A stretch of 64,000 nucleotides of DNA from an uncultured Bacteroidia bacterium. GTDB taxonomy: Bacteria > Bacteroidota > Bacteroidia > Bacteroidales > UBA932. The translations under genes were made by a program, and so were the position numbers. Under the pieces are notes generated by a model that worked only from the letters and a program-made list of their open reading frames with translations, ran no database searches and had not been told where the DNA came from. Numbering within the stretch: position 1 is the first letter of the stretch; every line of letters begins with the position of its first letter. Of this stretch, positions 1-64,000 are shown piece by piece. The DNA lies in contig CACYHC010000003.1 in NCBI GenBank assembly GCA_902774145.1, forward strand, positions 16,254 to 80,253, given 5' to 3'.

Positions 1-540
1 GGGAATGGAATAGGTCGCCATCATCTGCTCGCCGCCGCCTTCGTCAAAATAAGGATCGCTCCAACGGTTCACGACCTTGCGCCGGGGTTCACGGTACCAT
101 TCCATATTGAAATAGTCGTAATTCTCGTTCCCCATCTGGATGGATTTGATTTCTCCCGTCTGCTCGTCGTTGTAGGAATAGGGTGCGTACCAATAGCCTT
201 CCGATTCGTAATACCACGGCTCGAAGGCCACCGTACTCCCGATGATGGGCGGGTTGTATTGGACCAGACAGCGGGGCACTTCGGCCACCTCCTTCGGATC
301 CGTCTGCTTTTCCTTCACCACCCAGATCATATTTTCCGCCGCCGCTTCCACTTCGCGCAGGGAAAGGTTGATTTCCTCGTGCAGTTTATCTACAAGCAGG
401 GCGGTATTTTTGATCGAATACTCCTTGATTGCACGCCGGGCGGAGAGGGCCACCCCGACAAAGGCAGCGCTAAAGATCACGGACACCGCGACGATGATCA
501 TGATACTCATCCGCGCGGAAAGCGAACGGTTGATTCTCAT
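1..540 (-). CDS. Membrane sensor with periplasmic Cache domain, N-terminal part only (runs off window start); output domain unseen, possibly SpoIIE/PP2C or kinase
   Basis: Hand translation from ATG at 540: MRINRSLSARMSIMIIVAVSVIFSAAFVGVAL (TM helix) ...YDYFNMEWYREP...RWSDPYFDEGGGEQMMATYSIP, a dCache-type WY..P...WSDPY.D motif. ATGA overlap with the stop of the 537..1445 gene. Not in the ORF track. Confidence 0.8.
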   Translation of the reverse strand, partial: MRINRSLSARMSIMIIVAVSVIFSAAFVGVALSARRAIKEYSIKNTALLVDKLHEEINLSLREVEAAAENMIWVVKEKQTDPKEVAEVPRCLVQYNPPIIGSTVAFEPWYYESEGYWYAPYSYNDEQTGEIKSIQMGNENYDYFNMEWYREPRRKVVNRWSDPYFDEGGGEQMMATYSIP

Positions 541-1445
541 TGCGCAGCCTCCTCCTCCAGGCGGGGCAGCCGCATCCGGACGGCTTTCTCCAGGATTTCA
601 AATTCAAAGCGCGTAGCCGCGGTAATCTCCCCGTCGATACTTACATACATCATCTTCGGCGACTCTACAATCACCCGCTTGGCCCGGCGATAGGCCATAT
701 GCCGCATACAACGCTTGGAATCCAGATGCCTTCCGCTCCGGTACAGGGGCAGAATGCTCAGGAAAAGAAGCAACGGCATACTGCGGATCAGGCAGACCTC
801 CATCAGGCCGTCGTCCACGACCGCGCGGGGGGCGCAATGGAACTCGCCGCCGCACCAGCCGCCGTTGGAGACGGTACAGAGCATTGTCAGGCAGCGGCTG
901 ATTTTCTCGCCGTCCGCCCAGACGTGGAAATAATTGAAACGGGAGCCCAGCATACTGGCCAGCACGCTGCGGGCGTAGGGGTTGGACCGCCCCAGTTCGA
1001 TGAATTCGTTGGCCCGGTAGGCCACCATCGCGTCGAAGCCGATATTCGATACATTGAGCGAATAGTCGTCGTTGCAGCGGATGATGTCCACCTGCCTTTC
1101 CTCGCCGTCCAGCAGGGCCTCCAGGGAAGTGAAATTCCGGCCGGGCCAGATTTTGGTAAAGTCGTTGGTCGTCCCGTAGGCGAGAAAGGCGAAACGCTTC
1201 TCCGGACCCGCGCCAACGAGGGCGGAAGCCACTTCGTTCATCGTTCCGCTGCCGCCGCAGGCGACAAAACAGACCTCCTCGCCGGAATGGAATTCACAGT
1301 ACATCCGGACATAACGGGTGGCGTCACCGATGCCCGTCGTCACATAAATCGAATATGAAACTTCCCGACCGGAAAGCTGCGCCTCCAGGTCAGGAAGAAT
1401 ATGGGCTTTGTCGAAACGCCCGTTAACGACAAAAATGTACTTCAC
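537..1445 (-). CDS. Diacylglycerol/lipid kinase family protein (YegS/BmrU-like) with degenerate GGDG motif
   Basis: VACGGSGTMNEV, YGTTNDF, NIGFDA, SNGGWCGG, DDGLMEV and SIDGE match the DAGK/YegS motif order. Confidence 0.85.
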   Translation of the reverse strand: MKYIFVVNGRFDKAHILPDLEAQLSGREVSYSIYVTTGIGDATRYVRMYCEFHSGEEVCFVACGGSGTMNEVASALVGAGPEKRFAFLAYGTTNDFTKIWPGRNFTSLEALLDGEERQVDIIRCNDDYSLNVSNIGFDAMVAYRANEFIELGRSNPYARSVLASMLGSRFNYFHVWADGEKISRCLTMLCTVSNGGWCGGEFHCAPRAVVDDGLMEVCLIRSMPLLLFLSILPLYRSGRHLDSKRCMRHMAYRRAKRVIVESPKMMYVSIDGEITAATRFEFEILEKAVRMRLPRLEEEAAQ

Positions 1446-1446
1446 C

Positions 1447-2265
1447 CTAGTTGAGCAGGGCGGTGCGGATGACTTCGATCTCTCCCTTGAGCTCGATGAG
1501 CTGGGCCTTGAGCTGCTCCACGTTGATGGCGTTGATCACATAGAGCGGGTCCAGAATGGTGTTCAGGCTCTCCATCTCGGGATAGAATTCGATCAGGGAA
1601 CGGATGCCTTCGTGGACACAGACGAAGTTGTAGGTCACCTCGCTGGCGGACTCGTCGTCGAACATCTCGATGAATTTGTCGATGTTCTTCGTGCAGATGA
1701 AAAGCTGCTCCACGAGCGCGGCGGAAACGGCCTCCCAGAAGAAAGGAGCACGGTTCGCTTCCACTTCCGCGTCGAAGAATTTGCTGAAGGCTTCCCCTGC
1801 GGCCTTGTTGGTATGCAGGGCCTCGGCAAATTCCACCAGGGCTTCGTCATTGATGTCCGCCGCCACCTTGGCGACATTCTCCTCATACTCCTTCACCGGC
1901 ATCTCATAGAGTTCAGCCACAGACTTGTCCACGCTGAGCATCGCCACCGCACGGTACTTCTGGGTCAGGGTCACGAGCTCCGCGACCAGCGCCGGGTTCA
2001 GCAGGTAATCCGGCTTGACCATCTTCTCCTTCGGAGAAAGTTTCACGGCGCCGTTGCTGGAATAGATGAAGGGAACGGATTTCATCTTCCCCACGGACTC
2101 GCCCAGGGCCTGGAGATTGAGTTTCAGTTCCTCGGTCACCAGTTTTTCCTTTTCGCTGATTTCGGTTTTTTCGGCCTCCTGTGCCGCCTTCTTCTTGTTC
2201 TGGTTCTTGCAGGAAGGAAGCGCCACCACCGCGAGGGTGAGAAGGATGACAATCAATTTTTTCAT
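1447..2265 (-). CDS. Uncharacterised, predicted helical lipoprotein
   Basis: MKKLIVILLTLAVVALPSC lipobox; 272 aa; 1 bp from the next gene; native codon usage. Confidence 0.8.
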   Translation of the reverse strand: MKKLIVILLTLAVVALPSCKNQNKKKAAQEAEKTEISEKEKLVTEELKLNLQALGESVGKMKSVPFIYSSNGAVKLSPKEKMVKPDYLLNPALVAELVTLTQKYRAVAMLSVDKSVAELYEMPVKEYEENVAKVAADINDEALVEFAEALHTNKAAGEAFSKFFDAEVEANRAPFFWEAVSAALVEQLFICTKNIDKFIEMFDDESASEVTYNFVCVHEGIRSLIEFYPEMESLNTILDPLYVINAINVEQLKAQLIELKGEIEVIRTALLN

Positions 2266-2297
2266 AACAGTATCGATCGATTATTTAATATTTCACG

Positions 2298-5186
2298 CTA
2301 TTTCCGCAAATGTACGAAAATTTCCGGGAAATTTGCAAATAAAACACAGGCGGCCAACAGGCACATCAGCACCAGCACGCCGATATCGAAAAGCGGCGTG
2401 GGAATTTCCCGGCTTCCCAGACACTTGACACCGCTGTAGAACGGCGCGCGTCCGCTGGTGCTGCGCGGCGGCAGGAACACGGCGCCGCAAAGCGGGACGA
2501 TATGACTCCCGACGACTTTGCACCGGCGTTCGGCATCCCGTCCCAGCACCAGGTTCTCCAGCTGCAGGTTGTAGGATGCGCGCTTGATGTCCAGCAACTG
2601 CTCCCGCCCGTGTTCGCGGATATAGGCGTTCACCTCGCGGTCCAGCGCCAGGGTAGCCGCGTTCCCGCGCCGGGAAAGAATCTTTCGCGCCTGCTCCAGA
2701 TACGCCGATACCGAGGCGAAGGAATAATCCCCCTCATAGGGCTCCATTTCGCAGATGCGGGCCAGTTCGGGCAGCTCCGTCCGGAGGATAGCCAGGTGCT
2801 GCGGCTTCTCCTCCAGCCCCTGCTCCTGCTCGAAACGGCGCGTCTCCAACCGAGATTCCAGCTCATAGAGGAAGACATGCTCATAGTACTGGCAGACGAA
2901 CTTGTTCCGGTCTCCCTCGTAGAACATCCGCTCGTATGGATTGTCCGTAAAGGAGGACACGGCAATCGCTTCGAAGGCCCAGCGCGAGGGAATCACCTCG
3001 CCGATCAGCGGCACGTTCCCCGTTTCGCTGCCGGGCGTCAGGTCGTCGAAGCGCACCACCAGGCCGCAAAGCAGGATCTGAGGAATCAGCAGCAGCGGAA
3101 TGGTAATGTAAATCGCCACCACCGAAGACATGCACTGCGAGAGCAGCAATCCGATGAGACTCGACAGGAAGGCAGCCAGGAAAAGCACGCCCCACCACAT
3201 CCAGAAGCCGAAATGAATCCCCATCAGGACATTCCCCACGGCGATGAAAAGCAGGGTCTGTACCAGGCAGACAAAGGCCGCGTACAGGATCTTGGACCCG
3301 ATGTAGGACGAATAGGAAAGATTCAGGAATTTCTCCCGTTTCAACAGGGCCCGGTCCCGGATAATCTCTTCGGCACTGCCCGACATCCCGAGGAAAATCG
3401 CGACGATGATGGCCATGAAGAAATACGACACCAGGTTCTTGTTGTCCATCACCGTGTACGCAGCGCCTGCGGGTGCGTAATGGGTCAGCAGGCCGCAGAC
3501 CAGCGCCAGCAGCGGGGCTTCCAGGAGGGTGACGAGGATATACTGCAGGTTGGTCAGTTTGGCGCGAAGGTTCCGTTCCAGGAAAATGCGCAGTTGCTTC
3601 CAGCCGCCGGGGCGCCGCTGGTCCGTCGGCGGGACCGGGGCACTTTCCGGGGCGGGCATCTCCGGCCGGGCGTCCAGGTAGCGCTGGTGCCAGTCCTGCG
3701 GCGACACCTTGCGCTCCCCCGTCAGGTGACCGGAAGTGTCGAGGGTCTTCTCGTCGATGATGCTGAGCATCACCTCCGGATTCACGTTGCCGCAGACGGG
3801 GCAGGCGGAAGTGGTATCCGCATAGCCAGCCGCCGATTTGAACCAGCCCACCGCATCGATGGGGTTGCCGTCGAACACGGGGTAGCCCCCCTTGTCCAGC
3901 AGCCACAGCCGGTCGAAAAGCTTATAGACGTCCGAAGAGGGCTGGTGAATGTTCACGACAATCAGCCGTCCCTTCCCGGTCTGCTCTTTCAAGAGGTTGA
4001 TGACCTTTTCCGTATCGCTCGAAGAAAGGCCGGACGTGGGTTCGTCGAGGAAAAGAATCGCCGGTTCGCGAATCAGCTCCAGGGCGATGTTGAGCCGCTT
4101 GCGCTGGCCGCCCGAGATGAACTTGTTGATGGGAGAGCCCACCTTGAGGTCGCTGGCGGCGTCGAGCCCCAGCTGCTCCAACACGGAGCGCACCTTGTGG
4201 TCCAGGGTAGCGTCGTCCAGGGTGGCGAAACAAAGCTTCGCCGTGTACCAAAGGTTCTGATAGACCGTCAGTTCCTCAATCAGCAGGTCATCCTGCGGCA
4301 CATAGCCGATCAGTGCCTTCACCGCGGGTTCGCCGATATCGTGCCCCCCGACGGTAATGCTCCCCTCCTGGGGCCGGAGCGTGCCGTTGAGCAGCGAAAG
4401 CAGGGTGGATTTGCCCACGCCGCTGCCGCCCATAATGGCCACCAGTTCGCCGCTCCGGAGCGTAAAACTGAAATTGTGCATTCCGTTTCCGGAACCGTCG
4501 GCGAAGCGGAAATTGATGTCGCGGCCGCAGAGGGTAATCGGCGCGGTATCGGCGGCCCCTTCGTAGCGCTCCATGAGCGAAGAGTGATAGACGGGCTGGA
4601 AACTCCTGCCCTTGAGTACCGCACTCGGCTGGAAAATATAGAAAAGGCCGTGGACGACAGGGATATCGTTGAGCATCGCCGCGTCGGGACCGTCATAGCT
4701 GAAAAGCAGCATACGCGAATCGCGCAGCAGCAGGGTCTTTACCTTCCCCTCGCCGAGGGAGAAGCAGCGCACGTCCTGATTTTCCTTGCCCGCGATAAAC
4801 GATTCGAACGAGGCGAACAGCGCATCGCCGATGCCGAAACTCTCCGCCACGCAGTGGAAAACCGAACGGCCCGTATCCGCCACCGAAAGCACCGCGCAGA
4901 ATTCCATCAGACGGAGCAGCAGGGTCTCCTGCTCGCTGCGGCCGATCCGGCTCTTGAGCTTCGAGCAGATGCCGTCCGTGATGACGGCGTGGTCCATTTC
5001 CGGAAAATCGTCGTAATAATCGCGCAGGTCGGCATACAGATGCAGGTAGGACTCCGGATTGCGGATGCCGAAGAAGCCTTTCAGCAGCTCCTCCACCAAG
5101 GCGAGGGAACGTTGTTTGTCCGTTTTTCCTTCCGCCCCGCAGAGGGCGAACAGATTCAAAAGTCCCGACAGGATAATGTCATTCAT
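2298..5186 (-). CDS. ABCG/White-type ABC transporter (NBD before TMD) with TerB-like N-terminal domain and large periplasmic loop
   Basis: Walker A GGSGVGKST, signature ISGGQRKRLNIALEL, Walker B LFLDEPTSGL, VNIHQPS H-loop; five TM segments, ~200-aa loop, final TM. The TerB-like N-terminal call is recalled similarity only. Confidence 0.85.
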   Translation of the reverse strand: MNDIILSGLLNLFALCGAEGKTDKQRSLALVEELLKGFFGIRNPESYLHLYADLRDYYDDFPEMDHAVITDGICSKLKSRIGRSEQETLLLRLMEFCAVLSVADTGRSVFHCVAESFGIGDALFASFESFIAGKENQDVRCFSLGEGKVKTLLLRDSRMLLFSYDGPDAAMLNDIPVVHGLFYIFQPSAVLKGRSFQPVYHSSLMERYEGAADTAPITLCGRDINFRFADGSGNGMHNFSFTLRSGELVAIMGGSGVGKSTLLSLLNGTLRPQEGSITVGGHDIGEPAVKALIGYVPQDDLLIEELTVYQNLWYTAKLCFATLDDATLDHKVRSVLEQLGLDAASDLKVGSPINKFISGGQRKRLNIALELIREPAILFLDEPTSGLSSSDTEKVINLLKEQTGKGRLIVVNIHQPSSDVYKLFDRLWLLDKGGYPVFDGNPIDAVGWFKSAAGYADTTSACPVCGNVNPEVMLSIIDEKTLDTSGHLTGERKVSPQDWHQRYLDARPEMPAPESAPVPPTDQRRPGGWKQLRIFLERNLRAKLTNLQYILVTLLEAPLLALVCGLLTHYAPAGAAYTVMDNKNLVSYFFMAIIVAIFLGMSGSAEEIIRDRALLKREKFLNLSYSSYIGSKILYAAFVCLVQTLLFIAVGNVLMGIHFGFWMWWGVLFLAAFLSSLIGLLLSQCMSSVVAIYITIPLLLIPQILLCGLVVRFDDLTPGSETGNVPLIGEVIPSRWAFEAIAVSSFTDNPYERMFYEGDRNKFVCQYYEHVFLYELESRLETRRFEQEQGLEEKPQHLAILRTELPELARICEMEPYEGDYSFASVSAYLEQARKILSRRGNAATLALDREVNAYIREHGREQLLDIKRASYNLQLENLVLGRDAERRCKVVGSHIVPLCGAVFLPPRSTSGRAPFYSGVKCLGSREIPTPLFDIGVLVLMCLLAACVLFANFPEIFVHLRK
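2307..2339 (-). promoter_or_regulatory. Bacteroidota sigma-A promoter for the lipoprotein-DAGK-Cache genes, inside the last codons of the ABC gene
   Basis: Minus strand TTTG (2339-2336), 21-nt spacer, TACATTTG (2314-2307); matches the TTTG-N19-21-TAnnTTTG consensus. Confidence 0.7.
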
Positions 5187-7801
5187 ATCTTTTCCAGATT
5201 TGTGGACGGCATCCAGCCCTGGCGGCCGTCAGAGAGTTCAATATTGCACCAGCCGCCGATTTCTTCCAGCAGCTTCACACAGGTCCCTTCGTGCAGCACG
5301 AAAAGGTCTTTGGCGGCGCTCCCGCCGGGAGAACTGGCGACCGACACCACGGGAGCCATCACCACCGCGCGGTCCGTCCGGAAATAATTCCGCTTCTGGG
5401 AAAGGGAGGCGGCGAGGCAGCCCAGGGCCAGCAGCGCCAGCACGATGCCGCAGAAAAAGCCGGTTTTTCGCCAAACCGGACGCGCCGACAGCGCGAAAAG
5501 CAGCCCCGCGGATAGCGCGAGGGCCAGCAGGCCCATGAACAACGCAGCCCAGGCGTCCGAAGACATCCACCAGCCGATTTTTCGCAGCCACGTCTTCAGG
5601 AAAAATTCCGGCACTTCGTCGATTTTGTCCTGCAGGCTCCGCCGCACGAAATCCAGGTTATAGCGGGCCGTACGCTCCGACGGATTCAGCTTCAGCGCCC
5701 GTTCGTAGCCCAGCACGGCCCCGCCCAGGTCGCCGAGCTTGAAGCAGGCGTCCCCGATATTGGTATACAGGTCCGGCGACTCCAGCCCCATCGCTTCAAT
5801 CTGCAGCCAGGCGCTGCGGGCTTCCTCCCATTGTCCGGCGACATAGGCGTCCGCGCCGGCGCGCCAGAGCGAATCCGCCTCCGGGGAGGCCGCAGCCGCC
5901 TTCGGGCTTCCGAGCAACAGCAACGGAAGCAGCAGGACCGCCGCAACCACGGAGGAAGGGCGTTTCTTTTTCATATTTTGGTCGATTTTGGCAATCACGT
6001 CCAGCGCGCCTTCATAGTGCCGCTTGAGGGCATCGGCGCCCTCGGAAGGAGCGTAACGCGCATATTCACAAGCAGAAAGCAGTTCCAGCAACTCGTCCAC
6101 CGCCTCCTGTGCGACACCCGCTTCCCTCAGGCGCGCGGCGATGTTTTCCTTGCTCATTTCCGACGCATCCAGCAGCAGCTTGTCCGAAATGAAGCCCAGC
6201 AGCGCCTTGTACAGTTCTTCATAGAAGCCCGCCGACAGGTTCTGCTTCAAGAAGCCCTCGGCGCGGGAAAGACGCTTGCGGGCCTGCTTGGTGGCCGCCC
6301 GGTTGCGGGTGCCGGCCACGTCGCTGCGGCGCTTCTCGCTGCGGCGCCAGAGCGCCCAGATGAGCAGGGCAGCCAGCGGCAGCAACACACAAAGCAGCTT
6401 GAAAGCCAGGGACGACACGAAGAAGGCACCCTTCGGGCGGAAATGCTGCGCCTCTGTGCTGATGAAGCGGATATCGGTGCCGATGTCGCGCACGTCCTTG
6501 CGATTGTCGGAAATCACCAGCGCCCCCTCGCCCTGCGGGGCGGTTCCGGACGCGGCGACATTCCCCCGGCTGACCTTCAGCTGCAGTTCCTTCGAACGGA
6601 CGGTCACATAGCGGCCCGCATCGATGTCGTAATAACTGTACTCCACCGGCCCGAGGACGAAATCGCCCTTGGAGCGGGGAATGAAAGGATATTCATAGGT
6701 CTTCTCCCCCTTCCCTTCGGTCACCTTGACATCATAGGTCTCGAAGTCCGGCGGGAAATTGACTTTCGGGGTTTCCGTCAGGGAAAGGTTCCCGTCCCCT
6801 TTCACCTTGACGGTCAGGGCGGCGGCATCGTGCGCGGCGAGCGAATCCCTGCTCAGCGAAGCGGAGATACTGAATTTCCCCACCCCGCCGCAGAAGGAGG
6901 CCGGCGCACCGGCGGGCAGCGGCGACACGTGAATCGTCACCGGACGGGTGCTGACCTTGCGTCGCACGCGCGTATAATCGTCGCCGAAGAAATCGTCGAA
7001 AGGATTGCCGGTACGGCGGCGTCCCGTGCGTACGTTCACCACACAGACGATTTCCGCAGGCTCCACCGTAATGTCTCCGGTCCGCTGGGGCACGAGCTTG
7101 TAGGAACGCAGCGTCGCCACATTGTAAATTTTTCCGCCGATATTCTCCCGATGCCACTCGATGTTGTTCGGCGCATAGGTTTCCTGGCTCCAGAAGCCGT
7201 GGAAAACGGGGAATTTCACATCCTCGAACCCGGCGATGTCGGCCCGCTGACGCAGCACGAGACTCGCACTGAGGCTCTCGCCCACAACGGCTTTCGTCTT
7301 CGAAAGCAGCAGCACAAGCGAAATGTCGGAATTGGGCACTTCGGCCGCCGTTTCCCCGGAGGGCTGTCCGCTCTGCGGCGCCGGTGCGGCACTCTGCGCA
7401 CCCGACTCCGCTTCGCCGCCCCCGACCACGTTCACGCTGACACTGCGCGAACGGACGGTGTTCCCGCCGATGACCGCCTCCGCTTCCGGCAGGCGGAACT
7501 GACCGGCGCCCGTAGGCTGCAGCGTATAAGTATAGGTATAGGACGAAGAGGACTGCATCTTGCCGTTCACGATGGTCACCGAGCGCGAAGAGCCCTGCTG
7601 CGGCCCCCAGACCAACTGGAAGCCCTCTCCCGGGTTCCATTCGAAGGAAGAGGGTTTTTCCCCCTCCACCGTGAACACGACATTGAACATCTCGTCCACG
7701 GAAACCAGGTCCCTCGTCTGGACTTTGATATTTTGCGCGAAAAGCACCCCCGCTGCAAGCGGGAGTGCCACGAGTATAGACAGTATCTTCTTCATTACCA
7801 A
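5183..7801 (-). CDS. batD: BatD-BatE fusion protein (BatD Ig-like repeats, TM, TPR, C-terminal SH3-like)
   Basis: Signal peptide; BatD motifs (WGPQQGSS, GGVGKFSISA, VKVKGDGNL, YEYPFIPR); BatE-like C-terminal part (TPR YTNIGDACFKLGDLGGAVLGYERAL, LFVLHEGTCV...WCNIELSDGRQGW); last gene of the bat operon. Confidence 0.8.
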   Translation of the reverse strand: MVMKKILSILVALPLAAGVLFAQNIKVQTRDLVSVDEMFNVVFTVEGEKPSSFEWNPGEGFQLVWGPQQGSSRSVTIVNGKMQSSSSYTYTYTLQPTGAGQFRLPEAEAVIGGNTVRSRSVSVNVVGGGEAESGAQSAAPAPQSGQPSGETAAEVPNSDISLVLLLSKTKAVVGESLSASLVLRQRADIAGFEDVKFPVFHGFWSQETYAPNNIEWHRENIGGKIYNVATLRSYKLVPQRTGDITVEPAEIVCVVNVRTGRRRTGNPFDDFFGDDYTRVRRKVSTRPVTIHVSPLPAGAPASFCGGVGKFSISASLSRDSLAAHDAAALTVKVKGDGNLSLTETPKVNFPPDFETYDVKVTEGKGEKTYEYPFIPRSKGDFVLGPVEYSYYDIDAGRYVTVRSKELQLKVSRGNVAASGTAPQGEGALVISDNRKDVRDIGTDIRFISTEAQHFRPKGAFFVSSLAFKLLCVLLPLAALLIWALWRRSEKRRSDVAGTRNRAATKQARKRLSRAEGFLKQNLSAGFYEELYKALLGFISDKLLLDASEMSKENIAARLREAGVAQEAVDELLELLSACEYARYAPSEGADALKRHYEGALDVIAKIDQNMKKKRPSSVVAAVLLLPLLLLGSPKAAAASPEADSLWRAGADAYVAGQWEEARSAWLQIEAMGLESPDLYTNIGDACFKLGDLGGAVLGYERALKLNPSERTARYNLDFVRRSLQDKIDEVPEFFLKTWLRKIGWWMSSDAWAALFMGLLALALSAGLLFALSARPVWRKTGFFCGIVLALLALGCLAASLSQKRNYFRTDRAVVMAPVVSVASSPGGSAAKDLFVLHEGTCVKLLEEIGGWCNIELSDGRQGWMPSTNLEKI

Positions 7802-8529
7802 TTCTTTTCTTTCTGTCTGGACTTCAACAACGCCGCCTTTTCCTTCTTGACTTTCTCCTGTGTCTCCTGCTCCTTGGCCTGGACCGCGCGCAGCATCTGC
7901 TTTGCCTGCTGGGGCGTCATCTGCGGCTCCTGTCCCTGCTGTTGCTGCTGGTCCTGGTTCTGATCCTGGTCCTGGTTTTGGTTTTGCTGTTGTTGATCCT
8001 GATTTTGATCTTGATTTTGGTCTTGGTCTTGATTATTGTCCTGATTCTGCTGCTGGTCCTGCTGGTTCTGGTCGCCGCCTCCCCCCTGCTGCTGTTGCTG
8101 CTCGCGCCGGAGCATTTCCTTCGCGTAGAGGTAGTTTTCCTTCGCGTCCATATCGCCGGGGGTCAGGAGAAGACATTCGCGCAGGGCATCGACCGCCCCC
8201 CGCCAGTCCTTTTTCGCGATGGCCGCATCGCCCTTATTATAGTACCAGGCAGCGGCGTGCGGCGTGCCTTCGGCCAGCTCGTCGCGGTTTTCGAAGGCCT
8301 TCAGCGCCCCGTCGTAGTCCTCCTGCCGGTAGAGCGCGGAGGCGAGGTTGTAGGCGCCGGGCACCGAAAGCGAGTCCTTCAGCAGGCCCCTGCGGTAATC
8401 CAGTTCGGCCTCGGCCCATTTGCCCTTTGCAAACTTGCGGTTGCCCGCGCGCAGTTCCTTCCGGTCCGTCTGGGCGGCGAGCGGCAGCGCCAGCATCGTC
8501 AAAAGCAGTATGCCTAAAGCCTTTTTCAT
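7795..8529 (-). CDS. batC: BatC-like TPR protein with Q/D/N-rich linker
   Basis: Signal peptide, TPRs (YNLASALYRQEDY, WYYNKGDA), C-terminal MTPQQAKQMLRAV...EKNW; follows batB. Confidence 0.8.
   Translation of the reverse strand: MKKALGILLLTMLALPLAAQTDRKELRAGNRKFAKGKWAEAELDYRRGLLKDSLSVPGAYNLASALYRQEDYDGALKAFENRDELAEGTPHAAAWYYNKGDAAIAKKDWRGAVDALRECLLLTPGDMDAKENYLYAKEMLRREQQQQQGGGGDQNQQDQQQNQDNNQDQDQNQDQNQDQQQQNQNQDQDQNQDQQQQQGQEPQMTPQQAKQMLRAVQAKEQETQEKVKKEKAALLKSRQKEKNW
7920..8105 (-). repeat. Low-complexity CAG/GAC/AAC coding repeat (Q/D/N linker of BatC)
   Basis: Encodes QQQQQGGGGDQNQQDQQQNQDNNQDQDQNQDQNQDQQQQ. Confidence 0.8.
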
Positions 8530-9527
8530 CGCACAAAGAGTTTTCGGTCCGAACGGCGGCTGCCAATGAGCATCTCCACGATGAAGAGCAGCAGCGCTGC
8601 GGCCAGGAAATACATATATTGTTCGTCGTACTCCTCAAAGACGACGGAACTGTACTTTTCGTCCTCCAGGCGGCGCAGATCGCTGATGATGGGGTTCAGG
8701 CCAAACTCCTCGTTCCCCGCGTGGATGTACGCGCCGCCGCCCGCCTGGGCAATCTGCCGGAGCGTCGTATCGTCGAGGCGCGTCACGACGATGTTCCCAT
8801 CCTTGTCCTTGAGCAGCGCACCGTCCTTGGGAATGGTCTGCCCTTCCGCGGAGCCCACGCCGATCGTATAGACCTTGATGCCGAATTCGGCGGCCTGGCG
8901 CGCGGCGTCGGCGCCCTTGCCCTCGTGGTCCTCGCCGTCGGTAATCACCACAATCGCGCGACTCTTCTCGCTTTGCGAACTGAAGCTCTTGACCGCCAGG
9001 CGGATCGCGTCACCGATATCCGTTCCCTGCACGGGCACGGACTCCGTATCGATCGACGAAAGGAACATTTTCGCGGAGACGTAATCCGTCGTAATCGGCA
9101 ACTGCACAAAGGAGGTTCCGGCAAAGACGATCAGGCCGATCCGGTCGCCCTCCAGCTTGTCCACCATCCGCGAAATCGCCAGTTTGGCGCGTTCCAGACG
9201 GCATGGGGTATAGTCGCGGGCCAGCATCGAATTGGACACGTCCAGGCAAATCATGATTTCCGCGCCGCGGGTCTCCCGTTCGGAGAGTTTCGCGCCGATT
9301 TGCGGACGCGCCAGCCCCAGCACGAAGAAGAAAAACGCCAGCGAAAAGAGCACCACCCGCACCCAGCCCTTGGCGGAAGACCAGTGGGGCATCAGTTCCC
9401 GCACGAGCGCCTCGTCGCCCAGGCGGCGAAGCCTTCTTTTCCGCAGGATGCGCAGCACCCCGTACAGTACCGGGAAAAGCGGCACCAACAGCAGCAGATA
9501 CAGATATTGTGCGTGAGCGAATAACAT
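8526..9527 (-). CDS. batB: BatB VWA-domain protein
   Basis: ICLDVSNSM MIDAS, RIGLIVFAG, VVITDGEDHEG; N- and C-terminal TM helices; bat operon order. Confidence 0.9.
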   Translation of the reverse strand: MLFAHAQYLYLLLLVPLFPVLYGVLRILRKRRLRRLGDEALVRELMPHWSSAKGWVRVVLFSLAFFFFVLGLARPQIGAKLSERETRGAEIMICLDVSNSMLARDYTPCRLERAKLAISRMVDKLEGDRIGLIVFAGTSFVQLPITTDYVSAKMFLSSIDTESVPVQGTDIGDAIRLAVKSFSSQSEKSRAIVVITDGEDHEGKGADAARQAAEFGIKVYTIGVGSAEGQTIPKDGALLKDKDGNIVVTRLDDTTLRQIAQAGGGAYIHAGNEEFGLNPIISDLRRLEDEKYSSVVFEEYDEQYMYFLAAALLLFIVEMLIGSRRSDRKLFVR

Positions 9528-9529
9528 AG

Positions 9530-10513
9530 TTACGGGAGTCTTCTGATCAGGAAACGCAGCAGGACTTCAAGCAGCAGGCAGAGCAGCGCCGCCAGGGCAT
9601 AGCCCTCGAAGAGTTCCTTGTACACGGGGAAACTGTCCACGGTAGTGCGCGCCTTTTCCATCTTGTTGATTTCCGTATAGATTTCGGAAAGTTTGGTATT
9701 GTCCGTCGCGCGGAAGTAGCGGCCGCCGGTCTGGTCGGCGATACTGCGCAGCAGCGGCTCGTCGATTTCCACCTGCATATCCTGCAATTCCACGCCCCAG
9801 GGGGTCTGGACGGGGTACGGCGCCGTGCCGTTCGCCCCCACGCCGATGGTGTAGACGCGCACGCCGTAGGTCGCGGCAATCTCCGCCGCCGTCTCCGGAC
9901 TGATTTCGCCGCGGTTGTTCACGCCGTCGGTGAGCAGGATGACCACGCGGCTCTTGGCGTCGGAATCCATCATCCGCGCCACCGCCGTGGAAAGGCCGTT
10001 GCCAATCGCGGTCCCGTCCTCGATGAGGTCCGTCTGCACCTCCTTCATCAGGTTGATGAGCGTCGCGCGGTCCGTGGTCAGCGGGCACTGCGTATAACTC
10101 TCGCCGGCAAAAACCACGATACCCATACGGTCCGACGGCCGCTGGCTGATGAATTCGATGGCGATGTCCTTGGCCGCGCTGATGCGGTCCGGCTTGAAGT
10201 CGCGCGCCAGCATACTGGTGGAAACATCCATCGTCAGTACGATGTCAATTCCCTCGGTATCAATCTTTTCCACCTCGGTCGAAGAGCGCGGGCGGGCAAT
10301 CGCGATGATAATCAGGCATAGGGCCGCCGTCCGCAGCACGAAGGGCAGGTGCACCAGCAGCGCGAGGGGGCTGCGGCCGGCGGCCATCCACGGCGCCGCG
10401 GTGGACACCCGCATCCGGGGATTGCGCTGCCGCAGTTCCAGGTACAGATAATGCGCGACGAGCAGCAGCGGAAGGGCCAGAAGCCACAAGAGGCGGGGAT
10501 ACTCGAAATACAT
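9530..10513 (-). CDS. batA: BatA VWA-domain protein
   Basis: DIVLTMDVSTSM, GTAIGNGL, VILLTDGVNNRG, GGRYFRATDN. Confidence 0.9.
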   Translation of the reverse strand: MYFEYPRLLWLLALPLLLVAHYLYLELRQRNPRMRVSTAAPWMAAGRSPLALLVHLPFVLRTAALCLIIIAIARPRSSTEVEKIDTEGIDIVLTMDVSTSMLARDFKPDRISAAKDIAIEFISQRPSDRMGIVVFAGESYTQCPLTTDRATLINLMKEVQTDLIEDGTAIGNGLSTAVARMMDSDAKSRVVILLTDGVNNRGEISPETAAEIAATYGVRVYTIGVGANGTAPYPVQTPWGVELQDMQVEIDEPLLRSIADQTGGRYFRATDNTKLSEIYTEINKMEKARTTVDSFPVYKELFEGYALAALLCLLLEVLLRFLIRRLP

Positions 10514-11475
10514 TACTTCTCCTCCCCAGTCGTTTGCGCCTGCGCCTCGGCCTCGCTCTCGTGGGTATCCACGACAAAGCGGACCGCCAGCGGCACGGCA
10601 TCGGCATTCTCCTTGTCAGAAGCCGCGTGCTTGGCAAATTTCACAAAATCCGCGGTCTCGAAGAGTTCCTTCAGGGCCTGGTACATCTCCGGGGTGATGT
10701 CTTTCTCCCCCTTCAGGGCCGAGAAGAGTTCCGCGGTAGTCATCTCCGGCGCATCCACCCCGAAACGCTCTTCCATATAGGCCTTCAGGGCATCGGTGAT
10801 GCCGGAATAGAAAGTTTTCTGCTTTTCGGGGGCCCAGTACTTGTCGCCCCGGTATTTCTCGAGTTCGCGCAGCGCGACGATATAGGCGGGATCCCGGCGG
10901 GCGTTCTTCCCACCCTTTTCCGCGGCCTTCTTCCGGGCATACCAGATTCCCAGGGCCAGCAGGGCGGCAAAAGCCAGGACACCGGCCGCCCAGGGCGCCA
11001 CCTCGCCGAAGGTCAGCGGATAGCGGATCTGCCCTTTGAGGTCGTGGGGCTTGAAGGTGGCCGTATCGATGGGAATCGTCTTCACTTCCATCTCCAGGCC
11101 CTTGAAAATGAGCGTATCCACCGCGGCGCCTTTCTTGCGCAGGACGGGGATGTCCGGAAGCACATATTTGCCCTCCTCGAAGGGGGCGAGCACGATACTG
11201 GCCTCCAGCGAAAACAGGTCTTTGGCCTTTTTGTGCCCCTTGAGCCAGGTGGTATCCAGCTGCCAGGTGCGCACCAGCGTGAGCGTGTCGTTGGACGCCG
11301 CGCTGAAATCCGGCAGGCCGACAAAGGTCCCGGCCTGCACGCTGTCCAGCCGGAACCCGTAGGCGAGCTGGTCCGCGACGAGAATGGAATCCCGCTGCTG
11401 CAGCGGCCGCAGGAAGGCATCGCCGGCAGGAAGCAGGTTCAGCAGGGCGGAAAGTATCAGAACGGTCGTATTCAT
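10513..11475 (-). CDS. Bat-operon membrane-anchored hypothetical protein
   Basis: Signal peptide, Ig-like part, TM (WAAGVLAFAALLALGIWY), PAYIVALRELE...FYSGITDALKAY...ADFVKFAK; sits between DUF58 and batA. Confidence 0.7.
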   Translation of the reverse strand: MNTTVLILSALLNLLPAGDAFLRPLQQRDSILVADQLAYGFRLDSVQAGTFVGLPDFSAASNDTLTLVRTWQLDTTWLKGHKKAKDLFSLEASIVLAPFEEGKYVLPDIPVLRKKGAAVDTLIFKGLEMEVKTIPIDTATFKPHDLKGQIRYPLTFGEVAPWAAGVLAFAALLALGIWYARKKAAEKGGKNARRDPAYIVALRELEKYRGDKYWAPEKQKTFYSGITDALKAYMEERFGVDAPEMTTAELFSALKGEKDITPEMYQALKELFETADFVKFAKHAASDKENADAVPLAVRFVVDTHESEAEAQAQTTGEEK

Positions 11476-12368
11476 CTTCCGTGGAACAGGGCCATCAGCC
11501 CCTTGACATAATCATCGCCGGTGGCGATGGAAACGTGATCGACTTTATAGCGGTTGAAAAGCTGGCGTTCGCGCTCGGCGAGACCGCCGAACCACTGCGC
11601 ATAGGCGTCGCGGGTGCGGCGGGCATCGGTATTCACCCAGGCGCTGCGGCCGCTTTCGGCATCCTTGACCTTGATGAGGCCCACGGCGGGCAGGCGGCGC
11701 TCCAGCGGGTCGTATACCTCGATGACGGAAAGGTCGTGGCGCGAAGCCGCCACCTTCAGCGCATCCTCGTAGCGGGGACGGCCCTGGGCATCGGCGTCCA
11801 GCATATCCGAGAGCAGGAACGCGGTGCATTTTTTCTTGATGGCGCCGCTCAGGAAACGCAGGGCCGCGCCGATATCGGTACCGTCCGAAACGGGCTGCAA
11901 CTCAATCAGTTCGCGGATGATATGCAGCAGGTGGCTGCGTCCCTTCCCGGGCGGGATGAACTTCTCCACGCGGTCGCTGAAGAAGAGGGCACCCACCTTG
12001 TCGTTGTTGAGGCTGGCGCTGAACGAGAGCACCGCGGCGATTTCCGCCACCAGGTCCCGTTTCGTGCGGGTATCCGTGCCGAAGAGGCCCGAACGGCTCA
12101 CGTCCACGAGCAGCACCACCGTCAGTTCGCGCTCCTCTTCGAACACCTTCACATAGGGAGCGCGCAGACGCGCCGTGACATTCCAGTCCATATTGCGCAC
12201 ATCGTCGCCCCAGCGGTACTCGCGCACCTCGCTGAAGGCCATTCCGCGCCCCTTGAACGCAGAATGGTACTCCCCCGCGAAAATCTGGCGTGAGAGCGCC
12301 TTGGTCTTGATTTCGACCTTGCGGACCTTGCGCAGAAGGTCGGATGTACTACGGAACGACGACGGCAT
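11472..12368 (-). CDS. DUF58 family protein (MoxR-associated)
   Basis: YHSAFKGRGMAFSEVREY.WGDDVRNMDWNVTAR, VKVFEEEREL. Start placed at the nearest in-frame ATG (12368), inside the moxR 3' end; the ORF track extends it to 12473. Confidence 0.85.
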   Translation of the reverse strand: MPSSFRSTSDLLRKVRKVEIKTKALSRQIFAGEYHSAFKGRGMAFSEVREYRWGDDVRNMDWNVTARLRAPYVKVFEEERELTVVLLVDVSRSGLFGTDTRTKRDLVAEIAAVLSFSASLNNDKVGALFFSDRVEKFIPPGKGRSHLLHIIRELIELQPVSDGTDIGAALRFLSGAIKKKCTAFLLSDMLDADAQGRPRYEDALKVAASRHDLSVIEVYDPLERRLPAVGLIKVKDAESGRSAWVNTDARRTRDAYAQWFGGLAERERQLFNRYKVDHVSIATGDDYVKGLMALFHGR

Positions 12369-13341
12369 TGATGACCTTCTCAATAATCTCTTCGCTGGTG
12401 ACATTCTCGGCTTCCGCCTCGTAGGTGAGGCCGATGCGGTGACGCAGCACCTCGGGACAGACCGCACGCACATCCTCGGGAATCACATAGCCGCGGCGCT
12501 TGATGAAGGCATAGGCCTTGGCCGCAAGCGACAGGCTGATGCTCGCACGCGGGGAGGCGCCGTAGGAAATCAGCCCGGCGATGTCCTGCAGGCCGTAGTC
12601 CGCCGGGGTACGGGTGGCGAACACGATGTCCACGATATAGCGCTCGATTTTCTCATCCATATACACCTCGCGCACCAGCGAGCGGGCCCGGACGATGTCC
12701 TCGGGCTGCACCACGGGGCTGGGCTGCGGGAACTCGCCGGCGTTGTTGAGACGCACGATGAGGCGCTCCTCCTCCTTGCCGGGATAATCCACCTTCACCT
12801 TGAGCATGAAACGGTCCACCTGTGCCTCGGGCAGCGGGTAGGTTCCCTCCTGCTCCACGGGGTTCTGCGTCGCCATCACCAGGAACGGCTCCGGCAACTT
12901 ATAGGTGGAATCCCCGAGCGTCACCTGGCGCTCCTGCATCGCTTCCAGCAGGGCGGACTGCACCTTCGCCGGGGCGCGGTTGATTTCATCGGCGAGCACG
13001 AAGTTCGCGAAAACCGGGCCCTTGTGGACCTCGAACGCCTCTTTCTTCTGCGAATAAATGAGGGTACCGGTCACATCGGCGGGCAGCAGGTCCGGGGTGA
13101 ACTGGATACGGCTGAATTTGGCATTGACCGCCTTGGAGAGGGTGCTGATGGCGAGCGTCTTGGCCAGACCCGGCATACCTTCCAGCAGGATGTGGCCGTT
13201 GGAGAGCAGCGCGATCATCAGGTTTTCCACGAGGTGCTTCTGCCCCACGATCACCTTGCCCATCTCCAGGGCGAGCATATCGGTGAAGGCGCTTTCCTTC
13301 TGGATACGCTCGTTGAGTTCTTTGATGTTTACGTTTTCCAT
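12349..13341 (-). CDS. moxR: MoxR family AAA+ ATPase
   Basis: EGMPGLAKT, RIQFTPDLLPAD, LADEINRAPAKVQSALLEAM, ATQNPVEQEGTYPLPEAQVDRF. Confidence 0.92.
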   Translation of the reverse strand: MENVNIKELNERIQKESAFTDMLALEMGKVIVGQKHLVENLMIALLSNGHILLEGMPGLAKTLAISTLSKAVNAKFSRIQFTPDLLPADVTGTLIYSQKKEAFEVHKGPVFANFVLADEINRAPAKVQSALLEAMQERQVTLGDSTYKLPEPFLVMATQNPVEQEGTYPLPEAQVDRFMLKVKVDYPGKEEERLIVRLNNAGEFPQPSPVVQPEDIVRARSLVREVYMDEKIERYIVDIVFATRTPADYGLQDIAGLISYGASPRASISLSLAAKAYAFIKRRGYVIPEDVRAVCPEVLRHRIGLTYEAEAENVTSEEIIEKVINAVVVP

Positions 13342-13349
13342 ATTTGTTT

Positions 13350-13357
13350 TAACTTTG
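13350..13357 (+). promoter_or_regulatory. -7 promoter element for truA (near-leaderless)
   Basis: TAACTTTG 7 nt before the truA ATG; no clear -33 element. Confidence 0.5.
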
Positions 13358-13364
13358 CATCACT

Positions 13365-14150
13365 ATGCGGTACAAGATGACTTTGAGTTACGACGGTGCA
13401 CCTTTCTTCGGCTGGCAGCGTCAAAGCGACGCACCGAGCGTCCAGCAGTGCCTGGAAGAAGCGCTTTCGACGCTTCTGCGCGAGCGCGTGGACGTTACCG
13501 GGGCCGGCAGGACCGATACCGGAGTGAACGCCAGCGCCTACACGGCACATTTCGACGCCTCGAATCCTCTTGATACCATACAAATTTGCTACAAATTAAA
13601 TGCCATTTTGCCTCCGGCCGTCAAGGTTCATTCCATCGAGCGGACGGCGGACGATTTTCACGCGCGCTTTGACGCTACAGAACGCGAATATACCTATTTT
13701 TTGCATCGCGTCAAAGACCCGTTCATCGCCGGCCGGAGTTATCTCTGCGGCTATCCCGTGCTGGATTTCGAAGCGATGAACTGTGCGGCGCACGCCCTGC
13801 TGGGCACGCACGATTTCGCCTGCTTCGCCAAGACCGGCTCCGACGTCAAGACCACCGTCTGCACCCTGCGCGAGGCCTGCTGGTATCCTTACGAACCGGA
13901 CCACGTGCGCCTGGGCGGTTATCCCGCTGGCATGGACGGTGCGGGGCAGGAGGGCTATTATTATTTCCGCATCCGCGGCGACCGCTTCTTGCGCAATATG
14001 GTCCGCGCGATTGTAGGGACGCTCATCGAGGTCGGCCGCGGCAAACGCAGCGCCGGTTCGATGGCCGCACTGCTGGAGAGCGGCGACCGCTGCTCCGCCG
14101 GCGAGTCCGTCCCCGGGCACGCCCTCTTCCTCACCGGCATCAAGTATTAA
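13365..14150 (+). CDS. truA: tRNA pseudouridine(38-40) synthase TruA
   Basis: YDGAPFFGWQRQ, GAGRTDTGVNA, FHARFDA, FLRNMVRAIVGTL. Confidence 0.92.
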   Translation: MRYKMTLSYDGAPFFGWQRQSDAPSVQQCLEEALSTLLRERVDVTGAGRTDTGVNASAYTAHFDASNPLDTIQICYKLNAILPPAVKVHSIERTADDFHARFDATEREYTYFLHRVKDPFIAGRSYLCGYPVLDFEAMNCAAHALLGTHDFACFAKTGSDVKTTVCTLREACWYPYEPDHVRLGGYPAGMDGAGQEGYYYFRIRGDRFLRNMVRAIVGTLIEVGRGKRSAGSMAALLESGDRCSAGESVPGHALFLTGIKY

Positions 14151-14749
14151 CGGTAAAAAAGCACGCCGAAGTACACCCGCGGCCCGACGGGCATCTGCAA
14201 GTCCCGTCCGAAGCCGCAGAGGCAATCGACCTTCAGGGTCAGGTGAATGGCTTTCGTCAGAATGAAATCACAGCCCACGAACGGGTCCACGGCCATAAAG
14301 CCCTGCTTGCGGTAGCGCGTCCCGTCGATGGGGGCCCACGCTTCGGAGGGCGTCTCCGTCATCAGCACCGCCGTCATCGCTCCGCCGCCGAGCGTCACCC
14401 CGCCGTAGGGCTGGAAACGGCCGAATACGCCATAGACATCCGCGAGAATCCCGCCCCAGCCATAGCGGAGATAACTGCCGTTTCCACGCAGGTTCATCGT
14501 CGAGACATACCCTTCCCCGCCGATGCGGAAGCATTTTCCGAGATGCAGGCGCGCCACGCCGCCCAGCCCGAACGGACATCCGCTCACCGGCGCCTCGCCC
14601 GGGACCAGCGTCCCGCCGAGGTACCCTGCATGCAGCATCATCCCGCCGTCAAAGCCCCGCAGGACCTTTTCTTTGGGTTGCGCCCACACCCCCGCCGACG
14701 CCAGCAGGCCCAGCGCCAGGACAAGGGTTTTTAGACTTTGGCATTTCAT
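14147..14749 (-). CDS. Hypothetical exported protein, probable small outer-membrane beta-barrel
   Basis: Signal peptide from ATG 14749 (MKCQSLKTLVLALGLLASAGVWA), Gly-rich amphipathic strands, aromatic C-terminus VYFGVLFYR; its stop overlaps the truA stop. Confidence 0.7.
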   Translation of the reverse strand: MKCQSLKTLVLALGLLASAGVWAQPKEKVLRGFDGGMMLHAGYLGGTLVPGEAPVSGCPFGLGGVARLHLGKCFRIGGEGYVSTMNLRGNGSYLRYGWGGILADVYGVFGRFQPYGGVTLGGGAMTAVLMTETPSEAWAPIDGTRYRKQGFMAVDPFVGCDFILTKAIHLTLKVDCLCGFGRDLQMPVGPRVYFGVLFYR

Positions 14750-14778
14750 CGCGGTCCGGTCCTTTTCAATTTCCGCGG

Positions 14779-14786
14779 CAAATATA
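14779..14786 (-). promoter_or_regulatory. -7 element for the beta-barrel gene
   Basis: Minus strand TATATTTG ~30 nt before ATG 14749; palindrome TTTTTGCAAAAA at 14791-14802 just upstream. Confidence 0.5.
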
Positions 14787-14801
14787 TCAATTTTTGCAAA
14801 A

Positions 14802-14902
14802 AGGGCCCTGCGTTTCTTCAAAATCGCCGAAATTCTTAAAAGGCAGGGACCTCGGGGCCCTGGCTTTCTCCTATAAGCCTGAAAAATCAAAAATGGCGGA
14901 CC
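14802..14902. repeat. Decayed doublet of ~50-bp palindromic units
   Basis: AGGGCCCTG(14802-14810)...CAGGGACCT(14844-14852), then GGGCCC(14855)...CGGACC(14902); period 52. Loop words CAAAATCG and TCAAAAATGGC are shared with the 15404-15506 units. Confidence 0.55.
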
Positions 14903-15059
14903 TTTTCCACGAGCGCAGGCGGCCGCGAGGGATAATGTCTATTTTGAAAGTTTGCCCCAAGACTACGTGGCGGAATTACTTCTTAAAGCGAGGGCCTCGC
15001 GGGCGGGGACTTTTGCGCGACTCGATTACCCATCCGTATCACGGTTTATCATCTCACCG

Positions 15060-15091
15060 CAAAGGTAAGCATTATGATCTGAATCACCAAA
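15060..15091 (-). promoter_or_regulatory. Canonical Bacteroidota promoter with no substantial ORF downstream
   Basis: Minus strand TTTG (15091-15088), 20-nt spacer, TACCTTTG (15067-15060). Confidence 0.65.
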
Positions 15092-15267
15092 TATCATAGT
15101 GTTGCCCAACTCGTTAGCAGAGTATGCCTGAGGCGGAAAGCAATGTCGCGCTGCATCGGCACCACCGCCTCGCAAATACGCGGCTCGGCGGTTACAGGAC
15201 GGGCGCTGCGCCGGGCTCGATGGAGCGGCCCGCTCCGCGCCCGCCTGTTGCCAGCTGCTAATCCGAA

Positions 15268-15506
15268 GGTCCGGCAACCTGGCAAAAATGAGGCAATTTC
15301 TTCGGGGTTGCGGGCCCCCTGGTCCGGCAACCTGCCAAAAAGCGCTATGATATTTAGGGGTTGCCGGACCTGCTCGCCATTTTGCAACAATGATAACCGG
15401 TAAGGTACAGCGGACAGCACGTTTTTGGCTGATTTTGAGAGATCTGCTGTACCCCGGGGACAGCGGATCTGAAGATTTGTGCCATTTTTGACCGATCCGC
15501 TGTCCC
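15268..15506. repeat. Four 50-bp palindromic units in two doublets (REP/BIME-like)
   Basis: Units 15268-15317, 15321-15370, 15404-15453, 15457-15506, each exactly 50 bp, with 3-bp spacers within doublets. Arms are GGTCCGGCAACC/GGTTGCCGGACC and GG(T/G)ACAGCGGA/TC(C/T)GCTGT(A/C)CC; loops contain A5/T5 tracts. Confidence 0.85.
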
Positions 15507-15540
15507 TGGCCGCCGGCCTCTGGGAAATAGCGGGAATCGG

Positions 15541-15670
15541 CGAAGAAAAGCGGGAGCGGGAGACGCCCTGTAGCGGCGTTAAGCCGGAGGGCCGGAAGGG
15601 TTCGGGCGGCGTAGTCGCCCGTGACTCGTGAACGGGACCCACGAAGTGGGAGGGATAGACCCGCAGGACG
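15541..15670. other. GC-rich cluster of short hairpins with C-GNA-G triloops
   Basis: CGGGCGGC-GTA-GTCGCCCG (15603-15621) and CCCAC-GAA-GTGGG (15638-15650). Confidence 0.4.
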
Positions 15671-15691
15671 CGTTAATGGCAAAATAAATAT

Positions 15692-15699
15692 TACATTTG
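15692..15699 (+). promoter_or_regulatory. -7 element for the transglutaminase-like gene (near-leaderless)
   Basis: TACATTTG ending 4 nt before ATG 15704, in an A/T-rich patch. Confidence 0.5.
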
Positions 15700-15703
15700 C
15701 ATT

Positions 15704-17221
15704 ATGTTTACTTATAGAACTTTATTGGCGTCCTCCGTATGCCTGACGGCGATAGCGTGCGGGAAGATGGCAGAACCCGGACAGGAACAGGATTCCCCAT
15801 CGACAAAGATTCCCGTCACCTCCATCCTCCTGGACAAAACGGAATTCGAACTGGTATTGGGAAAGTCCGAGACGCTGTCCGCCACCATATCCCCCGAGGA
15901 CGCCACTGACAAAACCGTCCTGTGGAATTCGTCAGATCCCTTTGTCGCCACGGTGGCAAACGGGAAAGTGACCGGGGTTAACGAAGGAGAAGCGGATATC
16001 ACCGCCAGGGCCGGAGAGATAGAAGCCACCTGCAAGGTGAAGGTCGTCCCGCCCGCCCTGGTGGAAGCGCTTTCCTCGGACGCCGCCATCCTGAACGGGA
16101 CCGGCGGGAAAACCACCGTCACCCTGTCTGCTCCGGCAAACTGGGAAATTACTTCAGATGCCGGGTGGCTTTCCGCATCCCCCTCCTCAGGAAAGGCAGG
16201 TACCCGCAAAATCACCCTTTCTACAGAATCTAATAGCAGTCCCGATAACAGGACGGGGCTCCTTACCTTTTCTTCCGGCAGCAGGAAGCAAGTACTGAAG
16301 ATTATCCAGCGGCCTGATATTTTCACAAAAAAGACGGCGGCGGAAGGGACCATCACCAATGCCATCAAAGTGGACTACAACGGAACGGTCTTTATGAGAA
16401 TCTACACGATTCTTCCCGTTCCGCAAACCAATGCCTATCAAGAAATTTCATCGCTGGAAACGGGGGCGGGAAAAATTGAATCCTGCGCCAACGGAAACCA
16501 GTATATGATTACCGACCTGAATAGTAGTTCCATTCCCGCCTCCGGACAATACGCGGCCTCGGAGTCCTTCCATATAAAGGCGTATGAAGTCACGGCTGCA
16601 CTGGACAGAATCACCGATATCCCCGAATATGACCAGACCTCGGAGGTCTGCAAAAAATACCTGGGGAAGGAATACGGTGACCTTGTGAACCCGGAGCATT
16701 CCGAAATCGTTTCCGTGGCGGGCCAACTCTGGTCAGAGACATCCGGCCAGTTGATCGATTATGCGAGACACTGCTACGAGTGGACGGCGCGGAACATCAG
16801 ATACGGAAATATGAATACCGGTTTGCACACGATTGCAGAACTGATGAAGACCAAAAAGGGAGATTGCGGCAACTTCTGCTCTGTTTTCATTTCCCTGCTA
16901 AGGGCAAAGGGAATCCCAGCCAGGCACATTGTTATGATTTCTCCCCGGGAAAGCGCCTATCACGTCCGGGCTGAATTCTATATCCCCGCCTACGGCTGGA
17001 TTCCGGCGGACCCCACCTTCGAGAACGGCAATCCGGCCGGGGATTACTTCGGCAATTTCACCGGTGCCTATGTCATTATGTCCACGGGAGTCAATTCAAG
17101 TTGTAAAGACGCGAACAATGCACTTTTCAAGGCCGGTCTCCTTCAGTCCTTCTTTTTCTGGTACTGGTACACTTACGCCGGAGACAACTTGAATTTCTCC
17201 CACGTCTTCTCGTCCTTTTAA
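15704..17221 (+). CDS. Lipoprotein with Ig-like Big_2, BACON and transglutaminase-like domains
   Basis: Lipobox LTAIAC; Big_2 (LSATISPEDATDKTVLWNSSDPFVATV); BACON (WEITSDAGWLSASPSSG...NRTGLLTF); triad motifs GDCGNF, YHVRAEFY, GWIPADPT. Confidence 0.85.
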   Translation: MFTYRTLLASSVCLTAIACGKMAEPGQEQDSPSTKIPVTSILLDKTEFELVLGKSETLSATISPEDATDKTVLWNSSDPFVATVANGKVTGVNEGEADITARAGEIEATCKVKVVPPALVEALSSDAAILNGTGGKTTVTLSAPANWEITSDAGWLSASPSSGKAGTRKITLSTESNSSPDNRTGLLTFSSGSRKQVLKIIQRPDIFTKKTAAEGTITNAIKVDYNGTVFMRIYTILPVPQTNAYQEISSLETGAGKIESCANGNQYMITDLNSSSIPASGQYAASESFHIKAYEVTAALDRITDIPEYDQTSEVCKKYLGKEYGDLVNPEHSEIVSVAGQLWSETSGQLIDYARHCYEWTARNIRYGNMNTGLHTIAELMKTKKGDCGNFCSVFISLLRAKGIPARHIVMISPRESAYHVRAEFYIPAYGWIPADPTFENGNPAGDYFGNFTGAYVIMSTGVNSSCKDANNALFKAGLLQSFFFWYWYTYAGDNLNFSHVFSSF

Positions 17222-17256
17222 GGACAATACATTGCCGTAGCCGCGAAGGGAAAGGG

Positions 17257-19947
17257 CTAGAACAGGGTCAGTTGGCCGTCGGATTCCAGGCCTTCGGCAT
17301 CCGGGAGGCCGGCGATGTTTTCGGGGTGGTTGTCCCCGATGCCGGAGAGGATATCGACGCCCTCTTCGACGGCAGGCTCCGGCTCCTCGTCCTCCGGCCG
17401 CACCAGCGGCTCGATGAAGCGGACGAGCTTGACCTCGCCCCGGTCCACGCACTTCTTGCCCTTGGCGCCGATGCCCTTCTTGGCAATCCACTCCTCCGCC
17501 TCCACGATATCGGCGGGCTTGTCGGAAATTTTCCAGATGACCTCGTAGCGGGGATGCAGGTCGTCGCTCAGGCCGGCGAGGAAGGACTTCGCCCCGTCGG
17601 CAATGAAAGAGAGCGGCGTATTGTCGCTCACGACAAAGGAGAAGCGCTTCACATAGAAAGCCTTGGCGGCGGCATCCCAGTAGAGGGCGGTAAAGGTCTT
17701 GTTCGGGTCGAACTTCTCGATGCGCAGCACGTCGCCCTGGTACTTGTTCACCAGGTCGAAGGAAGTGGTATAGAAGGTACCGTTCTTGAAAATCGCCAGG
17801 ACCTTGTCGTCGGAAGAGAACTGGCCGAGATACTGCCCGCGGCCGTCCTCGTTGAGTTTCTGGATGTCGGCGTCGTACCAGATATCCTTGCCGGCGATGG
17901 TGGAAACGCCCTGCGCGCGGAGGGTAATCTTGCTGACGACATTCTTGGTCACCAGATTGCCCCGGACCCCTTTTCCCTTGATGGCCAGGGTCGAGAAATC
18001 GAAATCGAAATTCGTCTTTTTGAGCTTCGGCCGGGGCCGGAGTTGCACCCGCACCGTCTCCGCCTCGCCGTTGTGGTTCACGCTCAGCCACTCGACGCGC
18101 GAATCGGGCGTGCCGGCGGTGAGGTCGTAATCCCGGTCACGGGTGACGGAGGTCAGAGCAAAACGCTTGGCGTAATAGAGCGAGGTCTTGCCGTCGCGGT
18201 AAATGGCATTGTAGACCGTGCGCGCATCGCCGCGGTTGAACACGCCGACATAGAGCAGGTCCTTGCCGTAGAAGGCCTTGTCGCTGACCTTTGCGATGCG
18301 GTAGTGCCCGTCGCGGCCGATGACGATGATTTCCGAAAGGTCGGAACAGTCGCAGATGTATTCGCCGCCGTCGTCGCGCTTGAGCCCGATGCCCACGAAG
18401 CCCTCGGCGAGATTTGCCTGCAGCTTGGCGTTGTTGTTCACCACGCGGGTAGCGGCGATGCTCTCGAAGCCCGTCAGGGTGGTGCGGCGCGGGAAGTCCT
18501 TGCCGTATTTCTTCTTCAGGGCCTTGAACCAGTCGATCGTATAGCGGTTGATGTGCGCCAGGTTCTCCATGACGGCGTCCATCTGCTCGTCCAGGGCGCG
18601 GATATGCTCGTCCATCGCCTTGACGTCGAACTTGGAAATCTTGCGGACCGGCTTCTCCACCAGACGCTCGATGTCCTCCATGATGATTTCGCGCCGGAGG
18701 CTGTCCTGGAAGGCCAGCATCCGCTCGAACACCTCGCCAATCTGCGTCTCCCAGTCCGGATGATCGTGCTCGAGCACCTTGTAGATGCGGTTCTCGAAGA
18801 AAATCTTCTCCAGCGACGAGTAGTGCCAGTCGTTCTCCAGTTTGGAGAGTTTCAGGTCCAGCTGCTGCCGGAGCAGTTCGCGGGTATGGTTCGTGGAGTA
18901 CTCCAGGATATCGTTCACGCTGAGGAACTGCGGCTTGCTGTCCACGATGACGCAGGCATTGGGCGCAAGGTTGTATTCGCAGTCCGTAAAGGCGTAGAGC
19001 GCGTCGATGGTCTTATCCGGCGACACGTCTCCGGGCAGGTGAATCAGGATTTCCACCTTGTCGGTGGTCATATCATCGATTTTCTTGATCTTGATCTTGC
19101 CCTTGTCCCGGGCCTTCAGGATGGAATCGATGATCATATGCGTGGTCTTGCCGTACGGCAGTTCCGTAATGGAAATGGTGCTCTTGTCGATCTTCTCGAT
19201 CTTCGCGCGCACCTTCACGCTGCCGCCGCGCCGGCCTTCCATATATTTCGAGCAGTCGGCAAAACCGCCCGTCGGGAAATCGGGATACAGTTCGTAGGGC
19301 TTACCTTCGAGAATCGCCACCGACGCGTCGATGAGCTCATTGAAATTGTGGGGCAGGATCTTCGAAGCCATACCCACGGCGATGCCGTCCGTACCCTGCG
19401 CCAGCAGCAGCGGGAAGCGCACGGGCAACTCGACGGGCTCCTTGTTGCGGCCGTCGTAGGAGTTCATCCAGTGGGTGATTTCCGGATCGAAGATGACTTC
19501 CTTCGCGAATTTGCTCAGGCGCGCCTCGATGTATCGGGGCGCCGCGTTGGAATCGCCGGTAAGGATATTGCCCCAGTTTCCCTGGCAGTCGATGCAGTAG
19601 CCCTTCTGCCCCAGTTGCACGAGCGCGCCGAGAATGGACGCATCGCCGTGGGGGTGGTACTGCATCGCCTGGCCCACAATGTTCGCGACCTTGGTGTAGG
19701 CGCCGTCGTCCATACGGTACATCGCGTGCAGGACGCGCCGCTGTACGGGCTTCAGACCGTCCACGATATGCGGAACGGCACGGTAGAGGATGACATACGA
19801 CGAGTAATCCAGGAACCAGTCCTTGAACATCCCGGAGAGTTTGTACTTCCGGGAATCGCTGCCCAGCAGCCGGGCGAATTTACCGCTCTGCTCCTCAGCC
19901 CCTTCTTCAATGGGTTCTTCCTGAATGATATCGTCGTATTCTTCCAT
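17257..19947 (-). CDS. parC: DNA topoisomerase IV subunit A (Bacteroidota ParC type)
   Basis: RAVPHIVDGLKPVQRR, YHPHGDASI, AAPRYIEARL, GIAVGMASKILPHNF. Confidence 0.9.
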   Translation of the reverse strand: MEEYDDIIQEEPIEEGAEEQSGKFARLLGSDSRKYKLSGMFKDWFLDYSSYVILYRAVPHIVDGLKPVQRRVLHAMYRMDDGAYTKVANIVGQAMQYHPHGDASILGALVQLGQKGYCIDCQGNWGNILTGDSNAAPRYIEARLSKFAKEVIFDPEITHWMNSYDGRNKEPVELPVRFPLLLAQGTDGIAVGMASKILPHNFNELIDASVAILEGKPYELYPDFPTGGFADCSKYMEGRRGGSVKVRAKIEKIDKSTISITELPYGKTTHMIIDSILKARDKGKIKIKKIDDMTTDKVEILIHLPGDVSPDKTIDALYAFTDCEYNLAPNACVIVDSKPQFLSVNDILEYSTNHTRELLRQQLDLKLSKLENDWHYSSLEKIFFENRIYKVLEHDHPDWETQIGEVFERMLAFQDSLRREIIMEDIERLVEKPVRKISKFDVKAMDEHIRALDEQMDAVMENLAHINRYTIDWFKALKKKYGKDFPRRTTLTGFESIAATRVVNNNAKLQANLAEGFVGIGLKRDDGGEYICDCSDLSEIIVIGRDGHYRIAKVSDKAFYGKDLLYVGVFNRGDARTVYNAIYRDGKTSLYYAKRFALTSVTRDRDYDLTAGTPDSRVEWLSVNHNGEAETVRVQLRPRPKLKKTNFDFDFSTLAIKGKGVRGNLVTKNVVSKITLRAQGVSTIAGKDIWYDADIQKLNEDGRGQYLGQFSSDDKVLAIFKNGTFYTTSFDLVNKYQGDVLRIEKFDPNKTFTALYWDAAAKAFYVKRFSFVVSDNTPLSFIADGAKSFLAGLSDDLHPRYEVIWKISDKPADIVEAEEWIAKKGIGAKGKKCVDRGEVKLVRFIEPLVRPEDEEPEPAVEEGVDILSGIGDNHPENIAGLPDAEGLESDGQLTLF

Positions 19948-19951
19948 AAGC

Positions 19952-20842
19952 CTAATCTTCGTAGCCGAACTTGCGGAGTTCCCGGCGGCTTTCGCGCCAG
20001 TCGGGGTCCACTTTCACATAGGTGCGCAGGAAGACCTTCTTCTGGAAAAAGTCCTCCATATCCAGCCGCGCCTGTGTTCCGGTGCGCTTGAGCGCCTCGC
20101 CGCGGCGGCCGATGAGAATCCCCTTCTGGGACTCGCGCATCACATAAATCACCGCGTCGATGTCATAGCGCTCGGCGCCTTCCCGGAAGGACTCGATGCC
20201 CACCTCGCAGCAGTAGGGAATTTCTTCCTTGTAATTGAGCAGGATTTTCTCGCGCAGGATTTCCGACGCGAAAAACCGCAGGTTCCGGTCCGTAAACGCA
20301 TCCTTGTCGAACCAGGGCGGACATTCGGGGAGTTTCTCCACCACCGCGGCGAGGATGCTTTCCAGATTGAACTTCTCCTGCGCCGATGCGGGGAAAACCT
20401 GCGCGGCGGGCAGCCGCTCCTGCCACTCCTTCATCAGCGTCACGACCTTGTCCTGCGCGCTGAGGTCGATTTTGTTGAGGACGACGATGACCGGACAAGC
20501 GATTTCGCGCAGTTTCTGCACATACTCGCCGTTCTTCTCCGGGTCCTCGACGGTATCCGTCACATAGAGGATGAGGTCGGCGTCGCCAATGGCCCCCTGC
20601 ACGAAATTCATCATATTCTGCTGCAGGCGGTAGGAGGGCTTCAGGATGCCTGGCGTGTCGGAAAAGACGATTTGCCATTCGCCCTTTTCATCCTCGCCGT
20701 TCACGATGCCCATGATCCGGTGCCGGGTGGTCTGCGCCTTGGCGGTGACGATGGAGAGCTTCTCCCCCACCATCGCGTTCATCAGCGTGGACTTCCCGAC
20801 ATTCGGGTTGCCGATGATATTGACGAAGCCGGAACGGTGCAT
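19952..20842 (-). CDS. era: GTPase Era
   Basis: GNPNVGKSTL, QTTR, DTPG, NKID, KH-domain ILIGRRGE. Confidence 0.95.
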   Translation of the reverse strand: MHRSGFVNIIGNPNVGKSTLMNAMVGEKLSIVTAKAQTTRHRIMGIVNGEDEKGEWQIVFSDTPGILKPSYRLQQNMMNFVQGAIGDADLILYVTDTVEDPEKNGEYVQKLREIACPVIVVLNKIDLSAQDKVVTLMKEWQERLPAAQVFPASAQEKFNLESILAAVVEKLPECPPWFDKDAFTDRNLRFFASEILREKILLNYKEEIPYCCEVGIESFREGAERYDIDAVIYVMRESQKGILIGRRGEALKRTGTQARLDMEDFFQKKVFLRTYVKVDPDWRESRRELRKFGYED

Positions 20843-21963
20843 CAGCTGTAGGCCCCCATTTTAAGGATGTTGACCTCGCCCTCGCTGAGATAGCGCCATT
20901 CGCCTTTCTTGAGCCCGCGCTTCGTCAGCCCGGCGAAATACACGCGGTCCAGGGTCTTCACCGTATAGCCCAGCGATTCGAAAATCCGGCGCACGATGCG
21001 GTTCTTGCCCGAATGGATCTCGATACCGAGCTTGCGGTGGTCGCCCTCGTCGATGAATTCCAGTTCATCCGCGGCGATAGGGCCGTCCGTCAGGGTAATC
21101 CCGGAAAGGATGGCGTCGTAGTCTTCCTGGCTCAGGGGACGGTCCAGGCCCACCTGGTAGATTTTCTTCTTGTCGTAGGAGGGATGCGTCAGGCGCTCGG
21201 CCATTTCCCCGTCGTTGGTAAACATCAGCACGCCGGTCGTGGCCTTGTCCAGACGGCCCACGGGATAAACCCTCGCCGTACAGCCCTTCAGCAGGTCCAT
21301 AACGGTGCGGTCCGCATGCGGGTCGCCCGCCGTGGTGACATAGCCTGCGGGCTTGTTCATCACGATATAGACCTTCTCTTCGCCCTTGAGGCGCTCGCCG
21401 TTGAAGCGGACCTCGTCCTTGAGCGGATTGACCTTGGTGCCGAGTTCGGTCACCACCTCGCCGTTCACCGTCACGACGCCCGCCTGGATGAGGGTGTCGG
21501 CCTCGCGGCGAGAGCACACGCCGGAATTGGCGATGTAGCGGTTCAGGCGGATTTCCTCCTTGGGAGCGAGGGGCTCGGTGAAGGCGGTCTTTGCCTCCCC
21601 TTCCTCACGCCGGCGCGTAATCATCCGGTTGATGCCCTCGTCGGCATCCCGGCGGCGGGGTTTGCCGAAGGGCTTGGCCCCCGGACGGCCCGCCGGTTTC
21701 CCGTAAGACCGGGTACCGGGACGGCCCGCCGGGCGTTCGCCCGGCTTTCCGTAGGCCTTGCGCTCGCCGAAAGGCTTCCGTTCACCGAAAGGCTTATGCT
21801 CACCGAAGGGCTTGTGCTCCCCTTCCGTCTTGTGTTCGCCGTATGTTTTGCGCCCGCCGAAGCTCTTCCGCTCGCCGCGCGGCGCGTCGTTTCCCTCACT
21901 GCGCGGCCCTGCAGGCCGCCTCGGACGCAGTTTGCGTCCGTCTTTCGAATACCCTTCCATCAC
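20842..21963 (-). CDS. rluB: 23S rRNA pseudouridine synthase, RluB/RsuA family, with disordered N-terminus
   Basis: IRLNRYIANSGVCSRREAD S4 domain, YPVGRLD catalytic motif, GKNRIVRRIF. Confidence 0.85.
   Translation of the reverse strand: MMEGYSKDGRKLRPRRPAGPRSEGNDAPRGERKSFGGRKTYGEHKTEGEHKPFGEHKPFGERKPFGERKAYGKPGERPAGRPGTRSYGKPAGRPGAKPFGKPRRRDADEGINRMITRRREEGEAKTAFTEPLAPKEEIRLNRYIANSGVCSRREADTLIQAGVVTVNGEVVTELGTKVNPLKDEVRFNGERLKGEEKVYIVMNKPAGYVTTAGDPHADRTVMDLLKGCTARVYPVGRLDKATTGVLMFTNDGEMAERLTHPSYDKKKIYQVGLDRPLSQEDYDAILSGITLTDGPIAADELEFIDEGDHRKLGIEIHSGKNRIVRRIFESLGYTVKTLDRVYFAGLTKRGLKKGEWRYLSEGEVNILKMGAYS
21755..21862 (-). repeat. Degenerate 18-bp tandem repeat (about six copies) encoding (F/Y)GE(H/R)KP-like hexapeptides
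   Basis: GGCTTCCGTTCACCGAAA / GGCTTATGCTCACCGAAG / GGCTTGTGCTCCCCTTCC etc. Confidence 0.7.
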
Positions 21964-22754
21964 TTCAATTTAAATATGTAGGTAATTGTGCCTTCCTGCA
22001 GGGCAGGGGCATCTGCTTTCATTTTGAATTTGCTCTTCATCGCCGCGGCGCGGGCGGCCGCCCAGAGCGCCGGGCTGGAGGTCGTGGTGCCGGGAGCGCC
22101 GGCCTGGGCCTTCTCGACTTGGCCGTACTGGTTCACCCAGATGGTCACCACCACGGTGCCGCTCTCCTGCTCCTTATAAACAGGCCGCGGCAGGTCTCCA
22201 TCGGTAGTCCGCCCCTCCAGATGGGCGTTCGGCACGCCCTCCATCTTGCCGACCGGGGCATTGCCGTCGGGATTGCCGTCGCTCTGGCGCCCGCCGTCGG
22301 CCTCCTTTTTGGTCTGCTCTCCGGCACTCTTGTCCTTCTTGGACATACCGGGGAAAAGGGAGCGCGGGTCGATGGTCTCGACGGTCTCCTCAGGCTGCGC
22401 GGGGGTTTCGACATCGCCGAAATCATTGCCCGTAGGCGCGGGATTGGACGCATCGCCGGAAGTGGCGTCGTTAATATTGCTGCGCTTGACGAGCTCCACG
22501 GGCTTGGTCTTGTCCACTTCCTCGGCACGCGGCTCGATATTCCGGGAGATGATGCGCGGCGGCGCAGGCTGTTCCTCCAGTTCGTCGGTGAAATCCAGCA
22601 GGAAAGTGGATTCCGGCGGCGGCGGGTAGATGTAACTGAGCCCGCTGAAACTCAGCGTCAGGAGCAGCAGCACGTGCACCAGGGCCGCGAGACCCGCCCC
22701 CAGAAGGTTGCTGCGGCTCTCGTTGCGTTTCCTTTCCCTGAGAAAATTTTCCAT
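21960..22754 (-). CDS. TonB-family energy transducer
   Basis: N-terminal TM with a His (LVHVLLLL), P/E-rich linker, TonB C-terminal fold (GTVVVTIWVNQYGQV...GTITYIF); follows exbD. Confidence 0.75.
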   Translation of the reverse strand: MENFLRERKRNESRSNLLGAGLAALVHVLLLLTLSFSGLSYIYPPPPESTFLLDFTDELEEQPAPPRIISRNIEPRAEEVDKTKPVELVKRSNINDATSGDASNPAPTGNDFGDVETPAQPEETVETIDPRSLFPGMSKKDKSAGEQTKKEADGGRQSDGNPDGNAPVGKMEGVPNAHLEGRTTDGDLPRPVYKEQESGTVVVTIWVNQYGQVEKAQAGAPGTTTSSPALWAAARAAAMKSKFKMKADAPALQEGTITYIFKLK

Positions 22755-22755
22755 C

Positions 22756-23166
22756 CTACTCGGGTTGTGTCGCCAGGATTACTTTGTAGTGGTTGCGCTT
22801 GGCAATATTCATCACCTGCACGATTTCCTTGATAGGAACGGTCTCGTCGGCGTAAATGGAGAAGGTGGGGTCTTCCTCGTTCTGGAGAAGGTCCACCAGA
22901 CTGTCTTCCACCTCGGCGAAGGCGATGGGCTGCTCGTCCCCGTTGATATGGTAGGTATAGCGGTCCTCGCCCCAGTCCTTGATGGAGACGCTCACCGTGG
23001 CCTTGGATGACACCTGGCCTGTGCTCTTGGGAAGCAGGAGTTTCAGGGCGTTGGGGTTCACCAGCGTGGAGGTCACCAGGAAGAAAATGAGCAGGAGGAA
23101 CACGATGTCCGTCATCGACGACATCGAGATGTTCGGGTCCGCCCGCAGAGTTCTTTTGAGTGCCAT
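22756..23166 (-). CDS. exbD: Biopolymer transporter ExbD/TolR
   Basis: MSSMTDIVFLLLIFFLVTS, IYADETVP. Confidence 0.85.
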   Translation of the reverse strand: MALKRTLRADPNISMSSMTDIVFLLLIFFLVTSTLVNPNALKLLLPKSTGQVSSKATVSVSIKDWGEDRYTYHINGDEQPIAFAEVEDSLVDLLQNEEDPTFSIYADETVPIKEIVQVMNIAKRNHYKVILATQPE

Positions 23167-23840
23167 TACTGAGGTTGCTCGACAAGGTCCATAAATTCAA
23201 TCGTGGCGCTTTCCATCCCCGCCACCAGGTCGGAAATCTTCGACGTGAGGATATTGTAGCCGAAGAAGGCGAGAATACCCACGACCAGACCGCCGACGGT
23301 GGTGATCATCGCCGTGTAGATACCGCTGGAGAGCAGGGTGATATCGATATTGTTGCCGGCTATCGACATATTGAAGAAGGCCTGCACCATACCGATTACG
23401 GTGCCGAGGAAACCGATCATCGGCGCGCCGCCGGCAATCGTGGCCAGGTAGGGCAGCCCCTTTTCGAGCCGCGCCACCTCCACGTTACCCACGTTCTCGA
23501 TCGCGGTACGGATATCGCCGAGCGGCTTGCCCACGCGTGCGACGCCCGCCTCCACCATCCGCGCCACGGGATTGTCATACTTGGAGCAGAGGGTCCGGGC
23601 GGAATCGACTTTGCCTTCCTTGAGGTAATCGCGGATATCCAGCATGAAGTTCTTGTCCACCTTCTGGGCCTGGCGGATCATCCACCATTTCTTGCCGAAG
23701 ATGTAAAGGGCGAGAATGGAAAGCAAAAGGAGCACCAGCATCAGCCAGCCGCCTTTCTTGGCCATTTCAATCAGCGAAAACGACATTTCCTGTGCAACGG
23801 GTTCCGCTGCGATGTCGGCCTGGAGTAAGTTGAAAAGCAT
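23166..23840 (-). CDS. exbB: MotA/TolQ/ExbB proton channel protein
   Basis: LATIAGGAPMIGFLGTVIGMVQAF, GIYTAMITTVGGL. Confidence 0.85.
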   Translation of the reverse strand: MLFNLLQADIAAEPVAQEMSFSLIEMAKKGGWLMLVLLLLSILALYIFGKKWWMIRQAQKVDKNFMLDIRDYLKEGKVDSARTLCSKYDNPVARMVEAGVARVGKPLGDIRTAIENVGNVEVARLEKGLPYLATIAGGAPMIGFLGTVIGMVQAFFNMSIAGNNIDITLLSSGIYTAMITTVGGLVVGILAFFGYNILTSKISDLVAGMESATIEFMDLVEQPQ

Positions 23841-23858
23841 ATCTTGAATTGTGTTTTG

Positions 23859-25601
23859 TTATTTCCAAATGATGTCCGAGTCGCGCTTGCGGATGTCCCG
23901 CACGCGGAGCTGGATGGTGGCGTTGCCGCGATAGTAGTTCTCGACGATGGAGTAGCAGATATCGAAGGGATTGCCGTCGTGGATGTACTCGTAGCAGTCG
24001 GCCATATTGAAGGCGATGGCGGGAATCTGGTGGTAGGGCTGGGATTCCTGGATCAGGTCCAGCTTGAGGTGCAGGCCGCCGGCGCCCACCTTGCGTCCCG
24101 CTCCGGAGTCGTACACGTTCTCGGTCACGAAGACGGGATTGCCGTTCCCCGGGCCGAAGGGCTGGAACTGCTTGAGGATGCGGAAGAACTTGGGCGTGAT
24201 GCGGGAGAAATCCAGCACGGCGTCCACGTCCACCACGGGAACCAGCATCTCCTCGTTCAGGTGCGCGCCCACGAAGCGGTCCATCCGCGTACAGAACTCC
24301 GCCAGGTTTTCCTCCTTCAGGGTCAGGCCCGCGGCGTACACGTGCCCGCCGAAGTTCTCCAGCAGGTCCGCGCAGCTGTCAATCGACTGGTACAGGTCGA
24401 AACCTTGCACGCTGCGCGCCGAGCCCGTCACGAAGCCGTTGGACTTGGTCAGCACGACGGCGGGCTTGTAGTAGGCCTCCACGAGGCGGGAGGCCACGAT
24501 GCCCACCACCCCCTTGTTCCACTTGGGATTGTAGACGATGGTGACGTTCCCCGACGAAAGGCAGCTCCCCTGCTCCACCATCTCCAGCGCCTCCTGGGTA
24601 ATTTCCCGGTCGATATTCTTGCGTTCGTTGTTGTTCTCGTTGATCTGCTGCCCCACGGCCATCGCCGTCCGCTCGTCGGCGGCATTGAGCAAATCCACCG
24701 CCAGGCGCCCGGTTTCCATCCGGCCGGCCGCGTTGATGCGGGGGCCGATTTTGAAGACGATATCGTCGATGCTGACGTGCCCCTGTTCAAGGTTCGACAG
24801 CCCGATCAGCGCCTTCAGGCCTTCGCGCGGGCTCTCGTTGAGCTGCTTCAGGCCGTAATGCGCCAGCACGCGGTTTTCCCCCACCATCGTCACCAGGTCC
24901 GCGGCGATACTGACCACCAGCAGGTCGAAGAACGGCAGGAGCTCCTCGAAGGGAATGCCGTAGCGCTGGCTGTAACCCTGCACGAGCTTGAAGCCCACGC
25001 CGCAGCCGCAGAGGTCGTCGAAGGGGTAATGGCAGTCCTCGCGCTTGGGGTCGAGCACCGCGACCGCCGCCGGGAGGGAATCTTCCGGCAGGTGATGGTC
25101 GCAGACAATCACGTCGATGCCCTTGCTGCGCGCATATTCCACCTTGTCGATGGCCTTGATGCCGCAGTCCAGGGTAATCATCAGGGAGAAGCCGCCTTCG
25201 GCCGCCCAGTCGATGCCCTTGTAGGAGACGCCGTAGCCCTCGTCGTAACGGTCGGGGATGTAGAAGTCCACCTTCTGCGTAAAGCGGCGGATGAAGCCCA
25301 GGACCAGCGATACCGCGGTGGTCCCGTCCACGTCGTAATCCCCGTAAACGAGGATTTTTTCGCCGGAAACGATGGCCTTGTGCAGCCGCTCGACCGCCAG
25401 GTCCATATCCTTCATCAAGAACGGGTCGTGAAGGTCGTCCAGGCTGGGACGGAAGAAGGAGCGCGCCTGTTCGAAGGTTTCCACCCCGCGGCGCACCAAA
25501 AGCTCGGCGAGAACCCTGTCGATTCCCACCTCGGTCGCCAGACGGTCAACCTTCGCGCTGTCCACGGGTTCCCGGGACAGCCATTTGCACTCTCCTGCCA
25601 T
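23859..25601 (-). CDS. recJ: ssDNA exonuclease RecJ
   Basis: YGDYDVDG, ITLDCG, CDHH, PRINAAGR, GSARS, FGGHVYAAG. Start set at ATG 25601 because the promoter lies at 25608-25638. Confidence 0.92.
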   Translation of the reverse strand: MAGECKWLSREPVDSAKVDRLATEVGIDRVLAELLVRRGVETFEQARSFFRPSLDDLHDPFLMKDMDLAVERLHKAIVSGEKILVYGDYDVDGTTAVSLVLGFIRRFTQKVDFYIPDRYDEGYGVSYKGIDWAAEGGFSLMITLDCGIKAIDKVEYARSKGIDVIVCDHHLPEDSLPAAVAVLDPKREDCHYPFDDLCGCGVGFKLVQGYSQRYGIPFEELLPFFDLLVVSIAADLVTMVGENRVLAHYGLKQLNESPREGLKALIGLSNLEQGHVSIDDIVFKIGPRINAAGRMETGRLAVDLLNAADERTAMAVGQQINENNNERKNIDREITQEALEMVEQGSCLSSGNVTIVYNPKWNKGVVGIVASRLVEAYYKPAVVLTKSNGFVTGSARSVQGFDLYQSIDSCADLLENFGGHVYAAGLTLKEENLAEFCTRMDRFVGAHLNEEMLVPVVDVDAVLDFSRITPKFFRILKQFQPFGPGNGNPVFVTENVYDSGAGRKVGAGGLHLKLDLIQESQPYHQIPAIAFNMADCYEYIHDGNPFDICYSIVENYYRGNATIQLRVRDIRKRDSDIIWK

Positions 25602-25607
25602 ATTCTG

Positions 25608-25638
25608 CAAATTTAATCAAAATTCCGCAGGATGCAAG
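25608..25638 (-). promoter_or_regulatory. Promoter for recJ-exbB-exbD-tonB-rluB-era-parC
   Basis: Minus strand CTTG (25638-25635), 19-nt spacer, TAAATTTG (25615-25608). Confidence 0.6.
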
Positions 25639-25652
25639 CGAAAAATCTTCTC

Positions 25653-26186
25653 CTAGAACGGGAGGTCGTCGGAGCCGTCGTCGGCCATCAGGTCAATGGG
25701 GGCTTCCTGCGCAGGCGCGGGGGCCGGTGCAGGAGCGGGCGTCGGAGCCGGTGCGGCCGGATAGGGCCGGGGTGCCTGGGGCTGGGCCGGAGCCTGGTAG
25801 CCACCCTGATAAGCACCGCCCTGCGCGCCGGGCGCCTCGTCGCGGCGGCCAAGCAGCTGAATGGTGTCGGCTTCGATTTCGGTCTGGTAGCGCTTGTTGC
25901 CCGTCTGGTCCGTCCACTGGCGGGTACGGATGCGGCCCTCGATATAGAGCTGGGTGCCCTTCTTGACGAAGCGCTCCACGACGTCGGCGTTGTTGCGCCA
26001 GCAGGAAATGTTGTGCCACTCCGTGTTTTCGCGGGTCTCGCCGCTGCGGTCACGGAAGCGTTCAGATGTCGCCAGGGGGAAGCGGGCCACCTTGGCCTGC
26101 TGTCCGTTCGGGTTGTTTCCCTCGAGGTAACGTACTTCAGGATCTTTTCCAACGTTACCGATAAGCATTACTTTGTTAAGAGACAT
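25653..26186 (-). CDS. ssb: Single-stranded DNA-binding protein
   Basis: MSLNKVMLIGNVGKDPEVRY, TEWHNI, LYIEGRIRTR, acidic tail DDLPF. Confidence 0.95.
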   Translation of the reverse strand: MSLNKVMLIGNVGKDPEVRYLEGNNPNGQQAKVARFPLATSERFRDRSGETRENTEWHNISCWRNNADVVERFVKKGTQLYIEGRIRTRQWTDQTGNKRYQTEIEADTIQLLGRRDEAPGAQGGAYQGGYQAPAQPQAPRPYPAAPAPTPAPAPAPAPAQEAPIDLMADDGSDDLPF

Positions 26187-26207
26187 AATCGTATAGGGTT
26201 TAAATGG

Positions 26208-28787
26208 TTATTGTAAAACAATGCAGGGCAGGGCCGACACTTCGTCGGATGCCAGCTGGAAGCTGTCCGTATAGCCGCTGCCCGCCAGGGTGAGCTTCGC
26301 GGGAATGGCCGTCTGGGCGCCCAGCGCGGAGCGCGGGACCGAGACTTCGCAGAGGAAGCCGTCGCGCCCGTCCGCCGTCTTGGCCGTACGGCTCGTGGCG
26401 GAAACGCCGCTCAGGGCGGAAGAGACCAGGCCGGAGGCGTTGACGGAAATCCGCTTGAGCGTACCGCCCACCGCCAGGTCCACATACGCAGCCGTAGCGG
26501 AGCCCACGGATTCCAGCAGGAGATAGAGTTTCGTATCGTCGTGCGCCGCCCGCAGGATCACCTGGTCCGGCGAAGAGGAGCCGGCAAAGAGGGCTTCGTG
26601 CGTCGTCCATTCGTTGTTGCGGCCGTCCTGCGTCACGGCAATGACCGGCGCGGCGATATCGTGATTGAGATAGAACTGCGCCACCTGCAGGGTCTTCGGA
26701 TCCTCGGTGCCGCCGATCCCGGCCACCAGGGTATGGCTGCCGGTCAGGCGGGTACTGCCCCAGAAGCCCAGGCCGACAATGGCGGAAGCCGCCGCGTCCA
26801 GCCCGGTAATCCCGGAAGGCATCATCGGCCGCGAGCCGAAGAAATGGCGGGCCTGGGCGTCGCCGATCATATAACGGAACTGATGTCCCGTGGCCCCCTC
26901 AACGTCGACATTATAGGCCAGCACCGTCTCTCCGGAAGGGAACTGCAGCAGATAGGGCGCGGCGCCTTTCGTGAAGTTGTTGTCCCGGTCCGCCGGGAAA
27001 TCCCCTTCGGTATCCAGGACGCCCCAGTCCATATCCGGGCCGGAATAGGCCGTACAGATCCGGAAGCCGGAACCCAAAGACTTTTTCAGCGACTCCCCCG
27101 CCCCCGCCAGGCCCGCGCCGGCATTCAGCACCAGGACCGTGGGCATCTGGTCCGAATAGAGATTCGTCCCGTCCACGTCGGAGGTGGTACGCAACTGATG
27201 ATAGGCCACCAGGTGATTGCCGTTTCCGTCCGTGGATACCCAGGAGGCGCCGTTGTCGTCTGAATAGATGTAGGAAACCCCGGAGCCCATCACTTCGGTG
27301 CCGTGCCAGGTGGTATTTCCAGCGGGATAGTAAGGCCGGGCGTCCGTGTAGTATATCTGGATGCGGCCCGACGGCAGCACCAGCGGGAACGGCTCCCAGC
27401 AGGTCCCCATCAGCACCAGCTGGTCGTCCGTCCAGGTCTGGCCGCCGTCCGAGGAGTAACGGATGGCGAGACCGCTGTCCAGGGGACGCAGTTTGTATTT
27501 GCTCCCGGGACGCGTGGCGGCCACCGCCAGGATGCGCCCGTCGGGCAGGGTACACAGGTCCGCACCGGCGTAGTAGCGGGCAAAGGTCTTCGGCAGTTCC
27601 TCGCTGTCGTAGTAGTCGCTCGTCTGGTTGTTCTTGATTTTGAAGAGTTTCTGTTCGAAGGTCCAGTTCACCAGGTTGGGACTGCGCAGGTATGAGCAGT
27701 AATTGCCCGCCCAGGTCGTCGAGTTGCCGTAATGGTAGAACATCAACCAGTCCCCGCGCGACGTCTTGATGAAACGCGGATACACCGCGCCGGTATTGCC
27801 GGAAATCAGGCCCAGCTGCTCTTCGGGGACTTGCACGTAAGTGCCGCCGATCATCGTGATGTTGGAACGGCCGTAGGCGCTTGCATGGGAATTTTCCGTA
27901 TGGCCCCAGGCGTTCATCTCCTCCCAGGTATTGAGTTCCGAGGTGGAATTGTCCACACCCGAAGCGCCGCCGTCGATATAGGTCCCCGTAGGCACAAAGG
28001 TCAGCGAGGTATTGTAAACATGCCCCGCTTCCGCCGGGAAGGAAGCCGCAGAGTTCTTGACCATATAATGCCCCGCCTCGTCCACGATCTCGACGGAAAG
28101 GCCCTGCACATAGGTCTTCGGCGCAAAGGAAAGCACCACTTCCGCGCCGAGCGGAATGCCGTCCGTACTTTCCACGACCACTGCAGACGCTCCGCCGGCA
28201 CGGTCCGTCAGCGCGATGAAATTCGTCGTGAAGGCACCCGCCATCTGCTCGCCACCCCGCGCGGTCAACTTTATGCGACGGATGGCGTGCGTGTTATGCG
28301 TACCCGCCTCGACCGTCAGCCGCATCATTGCGAAGGAAGGGGAAAAGGTCAGCGCGCCGTTGCTCCCCGCCGCCAGCATCAAGCCGGCAGCCGGGTCGTA
28401 ACTCCCCTCTACATAACGCTGTGCCGGGGGAAGCGTCACCACCGCCGAACCGGAGGAATAGGTCACCAGCGCCGATGCGGGGCTCACCGCATAATACGGC
28501 GTATTGAGCAGCGCGCCCGTGAAGGTGAAACGCGCGCCCGTCGAAGGGACATAGCCGCTCTCCAGCGGATCGGAGGCATAGCCGTTGACCGCAATGGCGT
28601 CGCCGGGCTGCCAATACAGGTTGATGATGTTGCCGGTCTTGTCCCCGAAGGCGGTACGCCCTTCCTGCGGGATATTCGCTTCAATGACCGTCACCTGTGG
28701 ACCAGCATTTTCGACCGTACACGCCGCCGGAAGCAGCATCGCCGCCGCGGCCCTGATTAAAGTTCTCATGCGTCTCATCACTTCCAT
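26208..28787 (-). CDS. Lipoprotein: fimbrillin-like N-terminal domain, BNR/sialidase-like beta-propeller, C-terminal beta-sandwich
   Basis: Lipobox LPAAC; RTAFGD...YWQPGDAIAVNG fimbrillin-like start; Asp-boxes YSSDGGQTW and YSDDNGASW; YPRF and WEPF motifs. True start may be 28769 or 28778. Confidence 0.72.
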   Translation of the reverse strand: MEVMRRMRTLIRAAAAMLLPAACTVENAGPQVTVIEANIPQEGRTAFGDKTGNIINLYWQPGDAIAVNGYASDPLESGYVPSTGARFTFTGALLNTPYYAVSPASALVTYSSGSAVVTLPPAQRYVEGSYDPAAGLMLAAGSNGALTFSPSFAMMRLTVEAGTHNTHAIRRIKLTARGGEQMAGAFTTNFIALTDRAGGASAVVVESTDGIPLGAEVVLSFAPKTYVQGLSVEIVDEAGHYMVKNSAASFPAEAGHVYNTSLTFVPTGTYIDGGASGVDNSTSELNTWEEMNAWGHTENSHASAYGRSNITMIGGTYVQVPEEQLGLISGNTGAVYPRFIKTSRGDWLMFYHYGNSTTWAGNYCSYLRSPNLVNWTFEQKLFKIKNNQTSDYYDSEELPKTFARYYAGADLCTLPDGRILAVAATRPGSKYKLRPLDSGLAIRYSSDGGQTWTDDQLVLMGTCWEPFPLVLPSGRIQIYYTDARPYYPAGNTTWHGTEVMGSGVSYIYSDDNGASWVSTDGNGNHLVAYHQLRTTSDVDGTNLYSDQMPTVLVLNAGAGLAGAGESLKKSLGSGFRICTAYSGPDMDWGVLDTEGDFPADRDNNFTKGAAPYLLQFPSGETVLAYNVDVEGATGHQFRYMIGDAQARHFFGSRPMMPSGITGLDAAASAIVGLGFWGSTRLTGSHTLVAGIGGTEDPKTLQVAQFYLNHDIAAPVIAVTQDGRNNEWTTHEALFAGSSSPDQVILRAAHDDTKLYLLLESVGSATAAYVDLAVGGTLKRISVNASGLVSSALSGVSATSRTAKTADGRDGFLCEVSVPRSALGAQTAIPAKLTLAGSGYTDSFQLASDEVSALPCIVLQ

Positions 28788-28830
28788 TCTGTACTTCTAT
28801 GACAGATTCAGCGAAGATAAGCATTTTTCG

Positions 28831-29616
28831 TTACAAAAGCATATTTATGTTTCGCTGGCGGACAGCTTCGTAGAGGAGGATGGCGGCGCTGACGGAAACA
28901 TTGAGAGAGTCCACGATGCCGTTCATCGGGATGAGGATGTGGGCGTCGGCGGCCTTGCGCCACGCGTCGCCGAGACCGAGGGCCTCGCTGCCCATCACCA
29001 GGGCGGTACCGGCGGTCATCTCCGTACCGTAATAGGGTTTGCTGTCCTGGAGCTGCGCGGTCAGGATGCGGATCCCCCTTTCCTTAAGGAAGGCGATGGC
29101 CTGCGGCGTGGTGCAGCAGACGACGGGGAGGCTGAACACGGCGCCCAGGCTGGCGCGGATGAGGTTGGGGTTGTAGAGATCGGTGAGCGGATCGCAGACG
29201 AGGACGGCGTCGGCGCCGGCAGCATCGGCGGTGCGCAGGACTGCACCGAGGTTCCCGGGTTTCTCGACGCTTTCCATTACCACAACCAGCGGATTTTCAG
29301 GAAGTTGCAAGTTTTCCAAAGACAGATGGCGGGCCTTTACCTCGGCCATCACCCCTTCGGTCCCCCCGCGGTACGCCACCTTCTCGTACACTCCCCGGCT
29401 CAGTTCAAAGACTTTGCCGGCGGCAGCAAAGTCGCCGGCAATCTCCGGGCAGACGAAAAGCGTATCGACGGTGAAGCCGGAGGCCACGCAGCGCTCGATC
29501 TCGCGCCGCCCCTCCACGACAAACAGCCCCGTCTCCCGCCGCAGGGAAGACTTCTCCTGCAGGGCGAGCAGCCGCTTGACCTTGGGGTTCTGTGCAGAGC
29601 TGATCCGTTCTTCCAT
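28831..29616 (-). CDS. TrmH/SpoU family RNA methyltransferase
   Basis: EKPGNLGAVLRTADAAG, LVMGSEALG, IPMNGIVDSLNVSVSAAILLYE. Confidence 0.9.
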   Translation of the reverse strand: MEERISSAQNPKVKRLLALQEKSSLRRETGLFVVEGRREIERCVASGFTVDTLFVCPEIAGDFAAAGKVFELSRGVYEKVAYRGGTEGVMAEVKARHLSLENLQLPENPLVVVMESVEKPGNLGAVLRTADAAGADAVLVCDPLTDLYNPNLIRASLGAVFSLPVVCCTTPQAIAFLKERGIRILTAQLQDSKPYYGTEMTAGTALVMGSEALGLGDAWRKAADAHILIPMNGIVDSLNVSVSAAILLYEAVRQRNINMLL

Positions 29617-29618
29617 CG

Positions 29619-31700
29619 TTATTTCCGAAATTCAAAAGACTGGTCCGGGCCGCTCACCCGAAGGGCGCCGTCCGGCAAACATTCCAGCGTCCAGCGGAGG
29701 GCGCCTTTTTCGGCCGTAAAAATCCCGTCCCCGCCCCGGAGCGTCCAGGCGTCGATATCGCCGGGCGTATCCAGCGCAATGATGTGGACCGAGCGGCTTT
29801 CCGCCGCGGCTTCCGTCTCGATTAGGGCAAAGGAAATCCCGCTCCCGGGCCGGCCTTCGCAAAACTGACCCGGCAGGGAGTGATAGGCATCGTGCATCAG
29901 GGCCCAGGTGGGACCGGTCAGGCGGCCCGGCGTCCCGAAACGCTGCATCTTCATCGCGGCCCCGGGGCGCACGGCCCGGATGAGCCCGGGCTGGTCGTAC
30001 TGATAGGAAAGGGCGCCGTCCCGGTTGTCCAACAGCCAGTTCCAGCGGACGGTGAGGGGCTCGTCGGCCCGGATCTGGTCCACGACGAACACCACGGACG
30101 CGCCGCAGAGGACGGCCGCGCGCCGGAACGCCCGAAGGGGCGCACCGTAGAGTTCCGCAGCATCCGAGGCAAGCACGGAAACTTCCCCTTTTCTTTCACA
30201 CATCAGCCGCTCGCCGCCGAAGCGGTACAGCCCTTCCGGCTCCCATTTGGGGCCGAGTTCCCGGCGGTAACGGCGGCCTACACCTTTCTGCTCGAGACGG
30301 CGGCCGTCGGCGGTCTCGAAGGTACAGCTATTGTGGCTGGACGTGGCTACGTCCAATGTACGGGTGAGGTTGCGGTAGCAGCTGTGGCCCGCATCGGCGA
30401 GCATCCTTTCCCCGTTAAAATACAGTTGTAGACTGTTGAAATCGTGGTGCAGATGTCCCGTCGCGTGCAGGAGTTCCGGGGGCATACGCAGGGCCAGGAC
30501 GGTCTTGCCGTCCCAGGCGTCCCGGGCAAAGGCGTCGCCGGAAGAAAAGGCGCGGACGGGCGCATACCCCGCTTCGGAGGGCGAAAGAGGGGCCGCGGCG
30601 AGGGGGGCGAGCAGCACGGACAGGAAGCCGAAATCATTGATAAAGCCGAAACTGGCCATATCGTGGACGGCGGGGGCGCCGACCGGACGGTAGGTCCGGT
30701 CGAAGAGCCAGGCGGCAATGCCCGCCTGGCGCGGCAGGCACTGCCCGCCCCTGCCGGCGACATACAGCAAAAAGTCCCCGGACGGGCGGAACACCGCCGC
30801 ACAGTCCCCGAAATTGACGCTGCGGGGCATCTCCGCCGCGATGGGCCAGCCGAAAACCGGCCGGCGGGTCACATAGGCATAGGCCGCCCAGTCCACCAGG
30901 CGGGCATAGGGGTCCGGTCCCCCGTTCAGCGCAACGCCGGCGCGAAGCAGGGTCTCGTGCGCAAGCATCAGGGCATACGCCGCATAGCCGGCATACTGCA
31001 GCGTCTCGCCGTAACTCCCGTCTTCCTGGAAATGGTCCAGGGCCACCGGAAACCAGGCCGCGGCATAATCCAGCGCCTCCTTGTCCCCAAGGACGGCGGC
31101 GGCCACCGTAAAGCCGGCGTAAAGTACACAGTTCCAGTTGTGATAGGGCCGGTTGCTCTCCAGATAGCGGCGACAGGGCTGCAGGCCCTTTTCCCGCAGG
31201 GCCGAGCGGATTTCCACCGTCTGGGCGGGAGTGAACAGGTCGCCCGCCATATCCAGGCAGAGGGCTACGCTCCAGCTCAGGTGGGCCGTTTCCAGGCCCC
31301 CGGTCATCACCCCGCCGCGGTACCGGCGGAAGGGCGGCCCCGCCCAGTCGGCAACGGGCCTCCGGACCAGGTCCAGCACATTGGCGCGCAGCCACTCGTC
31401 ACCCTGCCGCGTAGGGGCGAGGGCGTGCACGAGCGCCGCATCGGTCAGGTATTCGGAAACGTGGTGCCACCACTGCGTCGTGGCGGAAGCATCGTCTATC
31501 CCCGGGCAGCCATTGCGCGCGTTCACCCGGAGACGGATGGCTTCGAAAAGTTCGTGGCTGAGGGCGTCCTGCCCTTCGGCGCGGTATTGCCGTACTTCGG
31601 CGGGGGTGGCGAAAAGGCGCGCCTGCCGGCCCTCCGCCCCCGGAGCGCAGAGCAGCAGCGCGGCGAGAAACGCCAGGAGTCCCCGCACGGCCGGCCTCAT
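29619..31700 (-). CDS. Secreted heparinase II/III-family (polysaccharide lyase-like) protein
   Basis: Signal peptide from ATG 31700 (ATGA overlap with the lysS stop); [22 protein letters not shown]..., DAGHSCY...TSSHNS motifs. Confidence 0.72.
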
Positions 31701-33226
31701 TCCTTCGGGCACTCCTTGCGGAGCGGCTTCTCCGGCCGCATCTGCGGGAAGAAGAGCACGTCCTGGATGGCGGTCTGGCCGGTCATGAACATCGTCAGAC
31801 GGTCGATGCCCATCCCCAGCCCCGAAGTGGGCGGCATACCGTATTCGAGCGCACGGACGAAGTCATAGTCGATGAACATCGCCTCGTCGTCGCCCTTGCT
31901 CTTGAGCGCGGCCTGCTCCTGGAAACGCTCCAACTGGTCGATCGGGTCGTTCAGCTCGCTGTAGGCGTTCGCGAGCTCCTTGCCGCAGACAAAGAGTTCG
32001 AAGCGCTCGGTCAGCGTCGGGTCCTCGCGGTGGCGCTTGGTCAGCGGGGACATCTCGACGGGATAGTCGGTGATGAAGGTCGGCTGGATGAGTTTTTCCT
32101 CGCAATAGGCGCCGAAAATCGCGTCAATCAGCTTGCCTTTGCCCATCGACGGCTCGATTTCCACCTTCAGCTTTTTGCAGGTATCGCGCAGGGCCGCTTC
32201 GTCCATGCCCTTCACGTCGACGCCGGCATACTCCCTGATTGCTTCGAGGATGGGCAGCCGGCGGTAGCTTCCGCCAAAGTCCACCTGGTTCCCGGCGATG
32301 TCCACGACCGTCGTCCCGTTCACCGCCGTCGCCACCTTCGCGAGCATCTTCTCCACGAAATCCATCATCCAGTTGTAGTCCTTGTAGGCGACATAGATTT
32401 CCATACAGGTGAACTCCGGGTTGTGGGTCTTGTCCATACCCTCGTTGCGGAAATCCTTGGCGAATTCATACACGCCGTTGTAGCCGCCCACAATCAGGCG
32501 CTTGAGGTATAACTCATTGGCAATCCGCAGGTAAAGCGGGATGTCGAGGGCGTTGTGGTGCGTGATGAAGGGGCGTGCCGTAGCGCCGCCGGGGATGCTC
32601 TGCAGGATGGGGGTCTCCACCTCCAGGCAGCCGGCCGCGTTGAAGTACTCGCGCATCGTCGCGACGATTTTCGCGCGCTTGACGAAGGTATCGCGCACCT
32701 GTGGGTTCACGATGAGGTCCACGTAGCGCTGACGGTAGCGCAGTTCCGGATCCGTGAAGGCGTCGAAGACCTGTCCGTCGAGTTCCTTGACGATGGGCAG
32801 CACCCGCAGCGACTTGCTCAGCACCGTCAGTTCCCGCACGTGAATGGAGAGCTGGCCGGTCTGGGTGATGAAGGCGAAGCCCTTGACGCCGATGATGTCG
32901 CCGATGTCGAGGAGTTTCTTCCAGACGGTGTTGTACATCGTCTTGTCCTCGCCGGGGCAGATTTCGTCGCGTTTGACGTAAATCTGTATGCGGCCGGAGG
33001 CGTCCTGCAGTTCGCCGAAGGAGGCGGCGCCCATGATGCGGCGGCTCATCAGGCGGCCCGCCAGGCAGACGTCGGCGAAGTTGCCCTGTTCGGGATTGTA
33101 CTGCGCCGCAATCTGTGCGGCTTCGGCGTTGACCGGGTATTGGGCTGCGGGATAGGGCTCGATGCCCAGTTCGCGCAGTTTCGCAAGGGATTCCCTTCTG
33201 ATCAGTTCTTGTTCACTATATTCCAT
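31697..33226 (-). CDS. lysS: Lysine--tRNA ligase (class II)
   Basis: [45 protein letters not shown]. Confidence 0.97.
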
Positions 33227-35091
33227 TATTTCAAAATATTATTCAACAAATCCGATATTTTTTCGGTGGAGAGGCCGCAGGCGGCGCGCTGGTCGGCCTG
33301 ACGGCCGTGCGGGATGAAGCGGTCGGGGATGCCGACACCGTGGATGCGCACGGCCGCGCCCTTTGTCTGCGCATATTCGCAAACGGCCCCGTAGAGACCG
33401 CCGGAAAGGCAGCCGTCCTCGACGGTCACAATCTCCCGGCAGCGCGGGAGGATGCCGTCGAGCAGCGCGGTATCCAGCGGTTTGAGGAAACGCAGGTCGC
33501 ATACGCCTACGCGCCCGTCGAAGGCGGCAGCCGCCTCTACGGCGCGATTGACCGCCGGTCCCAGCGCGAGCACCATAACCTCGCTGCCGTCGAGCAGCAT
33601 TTCGCCGCGGCCGACGGAGATATCCGGGGCCGGCGCCGTCTTCCATTCCACGCCTTCGCCCGTCCCGCGCGGATACCTTATTATATAAGGGCCGCCGGGA
33701 TAGCGCAGCGCGGCGTACATAAGCCCCTTCAGTTCCCGTTCATTGCGCGGCGCACTGACCACGGCGCCCGGGATGCTGCGATAGGCCGCCAGGTCAAAAA
33801 TACCGTGGTGGGTGGCGCCGTCTTCGCCCACGAGGCCGGCCCGGTCGAAACAGAGCACGACCGGCAGGTTCTGCAGGGCCACGTCGTGGATGATCTGGTC
33901 GTAGGCGCGCTGCGAGAAGGCCGAATAGATATTGCAGAACGGCCGCATTCCCCCGGCGGCAAGGCCCGCGGAGAAGGTCACGGCGTGTTCTTCCTCGATG
34001 CCCACGTCGAAGAAACGCTCCGGATGGCGCCGTTCCAGCGCGGTCATCCCGCAGCCGCTGGCCATTGCGGGCGTTACGCCGACGACGCGCGGGTCCGCCT
34101 CGCAAAGCTGGCAGAGCACCTCGCCGAAGACATCCTGGTAGCGGTCCGCGGGGTAGTTGGAGACGATGCGATCGCCGGTGTCCGGATTGAACTTGCCAGG
34201 AGCGTGCCAGACGACGGGATCCGCCTCGGCGGGCGCATAGCCCTTGCCCTTGACGGTAATGCAGTGCAGCAGGCGCGGTCCCTTCATCCGCCGGAGGCGG
34301 CGCAGGGCGCGGACGACCTGGTCGATGTCGTTGCCGTCCACCGGCCCGAAGTAGCGCAGCCCCAGGGACTCGAAGAAATCGCCGCCGCTGCGCTTGACGA
34401 ACCAGGATTTGATGGCGCGCACGCTGCGCTGGAGACCGCGGCGCACGCGGCCCTCGCCGAGCGCTTTCCAGACATTGTTCTTGATGCGGTTGTAGCCCCG
34501 GCTGGTGGTCAGATGCAGCAGATAGTTGTGCAGGGCCCCGCGGGGCGCGTCGATGCTCTGGTTGTTGTCGTTCAGGAGAATCAGGATGTCGGCGTTGCTC
34601 TCGCCGGCATTGTTCAGGCCCTCGAAAGCGAGTCCGCCGGTCAGGGCGCCGTCGCCGATCAGGGCCGCCACCTTGTAGCCCAGCCCCTGCATGCGCGCCG
34701 CTTCCGCCAGCCCGAGCGCCGCCGAGACGGACGTGGACGAATGGCCCGCGCCGAAAGCGTCGTAGGGACTCTCGGACATCTTCGGGAAGCCGCTGGGACC
34801 GTCCTGGGCACGCAGACGGCGGAACGCCTCCCGCCGGCCGGTCAGGATTTTATGGGCATAGGCCTGGTGTCCCACGTCGAAGACGATCTTGTCCTCCGGC
34901 GTGTGGAAGACGTAATGATACCCGACAATGAGTTCCACCGCACCCAGGCTCGAACCCAGGTGGCCCGGGCTCTGCGCGCAGCACTTCACCATATAGTCAC
35001 GGACCTCCGCACAGAGGGTGCGGAGTTCGTCTATACGCAATGACCGGAAATCTTCCGGGGAATCAATCTTGTCGAGGTATTTGTACATCAA
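33226..35091 (-). CDS. dxs: 1-deoxy-D-xylulose-5-phosphate synthase
   Basis: [46 protein letters not shown]. Confidence 0.95.
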
Positions 35092-36524
35092 TCCTGCGAA
35101 GATACGGAATCTTCCCGGATATTCGGCAATTCAAGGCCGAAACCTTTGCGCCGGTCCTCGATTTTCAGGACAAAGCCGAGCAGGAGCGCCACGCCGCCCA
35201 GCGAGGCGAAAACGAGCATCGGCACGGTATAATCGTACTGCAGGGGGTCGGTAATGCCGGGGTTCGTCGCGCTGAGCACGCTGCCGATGATCATCGGGAA
35301 GGCATACAGTCCGATGTTCTGGATCCAGAAAATCAGCGCATACGCCGATCCGAGCAGTTTGTTGTCGATGAGCTTCGGGACGCTCGGCCAGAGCGCCGCC
35401 GGCACCAGCGAGAAGGAAATGCCCAGCAGGATGATGGCCAGGTAGGTGATGACGACGGACTGCGTCGCCGGAACGACGAGCGCGAAGGTCAGGTGACAGA
35501 GAATCATCAGCAGTGCGCCGAGCATCAGCATCGTCGCGCCCTTGCCCTTGCGGTCGAGGAAATTGCCCAGGAAAGGCGTAATGGCCGCGGCTCCCAGCGG
35601 GAACACGAAAAACACGCGGCCCGCCTGCTCGGCGGTATAGCCCAGGTTGCACTGGAGCATATTGATGGCGTACTTCTGGAAGGGGAAAATCGCGCTGTAA
35701 TAGAGCACGCAGAGCAGTGCGACAATCCAGAACATCTTGAGCGACAGGATTTTGCCGATATCGCTGACCTTGAACGGGTCGTCCTTTTCCTCCGCGACGC
35801 CCTGTGCGTCCAGACGCTTGTCCAGAAAGCCGTAGACAATGAACAGGATCAGCGCGATGCAGAGCAGCACGACGCCGAAGGCCACCGGACGGGAGACGCT
35901 GGCGGGCGCCATCGACGCGATGACCGGCGAGCCGAGCATCACCACCGCCACGCCGATGCGGGCGACGGCCATCTCCACGCCCATCGCGAGCGCCATTTCC
36001 TTGCCCTGGAACCACTTGACGATACCGCGGGACACCGTGATGCCCGCCATCTCGCAGCCGCAGCCGAAAATCATAAAGCCCATCGAGGCGAGTTTCGCCG
36101 AACCGGGCATACCTTTATAAAAAGGAGTGACGTTCCACCAGGCTTCGGGCAGGTTCAGGTGCGCGTCGAACCAGGCCTGCGCGCCGCTGCCGGCAAAGCC
36201 CTCGCTGACCGCATAGTATTTGACCACCGCGCCCGCGAGCATCACGGCGCCGGAAAGGACGGCCGTGAAGCGCACCCCCATCTTGTCGAGGATGATGCCC
36301 GCGAAGATCAGGAAGAAGACGAAGACATTGAGGAAGGTCTCGGAGCCGGCATAGTGCCCGTAGGCCACCGGATCCCAGCCCCGCTGCGTCTGCAGCATCT
36401 CCTGGAGCGGAGAAAGGATATCCATAAAGATGTAGGCGGCGATGTTCGCCGCGGCAAGCAGGGACAGAGCGGTCCAGCGCATCGCCGGAGAGTCACTGAG
36501 CAGGGGTTTACGCGTTTCAGCCAT
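35088..36524 (-). CDS. MFS transporter
   Basis: About 12 hydrophobic segments, GIILDKMGVR motif A. Start moved to ATG 36524 (MAETRKPLLSDS) because the ORF-track extension runs into the divergent promoter region. Confidence 0.85.
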   Translation of the reverse strand: MAETRKPLLSDSPAMRWTALSLLAAANIAAYIFMDILSPLQEMLQTQRGWDPVAYGHYAGSETFLNVFVFFLIFAGIILDKMGVRFTAVLSGAVMLAGAVVKYYAVSEGFAGSGAQAWFDAHLNLPEAWWNVTPFYKGMPGSAKLASMGFMIFGCGCEMAGITVSRGIVKWFQGKEMALAMGVEMAVARIGVAVVMLGSPVIASMAPASVSRPVAFGVVLLCIALILFIVYGFLDKRLDAQGVAEEKDDPFKVSDIGKILSLKMFWIVALLCVLYYSAIFPFQKYAINMLQCNLGYTAEQAGRVFFVFPLGAAAITPFLGNFLDRKGKGATMLMLGALLMILCHLTFALVVPATQSVVITYLAIILLGISFSLVPAALWPSVPKLIDNKLLGSAYALIFWIQNIGLYAFPMIIGSVLSATNPGITDPLQYDYTVPMLVFASLGGVALLLGFVLKIEDRRKGFGLELPNIREDSVSSQD

Positions 36525-36578
36525 TGTCGTACAATTCGTTTTGAGTGGCCGAAGGTAGCAATTTTTTATCAAATATGT

Positions 36579-36609
36579 TTTGGATTTTTGAAAAATATAT
36601 CTACCTTTG
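36579..36609 (+). promoter_or_regulatory. Promoter of the tRNA-tuf operon
   Basis: TTTG (36579-36582), 19-nt spacer, TACCTTTG (36602-36609). Confidence 0.75.
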
Positions 36610-36650
36610 CAGTCCCTTTGCAGAAAGGGTCTTTGAAATACAGAAGTTTT

Positions 36651-36724
36651 GCCGATATAGCTCAGCCGGCCAGAGCGCGTGATTTGTAATCTCGAGGTCG
36701 TGGGTTCGACTCCCTCTATCGGCT
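36651..36724 (+). tRNA. tRNA-Thr(UGU)
   Basis: GCCGATA/TATCGGC acceptor stem, anticodon loop TT-TGT-AA, GTTCGAC T-loop. Confidence 0.92.
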
Positions 36725-36741
36725 CAACGAAAGCGATATCC

Positions 36742-36826
36742 GGGTGAGTACCAGAGCGGTCAAATGGGGCAGACTGTAAATCTGCTGGCGATGCCTACGG
36801 TGGTTCGAATCCATCCTCACCCACCA
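36742..36826 (+). tRNA. tRNA-Tyr(GUA)
   Basis: GGGTGAG/CTCACCC stem, CT-GTA-AA loop, long variable arm, encoded CCA. Confidence 0.95.
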
Positions 36827-36857
36827 AGCGGAAGAGAATCGCGGCTTCCGCCATCTT

Positions 36858-36932
36858 GCGGGGTTCGTATAATGGCTATTATGCCAGCCTTCCAAGCTGG
36901 AAATGGGAGTTCGATTCTCCTACCCCGCTCCA
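36858..36932 (+). tRNA. tRNA-Gly(UCC)
   Basis: GCGGGGT/ACCCCGC stem, CT-TCC-AA loop, GTTCGAT, encoded CCA. Confidence 0.93.
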
Positions 36933-36941
36933 CATTAAAAA

Positions 36942-37013
<72 letters not shown>

Positions 37014-37047
37014 CTTTTTTGTTGATAACAACTTTATACATAATATT

Positions 37048-38235
<1,188 letters not shown>

Positions 38236-38253
38236 GAGAAACTGAATTCCGCT

Positions 38254-38281
38254 GCGGGCGCCCGGGTAACCGGGGGCCCGC
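38254..38281 (+). other. GNRA-capped hairpin between tuf and tRNA-Trp (possible processing/stability element)
   Basis: GCGGGCGCCCGG-GTAA-CCGGGGGCCCGC with one mismatch; no U-tract. Confidence 0.5.
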
Positions 38282-38285
38282 ATTC

Positions 38286-38359
38286 AGGGGAATAGAACAA
38301 GGGTAGTTCAGCGGTCTCCAAAACCGTCGATGTGGGTTCGAATCCTGCTTCCCCTGCCA
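38286..38359 (+). tRNA. tRNA-Trp(CCA)
   Basis: AGGGGAA/TTCCCCT stem, CT-CCA-AA loop, GTTCGAAT, encoded CCA. Confidence 0.93.
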
Positions 38360-38442
38360 ATATCAAGGGTTACGACTTGATAAAGTTTTAACCGATGCCG
38401 CATCTTCCGCTTCCAAACCCGCGGCATCCATTAAAAGTGAAG

Positions 38443-38631
38443 ATGAGAAAGTTTGTCAATTATTTGAAGGAGTCCTACGTGGAGCTCACGCAGAAGACCA
38501 CGTGGCCCAGCTGGCCGAAGCTGCAGGAAAGTGCGGTCCAGGTACTGGTGGCTACGATCGTGCTCGCTGCCGTGCTCTTCGTCGTGGATTTCGCCTTCCA
38601 GCACCTGATGACTGCGATCTACACACTGTAA
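38443..38631 (+). CDS. secE: Preprotein translocase subunit SecE
   Basis: ESYVELTQKTTWPSW plus one TM helix; start at ATG 38443; canonical position. Confidence 0.92.
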   Translation: MRKFVNYLKESYVELTQKTTWPSWPKLQESAVQVLVATIVLAAVLFVVDFAFQHLMTAIYTL

Positions 38632-38649
38632 CTTTATCGACAGACTCCA

Positions 38650-39216
38650 ATGGGCGAAATGAAATGGTATGTTCTGCGCACGGCGGGCGGAAAGGAGAAG
38701 AAGGCTGCAGAATATCTTAAAAAAGAAATCGAGAGAAGCGGTCTCAGCGAACAGGTCGGGCAAGTGCTCGTTCCGGTCAAGAAAGAAATCGTCACCAAGG
38801 GAAACAAGAGGACGGTCGTGGACCGTGTCCTCATTTCCGGCTATGTCCTCATCCAGGCGGAACTCTCTCCCCTGCTTGAGAACATCATCCGGAACAACGT
38901 TCCCGGCATGTCGGGCTTCCTGACCGAAAAGAGGACCGGCGCAGGAAACCTCGTGGAGAGGATTCCCGCCCCGATGACCGACGAAGAGGCCGCGCGTATG
39001 CTCGGAACCCAGGACGAAAACGCCGAGAACGCCGCGCAGACCGTGGTGGATTACCGCGTAGGCGAGTCGGTCAAAATTACCGACGGACCTTTCAACGGCT
39101 TCAGCGGCACTGTCGATGAGATTCTGGAAGACAGAAGCAAGATCAAGGTGATTGTCGTGATCTTCGGTCGGAAGACACAACTGGAACTCAGCTTCAACCA
39201 AGTAACAAAAGAATAA
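38650..39216 (+). CDS. nusG: Transcription termination/antitermination factor NusG
   Basis: WYVLRTAGGKE, KOW motif VKITDGPFNGFSG, IFGRKTQLEL. Confidence 0.95.
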   Translation: MGEMKWYVLRTAGGKEKKAAEYLKKEIERSGLSEQVGQVLVPVKKEIVTKGNKRTVVDRVLISGYVLIQAELSPLLENIIRNNVPGMSGFLTEKRTGAGNLVERIPAPMTDEEAARMLGTQDENAENAAQTVVDYRVGESVKITDGPFNGFSGTVDEILEDRSKIKVIVVIFGRKTQLELSFNQVTKE

Positions 39217-39225
39217 AATCCTATT

Positions 39226-39669
39226 ATGGCAAAAGAAGTTACCGGATTCATCAAGCTCCAAATCAAAGGCGGAGCTGCCAATCCTGCACCTCCGGTAGGA
39301 CCGGCCCTCGGTTCCAAAGGCTTGAACATCATGGATTTCTGCAAGGCGTTCAACGCCCAGACGCAGCAACTGGCGGGCAAGACCCTCCCCGTGGTGATTA
39401 CCGTTTATTCGGACAAGTCTTTCACCTTTGTCGTGAAGCAGCCCCCCGTGGCCGTTTCCCTCAAGGAAGCCGCAAAGATCCAGACCGCGTCCGGAGAGCC
39501 CAACCGCAAGAAGGTTGCCTCCGTGACCTGGGATCAGGTGAAGGCCATCGCCGAAGGAAAGATGTCGGACCTGAACTGCTTTACCATCGCGTCCGCGATG
39601 CGTATGGTGGCGGGTACGGCCCGCAGTATGGGTATTACCGTGAGCGGTGAATTCCCCAAGGATCTTTAA
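39226..39669 (+). CDS. rplK: 50S ribosomal protein L11
   Basis: [22 protein letters not shown]. Confidence 0.98.
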
Positions 39670-39684
39670 TAAATCGCACCCGAA

Positions 39685-40389
39685 ATGAGTAAATTAACGA
39701 AAAATCAGAAAGTTGTCGAGGCCAAGTACGACCACGCGAAACTTTATCCGCTTGCTGAGGCGTGCGAAATGCTTAAAGACCTCACCTACACCAAGTTCGA
39801 CGCCACTGTCGAGCTGTCCGCCAACCTCGGCGTAGATCCGCGCAAGGCGAACCAGATGATTCGTGGCGTTGTCACGCTCCCCCACGGAACGGGTAAGGTG
39901 GTCAGGGTGCTCGCACTCTGCACGCCCGACAAGGAGGAGGAAGCGAAAGCCGCCGGTGCCGACTATGTCGGACTCGACGAGTATGTGGAAAAGATCAAGG
40001 GCGGCTGGACCGACGTGGACGTGATCGTCTGTACCCCTTCCGTGATGCCCAAGATCGGCGCCCTCGGAAAGATTCTCGGCCCCCGCGGCCTGATGCCGAA
40101 CCCCAAGACGGGTACCGTCACGATGGAAATCGGCAACGCGGTCAAAGAGGTCAAGGGCGGTAAGATCGATTTCAAGGTCGACAAGACCGGTATCATCCAC
40201 ACCGGAATCGGCAAGGTTTCCTTCACCCCCCAGCAAATCTATGAAAACGCGGCCGAGGTGCTGAACGCCATCTCCAAGCTTAAGCCGCAGTCTCTCAAGG
40301 GGACTTATATGAAGAGTGCAGCCCTCTGCACCACGATGAGTCCCGGTATCAAAGTCGATCTCAAGGCATTCCTCAACGGTGCCGAGTAA
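39685..40389 (+). CDS. rplA: 50S ribosomal protein L1
   Basis: [29 protein letters not shown]. Confidence 0.98.
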
Positions 40390-40401
40390 AAATTCAATAC
40401 T

Positions 40402-40914
40402 ATGAAAAAAGAACTGAAAGGTCAGATTATTGAAGGTATCTCGGCGAAGATGAAGGAGTTCCCCAACTTCTACATCACCGACATCGCCGGTCTGAATGCT
40501 GAGCAGACTTCGAAACTCCGTCGCGAATGTTTCAATAACGGTATCGTTCTTACGGTCGTCAAGAACACGCTTCTTGCGCACGTGCTCAAGGAGATGAACG
40601 AGGACGTACAGTCCCTCTCCGAGACGCTCGTGGGCAACACCGCCCTGATGTACACCCAGGTTCCTGCCGCCCCCGGAAAGCTCATCAAGAAGCTTCAGAA
40701 GGAAGGGTTCAGCAAGCCCGTGGTGAAGGGCGCGTATGTCCAGGAGTGCGTCTTCATCGGTGAGGACAAGCTCGATATGCTTGCCGGCATCAAGACCCGC
40801 GAAGAACTTATCGGCGATATCATCGGTCTCCTCCAGAGCCCTGCACGCAACATCGTTTCCGCGCTGCAGAATGCCTGCGAGGGCAAGAGCGACGACGAGA
40901 CACTCAAGCAGTAA
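40402..40914 (+). CDS. rplJ: 50S ribosomal protein L10
   Basis: LRRECF, VVKNTL, IIGLLQSPA; operon position. Confidence 0.95.
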   Translation: MKKELKGQIIEGISAKMKEFPNFYITDIAGLNAEQTSKLRRECFNNGIVLTVVKNTLLAHVLKEMNEDVQSLSETLVGNTALMYTQVPAAPGKLIKKLQKEGFSKPVVKGAYVQECVFIGEDKLDMLAGIKTREELIGDIIGLLQSPARNIVSALQNACEGKSDDETLKQ

Positions 40915-40941
40915 TATTAACAATCAAAAAATAAAACAATT

Positions 40942-41316
40942 ATGGCAGATGTAAAAGCCCTCGCAGAAGAGCTCGTTAGCCTTTCTGTGAAAGACGTTCA
41001 GGAACTCGCTAAGATTCTTGAGGAAGAGTATGGTATCAAGCCCGCCGCCGCGGCTGTCGTGGTCGCCGGGGACGCCGGTGCCGGCGCCGCCGCTGAGGCT
41101 GAGCAGACTGAATTTGACGTTGTCCTCACCTCCGCTGGTCAGGGTAAGCTCAATGTGATCAAGGTCGTCAAGAACGAACTCGGTCTCGGTCTGAAGGAAG
41201 CGAAGGATCTCGTTGACGGAGCTCCTTCCACCATCAAGGAGAAAATTTCCAAAGCAGAGGCCGAAGCCCTCAAGGCTGCTCTTGAGGAGGCCGGAGCAGA
41301 AGTTGAGATTAAGTAA
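40942..41316 (+). CDS. rplL: 50S ribosomal protein L7/L12
   Basis: [24 protein letters not shown]. Confidence 0.98.
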
Positions 41317-41347
41317 CTTCACCGCTCTCCCTGCTTAGGGGACAAAC

Positions 41348-41384
41348 AGGTTTAGAGCCGGTTTCAAGGCTCTAAACCTTTTTT
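41348..41384 (+). terminator. Intrinsic terminator after rplL
   Basis: AGGTTTAGAGCC-N8-GGCTCTAAACCT followed by TTTTT. Confidence 0.8.
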
Positions 41385-41417
41385 CCGTATAAAAATTTTC
41401 ATTCCTCAGGGTCAAAC

Positions 41418-44400
41418 ATGTCAAAGAAGATCAACAACAAGCGTATTAATTTCGCAACATCGAAAATCCTGGAATACCCCGACCTTCTGGAAGCGCAAAT
41501 CAAGTCCTTCAAGGACTTCTTCCAGATGGAAACAACCTCGGAGAACCGCAAGAACGAAGGGTTGTATCAGGTCTTCCAGGAGATTTTCCCCATTGAAGAC
41601 ACCAGGAACAACTATAAGCTCGAATTCGTCGATTATTTCATCGATCCGCCCAAGTACACCGTAGCGGAGTGCCTGGAGCGCGGGCTTACCTATCACGTTC
41701 CCCTCAAGGCGAAACTCCGCCTCTCGTGTACGGACCCCGAGCACGAGGACTTCGATACGAAGGTGCAGGACGTTTATCTGGGGGACATCCCCTATATGAC
41801 GCCTGCCGGCACCTTCGTCATCAACGGATCGGAGCGCATCATCGTTTCCCAGCTGCACCGCTCGCCGGGCGTATTCTTCGACCAGAGCATGCACGCCAAC
41901 GGAACGAAGCTCTATTCCGCGAGAATCATCCCCTTCAAGGGCTCGTGGATTGAGTTCGCCACCGACATCAGCAACGTGATGCACGCCTACATCGACCGCA
42001 AGAAGAAGCTGCCGGTAACCACCCTGCTCAGGGCCATCGGATTCAACTCCGACAAGGACATCATCGACATCTTCGACCTCGCGGACGAGGTAGCCGTCAC
42101 CAAGAAAAACCTGAAGGCCAATATGGGCCGCAAGCTCGCTGCCAAGGTGCTCAAGACCTGGACCGAGGACTTCGAGGACGAGGATACCGGAGAGGTCATC
42201 CCCATCGAACGTACCCAGCCCGTGGTGGACCGTGGCCAGGAGCTCAACGATGACACCATCGAGGCCATTCTCGAAACGGACGTCAAGACCATCCTCCTGC
42301 AGAAGGACGAGGCCGGTTCCGCCGAGTACTCGATTATCTTCAACACCCTCCAGAAAGACCCGACCAATACCGAGATAGAGGCCGTCAACTACATCTACAA
42401 GCAGCTCCGGAATTCCGAACCGCCCGATGAGAGCACGGCCCGTGACGTCATCGAGAAGCTCTTCTTCTCCGAAAAGCGTTACGATCTGGGTATCGTGGGC
42501 CGTTACCGCCTGAACAAGAAGCTGGGCCTCACCACGGATCCCGGCGTGCGCGTGCTGACGAACACCGATATCATCGAAATCATCAAGTATCTCATCCAGC
42601 TCATCAACTCGAGGGCCGTGGTGGATGATATCGACCACCTCAGCAACCGCCGCGTCCGCACCGTCGGCGAGCAGCTGGCCAACCAGTTCAGCGTAGGCCT
42701 GAGCCGTATGGCCCGGACCATCCGCGAGAGGATGAACGTACGCGACAGCGAACAGTTCAACCCCATCGACCTGATCAACGCGAAGACCCTTTCGTCGGTC
42801 ATCAACTCGTTCTTCGGCACCAGCCAGCTGAGCCAGTTCATGGACCAGACGAACCCGCTCGCCGAGATTACGCACAAGCGCCGTCTTTCCGCTCTCGGCC
42901 CGGGAGGTCTCTCCCGCGACCGCGCCGGATTCGAGGTGCGCGACGTGCACTACACCCACTACGGACGCCTTTGCCCGATCGAGTCGCCGGAAGGACCGAA
43001 CATCGGTCTGATTTCGTCGCTGTGCGTCTATGCGCGCATCAACGCCCTCGGCTTCATCGAGACGCCCTACCGGGATGTCAAGGAAGGCAAAGTGGACCTG
43101 AGCGCCTCCGGCTGGCACTATATGAGCGCCGAAGAGGAGGAGAACAAGAAGGTGTCCCTGGCGAACGTACGGATGGACGACGAAGGCAACATCCTCGAGG
43201 AGCGCATCCAGTGCCGTCTCGAGGCCGACTTCCCCGTCGTCACCAAGGAGGAAGTGGACTATATGGACGTGGCGCCGAACCAGATGGCTTCCGTCGCCGC
43301 CTCCCTGATTCCGTTCCTCGAGCACGACGATGCGCACCGCGCCCTGATGGGTGCGAACATGATGCGCCAGGCCGTTCCGCTCCTCAAGCCCGAAGCCCCG
43401 ATCGTGGGTACCGGTCTGGAAGAGCGCGTCTGCCTGGATTCCCGCACCCAGTTCATCGCCGAGCGCAAGGGTGAAGTCACCTATGTGGACGCCAACGAAA
43501 TCCACATCAAATACGAACGCAGCGAGGACGAGAAATTCGTCAGCTTCGCACCGGAGGAGACCGTCTACAAGCTCCCCATCTACCGCAGGACCAACCAGAA
43601 CACGACGGTGAACCTCATCCCCCTCGTCCGCAAGGGCGACAAGGTGGAGAAGGGCCAGGTCCTCACCGAGGGTTACGCCTCCCAGGACGGCGAGCTCGCG
43701 CTCGGCCGCAACCTCAAGGTGGCGTTCATGCCCTGGAAGGGGTACAACTATGAAGACGCCATCGTCCTGAGCGAGGAAATGGTGAAGTGGGACATCCTCA
43801 CGAGCGTCCACGTGGACGAGTACCTCACCGAGGTGCGCGACACCAAGCGCGGTATGGAGGAACTCACCTCCGATATCCCGAACGTCAGCGAGGATGCCAC
43901 CAAGGACCTCAACGAGAACGGTATCGTACGCATCGGCGCGCACATCGAGCCGGGCGACATCATGATCGGCAAGATCACCCCGAAGGGCGAGAGCGATCCG
44001 TCCCCGGAGGAGAAGCTGCTCAAGGCCATCTTCGGCGACAAGGCCGGCGATGTCAAGGACGCTTCCCTGAAGGCGAATCCTTCGCTGAGCGGTACGGTGG
44101 TCGGCACCGCCCTCTACGCCAAGCTTTCCAAGGAAGGCGGCCGCAGGGGCAGCGCCAAGAACGACCAGAAGACCCGTCTGGAACTGCGCGAAGCAGAGTT
44201 CAACCGCAAGGCGGAAAAACTGCGCGCAGACTTCATCCAGAAGCTCTTCACGCTCACCAAGAACCGCAAGAGCGCCGGCGTGGACGACCTTTACGGCGTG
44301 GAAATCATTCCCAAGGACCGGAAGTTCACCCTCGAACTGCTCAAGGGTATCGACTACCTCACCGTAGGCTCCGCCAAGTGGACCGCAGACAAGGAGGTGA

Positions 44401-45239
44401 ACGCGATGATCCGCGACCTCATCAACAACTACTGCACCACCCTGAAGGCGGAAACCGCGGTTTACAAGCGCGAAATCGACAAGATCAAGATCGGCGACGA
44501 ACTGCCCAACGGCGTGATGCAGCTGGCCAAGGTCTACATCGCCAAGAAGCGCAAGATCACCGTCGGTGACAAGATGGCCGGCCGTCACGGCAACAAGGGT
44601 ATCGTCGCGAAGATCGTCCGTCAGGAGGATATGCCTTTCCTCGCGGACGGCACCCCCGTCGATATCGTCCTGAACCCGCTCGGCGTGCCTTCGCGTATGA
44701 ACCTCGGACAGATTTACGAAACCGTGCTCGGCTGGGCGGGCTACCGCCTCGGCCTGAAGTTCAGCACCCCGATTTTCGACGGTGCGAGCATCGGCGAAAT
44801 CTGCGACTATACCGACAAGGCGGGCGTTCCCCGTTTCGGCAAGACCATGCTGCGTGATGGCGGCACCGGCGACTGGTTCGACCAGCCCGCTACGGTCGGC
44901 GTCATCTACATGATCAAGCTCGGTCATATGGTCGACGACAAGATGCATGCGCGTTCCATCGGACCGTACTCCCTGATTACGCAGCAGCCGCTCGGCGGTA
45001 AAGCCCAGTTCGGCGGACAGCGTTTCGGAGAAATGGAAGTCTGGGCCCTCGAGGCGTTCGGCGCCGCGAACTCGCTCCAGGAAATCCTTACGGTCAAGTC
45101 GGACGACATCACCGGAAGGTCCAAGACCTACGAAGCCATCGTCAAGGGCGATCCGATGCCGCCGGCAGGCGTCCCCGAATCCCTGAACGTGCTGCTTCAC
45201 GAACTGCGCGGACTCGGTCTGAAGGTTACGTTGGAATAA
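41418..45239 (+). CDS. rpoB: RNA polymerase beta subunit
   Basis: [36 protein letters not shown]. Confidence 0.99.
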
Positions 45240-45259
45240 TTTTTTGAACGACTTTGGTT

Positions 45260-49510
<4,251 letters not shown>

Positions 49511-49570
49511 TCAATTATAGGAAATCGGCCTCCCAGCCCTATGGGGGGGCGATTTCAAGCACTGAGGAGG

Positions 49571-49602
49571 GGCGCGGAAATTTGCTTTTCCGCGCCTTTT
49601 TT
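49571..49602 (+). terminator. Intrinsic terminator after rpoC
   Basis: GGCGCGGAAA-TTTGCT-TTTCCGCGCC then TTTTTT; a second hairpin GAAATCG...CGATTTC lies just upstream. Confidence 0.8.
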
Positions 49603-49612
49603 CGTACCTTTG
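49581..49612 (+). promoter_or_regulatory. Promoter of the type V pilus operon, overlapping the rpoC terminator
   Basis: TTTG (49581-49584, in the hairpin loop), 20-nt spacer, TACCTTTG (49605-49612); ATG at 49626. Confidence 0.7.
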
Positions 49613-49625
49613 CGGAATAATTCGA

Positions 49626-50345
49626 ATGGTTAGAAAGAAGGCTGTCATACGGTTGATAGCAATGTTGCTCTTACTGGAAGGAACGACGGGGAAGGCTCAG
49701 GCCACCCAAAGCGACAGTTCTTCCTGGAGAGGTGCGTCCCTTCGCACAAATCTGGTCTACGCGGCATCGGCCAGCGCCAATCTGGGCGTGGACTTTGCCA
49801 TCGGCGAACATTTTTCCCTCGGTGCGAACTTCGGCCTGAAGGCCTGGCCGCGCTGGCTTGCCTGGGACCTCGATAGGGAAAATCCCAAAAAGTGGAAGCA
49901 TATCCTGATTGCCCCGGAACTGCGCTGGTGGCCCGAACAGGTGTATCAGCACTGGTTCGTGGGCGCTGATCTGGTCTGGAGCCATTTCAACGTAGGGCAG
50001 GTCAATTTTCCGTTCGGAATGTATCCGGATGTCCGTAATCAGCGCTTACAGGGGGATGTCTATGCCCTGGGGCTGTTTGGCGGCTATTCCTGGCGGTTGG
50101 CACGGCATTGGCGCATCGAGGCGGAAGCCGGTATCGGCGTGGGCTATTACGGGGCCCAGCGTTACGAATGCGCCCATTGCGGTGCGCCCCTCGGGCCTGC
50201 GGAAGGGCTGGCAATCATCCCTAAACTCGGCGTGAACATCGCCTGGGACATTACGGCCCAGGAACGGCCGAAAGACAAAAAGAAGCGCGAAGCCGCCCGA
50301 AAAGAACTATTGAACGAAATTAACCAAAACAATCATAATAACTAA
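49626..50345 (+). CDS. DUF3575-like outer-membrane beta-barrel protein (pilus-associated)
   Basis: LRTNL..A...NLGVDF, PELRWW, HWFVGADL...FNVG, RLQGD..ALGLFGGYSW, IEAEAGIG. Confidence 0.8.
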   Translation: MVRKKAVIRLIAMLLLLEGTTGKAQATQSDSSSWRGASLRTNLVYAASASANLGVDFAIGEHFSLGANFGLKAWPRWLAWDLDRENPKKWKHILIAPELRWWPEQVYQHWFVGADLVWSHFNVGQVNFPFGMYPDVRNQRLQGDVYALGLFGGYSWRLARHWRIEAEAGIGVGYYGAQRYECAHCGAPLGPAEGLAIIPKLGVNIAWDITAQERPKDKKKREAARKELLNEINQNNHNN

Positions 50346-50354
50346 ACATCTACA

Positions 50355-52472
50355 ATGATGAAAATGAATTTCAAAACTCTCCTGCTGGGAGCCCTGGCGA
50401 TGACCGGACTCCTGGCCTCCTGCAACAAGGAGAACAATGCCGCTGATGAGCTGGGCGGCGAAAAAGAAGTCAGCGCCCAGTTCGTCATGTCCGTAGCCAC
50501 CGGATCTTCCCCGTCCAAGCAGACGGCCGTCAATGTCCAGCGGAACAACAACTTCCTGGGTATCGATGACGCCCGCATCCTGGCATTCAATACCGGCGTC
50601 GGCGATGTTCCCTACGTCAACAGCAGCACCACGGCTGCGCTCAAGGAGTTCAAACTCGGGACCCTTTACACCAGCGGTCAGATCAACGCGGAAGAGAACG
50701 CTACCAGTTCCTCCAACCGCGTGCTGCAGCTCAGCATCCCCATCAACACCGATGCGATGCTCTTCTACGCCACGCTCATCAACGAGCAGCCCGGCCGTAT
50801 CCAGGGTAAAGTGGACGCCCACCTCAGCAATACGCCGAAGGACATCTACTTCGACCTCTGCCCCAGGCTTGGCGACAATGCTACCGCCTATGCCCAGACC
50901 GAGGCCCTGATGGTCTATGTGCTGAACCGCGTGATGAAGTCGGAAGTTAACGCCCTGGCCCCCGGAGACTCCTTCAATGGATACGAAGACCTTCCCGCCC
51001 TTTCCTGGCAGCAGCTCGGCATCCAGTACGAGATCAATAACGAACTCTACGGCCGCACCGGAACCAAGGTGGAGCAGACTCCGCTCGAGGAGAACCTCGC
51101 GAAGACCTACTCTATGATGACCTACATCAAGCCGGGCGAATACCGTGCCGGTGCCTCCAGTTCGGTCAAGACGATGGTCGCCGACCTTGACAAGGTGGCC
51201 GTCGCCACCATCAACGCCACCGCGACCAATGCCGGCGAAGCCAATGCCCAGCGTCTTGCGGAAGACATCCACTCCCGCATCGAAAGCTACTTTTCCGCCA
51301 ACGACGAGTATATGACCATCTCCACCATCAAGAACAGGATGATCAACACCTACTCCCTGATGACGGAAACCGAGTGGAACGCCAGTTTCGAATACGCCCA
51401 AGACCTGAACGGCTTCCCCTATGAGGACTTCGGCCTTCCGATGGGTGTCGCCCAGTTGCAGTATAACGATACCGACTTCTTCTCCTACAAGCTCCCCAAC
51501 GAGGCCCTGCTGAGCCCGGGCAATGATTTCGACCCGACGCACTATATGTTCCCCGCCGAACTGATGTACTACGTCAACAGCGGTCTGCGCGTTACCTCCA
51601 AGGAGAACCTCTCCATCTCCGACTACCCCAACGGTACCGGTCCCTGGGACGATGACAGCAGCGTAGGCAACAAATGGACGGCCGGCGCCTGGACCAAGAA
51701 CGGCAAGGTGACCTCCTCCACCCGCGGCGTCGCCATCCGCGACAACATCAACTATGGCGCAGCCCTGCTCCAGACCAACGTCACCTGGAATGGCAACACC
51801 ACCCTCAACGACAACCGCAAGGCCATCACCAACAATGCCGAGAACGACCGCGTATTCAGCGTCAACGACGCCCACTTCGTCCTCAAGGGCATCCTGATCG
51901 GCGGCCAGAACTCCCGTATGGGCTGGCAGTATCTCAAGCGCGGCGCCAGCGGTGACCCCGCCCTCTTCAACTACGTGGTCTATGACGATCACATCGCCAG
52001 CAGCGCCATCCCGACCGCCGCCCCCAACTATACCCTGCTCTTCGATAACTACGACGCCACCCTCCCCGACAACGGACAGGCCGACGTCTATGTGGCCCTC
52101 GAAATCCAGAACAACGGCGACGACTTCTGGGGACGTGACAACATGGTCCGCAGCGGCGGTACCTTCTACCTCCTCGGACAACTCAAGAACAGCGAAGGCG
52201 GTACGATCACCTGGCCCACCAATTACCAGGTCCCGCCCATCTACGGCGTGGACGGCGAAGAGGTTCCTCCCGGAAAGACTGCAGGCGCCTCCAAACAGAT
52301 CCCGCGTGTCTTTATCCAGGATTTCATGACCAAGGCGACTTTCCGCATCGGCCAGATGTCCCTGCATAATGCTTACGTGACGACGCCTGACCTGCGTACC
52401 ACCCAGATGAGCCTCGGTCTTTCCGTTGACCTGAGCTGGGAGACCGGTTACGAATTCTTCGTCGATCTGTAG
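50355..52472 (+). CDS. Type V pilus major subunit (Mfa1/FimA-like) lipoprotein
   Basis: Lipobox LLASC, PSK|QTAVNVQRNNNFLGI N-terminus, C-terminal LSVDLSWETGYEFFVDL strand; strongly C-ending codons like tuf/rpo. Confidence 0.75.
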   Translation: MMKMNFKTLLLGALAMTGLLASCNKENNAADELGGEKEVSAQFVMSVATGSSPSKQTAVNVQRNNNFLGIDDARILAFNTGVGDVPYVNSSTTAALKEFKLGTLYTSGQINAEENATSSSNRVLQLSIPINTDAMLFYATLINEQPGRIQGKVDAHLSNTPKDIYFDLCPRLGDNATAYAQTEALMVYVLNRVMKSEVNALAPGDSFNGYEDLPALSWQQLGIQYEINNELYGRTGTKVEQTPLEENLAKTYSMMTYIKPGEYRAGASSSVKTMVADLDKVAVATINATATNAGEANAQRLAEDIHSRIESYFSANDEYMTISTIKNRMINTYSLMTETEWNASFEYAQDLNGFPYEDFGLPMGVAQLQYNDTDFFSYKLPNEALLSPGNDFDPTHYMFPAELMYYVNSGLRVTSKENLSISDYPNGTGPWDDDSSVGNKWTAGAWTKNGKVTSSTRGVAIRDNINYGAALLQTNVTWNGNTTLNDNRKAITNNAENDRVFSVNDAHFVLKGILIGGQNSRMGWQYLKRGASGDPALFNYVVYDDHIASSAIPTAAPNYTLLFDNYDATLPDNGQADVYVALEIQNNGDDFWGRDNMVRSGGTFYLLGQLKNSEGGTITWPTNYQVPPIYGVDGEEVPPGKTAGASKQIPRVFIQDFMTKATFRIGQMSLHNAYVTTPDLRTTQMSLGLSVDLSWETGYEFFVDL

Positions 52473-52481
52473 CCTCTCAAA

Positions 52482-53474
52482 ATGCGTCTGTCCGCCGTTA
52501 CTCTCCTCTATACGTCCACACTCCTTTTGCTCCTCAGCGGATGCAAATACCTTGTGGATGAGGATTTGAGTGACTGCGGCGGATACAACGAAGTGGATTG
52601 TGAACTCCGCCTGCAGACCAATATGCAGGCGGAGTTGTCCACAGTCCTGGACCTTGAAGGGGACATTTACGTGTCCCAGGCGCTCGAGTCCTGGCTGGGC
52701 AGAATTTTTTCTGCGTACGCACGCGATATCGACCTGTCTTTCTACGAACCGGAAGCGCCCTTCCAAAGACTGGAGCACCTGCAGGAGAAGATGAACGGAA
52801 AAGAAGCCGTCTACAGTTTCTACCTTCCCGCCAAAGCCTATCTGCACCACGCCGTAGCCAACATCAGGGACAACGATCAGGTCTTCCTGGAGTCGGCGGA
52901 GACCGTCGGGAGCGCCGTCCTGCAACAGAAAGCCGTGAACGATACGGTACACAGTTTCAATACCGGTATTTTCACGGGGCGCAAGGAAATCCGTATGGAG
53001 GATTATGTAGACAACCGGATTGACGTCCATCTGTACTTTACCAACGCCGCTTCGGCTCTGGTGCTCGACGAAGCCAAAGGCCGCTCGGCGGGTAGCGTCA
53101 AAGTCTATGCGACCGGATTTGCGGATGGCTTCCAAATCGCGGACAGTTGCTTCCTTTTCCGGCAAAAGACCATCGTTTGCACGGAAGACCTGCCGGTCAG
53201 CGGAGGATCGGAGACCTGTTATGCCGCCATCCATTTTCCTTCCCGGGATTCTGCGGAAGGCGATATCTGGGGCTGGCACGTTTACGTTTCCCTTCCGGAC
53301 GGCACCGTCACCTGCTCCGTCCTGGGCGTAAAAGAACCGCTTCAGGCCGGCTGCCTGAAGATTATCAAGGCCAAGATTTTTGAAAACGGCGTCGTGTCCG
53401 TCACCGACCCCACAATCAGCGTGAGCGTCAAACTCGACTGGCACGAGGGAGAAGAATATGACCTGGAATTGTAA
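52482..53474 (+). CDS. FimB/Mfa2-like anchor pilin lipoprotein
   Basis: LSGC...EDLSDC N-terminus, C-terminal ISVSVKLDWHEG; no SR/SK site after the first strand. Confidence 0.65.
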   Translation: MRLSAVTLLYTSTLLLLLSGCKYLVDEDLSDCGGYNEVDCELRLQTNMQAELSTVLDLEGDIYVSQALESWLGRIFSAYARDIDLSFYEPEAPFQRLEHLQEKMNGKEAVYSFYLPAKAYLHHAVANIRDNDQVFLESAETVGSAVLQQKAVNDTVHSFNTGIFTGRKEIRMEDYVDNRIDVHLYFTNAASALVLDEAKGRSAGSVKVYATGFADGFQIADSCFLFRQKTIVCTEDLPVSGGSETCYAAIHFPSRDSAEGDIWGWHVYVSLPDGTVTCSVLGVKEPLQAGCLKIIKAKIFENGVVSVTDPTISVSVKLDWHEGEEYDLEL

Positions 53475-55335
53475 CGCTTTTGTTAAGCGGCTTGCACTGC
53501 TTGCCTGCGCGGCGGGAATCCTTTCCTGCAATGCGGACGACCCGGAGGACCTCGTCCCCCGGGAAAGCGTTTCCGTGTCCCTGGCCCTGCGCGTCGGCGC
53601 CGAAAGACCGGACGCTTCCAAAGGCGACCCTTCTTCCATTACCGAAATGAACGAAACCTTCCGCGGAATGACCGAAATCCTTCTGATTCCCTTCGATGTC
53701 CGCGGATCCATTCAGGAAGGAGACCGGAGCAACGCCGCCGGCTTCTCCCTGCCCGACATCACGTCGGATTATTACGAAACGGCGTACACCGGGGGCTGGT
53801 ATGTTCCGGGACTGATCCTGAACAACCGTTCCCATCTTTTCCCCGGGAGTTGTGTCCAGTTGGCCCGCCAGACGGCGTCCGCCCTGGTTTACGGGAAAGC
53901 GCCGCGCATCCATCGCGAGAACGAAGTGGAAGAGCGGCACCTCAACGGCATTCTGGAAATCAGCGGCATCGAACCCGAAGAAGGCCGGCAGGTCGTGTCG
54001 AACATCCGCTTCTCCCCCGTCAGGATTTTTCCCACCACGCCTCCGGCAGCGGCCTACAGCATCGCCGATATTCTGAGCGAAGTAGCCTCGGCGGCATCTC
54101 AGACGACCTCCTACGCCTACTATGCGAACGGAGTCTGGCGCAGTGGCAGCGTCTCCATCGTATGGAATGAAACCTGCAGCGACGCCCGCCTGAAAGAATA
54201 TTTCAAGTGGTTTACCAACGACGGCAACATTACCGGCGGCTCCGGCATCTCGGCAGAATACCTGCTTTCCTACCTCTACCGCCTGCTCCTGGACTACTCA
54301 AGTTACGATGAGAGCGTCTATGAGCACATTTCCGGCGGGGCGCATTACACCGCTATGAAAGAAGCCGGCGGAAGCGAGCCCCTCACCTACGCCGACCTGT
54401 ACAACGCGCTGCGGGACTACCTGTTGGCCCGCTTCGATCAATTGGTCCTCGACAATAAGATCCGGATCGACGAAGAACATTCCGTGCAATTGAGAAGCAA
54501 TTCGCTGCGGGTTTATCCGGGAAGTTACGGCCTGCCCGAAGGGGCGGCGGCAATACTTTGGAACGGGCTCCGCTTCGAGGTGGCGGACGACACGCTCGAC
54601 GGCGTGGCCCCCATTTCCACCTACTGTTACCCGCCGGACCTGCGTTATTACGCCAACTCTACCTTCAGCACCTCCACTTCCGACAAGGAAGCCAGTTATA
54701 CCAGCGAAAAACCGGATTGGAATGCCATCCTGGCGGATTACCGCGGCGCCAAATCCGTGTACAGCGACACCCGTTCGGTCGCCCTGGACCAGCCGTTGAA
54801 CTACAGTTGCGCGATGCTGCGGACGACCCTGCGATGCACCTCAGAGGAAGTGGGAAGGGGGACGCAGTATCCCCTGACCGGCGTCATCATCGGCGGACAA
54901 AGGCAATTGCGATTCGATTTCAGCCCGCTTACCGGAGAAGAATATTTCCTCTACGACAATTGCGTTTCCGGAATTTACCTTACGCCCGAAACATCGCCTG
55001 TACTGCAGACGCTGGTGTCGCAGACCCTGCCCGGCGAAAACGTCTATTTCTGCCTGGAATTCCGCAATGACAGCGGCGTCTCCTTCTCGGGAGCGGACGG
55101 CAGGATCCTGCCCGGCTGCAAATTCTACCTCGTGGGGCGCATTGAACCGCCGGAGGGCGAAAGCGACGCAAGCATCTTCCGGCGCGACTGCGCCACGAAC
55201 GTCAACTGCCTCGTCTCCTCGCTGAGCGAGGCGCGCAACTCCATCCCGGATCTTGAGCATCCTTCCCTTACCCTGGGCGTCATCGTTACGATGAACTGGA
55301 TGCAGGCCACTTCGTCTTATATCGTGATGTACTGA
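53458..55335 (+). CDS. Minor pilin lipoprotein, paralog of the 50355..52472 product
   Basis: ILSC lipobox; motif series shared with the major pilin (YCYPPDLRYYANS, LTGVIIGGQ, FYLVGRI, PDL..SLTLGV...W). Confidence 0.7.
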   Translation: MTWNCNAFVKRLALLACAAGILSCNADDPEDLVPRESVSVSLALRVGAERPDASKGDPSSITEMNETFRGMTEILLIPFDVRGSIQEGDRSNAAGFSLPDITSDYYETAYTGGWYVPGLILNNRSHLFPGSCVQLARQTASALVYGKAPRIHRENEVEERHLNGILEISGIEPEEGRQVVSNIRFSPVRIFPTTPPAAAYSIADILSEVASAASQTTSYAYYANGVWRSGSVSIVWNETCSDARLKEYFKWFTNDGNITGGSGISAEYLLSYLYRLLLDYSSYDESVYEHISGGAHYTAMKEAGGSEPLTYADLYNALRDYLLARFDQLVLDNKIRIDEEHSVQLRSNSLRVYPGSYGLPEGAAAILWNGLRFEVADDTLDGVAPISTYCYPPDLRYYANSTFSTSTSDKEASYTSEKPDWNAILADYRGAKSVYSDTRSVALDQPLNYSCAMLRTTLRCTSEEVGRGTQYPLTGVIIGGQRQLRFDFSPLTGEEYFLYDNCVSGIYLTPETSPVLQTLVSQTLPGENVYFCLEFRNDSGVSFSGADGRILPGCKFYLVGRIEPPEGESDASIFRRDCATNVNCLVSSLSEARNSIPDLEHPSLTLGVIVTMNWMQATSSYIVMY

Positions 55336-56804
55336 TGAAGGTCCTGCGTCTGCTCATATTGTCCGCCGCCGTGCTGCCGGCCCTCTGGAACTGCCGGGGG
55401 GAGGAAGCGCCCGCCCCGGCCCGGGAGATGGGCATCTACATCGAAGCCCCGGGAGACGGACTTTCCCGTGCGGACGTGGGCGATGTCCCGTCCACAGATG
55501 AGGCGGAGAACCTGCTGCACGATATGAAAATCTGGGTGTTCACCAGTGACGGACACGAGAAAATCGCCGCATTGAACATCGCCCAGAGCCAACTCCCCGT
55601 CGCAGGAAGGACGCGCCGCTATGTGGTTCCCGTCACCAGGGAATTCGCTGCGCAACGGCCCGACGTGGATGTATTCGTCTTTGCGAACGCAGAGGGAATC
55701 GGCAGTTCCCTGAATACGGATTCAGACTGGGATACCGTGAACGATGCTGTGTTCGGCCCGTCGGCTTTCGGCATTTCCATCCCCACGCGGAGCGTGGACC
55801 CGACCTACGGCCTTCCGATGACCGGCGTCGGCAGGGGCCTGCAGATTCACTTGGAAGAGCCCGTACTGCGGGTGGAAACGGTCCGGCTGGTACGCGCGGT
55901 TTCCAAAGTACGCTTCGTTTTCTGCCGGATGCAGGATGACGAACAGCACGATGCCATTTCCGTGGACCGCATTACCCTGAACGGCGGTGTGATTCCCTGG
56001 CAGGAGTATCTCTTTAACGGTTCCCTGCCCTATGCCATCGCACCGGGGGGCTATGACCCCACGCCACTGGTCACCGAAGGGCCGCAGACCCTCGCCCAGA
56101 ATGAAACCCCGGAAAAACTGGTCTATGCAGGGCAGGATGCCCAAAGTTACCAGCGCCTGCTGAGCGAGGCCGTTGCGAACGGCCTTCTGACGGATGCGGG
56201 CACCCTGTATCTGCGCGAGAGTGACAAGATGCTCTCCGGCTATGTGAGTTATACGATCAACGGGGTATCCCACACCCGAAACTTCACGATGGCCAATCCC
56301 GGCGATTTTGCCCGCAACCATACCTGGACCCTGTTCGGCTACTTCCTCAGCGGCCGTAACCTCCAGTTGGCCGTGAATGTTCAGCCCTGGGACTACAACC
56401 TCCATCACGTGGATTTCTCCAACCAGTCCGTCCAGGCGACCCAGTTCGTGGTGGACGATACCACGGCCGACGTCACCGAACCCGAACACGATCACTTTGA
56501 CGTGCGCCTGCGTGCCGGCGTGACCGCCAAAGGACATCTATATATCACCACGCCGGTCAGCGGGAAACTGATGATCCGGCCCATCGGTGACGCCTCCTCC
56601 TTCATCGTCAGCCCGGATATCGCCGACATCGACCCCACGGCCAATTCCGGCCGCATCGATATCGACATCCGCCGCAATCCCGACGCCGAAGGCGACCAGA
56701 CCGGAAAGTACATCACCCTTTCCTTTACCGTCGAATCCGGCGAACGGGAAATCGACGCGAATTCGGAAATCCTCAATGGAAAAGTCTATCGGTTTATCCT
56801 GTGA
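55335..56804 (+). CDS. Pilin-like lipoprotein with extra C-terminal Ig-like domain
   Basis: LWNC lipobox, LSR|A, LPMTG..., VRLVRAVSKVRFVF, FARNHTWTL, LAVNVQPWD, then ~135 more aa. Confidence 0.65.
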   Translation: MKVLRLLILSAAVLPALWNCRGEEAPAPAREMGIYIEAPGDGLSRADVGDVPSTDEAENLLHDMKIWVFTSDGHEKIAALNIAQSQLPVAGRTRRYVVPVTREFAAQRPDVDVFVFANAEGIGSSLNTDSDWDTVNDAVFGPSAFGISIPTRSVDPTYGLPMTGVGRGLQIHLEEPVLRVETVRLVRAVSKVRFVFCRMQDDEQHDAISVDRITLNGGVIPWQEYLFNGSLPYAIAPGGYDPTPLVTEGPQTLAQNETPEKLVYAGQDAQSYQRLLSEAVANGLLTDAGTLYLRESDKMLSGYVSYTINGVSHTRNFTMANPGDFARNHTWTLFGYFLSGRNLQLAVNVQPWDYNLHHVDFSNQSVQATQFVVDDTTADVTEPEHDHFDVRLRAGVTAKGHLYITTPVSGKLMIRPIGDASSFIVSPDIADIDPTANSGRIDIDIRRNPDAEGDQTGKYITLSFTVESGEREIDANSEILNGKVYRFIL

Positions 56805-59197
56805 TGCGCCGCCTTTCATATCTGCTGGCCCTGCTGCTGTTGCTGCCCGTCTCCTGCACGAAAGAGACGGAAGGGAACGGTTATGACGGACCGTACATTT
56901 CACTGGACGTCTACTGCAACGATCCGGAGGAAAGCCGGGCCGGGGGCGACGGCGTACGCGAAGGGACGGACCGTTACAACGAGAACCTGATCGTGGACGT
57001 GGACTTTTTCTTCTGGCCCGTGGGCGCCGAGGATGAAGACGCCACCTTCCACGTACACCGCAGTTCAGGCAACCGCCGCAGCGACGTATTCCGTATCGAA
57101 CTGACCTCCGAGGACATCAACAATCGCATCTTCCCCTCCTATCCGTCCGACATCCGGCAATCCCGCGTGATGGCAGTCGCCAACTATCCCGGCACTCTGG
57201 TTGCGGATGAGGAAGACCTGTCCGGCACTTCACTTGCGGAACTGGAAGCGCGACTGGTCACCAGCGACTTCGTTTCCCCCGCAGACCACAAACAGTCCTC
57301 CTTTATGATGAGCGGAAGTACCGTCATCGACCTGCGCGGCCGCACCCAGATTATGGCGGCGACCGGGACCATCGCCCTGGCGCGTTACGCCTGCAAGATG
57401 ACCGTCGGCGTCAACGTGGCCGAGGAGGTGACCCTGCCCAACGGAGAAGTCTGGCATCCGATGCTCGAGGGGATGGAAATCTACCTCGTCAATGCGGTGC
57501 GCAGCGTCAAATTGGGCGGCGAGGATGAACAGCCCGTCTATTTCTCCTACTCGGGCAACAAGAAAAAGTTTGTCTACAAAGATCTGGAAGGCCATTATAT
57601 TCCGTACGTGGATATGGACGGGGATTACTACAACACCTATCCGATGTATATGTATCCCCAGCACTGGACCTACGGCTCCAACGAAGGCTACGACAAGGAG
57701 CCTTACCTGAAACTCGTCGTCCCCTGGGCAAGGAGCGCGGAAGGAGATTACTCCTCCACCCAGAAGCAGTTCTACTACAAAATCGTTATGCCGGATGACA
57801 AACGGGACGGCTTCAAGCGCTGTTTCGCCAGGAACAACTGGTACCATATCAACATCGACGTGGGCATTCTCGGGGCGGAAACCGACGAGGCTTCCGTTAC
57901 CATTTACAGCGGCTCCTGCTACTGCGTGTACTGGCAGGACAAGAACGTGGTCATCAAGCAGGCGGAAATCGGCAACGCCCGTTACCTGTCCGTGGACAAG
58001 GAGCACTATGAACTGTACAATGTCCCCTCCGTCAACATCCGCTATACCACGAGCCACCCGGCCGTCATCAAGGAGGGCAGCATCCGTGTGACGCGTCCCT
58101 ACTATGGCGAGAGCGGCGCAGGCACCGAGACCCTCGGCGGCATCGTGCGCAAGGCCGGGAAAAACGACATCTATGCGGAAGGGAAACTGTATCTGGACTA
58201 TCCGGAAAGTTACCGCAGGGCGCTGTCGGAGGACGGTCGCGACTGGTTTGACAACAACGGTATCGCCATCATCTTCCACCATCCGCTGAACAACGACTAT
58301 GTCAGCAAGATGTTCGACTATTCGCCCTATAACGTCTCGTTCTCCCTGGTACACGAGGACCGGCCGGACGATGACCGTTTCCGCAAGGACATCACCCTGC
58401 TGCAGCGCCCGGCCGTCTACATCGAGGCCACACCGAATTCGGACAGTACCGTAGTGTTTGTCAGGAACGGTTCTGCTAACCGGAAAATCTACAAATCCGA
58501 TTATTGGGGCTATGTCTATGTGGACAACCAGCATCTGGTACGCCGCAGCGAGGCGGAGTTGAATGAGTTCCAGGACCTCGCGGACAGCCTCGGCTACACC
58601 CTCGAGGAGTATCACTGGCGCGCCATCTGGTACACCGGCGGAAGCCGCGACATCTTCAACATCTGCGTGACGGTGCTGCCCGCCGGATCGGATCTCGTCA
58701 TCGGGGACCCGCGCATCGACGGGGTAGACAACCTGCGCGACGACTGGCACGAAGCCCCCGCACTCTACGGTCCTTCCCCGCGGCGGCTGCGCTGGTATAA
58801 GCCGACGGAAGCGTCGGACCGCACCGAATTTATGCTGGCGCCCAGTTACCGGATTGCCTCCAAGCACGGTGGTATCGAATTCGGTAACCTGAATTTCGAA
58901 CAAGCGAAGTGGCGTTGCGCCGCCTATCAGGAGGACGGTTTCCCGGCCGGACGCTGGCGGTTGCCGACCAAGGGAGAAATCAAATTTATCTCCCAGTTGT
59001 CCGCCAACAAGATTTTCACCTATCTGTTCTCGAACTCCGTGTACTGGTCTGCCAACGGAGCGATTTCGGTATCGGACGGCACCGTGAAAGACAGTGACAG
59101 CAAAAACGCACTGACCCGTTGCGTCTATGACAGTTGGTACTGGGGGAACGAACAGACGGAACCGCGCACACAGTTTTATTGGGGAGATATGGAATGA
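56801..59197 (+). CDS. Tip pilin with C-terminal C-type-lectin-like (DUF1566/Fib_succ-like) domain
   Basis: PVSC lipobox, ESR|A, ALARYACKMTV, FARNNWYHINI; C-terminal RCAAYQEDGFPAGRWRLPT.GE...YWS...RCVYD. Confidence 0.7.
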   Translation: MMRRLSYLLALLLLLPVSCTKETEGNGYDGPYISLDVYCNDPEESRAGGDGVREGTDRYNENLIVDVDFFFWPVGAEDEDATFHVHRSSGNRRSDVFRIELTSEDINNRIFPSYPSDIRQSRVMAVANYPGTLVADEEDLSGTSLAELEARLVTSDFVSPADHKQSSFMMSGSTVIDLRGRTQIMAATGTIALARYACKMTVGVNVAEEVTLPNGEVWHPMLEGMEIYLVNAVRSVKLGGEDEQPVYFSYSGNKKKFVYKDLEGHYIPYVDMDGDYYNTYPMYMYPQHWTYGSNEGYDKEPYLKLVVPWARSAEGDYSSTQKQFYYKIVMPDDKRDGFKRCFARNNWYHINIDVGILGAETDEASVTIYSGSCYCVYWQDKNVVIKQAEIGNARYLSVDKEHYELYNVPSVNIRYTTSHPAVIKEGSIRVTRPYYGESGAGTETLGGIVRKAGKNDIYAEGKLYLDYPESYRRALSEDGRDWFDNNGIAIIFHHPLNNDYVSKMFDYSPYNVSFSLVHEDRPDDDRFRKDITLLQRPAVYIEATPNSDSTVVFVRNGSANRKIYKSDYWGYVYVDNQHLVRRSEAELNEFQDLADSLGYTLEEYHWRAIWYTGGSRDIFNICVTVLPAGSDLVIGDPRIDGVDNLRDDWHEAPALYGPSPRRLRWYKPTEASDRTEFMLAPSYRIASKHGGIEFGNLNFEQAKWRCAAYQEDGFPAGRWRLPTKGEIKFISQLSANKIFTYLFSNSVYWSANGAISVSDGTVKDSDSKNALTRCVYDSWYWGNEQTEPRTQFYWGDME

Positions 59198-62100
59198 AAA
59201 GGTTGCTCTGCATACTTGCAGGCCTGCTCCTGCCGCTTTTCTCCTGCGTCCGCGAGACGCCGGAGCGGGGCGGCGACGGCATTCCCTTCCCCGAAGGTGA
59301 AAAGATGACGGTGAATTTTTCCGTCTACGGCGACATCCCGGGCGACGGACCGTCCCGCGCCCTGAGCGAAAAAGAAGAACTGGAAAACCTGTATATCGCT
59401 GTATTCGGCAGTTCCGGCTACCTGAAAGAATACGTCCAGGCCACCCTGACGGAAAAAGTGGACACGGTCTGGAATTTCTCGGTCACGCTTACGCTTTCCG
59501 ACAGTCCCCGTATCCTTCACTTCATCGGGAACGGCCCCGAGACCCTGCCCTTCGGCTATGTGGATGCAGTGATGCCCAGCCTGCTCTCCGAGCGCGAAAA
59601 GGGCGCCTACTGGCAGATGAAGACGCTGGACGGCATCCGCGCCCGCAAGAGCACGACGGAATACACGGACGCCGCGGGCAACCGGGTCTACCCGGGAGAC
59701 TATATTGACAAGGACGCCAAGAAAATCATCAACGGCAAGGGCTACATCCCCGATGATGAGACCGCCGCCGCCTTCGTCGCCATCCCGATGGTGCGGAACT
59801 GGGCCAAGATTGTCGTCACCGGCGAGAACCCGGATTCCAGTTACTTTACCCCGTACAGTTACGCGGTGGTCAATGTGCCCTCGCGAGGAACGGTCGTCCC
59901 GCATTGCGCGGCCACCGGATTCATCGCCAACTACCATACCCTGGGCTTCGACGAGCTGGAGAGGATGCACTATGCGGCCAACCTGCCTCCGGGTACGACC
60001 TTCGACGAGAGAGTCCCCACGGCGGAGGATTTTGTCAACTGCACCGGCGGCGTAGCGGCGGCCGGGACTTCGTCGGGTGTCTACCTGTATGAACGGCCGG
60101 TGCCTTCGAGCAGCATTCCGCCCACATATATCATTATGTTCGGGCATTACCGGAATCCGGACGACCTCGAACACGAAGGAGATTATTTCTACAAGGTAGA
60201 CCTGATGGTGGACGCCGACTACTACCCGGTATTCCGCAATTTCAAATACCAGGTCATCGTCCGGAAGATCCTATCGCAGGGCCACCACACGCCGGTAGCG
60301 GCCGCAGCGGCGGCAGGAAGCGCAGACGTCTCCGCCGACATCACGACAAGCCACCTGACCGACATTTCCGACGGCCACGGGCGCCTGGTCATCCAGCCCT
60401 GGATCTCTCATACCTTCTCCGAGGCGCAGACGGACAACGTCCTCTTCCACGCCTACCTGATGAGCGATATCTACCACGAAACGGTCGATATGAACGCCGC
60501 TTCCGTTACGGTGGAAAAACTGCCGATGGCCTACGGCTCAGAAGACCTCATCACGGAACTTTCGATTGACCCGCCGTCGACCGAACAGGGCTCCGTAGGC
60601 TGGAGGACGATCCATTTTTCCACCCGCGATCCCGGAACTACAAGCCGTAGCCAGACCATCCGGGTCACGGGACGTCACGAGTTCGGGCGCCTGTACCGCG
60701 ACATCGTGATTACCATCCAGCCCATCCAGCCGATGAAGGTGGAATGCGCCGCCAAGCGCATCGCTGCAGAGCAGGGTACGCCCCAAATCGTCCATATCAG
60801 CATTCCGGACGGCCTGGTGCAGTCGATGTTCCCGCTGCTTTTCAATATCGAACCGGAAGACCGGACCCTGAGCCCGGACGGCAGTATGGCGAACAATAAC
60901 CTCCCGGTGGAAAGCGGCCCCTCTATTTCCGAGCACGAATCCTATGCGGGAAGGCCTTCCTATCACTTTGTATACACCCTATCCTGGGAGGAGTACCGCA
61001 CCCTCACCCTCAAGCAGGACGATGACGACAATTACTGGCGCACCTTCTCCTGCTACTTCAAGAGCAACCGCCGCGAGAGCGCCACGACGGTTTGGGTAAC
61101 GAACGAGTATTTTGAAACGGCTTCCGATTCCTTCAGCAACTACCGTTCTTCGATGACCTTCCGCAACCTGAATTTTCTGGATGCCATTCCGCTGGCGGAG
61201 GACGCCACCGTCTCCGTCCAGTTTACGGTGGATGAAGACCCTGACCTTTCCTATCCGGAAGATTATCCTATGATCCAACTCCGCCCGCAGGGGATGCTCC
61301 CGGTTTCCGAGGAGTTGATTCCCGGGCCGGTCAGCGGCACCTGGGTCTTCAAGCCGGAAGCGGCCACCGTCACCCTGGAATTCGTCACCATCACGGACGA
61401 CGGGGACCTGCTACTGGAACTGTCGGCGGAAGAGTATCAGACAAAGACGCTCCGGACGCACTATTTTACGCGTGCCGGATTCGTCAACGGGCACCAACTC
61501 ACCAACACCTCTTCCTGGTCCAATGTCGTCTGCGGCCGCGTGAATTCCGATGCGAACAAGACCGTCCTGTTCGGTTATTGCGACGATCCGCAGGCCCTGA
61601 ACGTTCCCGTCACGGTTACCGGTCCCGACGGGGAACTGCTCATCCAGGCAAACGCAAAGACAACCCGCGCCGGCATCTATGCCACCAAGCCGTCCGCCTT
61701 CCCTTACGCCCCGACCGGCCCGCGCGGACAGTATGGCCTTTCCACCTACCACGAAATCGAGTTCAAGACCACATCGTCAAAGAATTATAATCCCGTGGAG
61801 TTCACCCTTTCCGCTCCGGGGTACGTCGTCGAGCACTTCCGTACGGGGCGCCTGAACGGAAATATCTACACGCAACAGTTGACCACCGGCAATGTCATAA
61901 AACCCGGAAACAGCTATGGGTTCACCGTGGACAACCCGCAGTTCACCTACCCGATGGAGACCAAGACTTATCCCCATAATATGACGGTCAGTTTCAGCAA
62001 CATCAGCGAAATCCGCAGTGCATACCCCGCGGGAATAATGATTCCGGCCGGGGAGAGTTGCACGGTGAACGTGGAGAGTACCCGCAACGACTGTTATCCC

Positions 62101-62346
62101 TGCTACATCGAATTCACCATTCAAGCCAGGGTGAACTGGAACAGCGTCCGCCAGAACCTGTGTCCCGCCTCCGGAACGACCGAATCCGGCACTTTCGAGG
62201 CTTATCCGGGCAATGATACACAGTATCTTTGGTTCATTCCCGAACATACCCATTCAGCGAGTATCACCCTTACGGCCAAAGACGCTTGTCCCATCTGCAT
62301 CAGCGGAATGGTCCTGAAGACCTATCGCGGGTCGTTCTACGATTAG
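59194..62346 (+). CDS. Large tip pilin/adhesin lipoprotein (1050 aa)
   Basis: Start at ATG 59194 (ATGA overlap), LFSC lipobox, PSR|A, IPMVRNWAKI, YLYERP, FYKVDL...RNFKYQV pilin motifs, long C-terminal extension. Confidence 0.7.
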   Translation: MKRLLCILAGLLLPLFSCVRETPERGGDGIPFPEGEKMTVNFSVYGDIPGDGPSRALSEKEELENLYIAVFGSSGYLKEYVQATLTEKVDTVWNFSVTLTLSDSPRILHFIGNGPETLPFGYVDAVMPSLLSEREKGAYWQMKTLDGIRARKSTTEYTDAAGNRVYPGDYIDKDAKKIINGKGYIPDDETAAAFVAIPMVRNWAKIVVTGENPDSSYFTPYSYAVVNVPSRGTVVPHCAATGFIANYHTLGFDELERMHYAANLPPGTTFDERVPTAEDFVNCTGGVAAAGTSSGVYLYERPVPSSSIPPTYIIMFGHYRNPDDLEHEGDYFYKVDLMVDADYYPVFRNFKYQVIVRKILSQGHHTPVAAAAAAGSADVSADITTSHLTDISDGHGRLVIQPWISHTFSEAQTDNVLFHAYLMSDIYHETVDMNAASVTVEKLPMAYGSEDLITELSIDPPSTEQGSVGWRTIHFSTRDPGTTSRSQTIRVTGRHEFGRLYRDIVITIQPIQPMKVECAAKRIAAEQGTPQIVHISIPDGLVQSMFPLLFNIEPEDRTLSPDGSMANNNLPVESGPSISEHESYAGRPSYHFVYTLSWEEYRTLTLKQDDDDNYWRTFSCYFKSNRRESATTVWVTNEYFETASDSFSNYRSSMTFRNLNFLDAIPLAEDATVSVQFTVDEDPDLSYPEDYPMIQLRPQGMLPVSEELIPGPVSGTWVFKPEAATVTLEFVTITDDGDLLLELSAEEYQTKTLRTHYFTRAGFVNGHQLTNTSSWSNVVCGRVNSDANKTVLFGYCDDPQALNVPVTVTGPDGELLIQANAKTTRAGIYATKPSAFPYAPTGPRGQYGLSTYHEIEFKTTSSKNYNPVEFTLSAPGYVVEHFRTGRLNGNIYTQQLTTGNVIKPGNSYGFTVDNPQFTYPMETKTYPHNMTVSFSNISEIRSAYPAGIMIPAGESCTVNVESTRNDCYPCYIEFTIQARVNWNSVRQNLCPASGTTESGTFEAYPGNDTQYLWFIPEHTHSASITLTAKDACPICISGMVLKTYRGSFYD

Positions 62347-62402
62347 TACATTTTTTATCAAAAATATGTATCTTTATCGTTTGGATGGAAATCTGCGAGA
62401 CT

Positions 62403-63353
62403 ATGAAAAAAATTGCAATACTTCTGGCGGCCTGCGTGGCTGCGCTGTGTGTTTCCTGTAAGAAAGCGGAAGATCCGGAGCGGATTCAGTTCCGTATCGA
62501 CGGAGACGGTTCTTTTGCCCGGATTGAACTCGCGGAGAGCGTGAATGCCCGCCTGGTGGCGGAGGCGCCGCGGAAAATCAGCGACCTGTACCTTTCGATG
62601 GGCTTGGGCGAATACAATTCGATTGCCAACCAGTACATCGGCATCGAAAGCAACAAGGGTACGGCCAAGAAGAATTCCGTGTTCGACCTGATCCGCGACC
62701 CGAAGGCCATCGCCTTTGTCAAGGCCCTGGGCGTCGAGGCCGGGGCGGACCTGGCGGGGCAGACCAGCGTGACGCTGGATGTCAAGAAGGTCATTATGGC
62801 CCTGCTGGAAGGGCAGCCCATCCAGAACGACCAGACCTTTGCCGCCATTGTGGGGGTGCAGGACCAGACCGGCGCCGTGGACAACGCCAACCTGACTTTC
62901 CACTTCACCAGCGCCCCGGAAATCTCCTGGCCGAAGAATCCGAATTTCGAAACCGTCAACCTGGACCGGATGAAACGCGAACCGGAGGGGTCCGACCTGT
63001 TCCGGATTGCCGTCAGGGCACCGGGCAAGATTGCCTCGCTGGTCATTTCCCTGGACGAAAAGACGGCGGATCCCGGGCTGAAGAATTGGGTTGTCAACCG
63101 GGTCTCGGGCACGCGTCCCATCATTTCCCTCCACGACGACCTTTACGCCAGCGAGAATTTCAAAAACTGGTTCCCCACGAAGGCGCAGCTGCTGGGCGCG
63201 GAGGTGGCGGCGCTGAACTTCATCTTCGTCAGTGAAAACGTGCCGGATTATTCGGCAGACGAAACCACCAATGTATTCACCATTACCGTAACGGACAGTT
63301 TCGGCAAGAAGGCGGAAGCCCAGGCCAAGTTCCACGTGCCGGCGAAAGAGTGA
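62403..63353 (+). CDS. Hypothetical lipoprotein with two tandem beta-sandwich-like domains
   Basis: MKKIAILLAACVAALCVSC from ATG 62403; repeated pattern AEAPRKISDL...VGVQDQTG / VRAPGKIASL...ITVTDSFG. Confidence 0.7.
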   Translation: MKKIAILLAACVAALCVSCKKAEDPERIQFRIDGDGSFARIELAESVNARLVAEAPRKISDLYLSMGLGEYNSIANQYIGIESNKGTAKKNSVFDLIRDPKAIAFVKALGVEAGADLAGQTSVTLDVKKVIMALLEGQPIQNDQTFAAIVGVQDQTGAVDNANLTFHFTSAPEISWPKNPNFETVNLDRMKREPEGSDLFRIAVRAPGKIASLVISLDEKTADPGLKNWVVNRVSGTRPIISLHDDLYASENFKNWFPTKAQLLGAEVAALNFIFVSENVPDYSADETTNVFTITVTDSFGKKAEAQAKFHVPAKE

Positions 63354-63365
63354 TAAAGGCAAGCC

Positions 63366-64000
63366 ATGCAGAAAATCATTATCCTGGATTTCGGTTCCCA
63401 GGTCACGCAACTGATCGGCCGGCGCCTCAGGGAACTGAACGTCTATTGTGAAATCTATCCGTTCAACAAAGTCCCGGCGCTGGACGAAAGCGTCAAGGGC
63501 GTCATCCTGTCCGGAAGTCCCTGCTCCGTGCGCGACGCCAACGCCCCCCAGGTGGACCTTGGCCTGTTGCGCGGGAAGCGGCCGCTACTGGGCATCTGCT
63601 ACGGCGCCCAGTACCTGGCCCATACCTGCGGCGGAAAGGTAGAGGCCTCCGATACCCGCGAGTACGGGCGGGCGATCCTCCGCGTCGTGGCGGACTCTCC
63701 CCTGCTCAAGGGCGTCGGCAAGGAAACGCAGGTGTGGATGTCCCACGGGGATACCATTTCGGCCCTGCCGGAAGGCGCGGAGGTGATTGCCTCCACGGCC
63801 GACGTGACCAACGCCGCCTTCCAGTTTGCAGGGGAGCCGACTTTCGCCGTGCAGTTCCACCCGGAGGTATACCATACCGTCGAGGGCACGCAAATGCTTG
63901 CCAACTTTGCGCTGGATATCTGCGGCTGCAGCGGAGACTGGACCCCGGACTCGTTCATCGAGACAACGGTGGAGGACCTGCGGAAGCAGATCGGGCAGGA
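63366..64000 (+). CDS. guaA: GMP synthase (glutamine-hydrolysing), 5' part only
   Basis: Hand translation: [58 protein letters not shown]. Confidence 0.95.

Follow-up and report, generated by a model that had tools for sequence, protein, structure and literature searches.

The window, the whole stretch of 64,000 nucleotides that was analyzed, carries between its parC and truA genes a 954-bp non-coding stretch (14750-15703) in which a set of palindromic units is found. On one side, this stretch is bordered by a gene encoding a 200-aa signal-peptide protein, which adjoins truA, and on the other side by a gene encoding a 505-aa Big_2/BACON/transglutaminase lipoprotein, which adjoins parC. The parC-truA interval was found to be hypervariable among contigs of the same species, and in the form found in the window this island comprises a doublet of units named D1-D2, a 290-bp insert, a second repeat named G, the doublets U1-U2 and U3-U4, and the 505-aa gene. 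The organism is an uncultured Bacteroidales of the ruminant gut, and all the sequencing runs containing the region were bovine, sheep, goat or fermenter metagenomes. A called 218-aa ORF covering the non-coding stretch was considered as a real gene and rejected: it is rich in Arg, Pro and Ala and has no Pfam match, and its database relatives were two only, one identical and one 85% identical, both lying over the same repeats. Therefore, having no family and no relatives beyond these repeats, it was treated as spurious. Elsewhere in the window, a cluster of five tRNA genes was observed at 36651-38356.

Hairpin units and their pairing in doublets

Four palindromic units of exactly 50 nt each, starting with GG and ending with CC, are found in the stretch: U1 (15268-15317) and U2 (15321-15370) on the minus strand, and U3 (15404-15453) and U4 (15457-15506) on the plus strand. 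Their GC-rich arms measure 12 nt in U1 (10 of 12 paired), 12-13 nt in U2, where they are perfect (GGTCCGGCAACC), 11 nt in U3 and 13 nt in U4 (GGGACAGCGGATC), and enclose loops of 24-28 nt that bear a T-tract. The 3-bp spacers inside the doublets (CTG and CCG) result in a 53-bp period, and a 33-bp single-copy linker (15371-15403), with depth equal to that of the flanks, separates the two doublets. In the doublet U3-U4, the first unit carries an 'a'-type loop and the second a 'b'-type loop; U1, also with a 'b'-type loop, is the second unit of the doublet U2-U1 when read on the minus strand. A third doublet, D1-D2 (14803-14901, minus strand), has a period of 52, and its D2 unit is decayed in the window. 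When single-strand folding was compared with dinucleotide shuffles, three of the four units reached z values of -4.3, -5.1 and -5.7 (0 of 200 shuffles), the folding of U1 being weaker than that of the other three (z = -2.3). A hairpin scan (40-64 nt) revealed no further non-coding unit of the U1-U4 kind in the 64-kb window; two other 50-nt hairpin matches lay within the truA and parC coding sequences and did not match the family model. Tandem Repeats Finder did not report the doublets, because the loops within one doublet are only ~50% identical.

A covariance model (R1) was built from 12 distinct units gathered from all the island forms, a new doublet, V1-V2 from locus L142 (arms GGGACAGCAACC), being included among them. 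These 12 units align nearly gap-free. Their GC-rich arms, of 12 bp (consensus GGKMCRGCRRNC) and with positions G1, G2, C5 and G/C8 conserved, enclose a 26-nt loop in which the T-tract motif GCnnATTTTTG is conserved at a fixed position. Arm pairing was kept in 85.8% of the cells over the 12 units, both sides having changed in 8 of the 12 pairs, and the arm covariation score was 0.443, against 0.173 in shuffles (0 of 500) and at most 0.207 in slid controls. Additionally, the model scored U4 with 57.7 bits on the plus strand versus 23.7 on the minus strand, U2 with 51.5 on the minus versus 25.9 on the plus, U1 with 44.1 on the minus versus 30.5 on the plus, and U3 with 52.2, placing U1, U2 and D1 on the minus strand and U3 and U4 on the plus strand. 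Since the units score strongly on one strand only, they have a direction, and the doublets U2-U1 and U3-U4 of the window face each other. In the third doublet, D1 (14803-14851, minus strand) reached 43.5 bits (E = 6e-6) and D2 (14855-14901) remained under the model threshold in the window, while in L089, which represents another strain, the D2 counterpart (14163-14211) is intact, with a length of 49-50 nt and a score of 41.6 bits. An earlier note on this DNA had described four 50-bp units with 3-bp spacers and 11-13-bp arms, doublets facing each other, a decayed third doublet and compensating arm changes, and each of these descriptions was borne out by the measurements above.

That note had taken the single unit as the repeated element, which must be corrected, as the conserved, repeating object is a doublet of ~103-105 bp, composed of unit a, 3 nt and unit b; a second correction is that the D doublet is single-copy. 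The doublets of four subfamilies are 103 nt long and align ungapped, the 'a'-type loop preceding the 'b'-type one. Within a doublet, one and the same sequence is found in all four arms, and the changes between subfamilies keep complementarity. Pairing is preserved alike within units (81.6%) and across units, between outer and outer and between inner and inner arms (80.7%). As all four arms match, the whole doublet can still fold back on itself, and in two of three doublets the DNA minimum-energy fold was indeed the long fold-back. In strain variant B, U1 is missing as a precise 53-bp indel, for which slippage between the direct arm repeats would be a sufficient explanation. In runs X1, X5, X8, X37 and X41, a joint at 15288/15332 was observed between a U1-like 5' arm with its early loop and a U2-like arm on the opposite strand, which would correspond to a family member with a much shorter loop elsewhere in the genome.

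Such a fixed geometry could be expected of protein-binding or regulatory DNA, in which half-sites placed 38 bp apart on a bent T-tract spacer and recurring every 53 bp upstream of divergent promoters would act as an operator, an insulator or a scaffold for a nucleoid protein. The earlier note had suggested such a scaffold, remarking that 53 bp corresponds to about five helical turns. The conserved arm positions and loop motif agree with this explanation, and each doublet points to its downstream gene, U3-U4 and V1-V2 toward the 505-aa gene and U2-U1 toward the DUF3791 or the 200-aa gene. Moreover, the mismatches showed no bias of G:T over A:C, as wobble pairing would leave; nothing in them points to one transcribed strand, and they are consistent with selection on duplex or single-stranded DNA and not on one RNA strand. 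However, the arm sequences differ between adjacent doublets, so that one protein could not read all of them by base contacts, and the dispersed copies are near-identical even at positions that vary between subfamilies, which indicates recent copying and not ancient independent sites. Relatives with the same genes also occur without units: in the nearest GTDB species representatives, located by a truA-anchored scan and with TruA proteins 85-89% identical, the orthologous loci held no units by hairpin scan or model R1. Therefore, a regulatory origin of the family was considered unlikely.

Other candidates were discarded from the arrangement of the units. An invertible promoter was rejected given that the arms are just 26 bp apart and that no inversion joint occurs at unit ends, and CRISPR was rejected since the repeats are inverted and not direct. 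A Bacteroidetes promoter was likewise rejected, as the loops contain a -7-like CATTTTTG and no -33 TTTG at 19-21 nt.

Copy number, dispersal and companion repeats

The copy number of the doublets was inferred from contig depth in metagenomes and not counted in a closed genome. In run X1, a metagenome dominated by the organism of the window and whose contigs are identical to it, the single-copy depth was 65-72 in the flanks and 59.5 in the 33-bp linker (15382-15399). In the same run, the depth over U3-U4 reached ~600-680 at a likeness of at least 90% and ~2100-2400 at a likeness of at least 80%, and at this latter level it was ~990 for G and ~500 for U2. Overall, U2 was estimated at ~6 times, G at ~14 times and the U3-U4 doublet at roughly 5-30 times the single-copy depth, U3-U4 occurring on many separate contigs with different flanks, while the D doublet was single-copy by depth. 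The U3-U4 depth in X1 was spread over 34 contigs; the eight listed among these have a depth of 36-78 each, near that of the genome itself, and thus probably belong to the same genome. Independent samples gave ratios of ~5-10, part of which could be supplied by related species in samples without this strain.

It was also verified that the other copies depart from the window sequence at 15403/15404 and at 15508, with both flanks varying. Since the sequence past these points varies by contig, the dispersed element ends exactly at the doublet ends, and on the basis of loose contig ends and depth steps the dispersed element proper was delimited to 15404-15508 on the plus strand. Additionally, the identity of the hairpin module remains at 96-98% in L141, a second sequence context, and in L133 (98%), a genome whose core flanks are ~88% identical, as expected of recent spread. 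The existence of other copies, on which the earlier note had made its proposal of a family depend, was thus supported by the raised depth of U3-U4, its separate contigs and its different flanks. In the fetched sequence, no match to model R1 was obtained outside the island in 632 kb, relatives included, and the pattern scans, the model search over these 632 kb and two protein-database searches with the spurious ORFs all led back to the island; there were no copies beyond the left end of the window, where the region is gene-dense.

These properties recall the miniature inverted-repeat elements (MITEs) of bacteria, such as Correia/NEMIS, RUP and BOX-like elements, which are ~100 bp long, non-coding and dispersed, end in terminal inverted repeats and undergo read-through transcription. 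According to this explanation, the units would have originated from an insertion sequence of the DDE type, whose transposase would bind the outer 12-bp doublet arms as terminal inverted repeats. A dispersed, near-identical element of ~103 bp with 12-bp terminal inverted repeats fits the size and form of a MITE, and single units can result from deletion between the direct arm repeats. Nevertheless, no target duplication was found at the ends of U1-U2, U3-U4 or V1-V2, and no parent insertion sequence with ends matching the arms was present in the fetched sequence. Furthermore, the terminal repeat recurs internally, and the same arms inside the element, with compensated changes across subfamilies, are unexpected for a simple decay of terminal repeats, which makes a MITE origin rather unlikely.

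In the RNA runs, metatranscriptome contigs covered G, the doublets and the purine-rich stretch T that follows them, the flanking genes having zero depth. This coverage, together with the stability of the hairpins as RNA and the toxin-antitoxin and Abi cargo found nearby in other strains, could indicate a structured RNA, such as small RNA genes, 3'-end stabilizers or a repeat-type antitoxin for neighboring toxin genes. However, the RNA depth profile follows the DNA copy number, so that no dedicated transcript is demonstrated, and trace DNA or read-through of many copies would account for it. In addition, G:U pairs are no commoner than A:C mismatches, the units lie upstream of both flanking promoters, Rfam returned no match, and the doublets of the window occur without any toxin gene. 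The repeats of type III toxin-antitoxin systems are also different, since here each array is limited to two units, a promoter separates them from the gene, and the window holds no toxin gene. An RNA function was accordingly regarded as very improbable.

The repeat G (15159-15252), a GC-rich sequence of 94 nt with a Y-shaped fold, is a second dispersed element, with a depth of ~14 times and varied flanks. In its copies, double changes that preserve pairs were observed, the commonest variants being 15196 A>G with 15246 T>C and 15198 G>C with 15244 C>G, which are compensatory in the second stem. G matched no Rfam family. Often, a doublet of varying subfamily and in either orientation comes after it at a distance of 10-33 nt, the subfamily and the spacer of these G-doublet combinations differing between loci, which configures a mosaic as in BIMEs. 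Since G is abundant in a sheep sample nearly devoid of doublets, it represents a separate element. In several rumen samples, the depth of a further repeat, E (~14952-15069), was 2-20 times the local value, and E also occurred in RNA runs, one polyA library among them. In its other copies, a terminator-like hairpin (AGGAGGCC..GACCTCCT) comes before it and differing sequences containing CGCAAAATGAAAC come after it, and E may be a conserved leader or a small RNA.

Relation to REP, REPIN and BIME elements

Small palindromic repeats have been thoroughly studied in Proteobacteria, but descriptions are scarce for Bacteroidales, the order that is dominant in gut and rumen communities. The doublets found here had no match to Rfam at gathering scores in the window or in eight loci, the window being searched in E-value mode as well; the best sub-threshold match had E = 0.15. 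No match to the units was found in phage and plasmid collections. In viral contigs, exact patterns of the U4 arms, the U2 arms and the G core gave two chance coding matches or nothing. The U4-arm pattern had 41 matches in JGI metagenome contigs, of which 40 were unrelated hairpins and one (L133) was the same island in a related species, and protein-database searches with the ORFs over the repeats retrieved three proteins only, all in the island or a variant of it. No described family thus matched the units, as the earlier note had supposed, either in Rfam, the phage and plasmid collections and the viral contigs or among the published Bacteroidetes REPs of subclass 2.6.

The closest likeness is to REP and REPIN sequences associated with RAYTs. 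As in those, the elements are short extragenic palindromes, multi-copy by contig depth, whose pairs may be able to form one long hairpin, which cause no target duplication, whose stems covary between subfamilies and which cluster with other repeats. REPs have short loops, and their dimers are mostly arranged head-to-head (PMC3733652). However, whereas REPs measure 20-40 bp, with loops mostly of 2-5 nt, the units described here have 50 bp and a conserved 26-nt loop. The GT[AG]G or CGTC foot of REPs is absent, the foot of the units being GGKMC (GGTAC, GGGAC, GGTCC, GGGCC), and the units of a doublet are head-to-tail by loop orientation, with a 3-bp spacer. Moreover, the copy number is low (tens), and neither the window nor the fetched loci yielded a RAYT by motif scan. 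The enterobacterial BIMEs offer a second likeness, as they are mosaic intergenic clusters of palindromic units and motifs (here G and T) in combinations that vary by locus, although in the present case the orientation does not switch from each unit to the next and the sequences are unrelated. Within the same phylum, the REPs flanking Y1 genes of subclass 2.6 (Bertels group 5) have been described as 'atypical' and without GTAG (PMC6006769). The published ones are 24-nt hairpins with 8-bp stems and 3-nt loops, e.g., GCTAGCGCGAGCGTCCCGCTCGTG (PMC6006769), and bear no resemblance to the 50-bp units.

Since size, loop, foot and pair orientation all depart from those of REPs, the doublets were classed by their way of working as REP/BIME-like, without being placed in that family itself. 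In appearance they differ from the described Bacteroidetes REPs, and they seem to represent a new variety of REP/BIME-type repeat. The doublets are small, non-coding, structured, multi-copy by depth, with compensated stems, mosaic with G and recently copied, and thus behave as REP/REPIN and BIME elements do. The reading preferred here, to which roughly even confidence is assigned, is that they constitute a lineage-specific family of small, dispersed, non-autonomous repeats of the REP/REPIN/BIME type with an unusual architecture. Among the three possibilities raised in the earlier note, namely a REP/BIME-like element, recombination sites or a protein-binding scaffold, the first therefore fits best; the association with RAYT/TnpA or tyrosine recombinase genes suggested in the same note found no counterpart in the window or the fetched loci.

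In this reading, a single strand of the doublet would fold either as two hairpins or as one long fold-back, and the folded strand would be recognized and copied in trans by an enzyme encoded elsewhere. The likeliest candidate for this enzyme would be an HUH/Y1 (RAYT/IS200-like) transposase, another transposase being less likely. Bacteroidetes carry RAYT-type Y1 genes with atypical REPs (PMC6006769). A motif scan (HUH...Y only) detected no HUH/Y1 transposase in the window or in ~0.8 Mb of loci of the species and close relatives. No pair of empty and filled sites proving transposition was found, the only clean indel being that of U1 (53 bp). The copies would survive in dispensable DNA and, in this way, would pile up in the parC-truA cassette hot spot, where the doublets may also offer short homologies for strain rearrangement. 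Such an explanation needs no cellular function, a secondary role as terminator, insulator or protein site being possible. A fixed 50-bp unit with a large conserved loop and four co-varying arms would imply a mode of recognition unlike that of known REP/RAYT pairs, and this difference could point to a new mobilizing enzyme. Additionally, metagenome assemblies are interrupted by these repeats precisely where accessory genes form a hot spot, and familiarity with the repeats helps to read strain variation.

Variation of the island and possible cassette exchange

Besides the form found in the window, three other forms of the island were recognized. A second one is devoid of the 505-aa gene, the 290-bp insert and U1, and has an intact D2; in a third one, G and U1-U4 are kept and 14796-15157 is replaced by DUF3791-DUF3990 and AbiGi genes; and a fourth one has a shikimate-kinase-like and a PIN gene, with no units in its assembled part. 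Related genomes present yet other island cargo. Across the window (14750-17260) and loci L004, L008, L089, L090, L097, L133, L141 and L142, the cargo varies by strain and species, including the 505-aa transglutaminase lipoprotein, DUF3791-DUF3990-71aa, AbiGi, a PRTase-like gene, SKI+PIN_3 and an IS110 transposase, as well as a pair composed of a 114-aa protein and a ~500-aa Lcl_C lipoprotein. The 505-aa gene and its promoter (15657 to ~17235) are 99.3-99.5% identical in L009 and L142, with flanks of ~88% and both edges sharp, and the gene is absent in some strains. An identity so far above that of the flanks, with sharp edges, points to recent transfer between species, and the accessory nature attributed to this neighboring gene by the earlier note was thus upheld. 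Breakpoints between strains are located at G, T and the D doublet or within them, and the contig ends of metagenome assemblies coincide with the repeats at the island.

These observations underlie the main rival worth keeping, according to which the doublets, G and T would be folded-strand sites for the insertion, excision and swapping of cassettes by a site-specific recombinase, in the manner of integron attC sites. The attC sites are likewise imperfect palindromes that act as folded single strands among swapped toxin-antitoxin and defence cassettes. In favor of such sites are the cargo that differs by strain and species, the 505-aa cassette shared almost unchanged by genomes ~12% apart in their flanks, and the position of the strain breakpoints. 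The 13-nt motif GCCGCGARKGGRA is also in agreement, since in the island it is confined to cassette ends and always in a single orientation (window 17240-17252; L090 13642 and 16698; L142 9209 and 12364), with no match in the other 130 fetched loci. On the other hand, no integrase or recombinase gene, intI included, was found in any island variant, the sole exception being an IS110 transposase in one contig, ~400 bp from a G copy. The R and L boxes of attC sites are missing and the stems are perfect, with no extrahelical bases; regarding the attC pattern (RYYYAAC...GTTRRRY), the GTT/AAC core occurs only in the U1/U2/V subfamilies, GTTRRRY being absent from U3, U4 and D. Moreover, the units lie in tandem pairs and not one per cassette, and copies also occur away from cassettes, with many different flanks. 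The inversion or excision that the earlier note had proposed to look for was not seen either, as the contig joints included no inversion or precise-excision joint at unit ends, the listed joints being other arrangements of the repeats. For these reasons, a role as recombination sites is regarded as quite improbable.

A related explanation, to which only a small probability is given, sees in the doublets, G and T the components of a Bacteroidales cassette-exchange system, either independent of an integrase or not yet recognized, in which folded-strand sites would border toxin-antitoxin, Abi and surface lipoprotein cassettes and allow these to pass between species. If true, such a system would explain how a cassette and a hairpin module 98-99.5% identical are found in genomes that differ by 12% elsewhere, and repeats taking part in the exchange would be markers of a mechanism by which genes flow among rumen Bacteroidales. 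Under the preferred reading, that of REP/BIME-like repeats, the doublets of the island would instead have accumulated there as copies tolerated in dispensable DNA.

Several minor features of the island were also recorded. The purine-rich stretch T (15509-15669), which reaches the promoter of the 505-aa gene, is partly repeated elsewhere in the island, with partial repeats at other cassette borders (L142 9070-9240; L096 10186-10290), and a long-range inverted repeat (GGAAGGGTTCGG / CCGAACCCTTTC) is found in T', its longer form. In L141, the IS110-family transposase (3-389; Transposase_20, E = 2.9e-16) lies ~400 bp from a diverged G copy (G'), with a 69-aa ORF between them, and because of this intervening ORF the possibility that G' was an IS110 bridge-RNA region was rejected. 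A short remnant (MPEAESNVAL...) at 15100-15160 matches the end of a small ORF of L133 (…AETITAMREAESNVALDSFDL…) and looks like the leftover of a lost cassette gene. Beside the 505-aa cassette, the C-terminal codons of parC (17300-17400) are hypervariable, with ~70 differences per 100 bp. In both L008 and L009, 415 bp (window 14190-14603) are also missing from the 200-aa gene, and a 10-bp direct repeat, CCCGCAGGAC (14656-14665 and 15660-15669; L009 4586-4598), flanks a 1-kb segment that is missing in L009.
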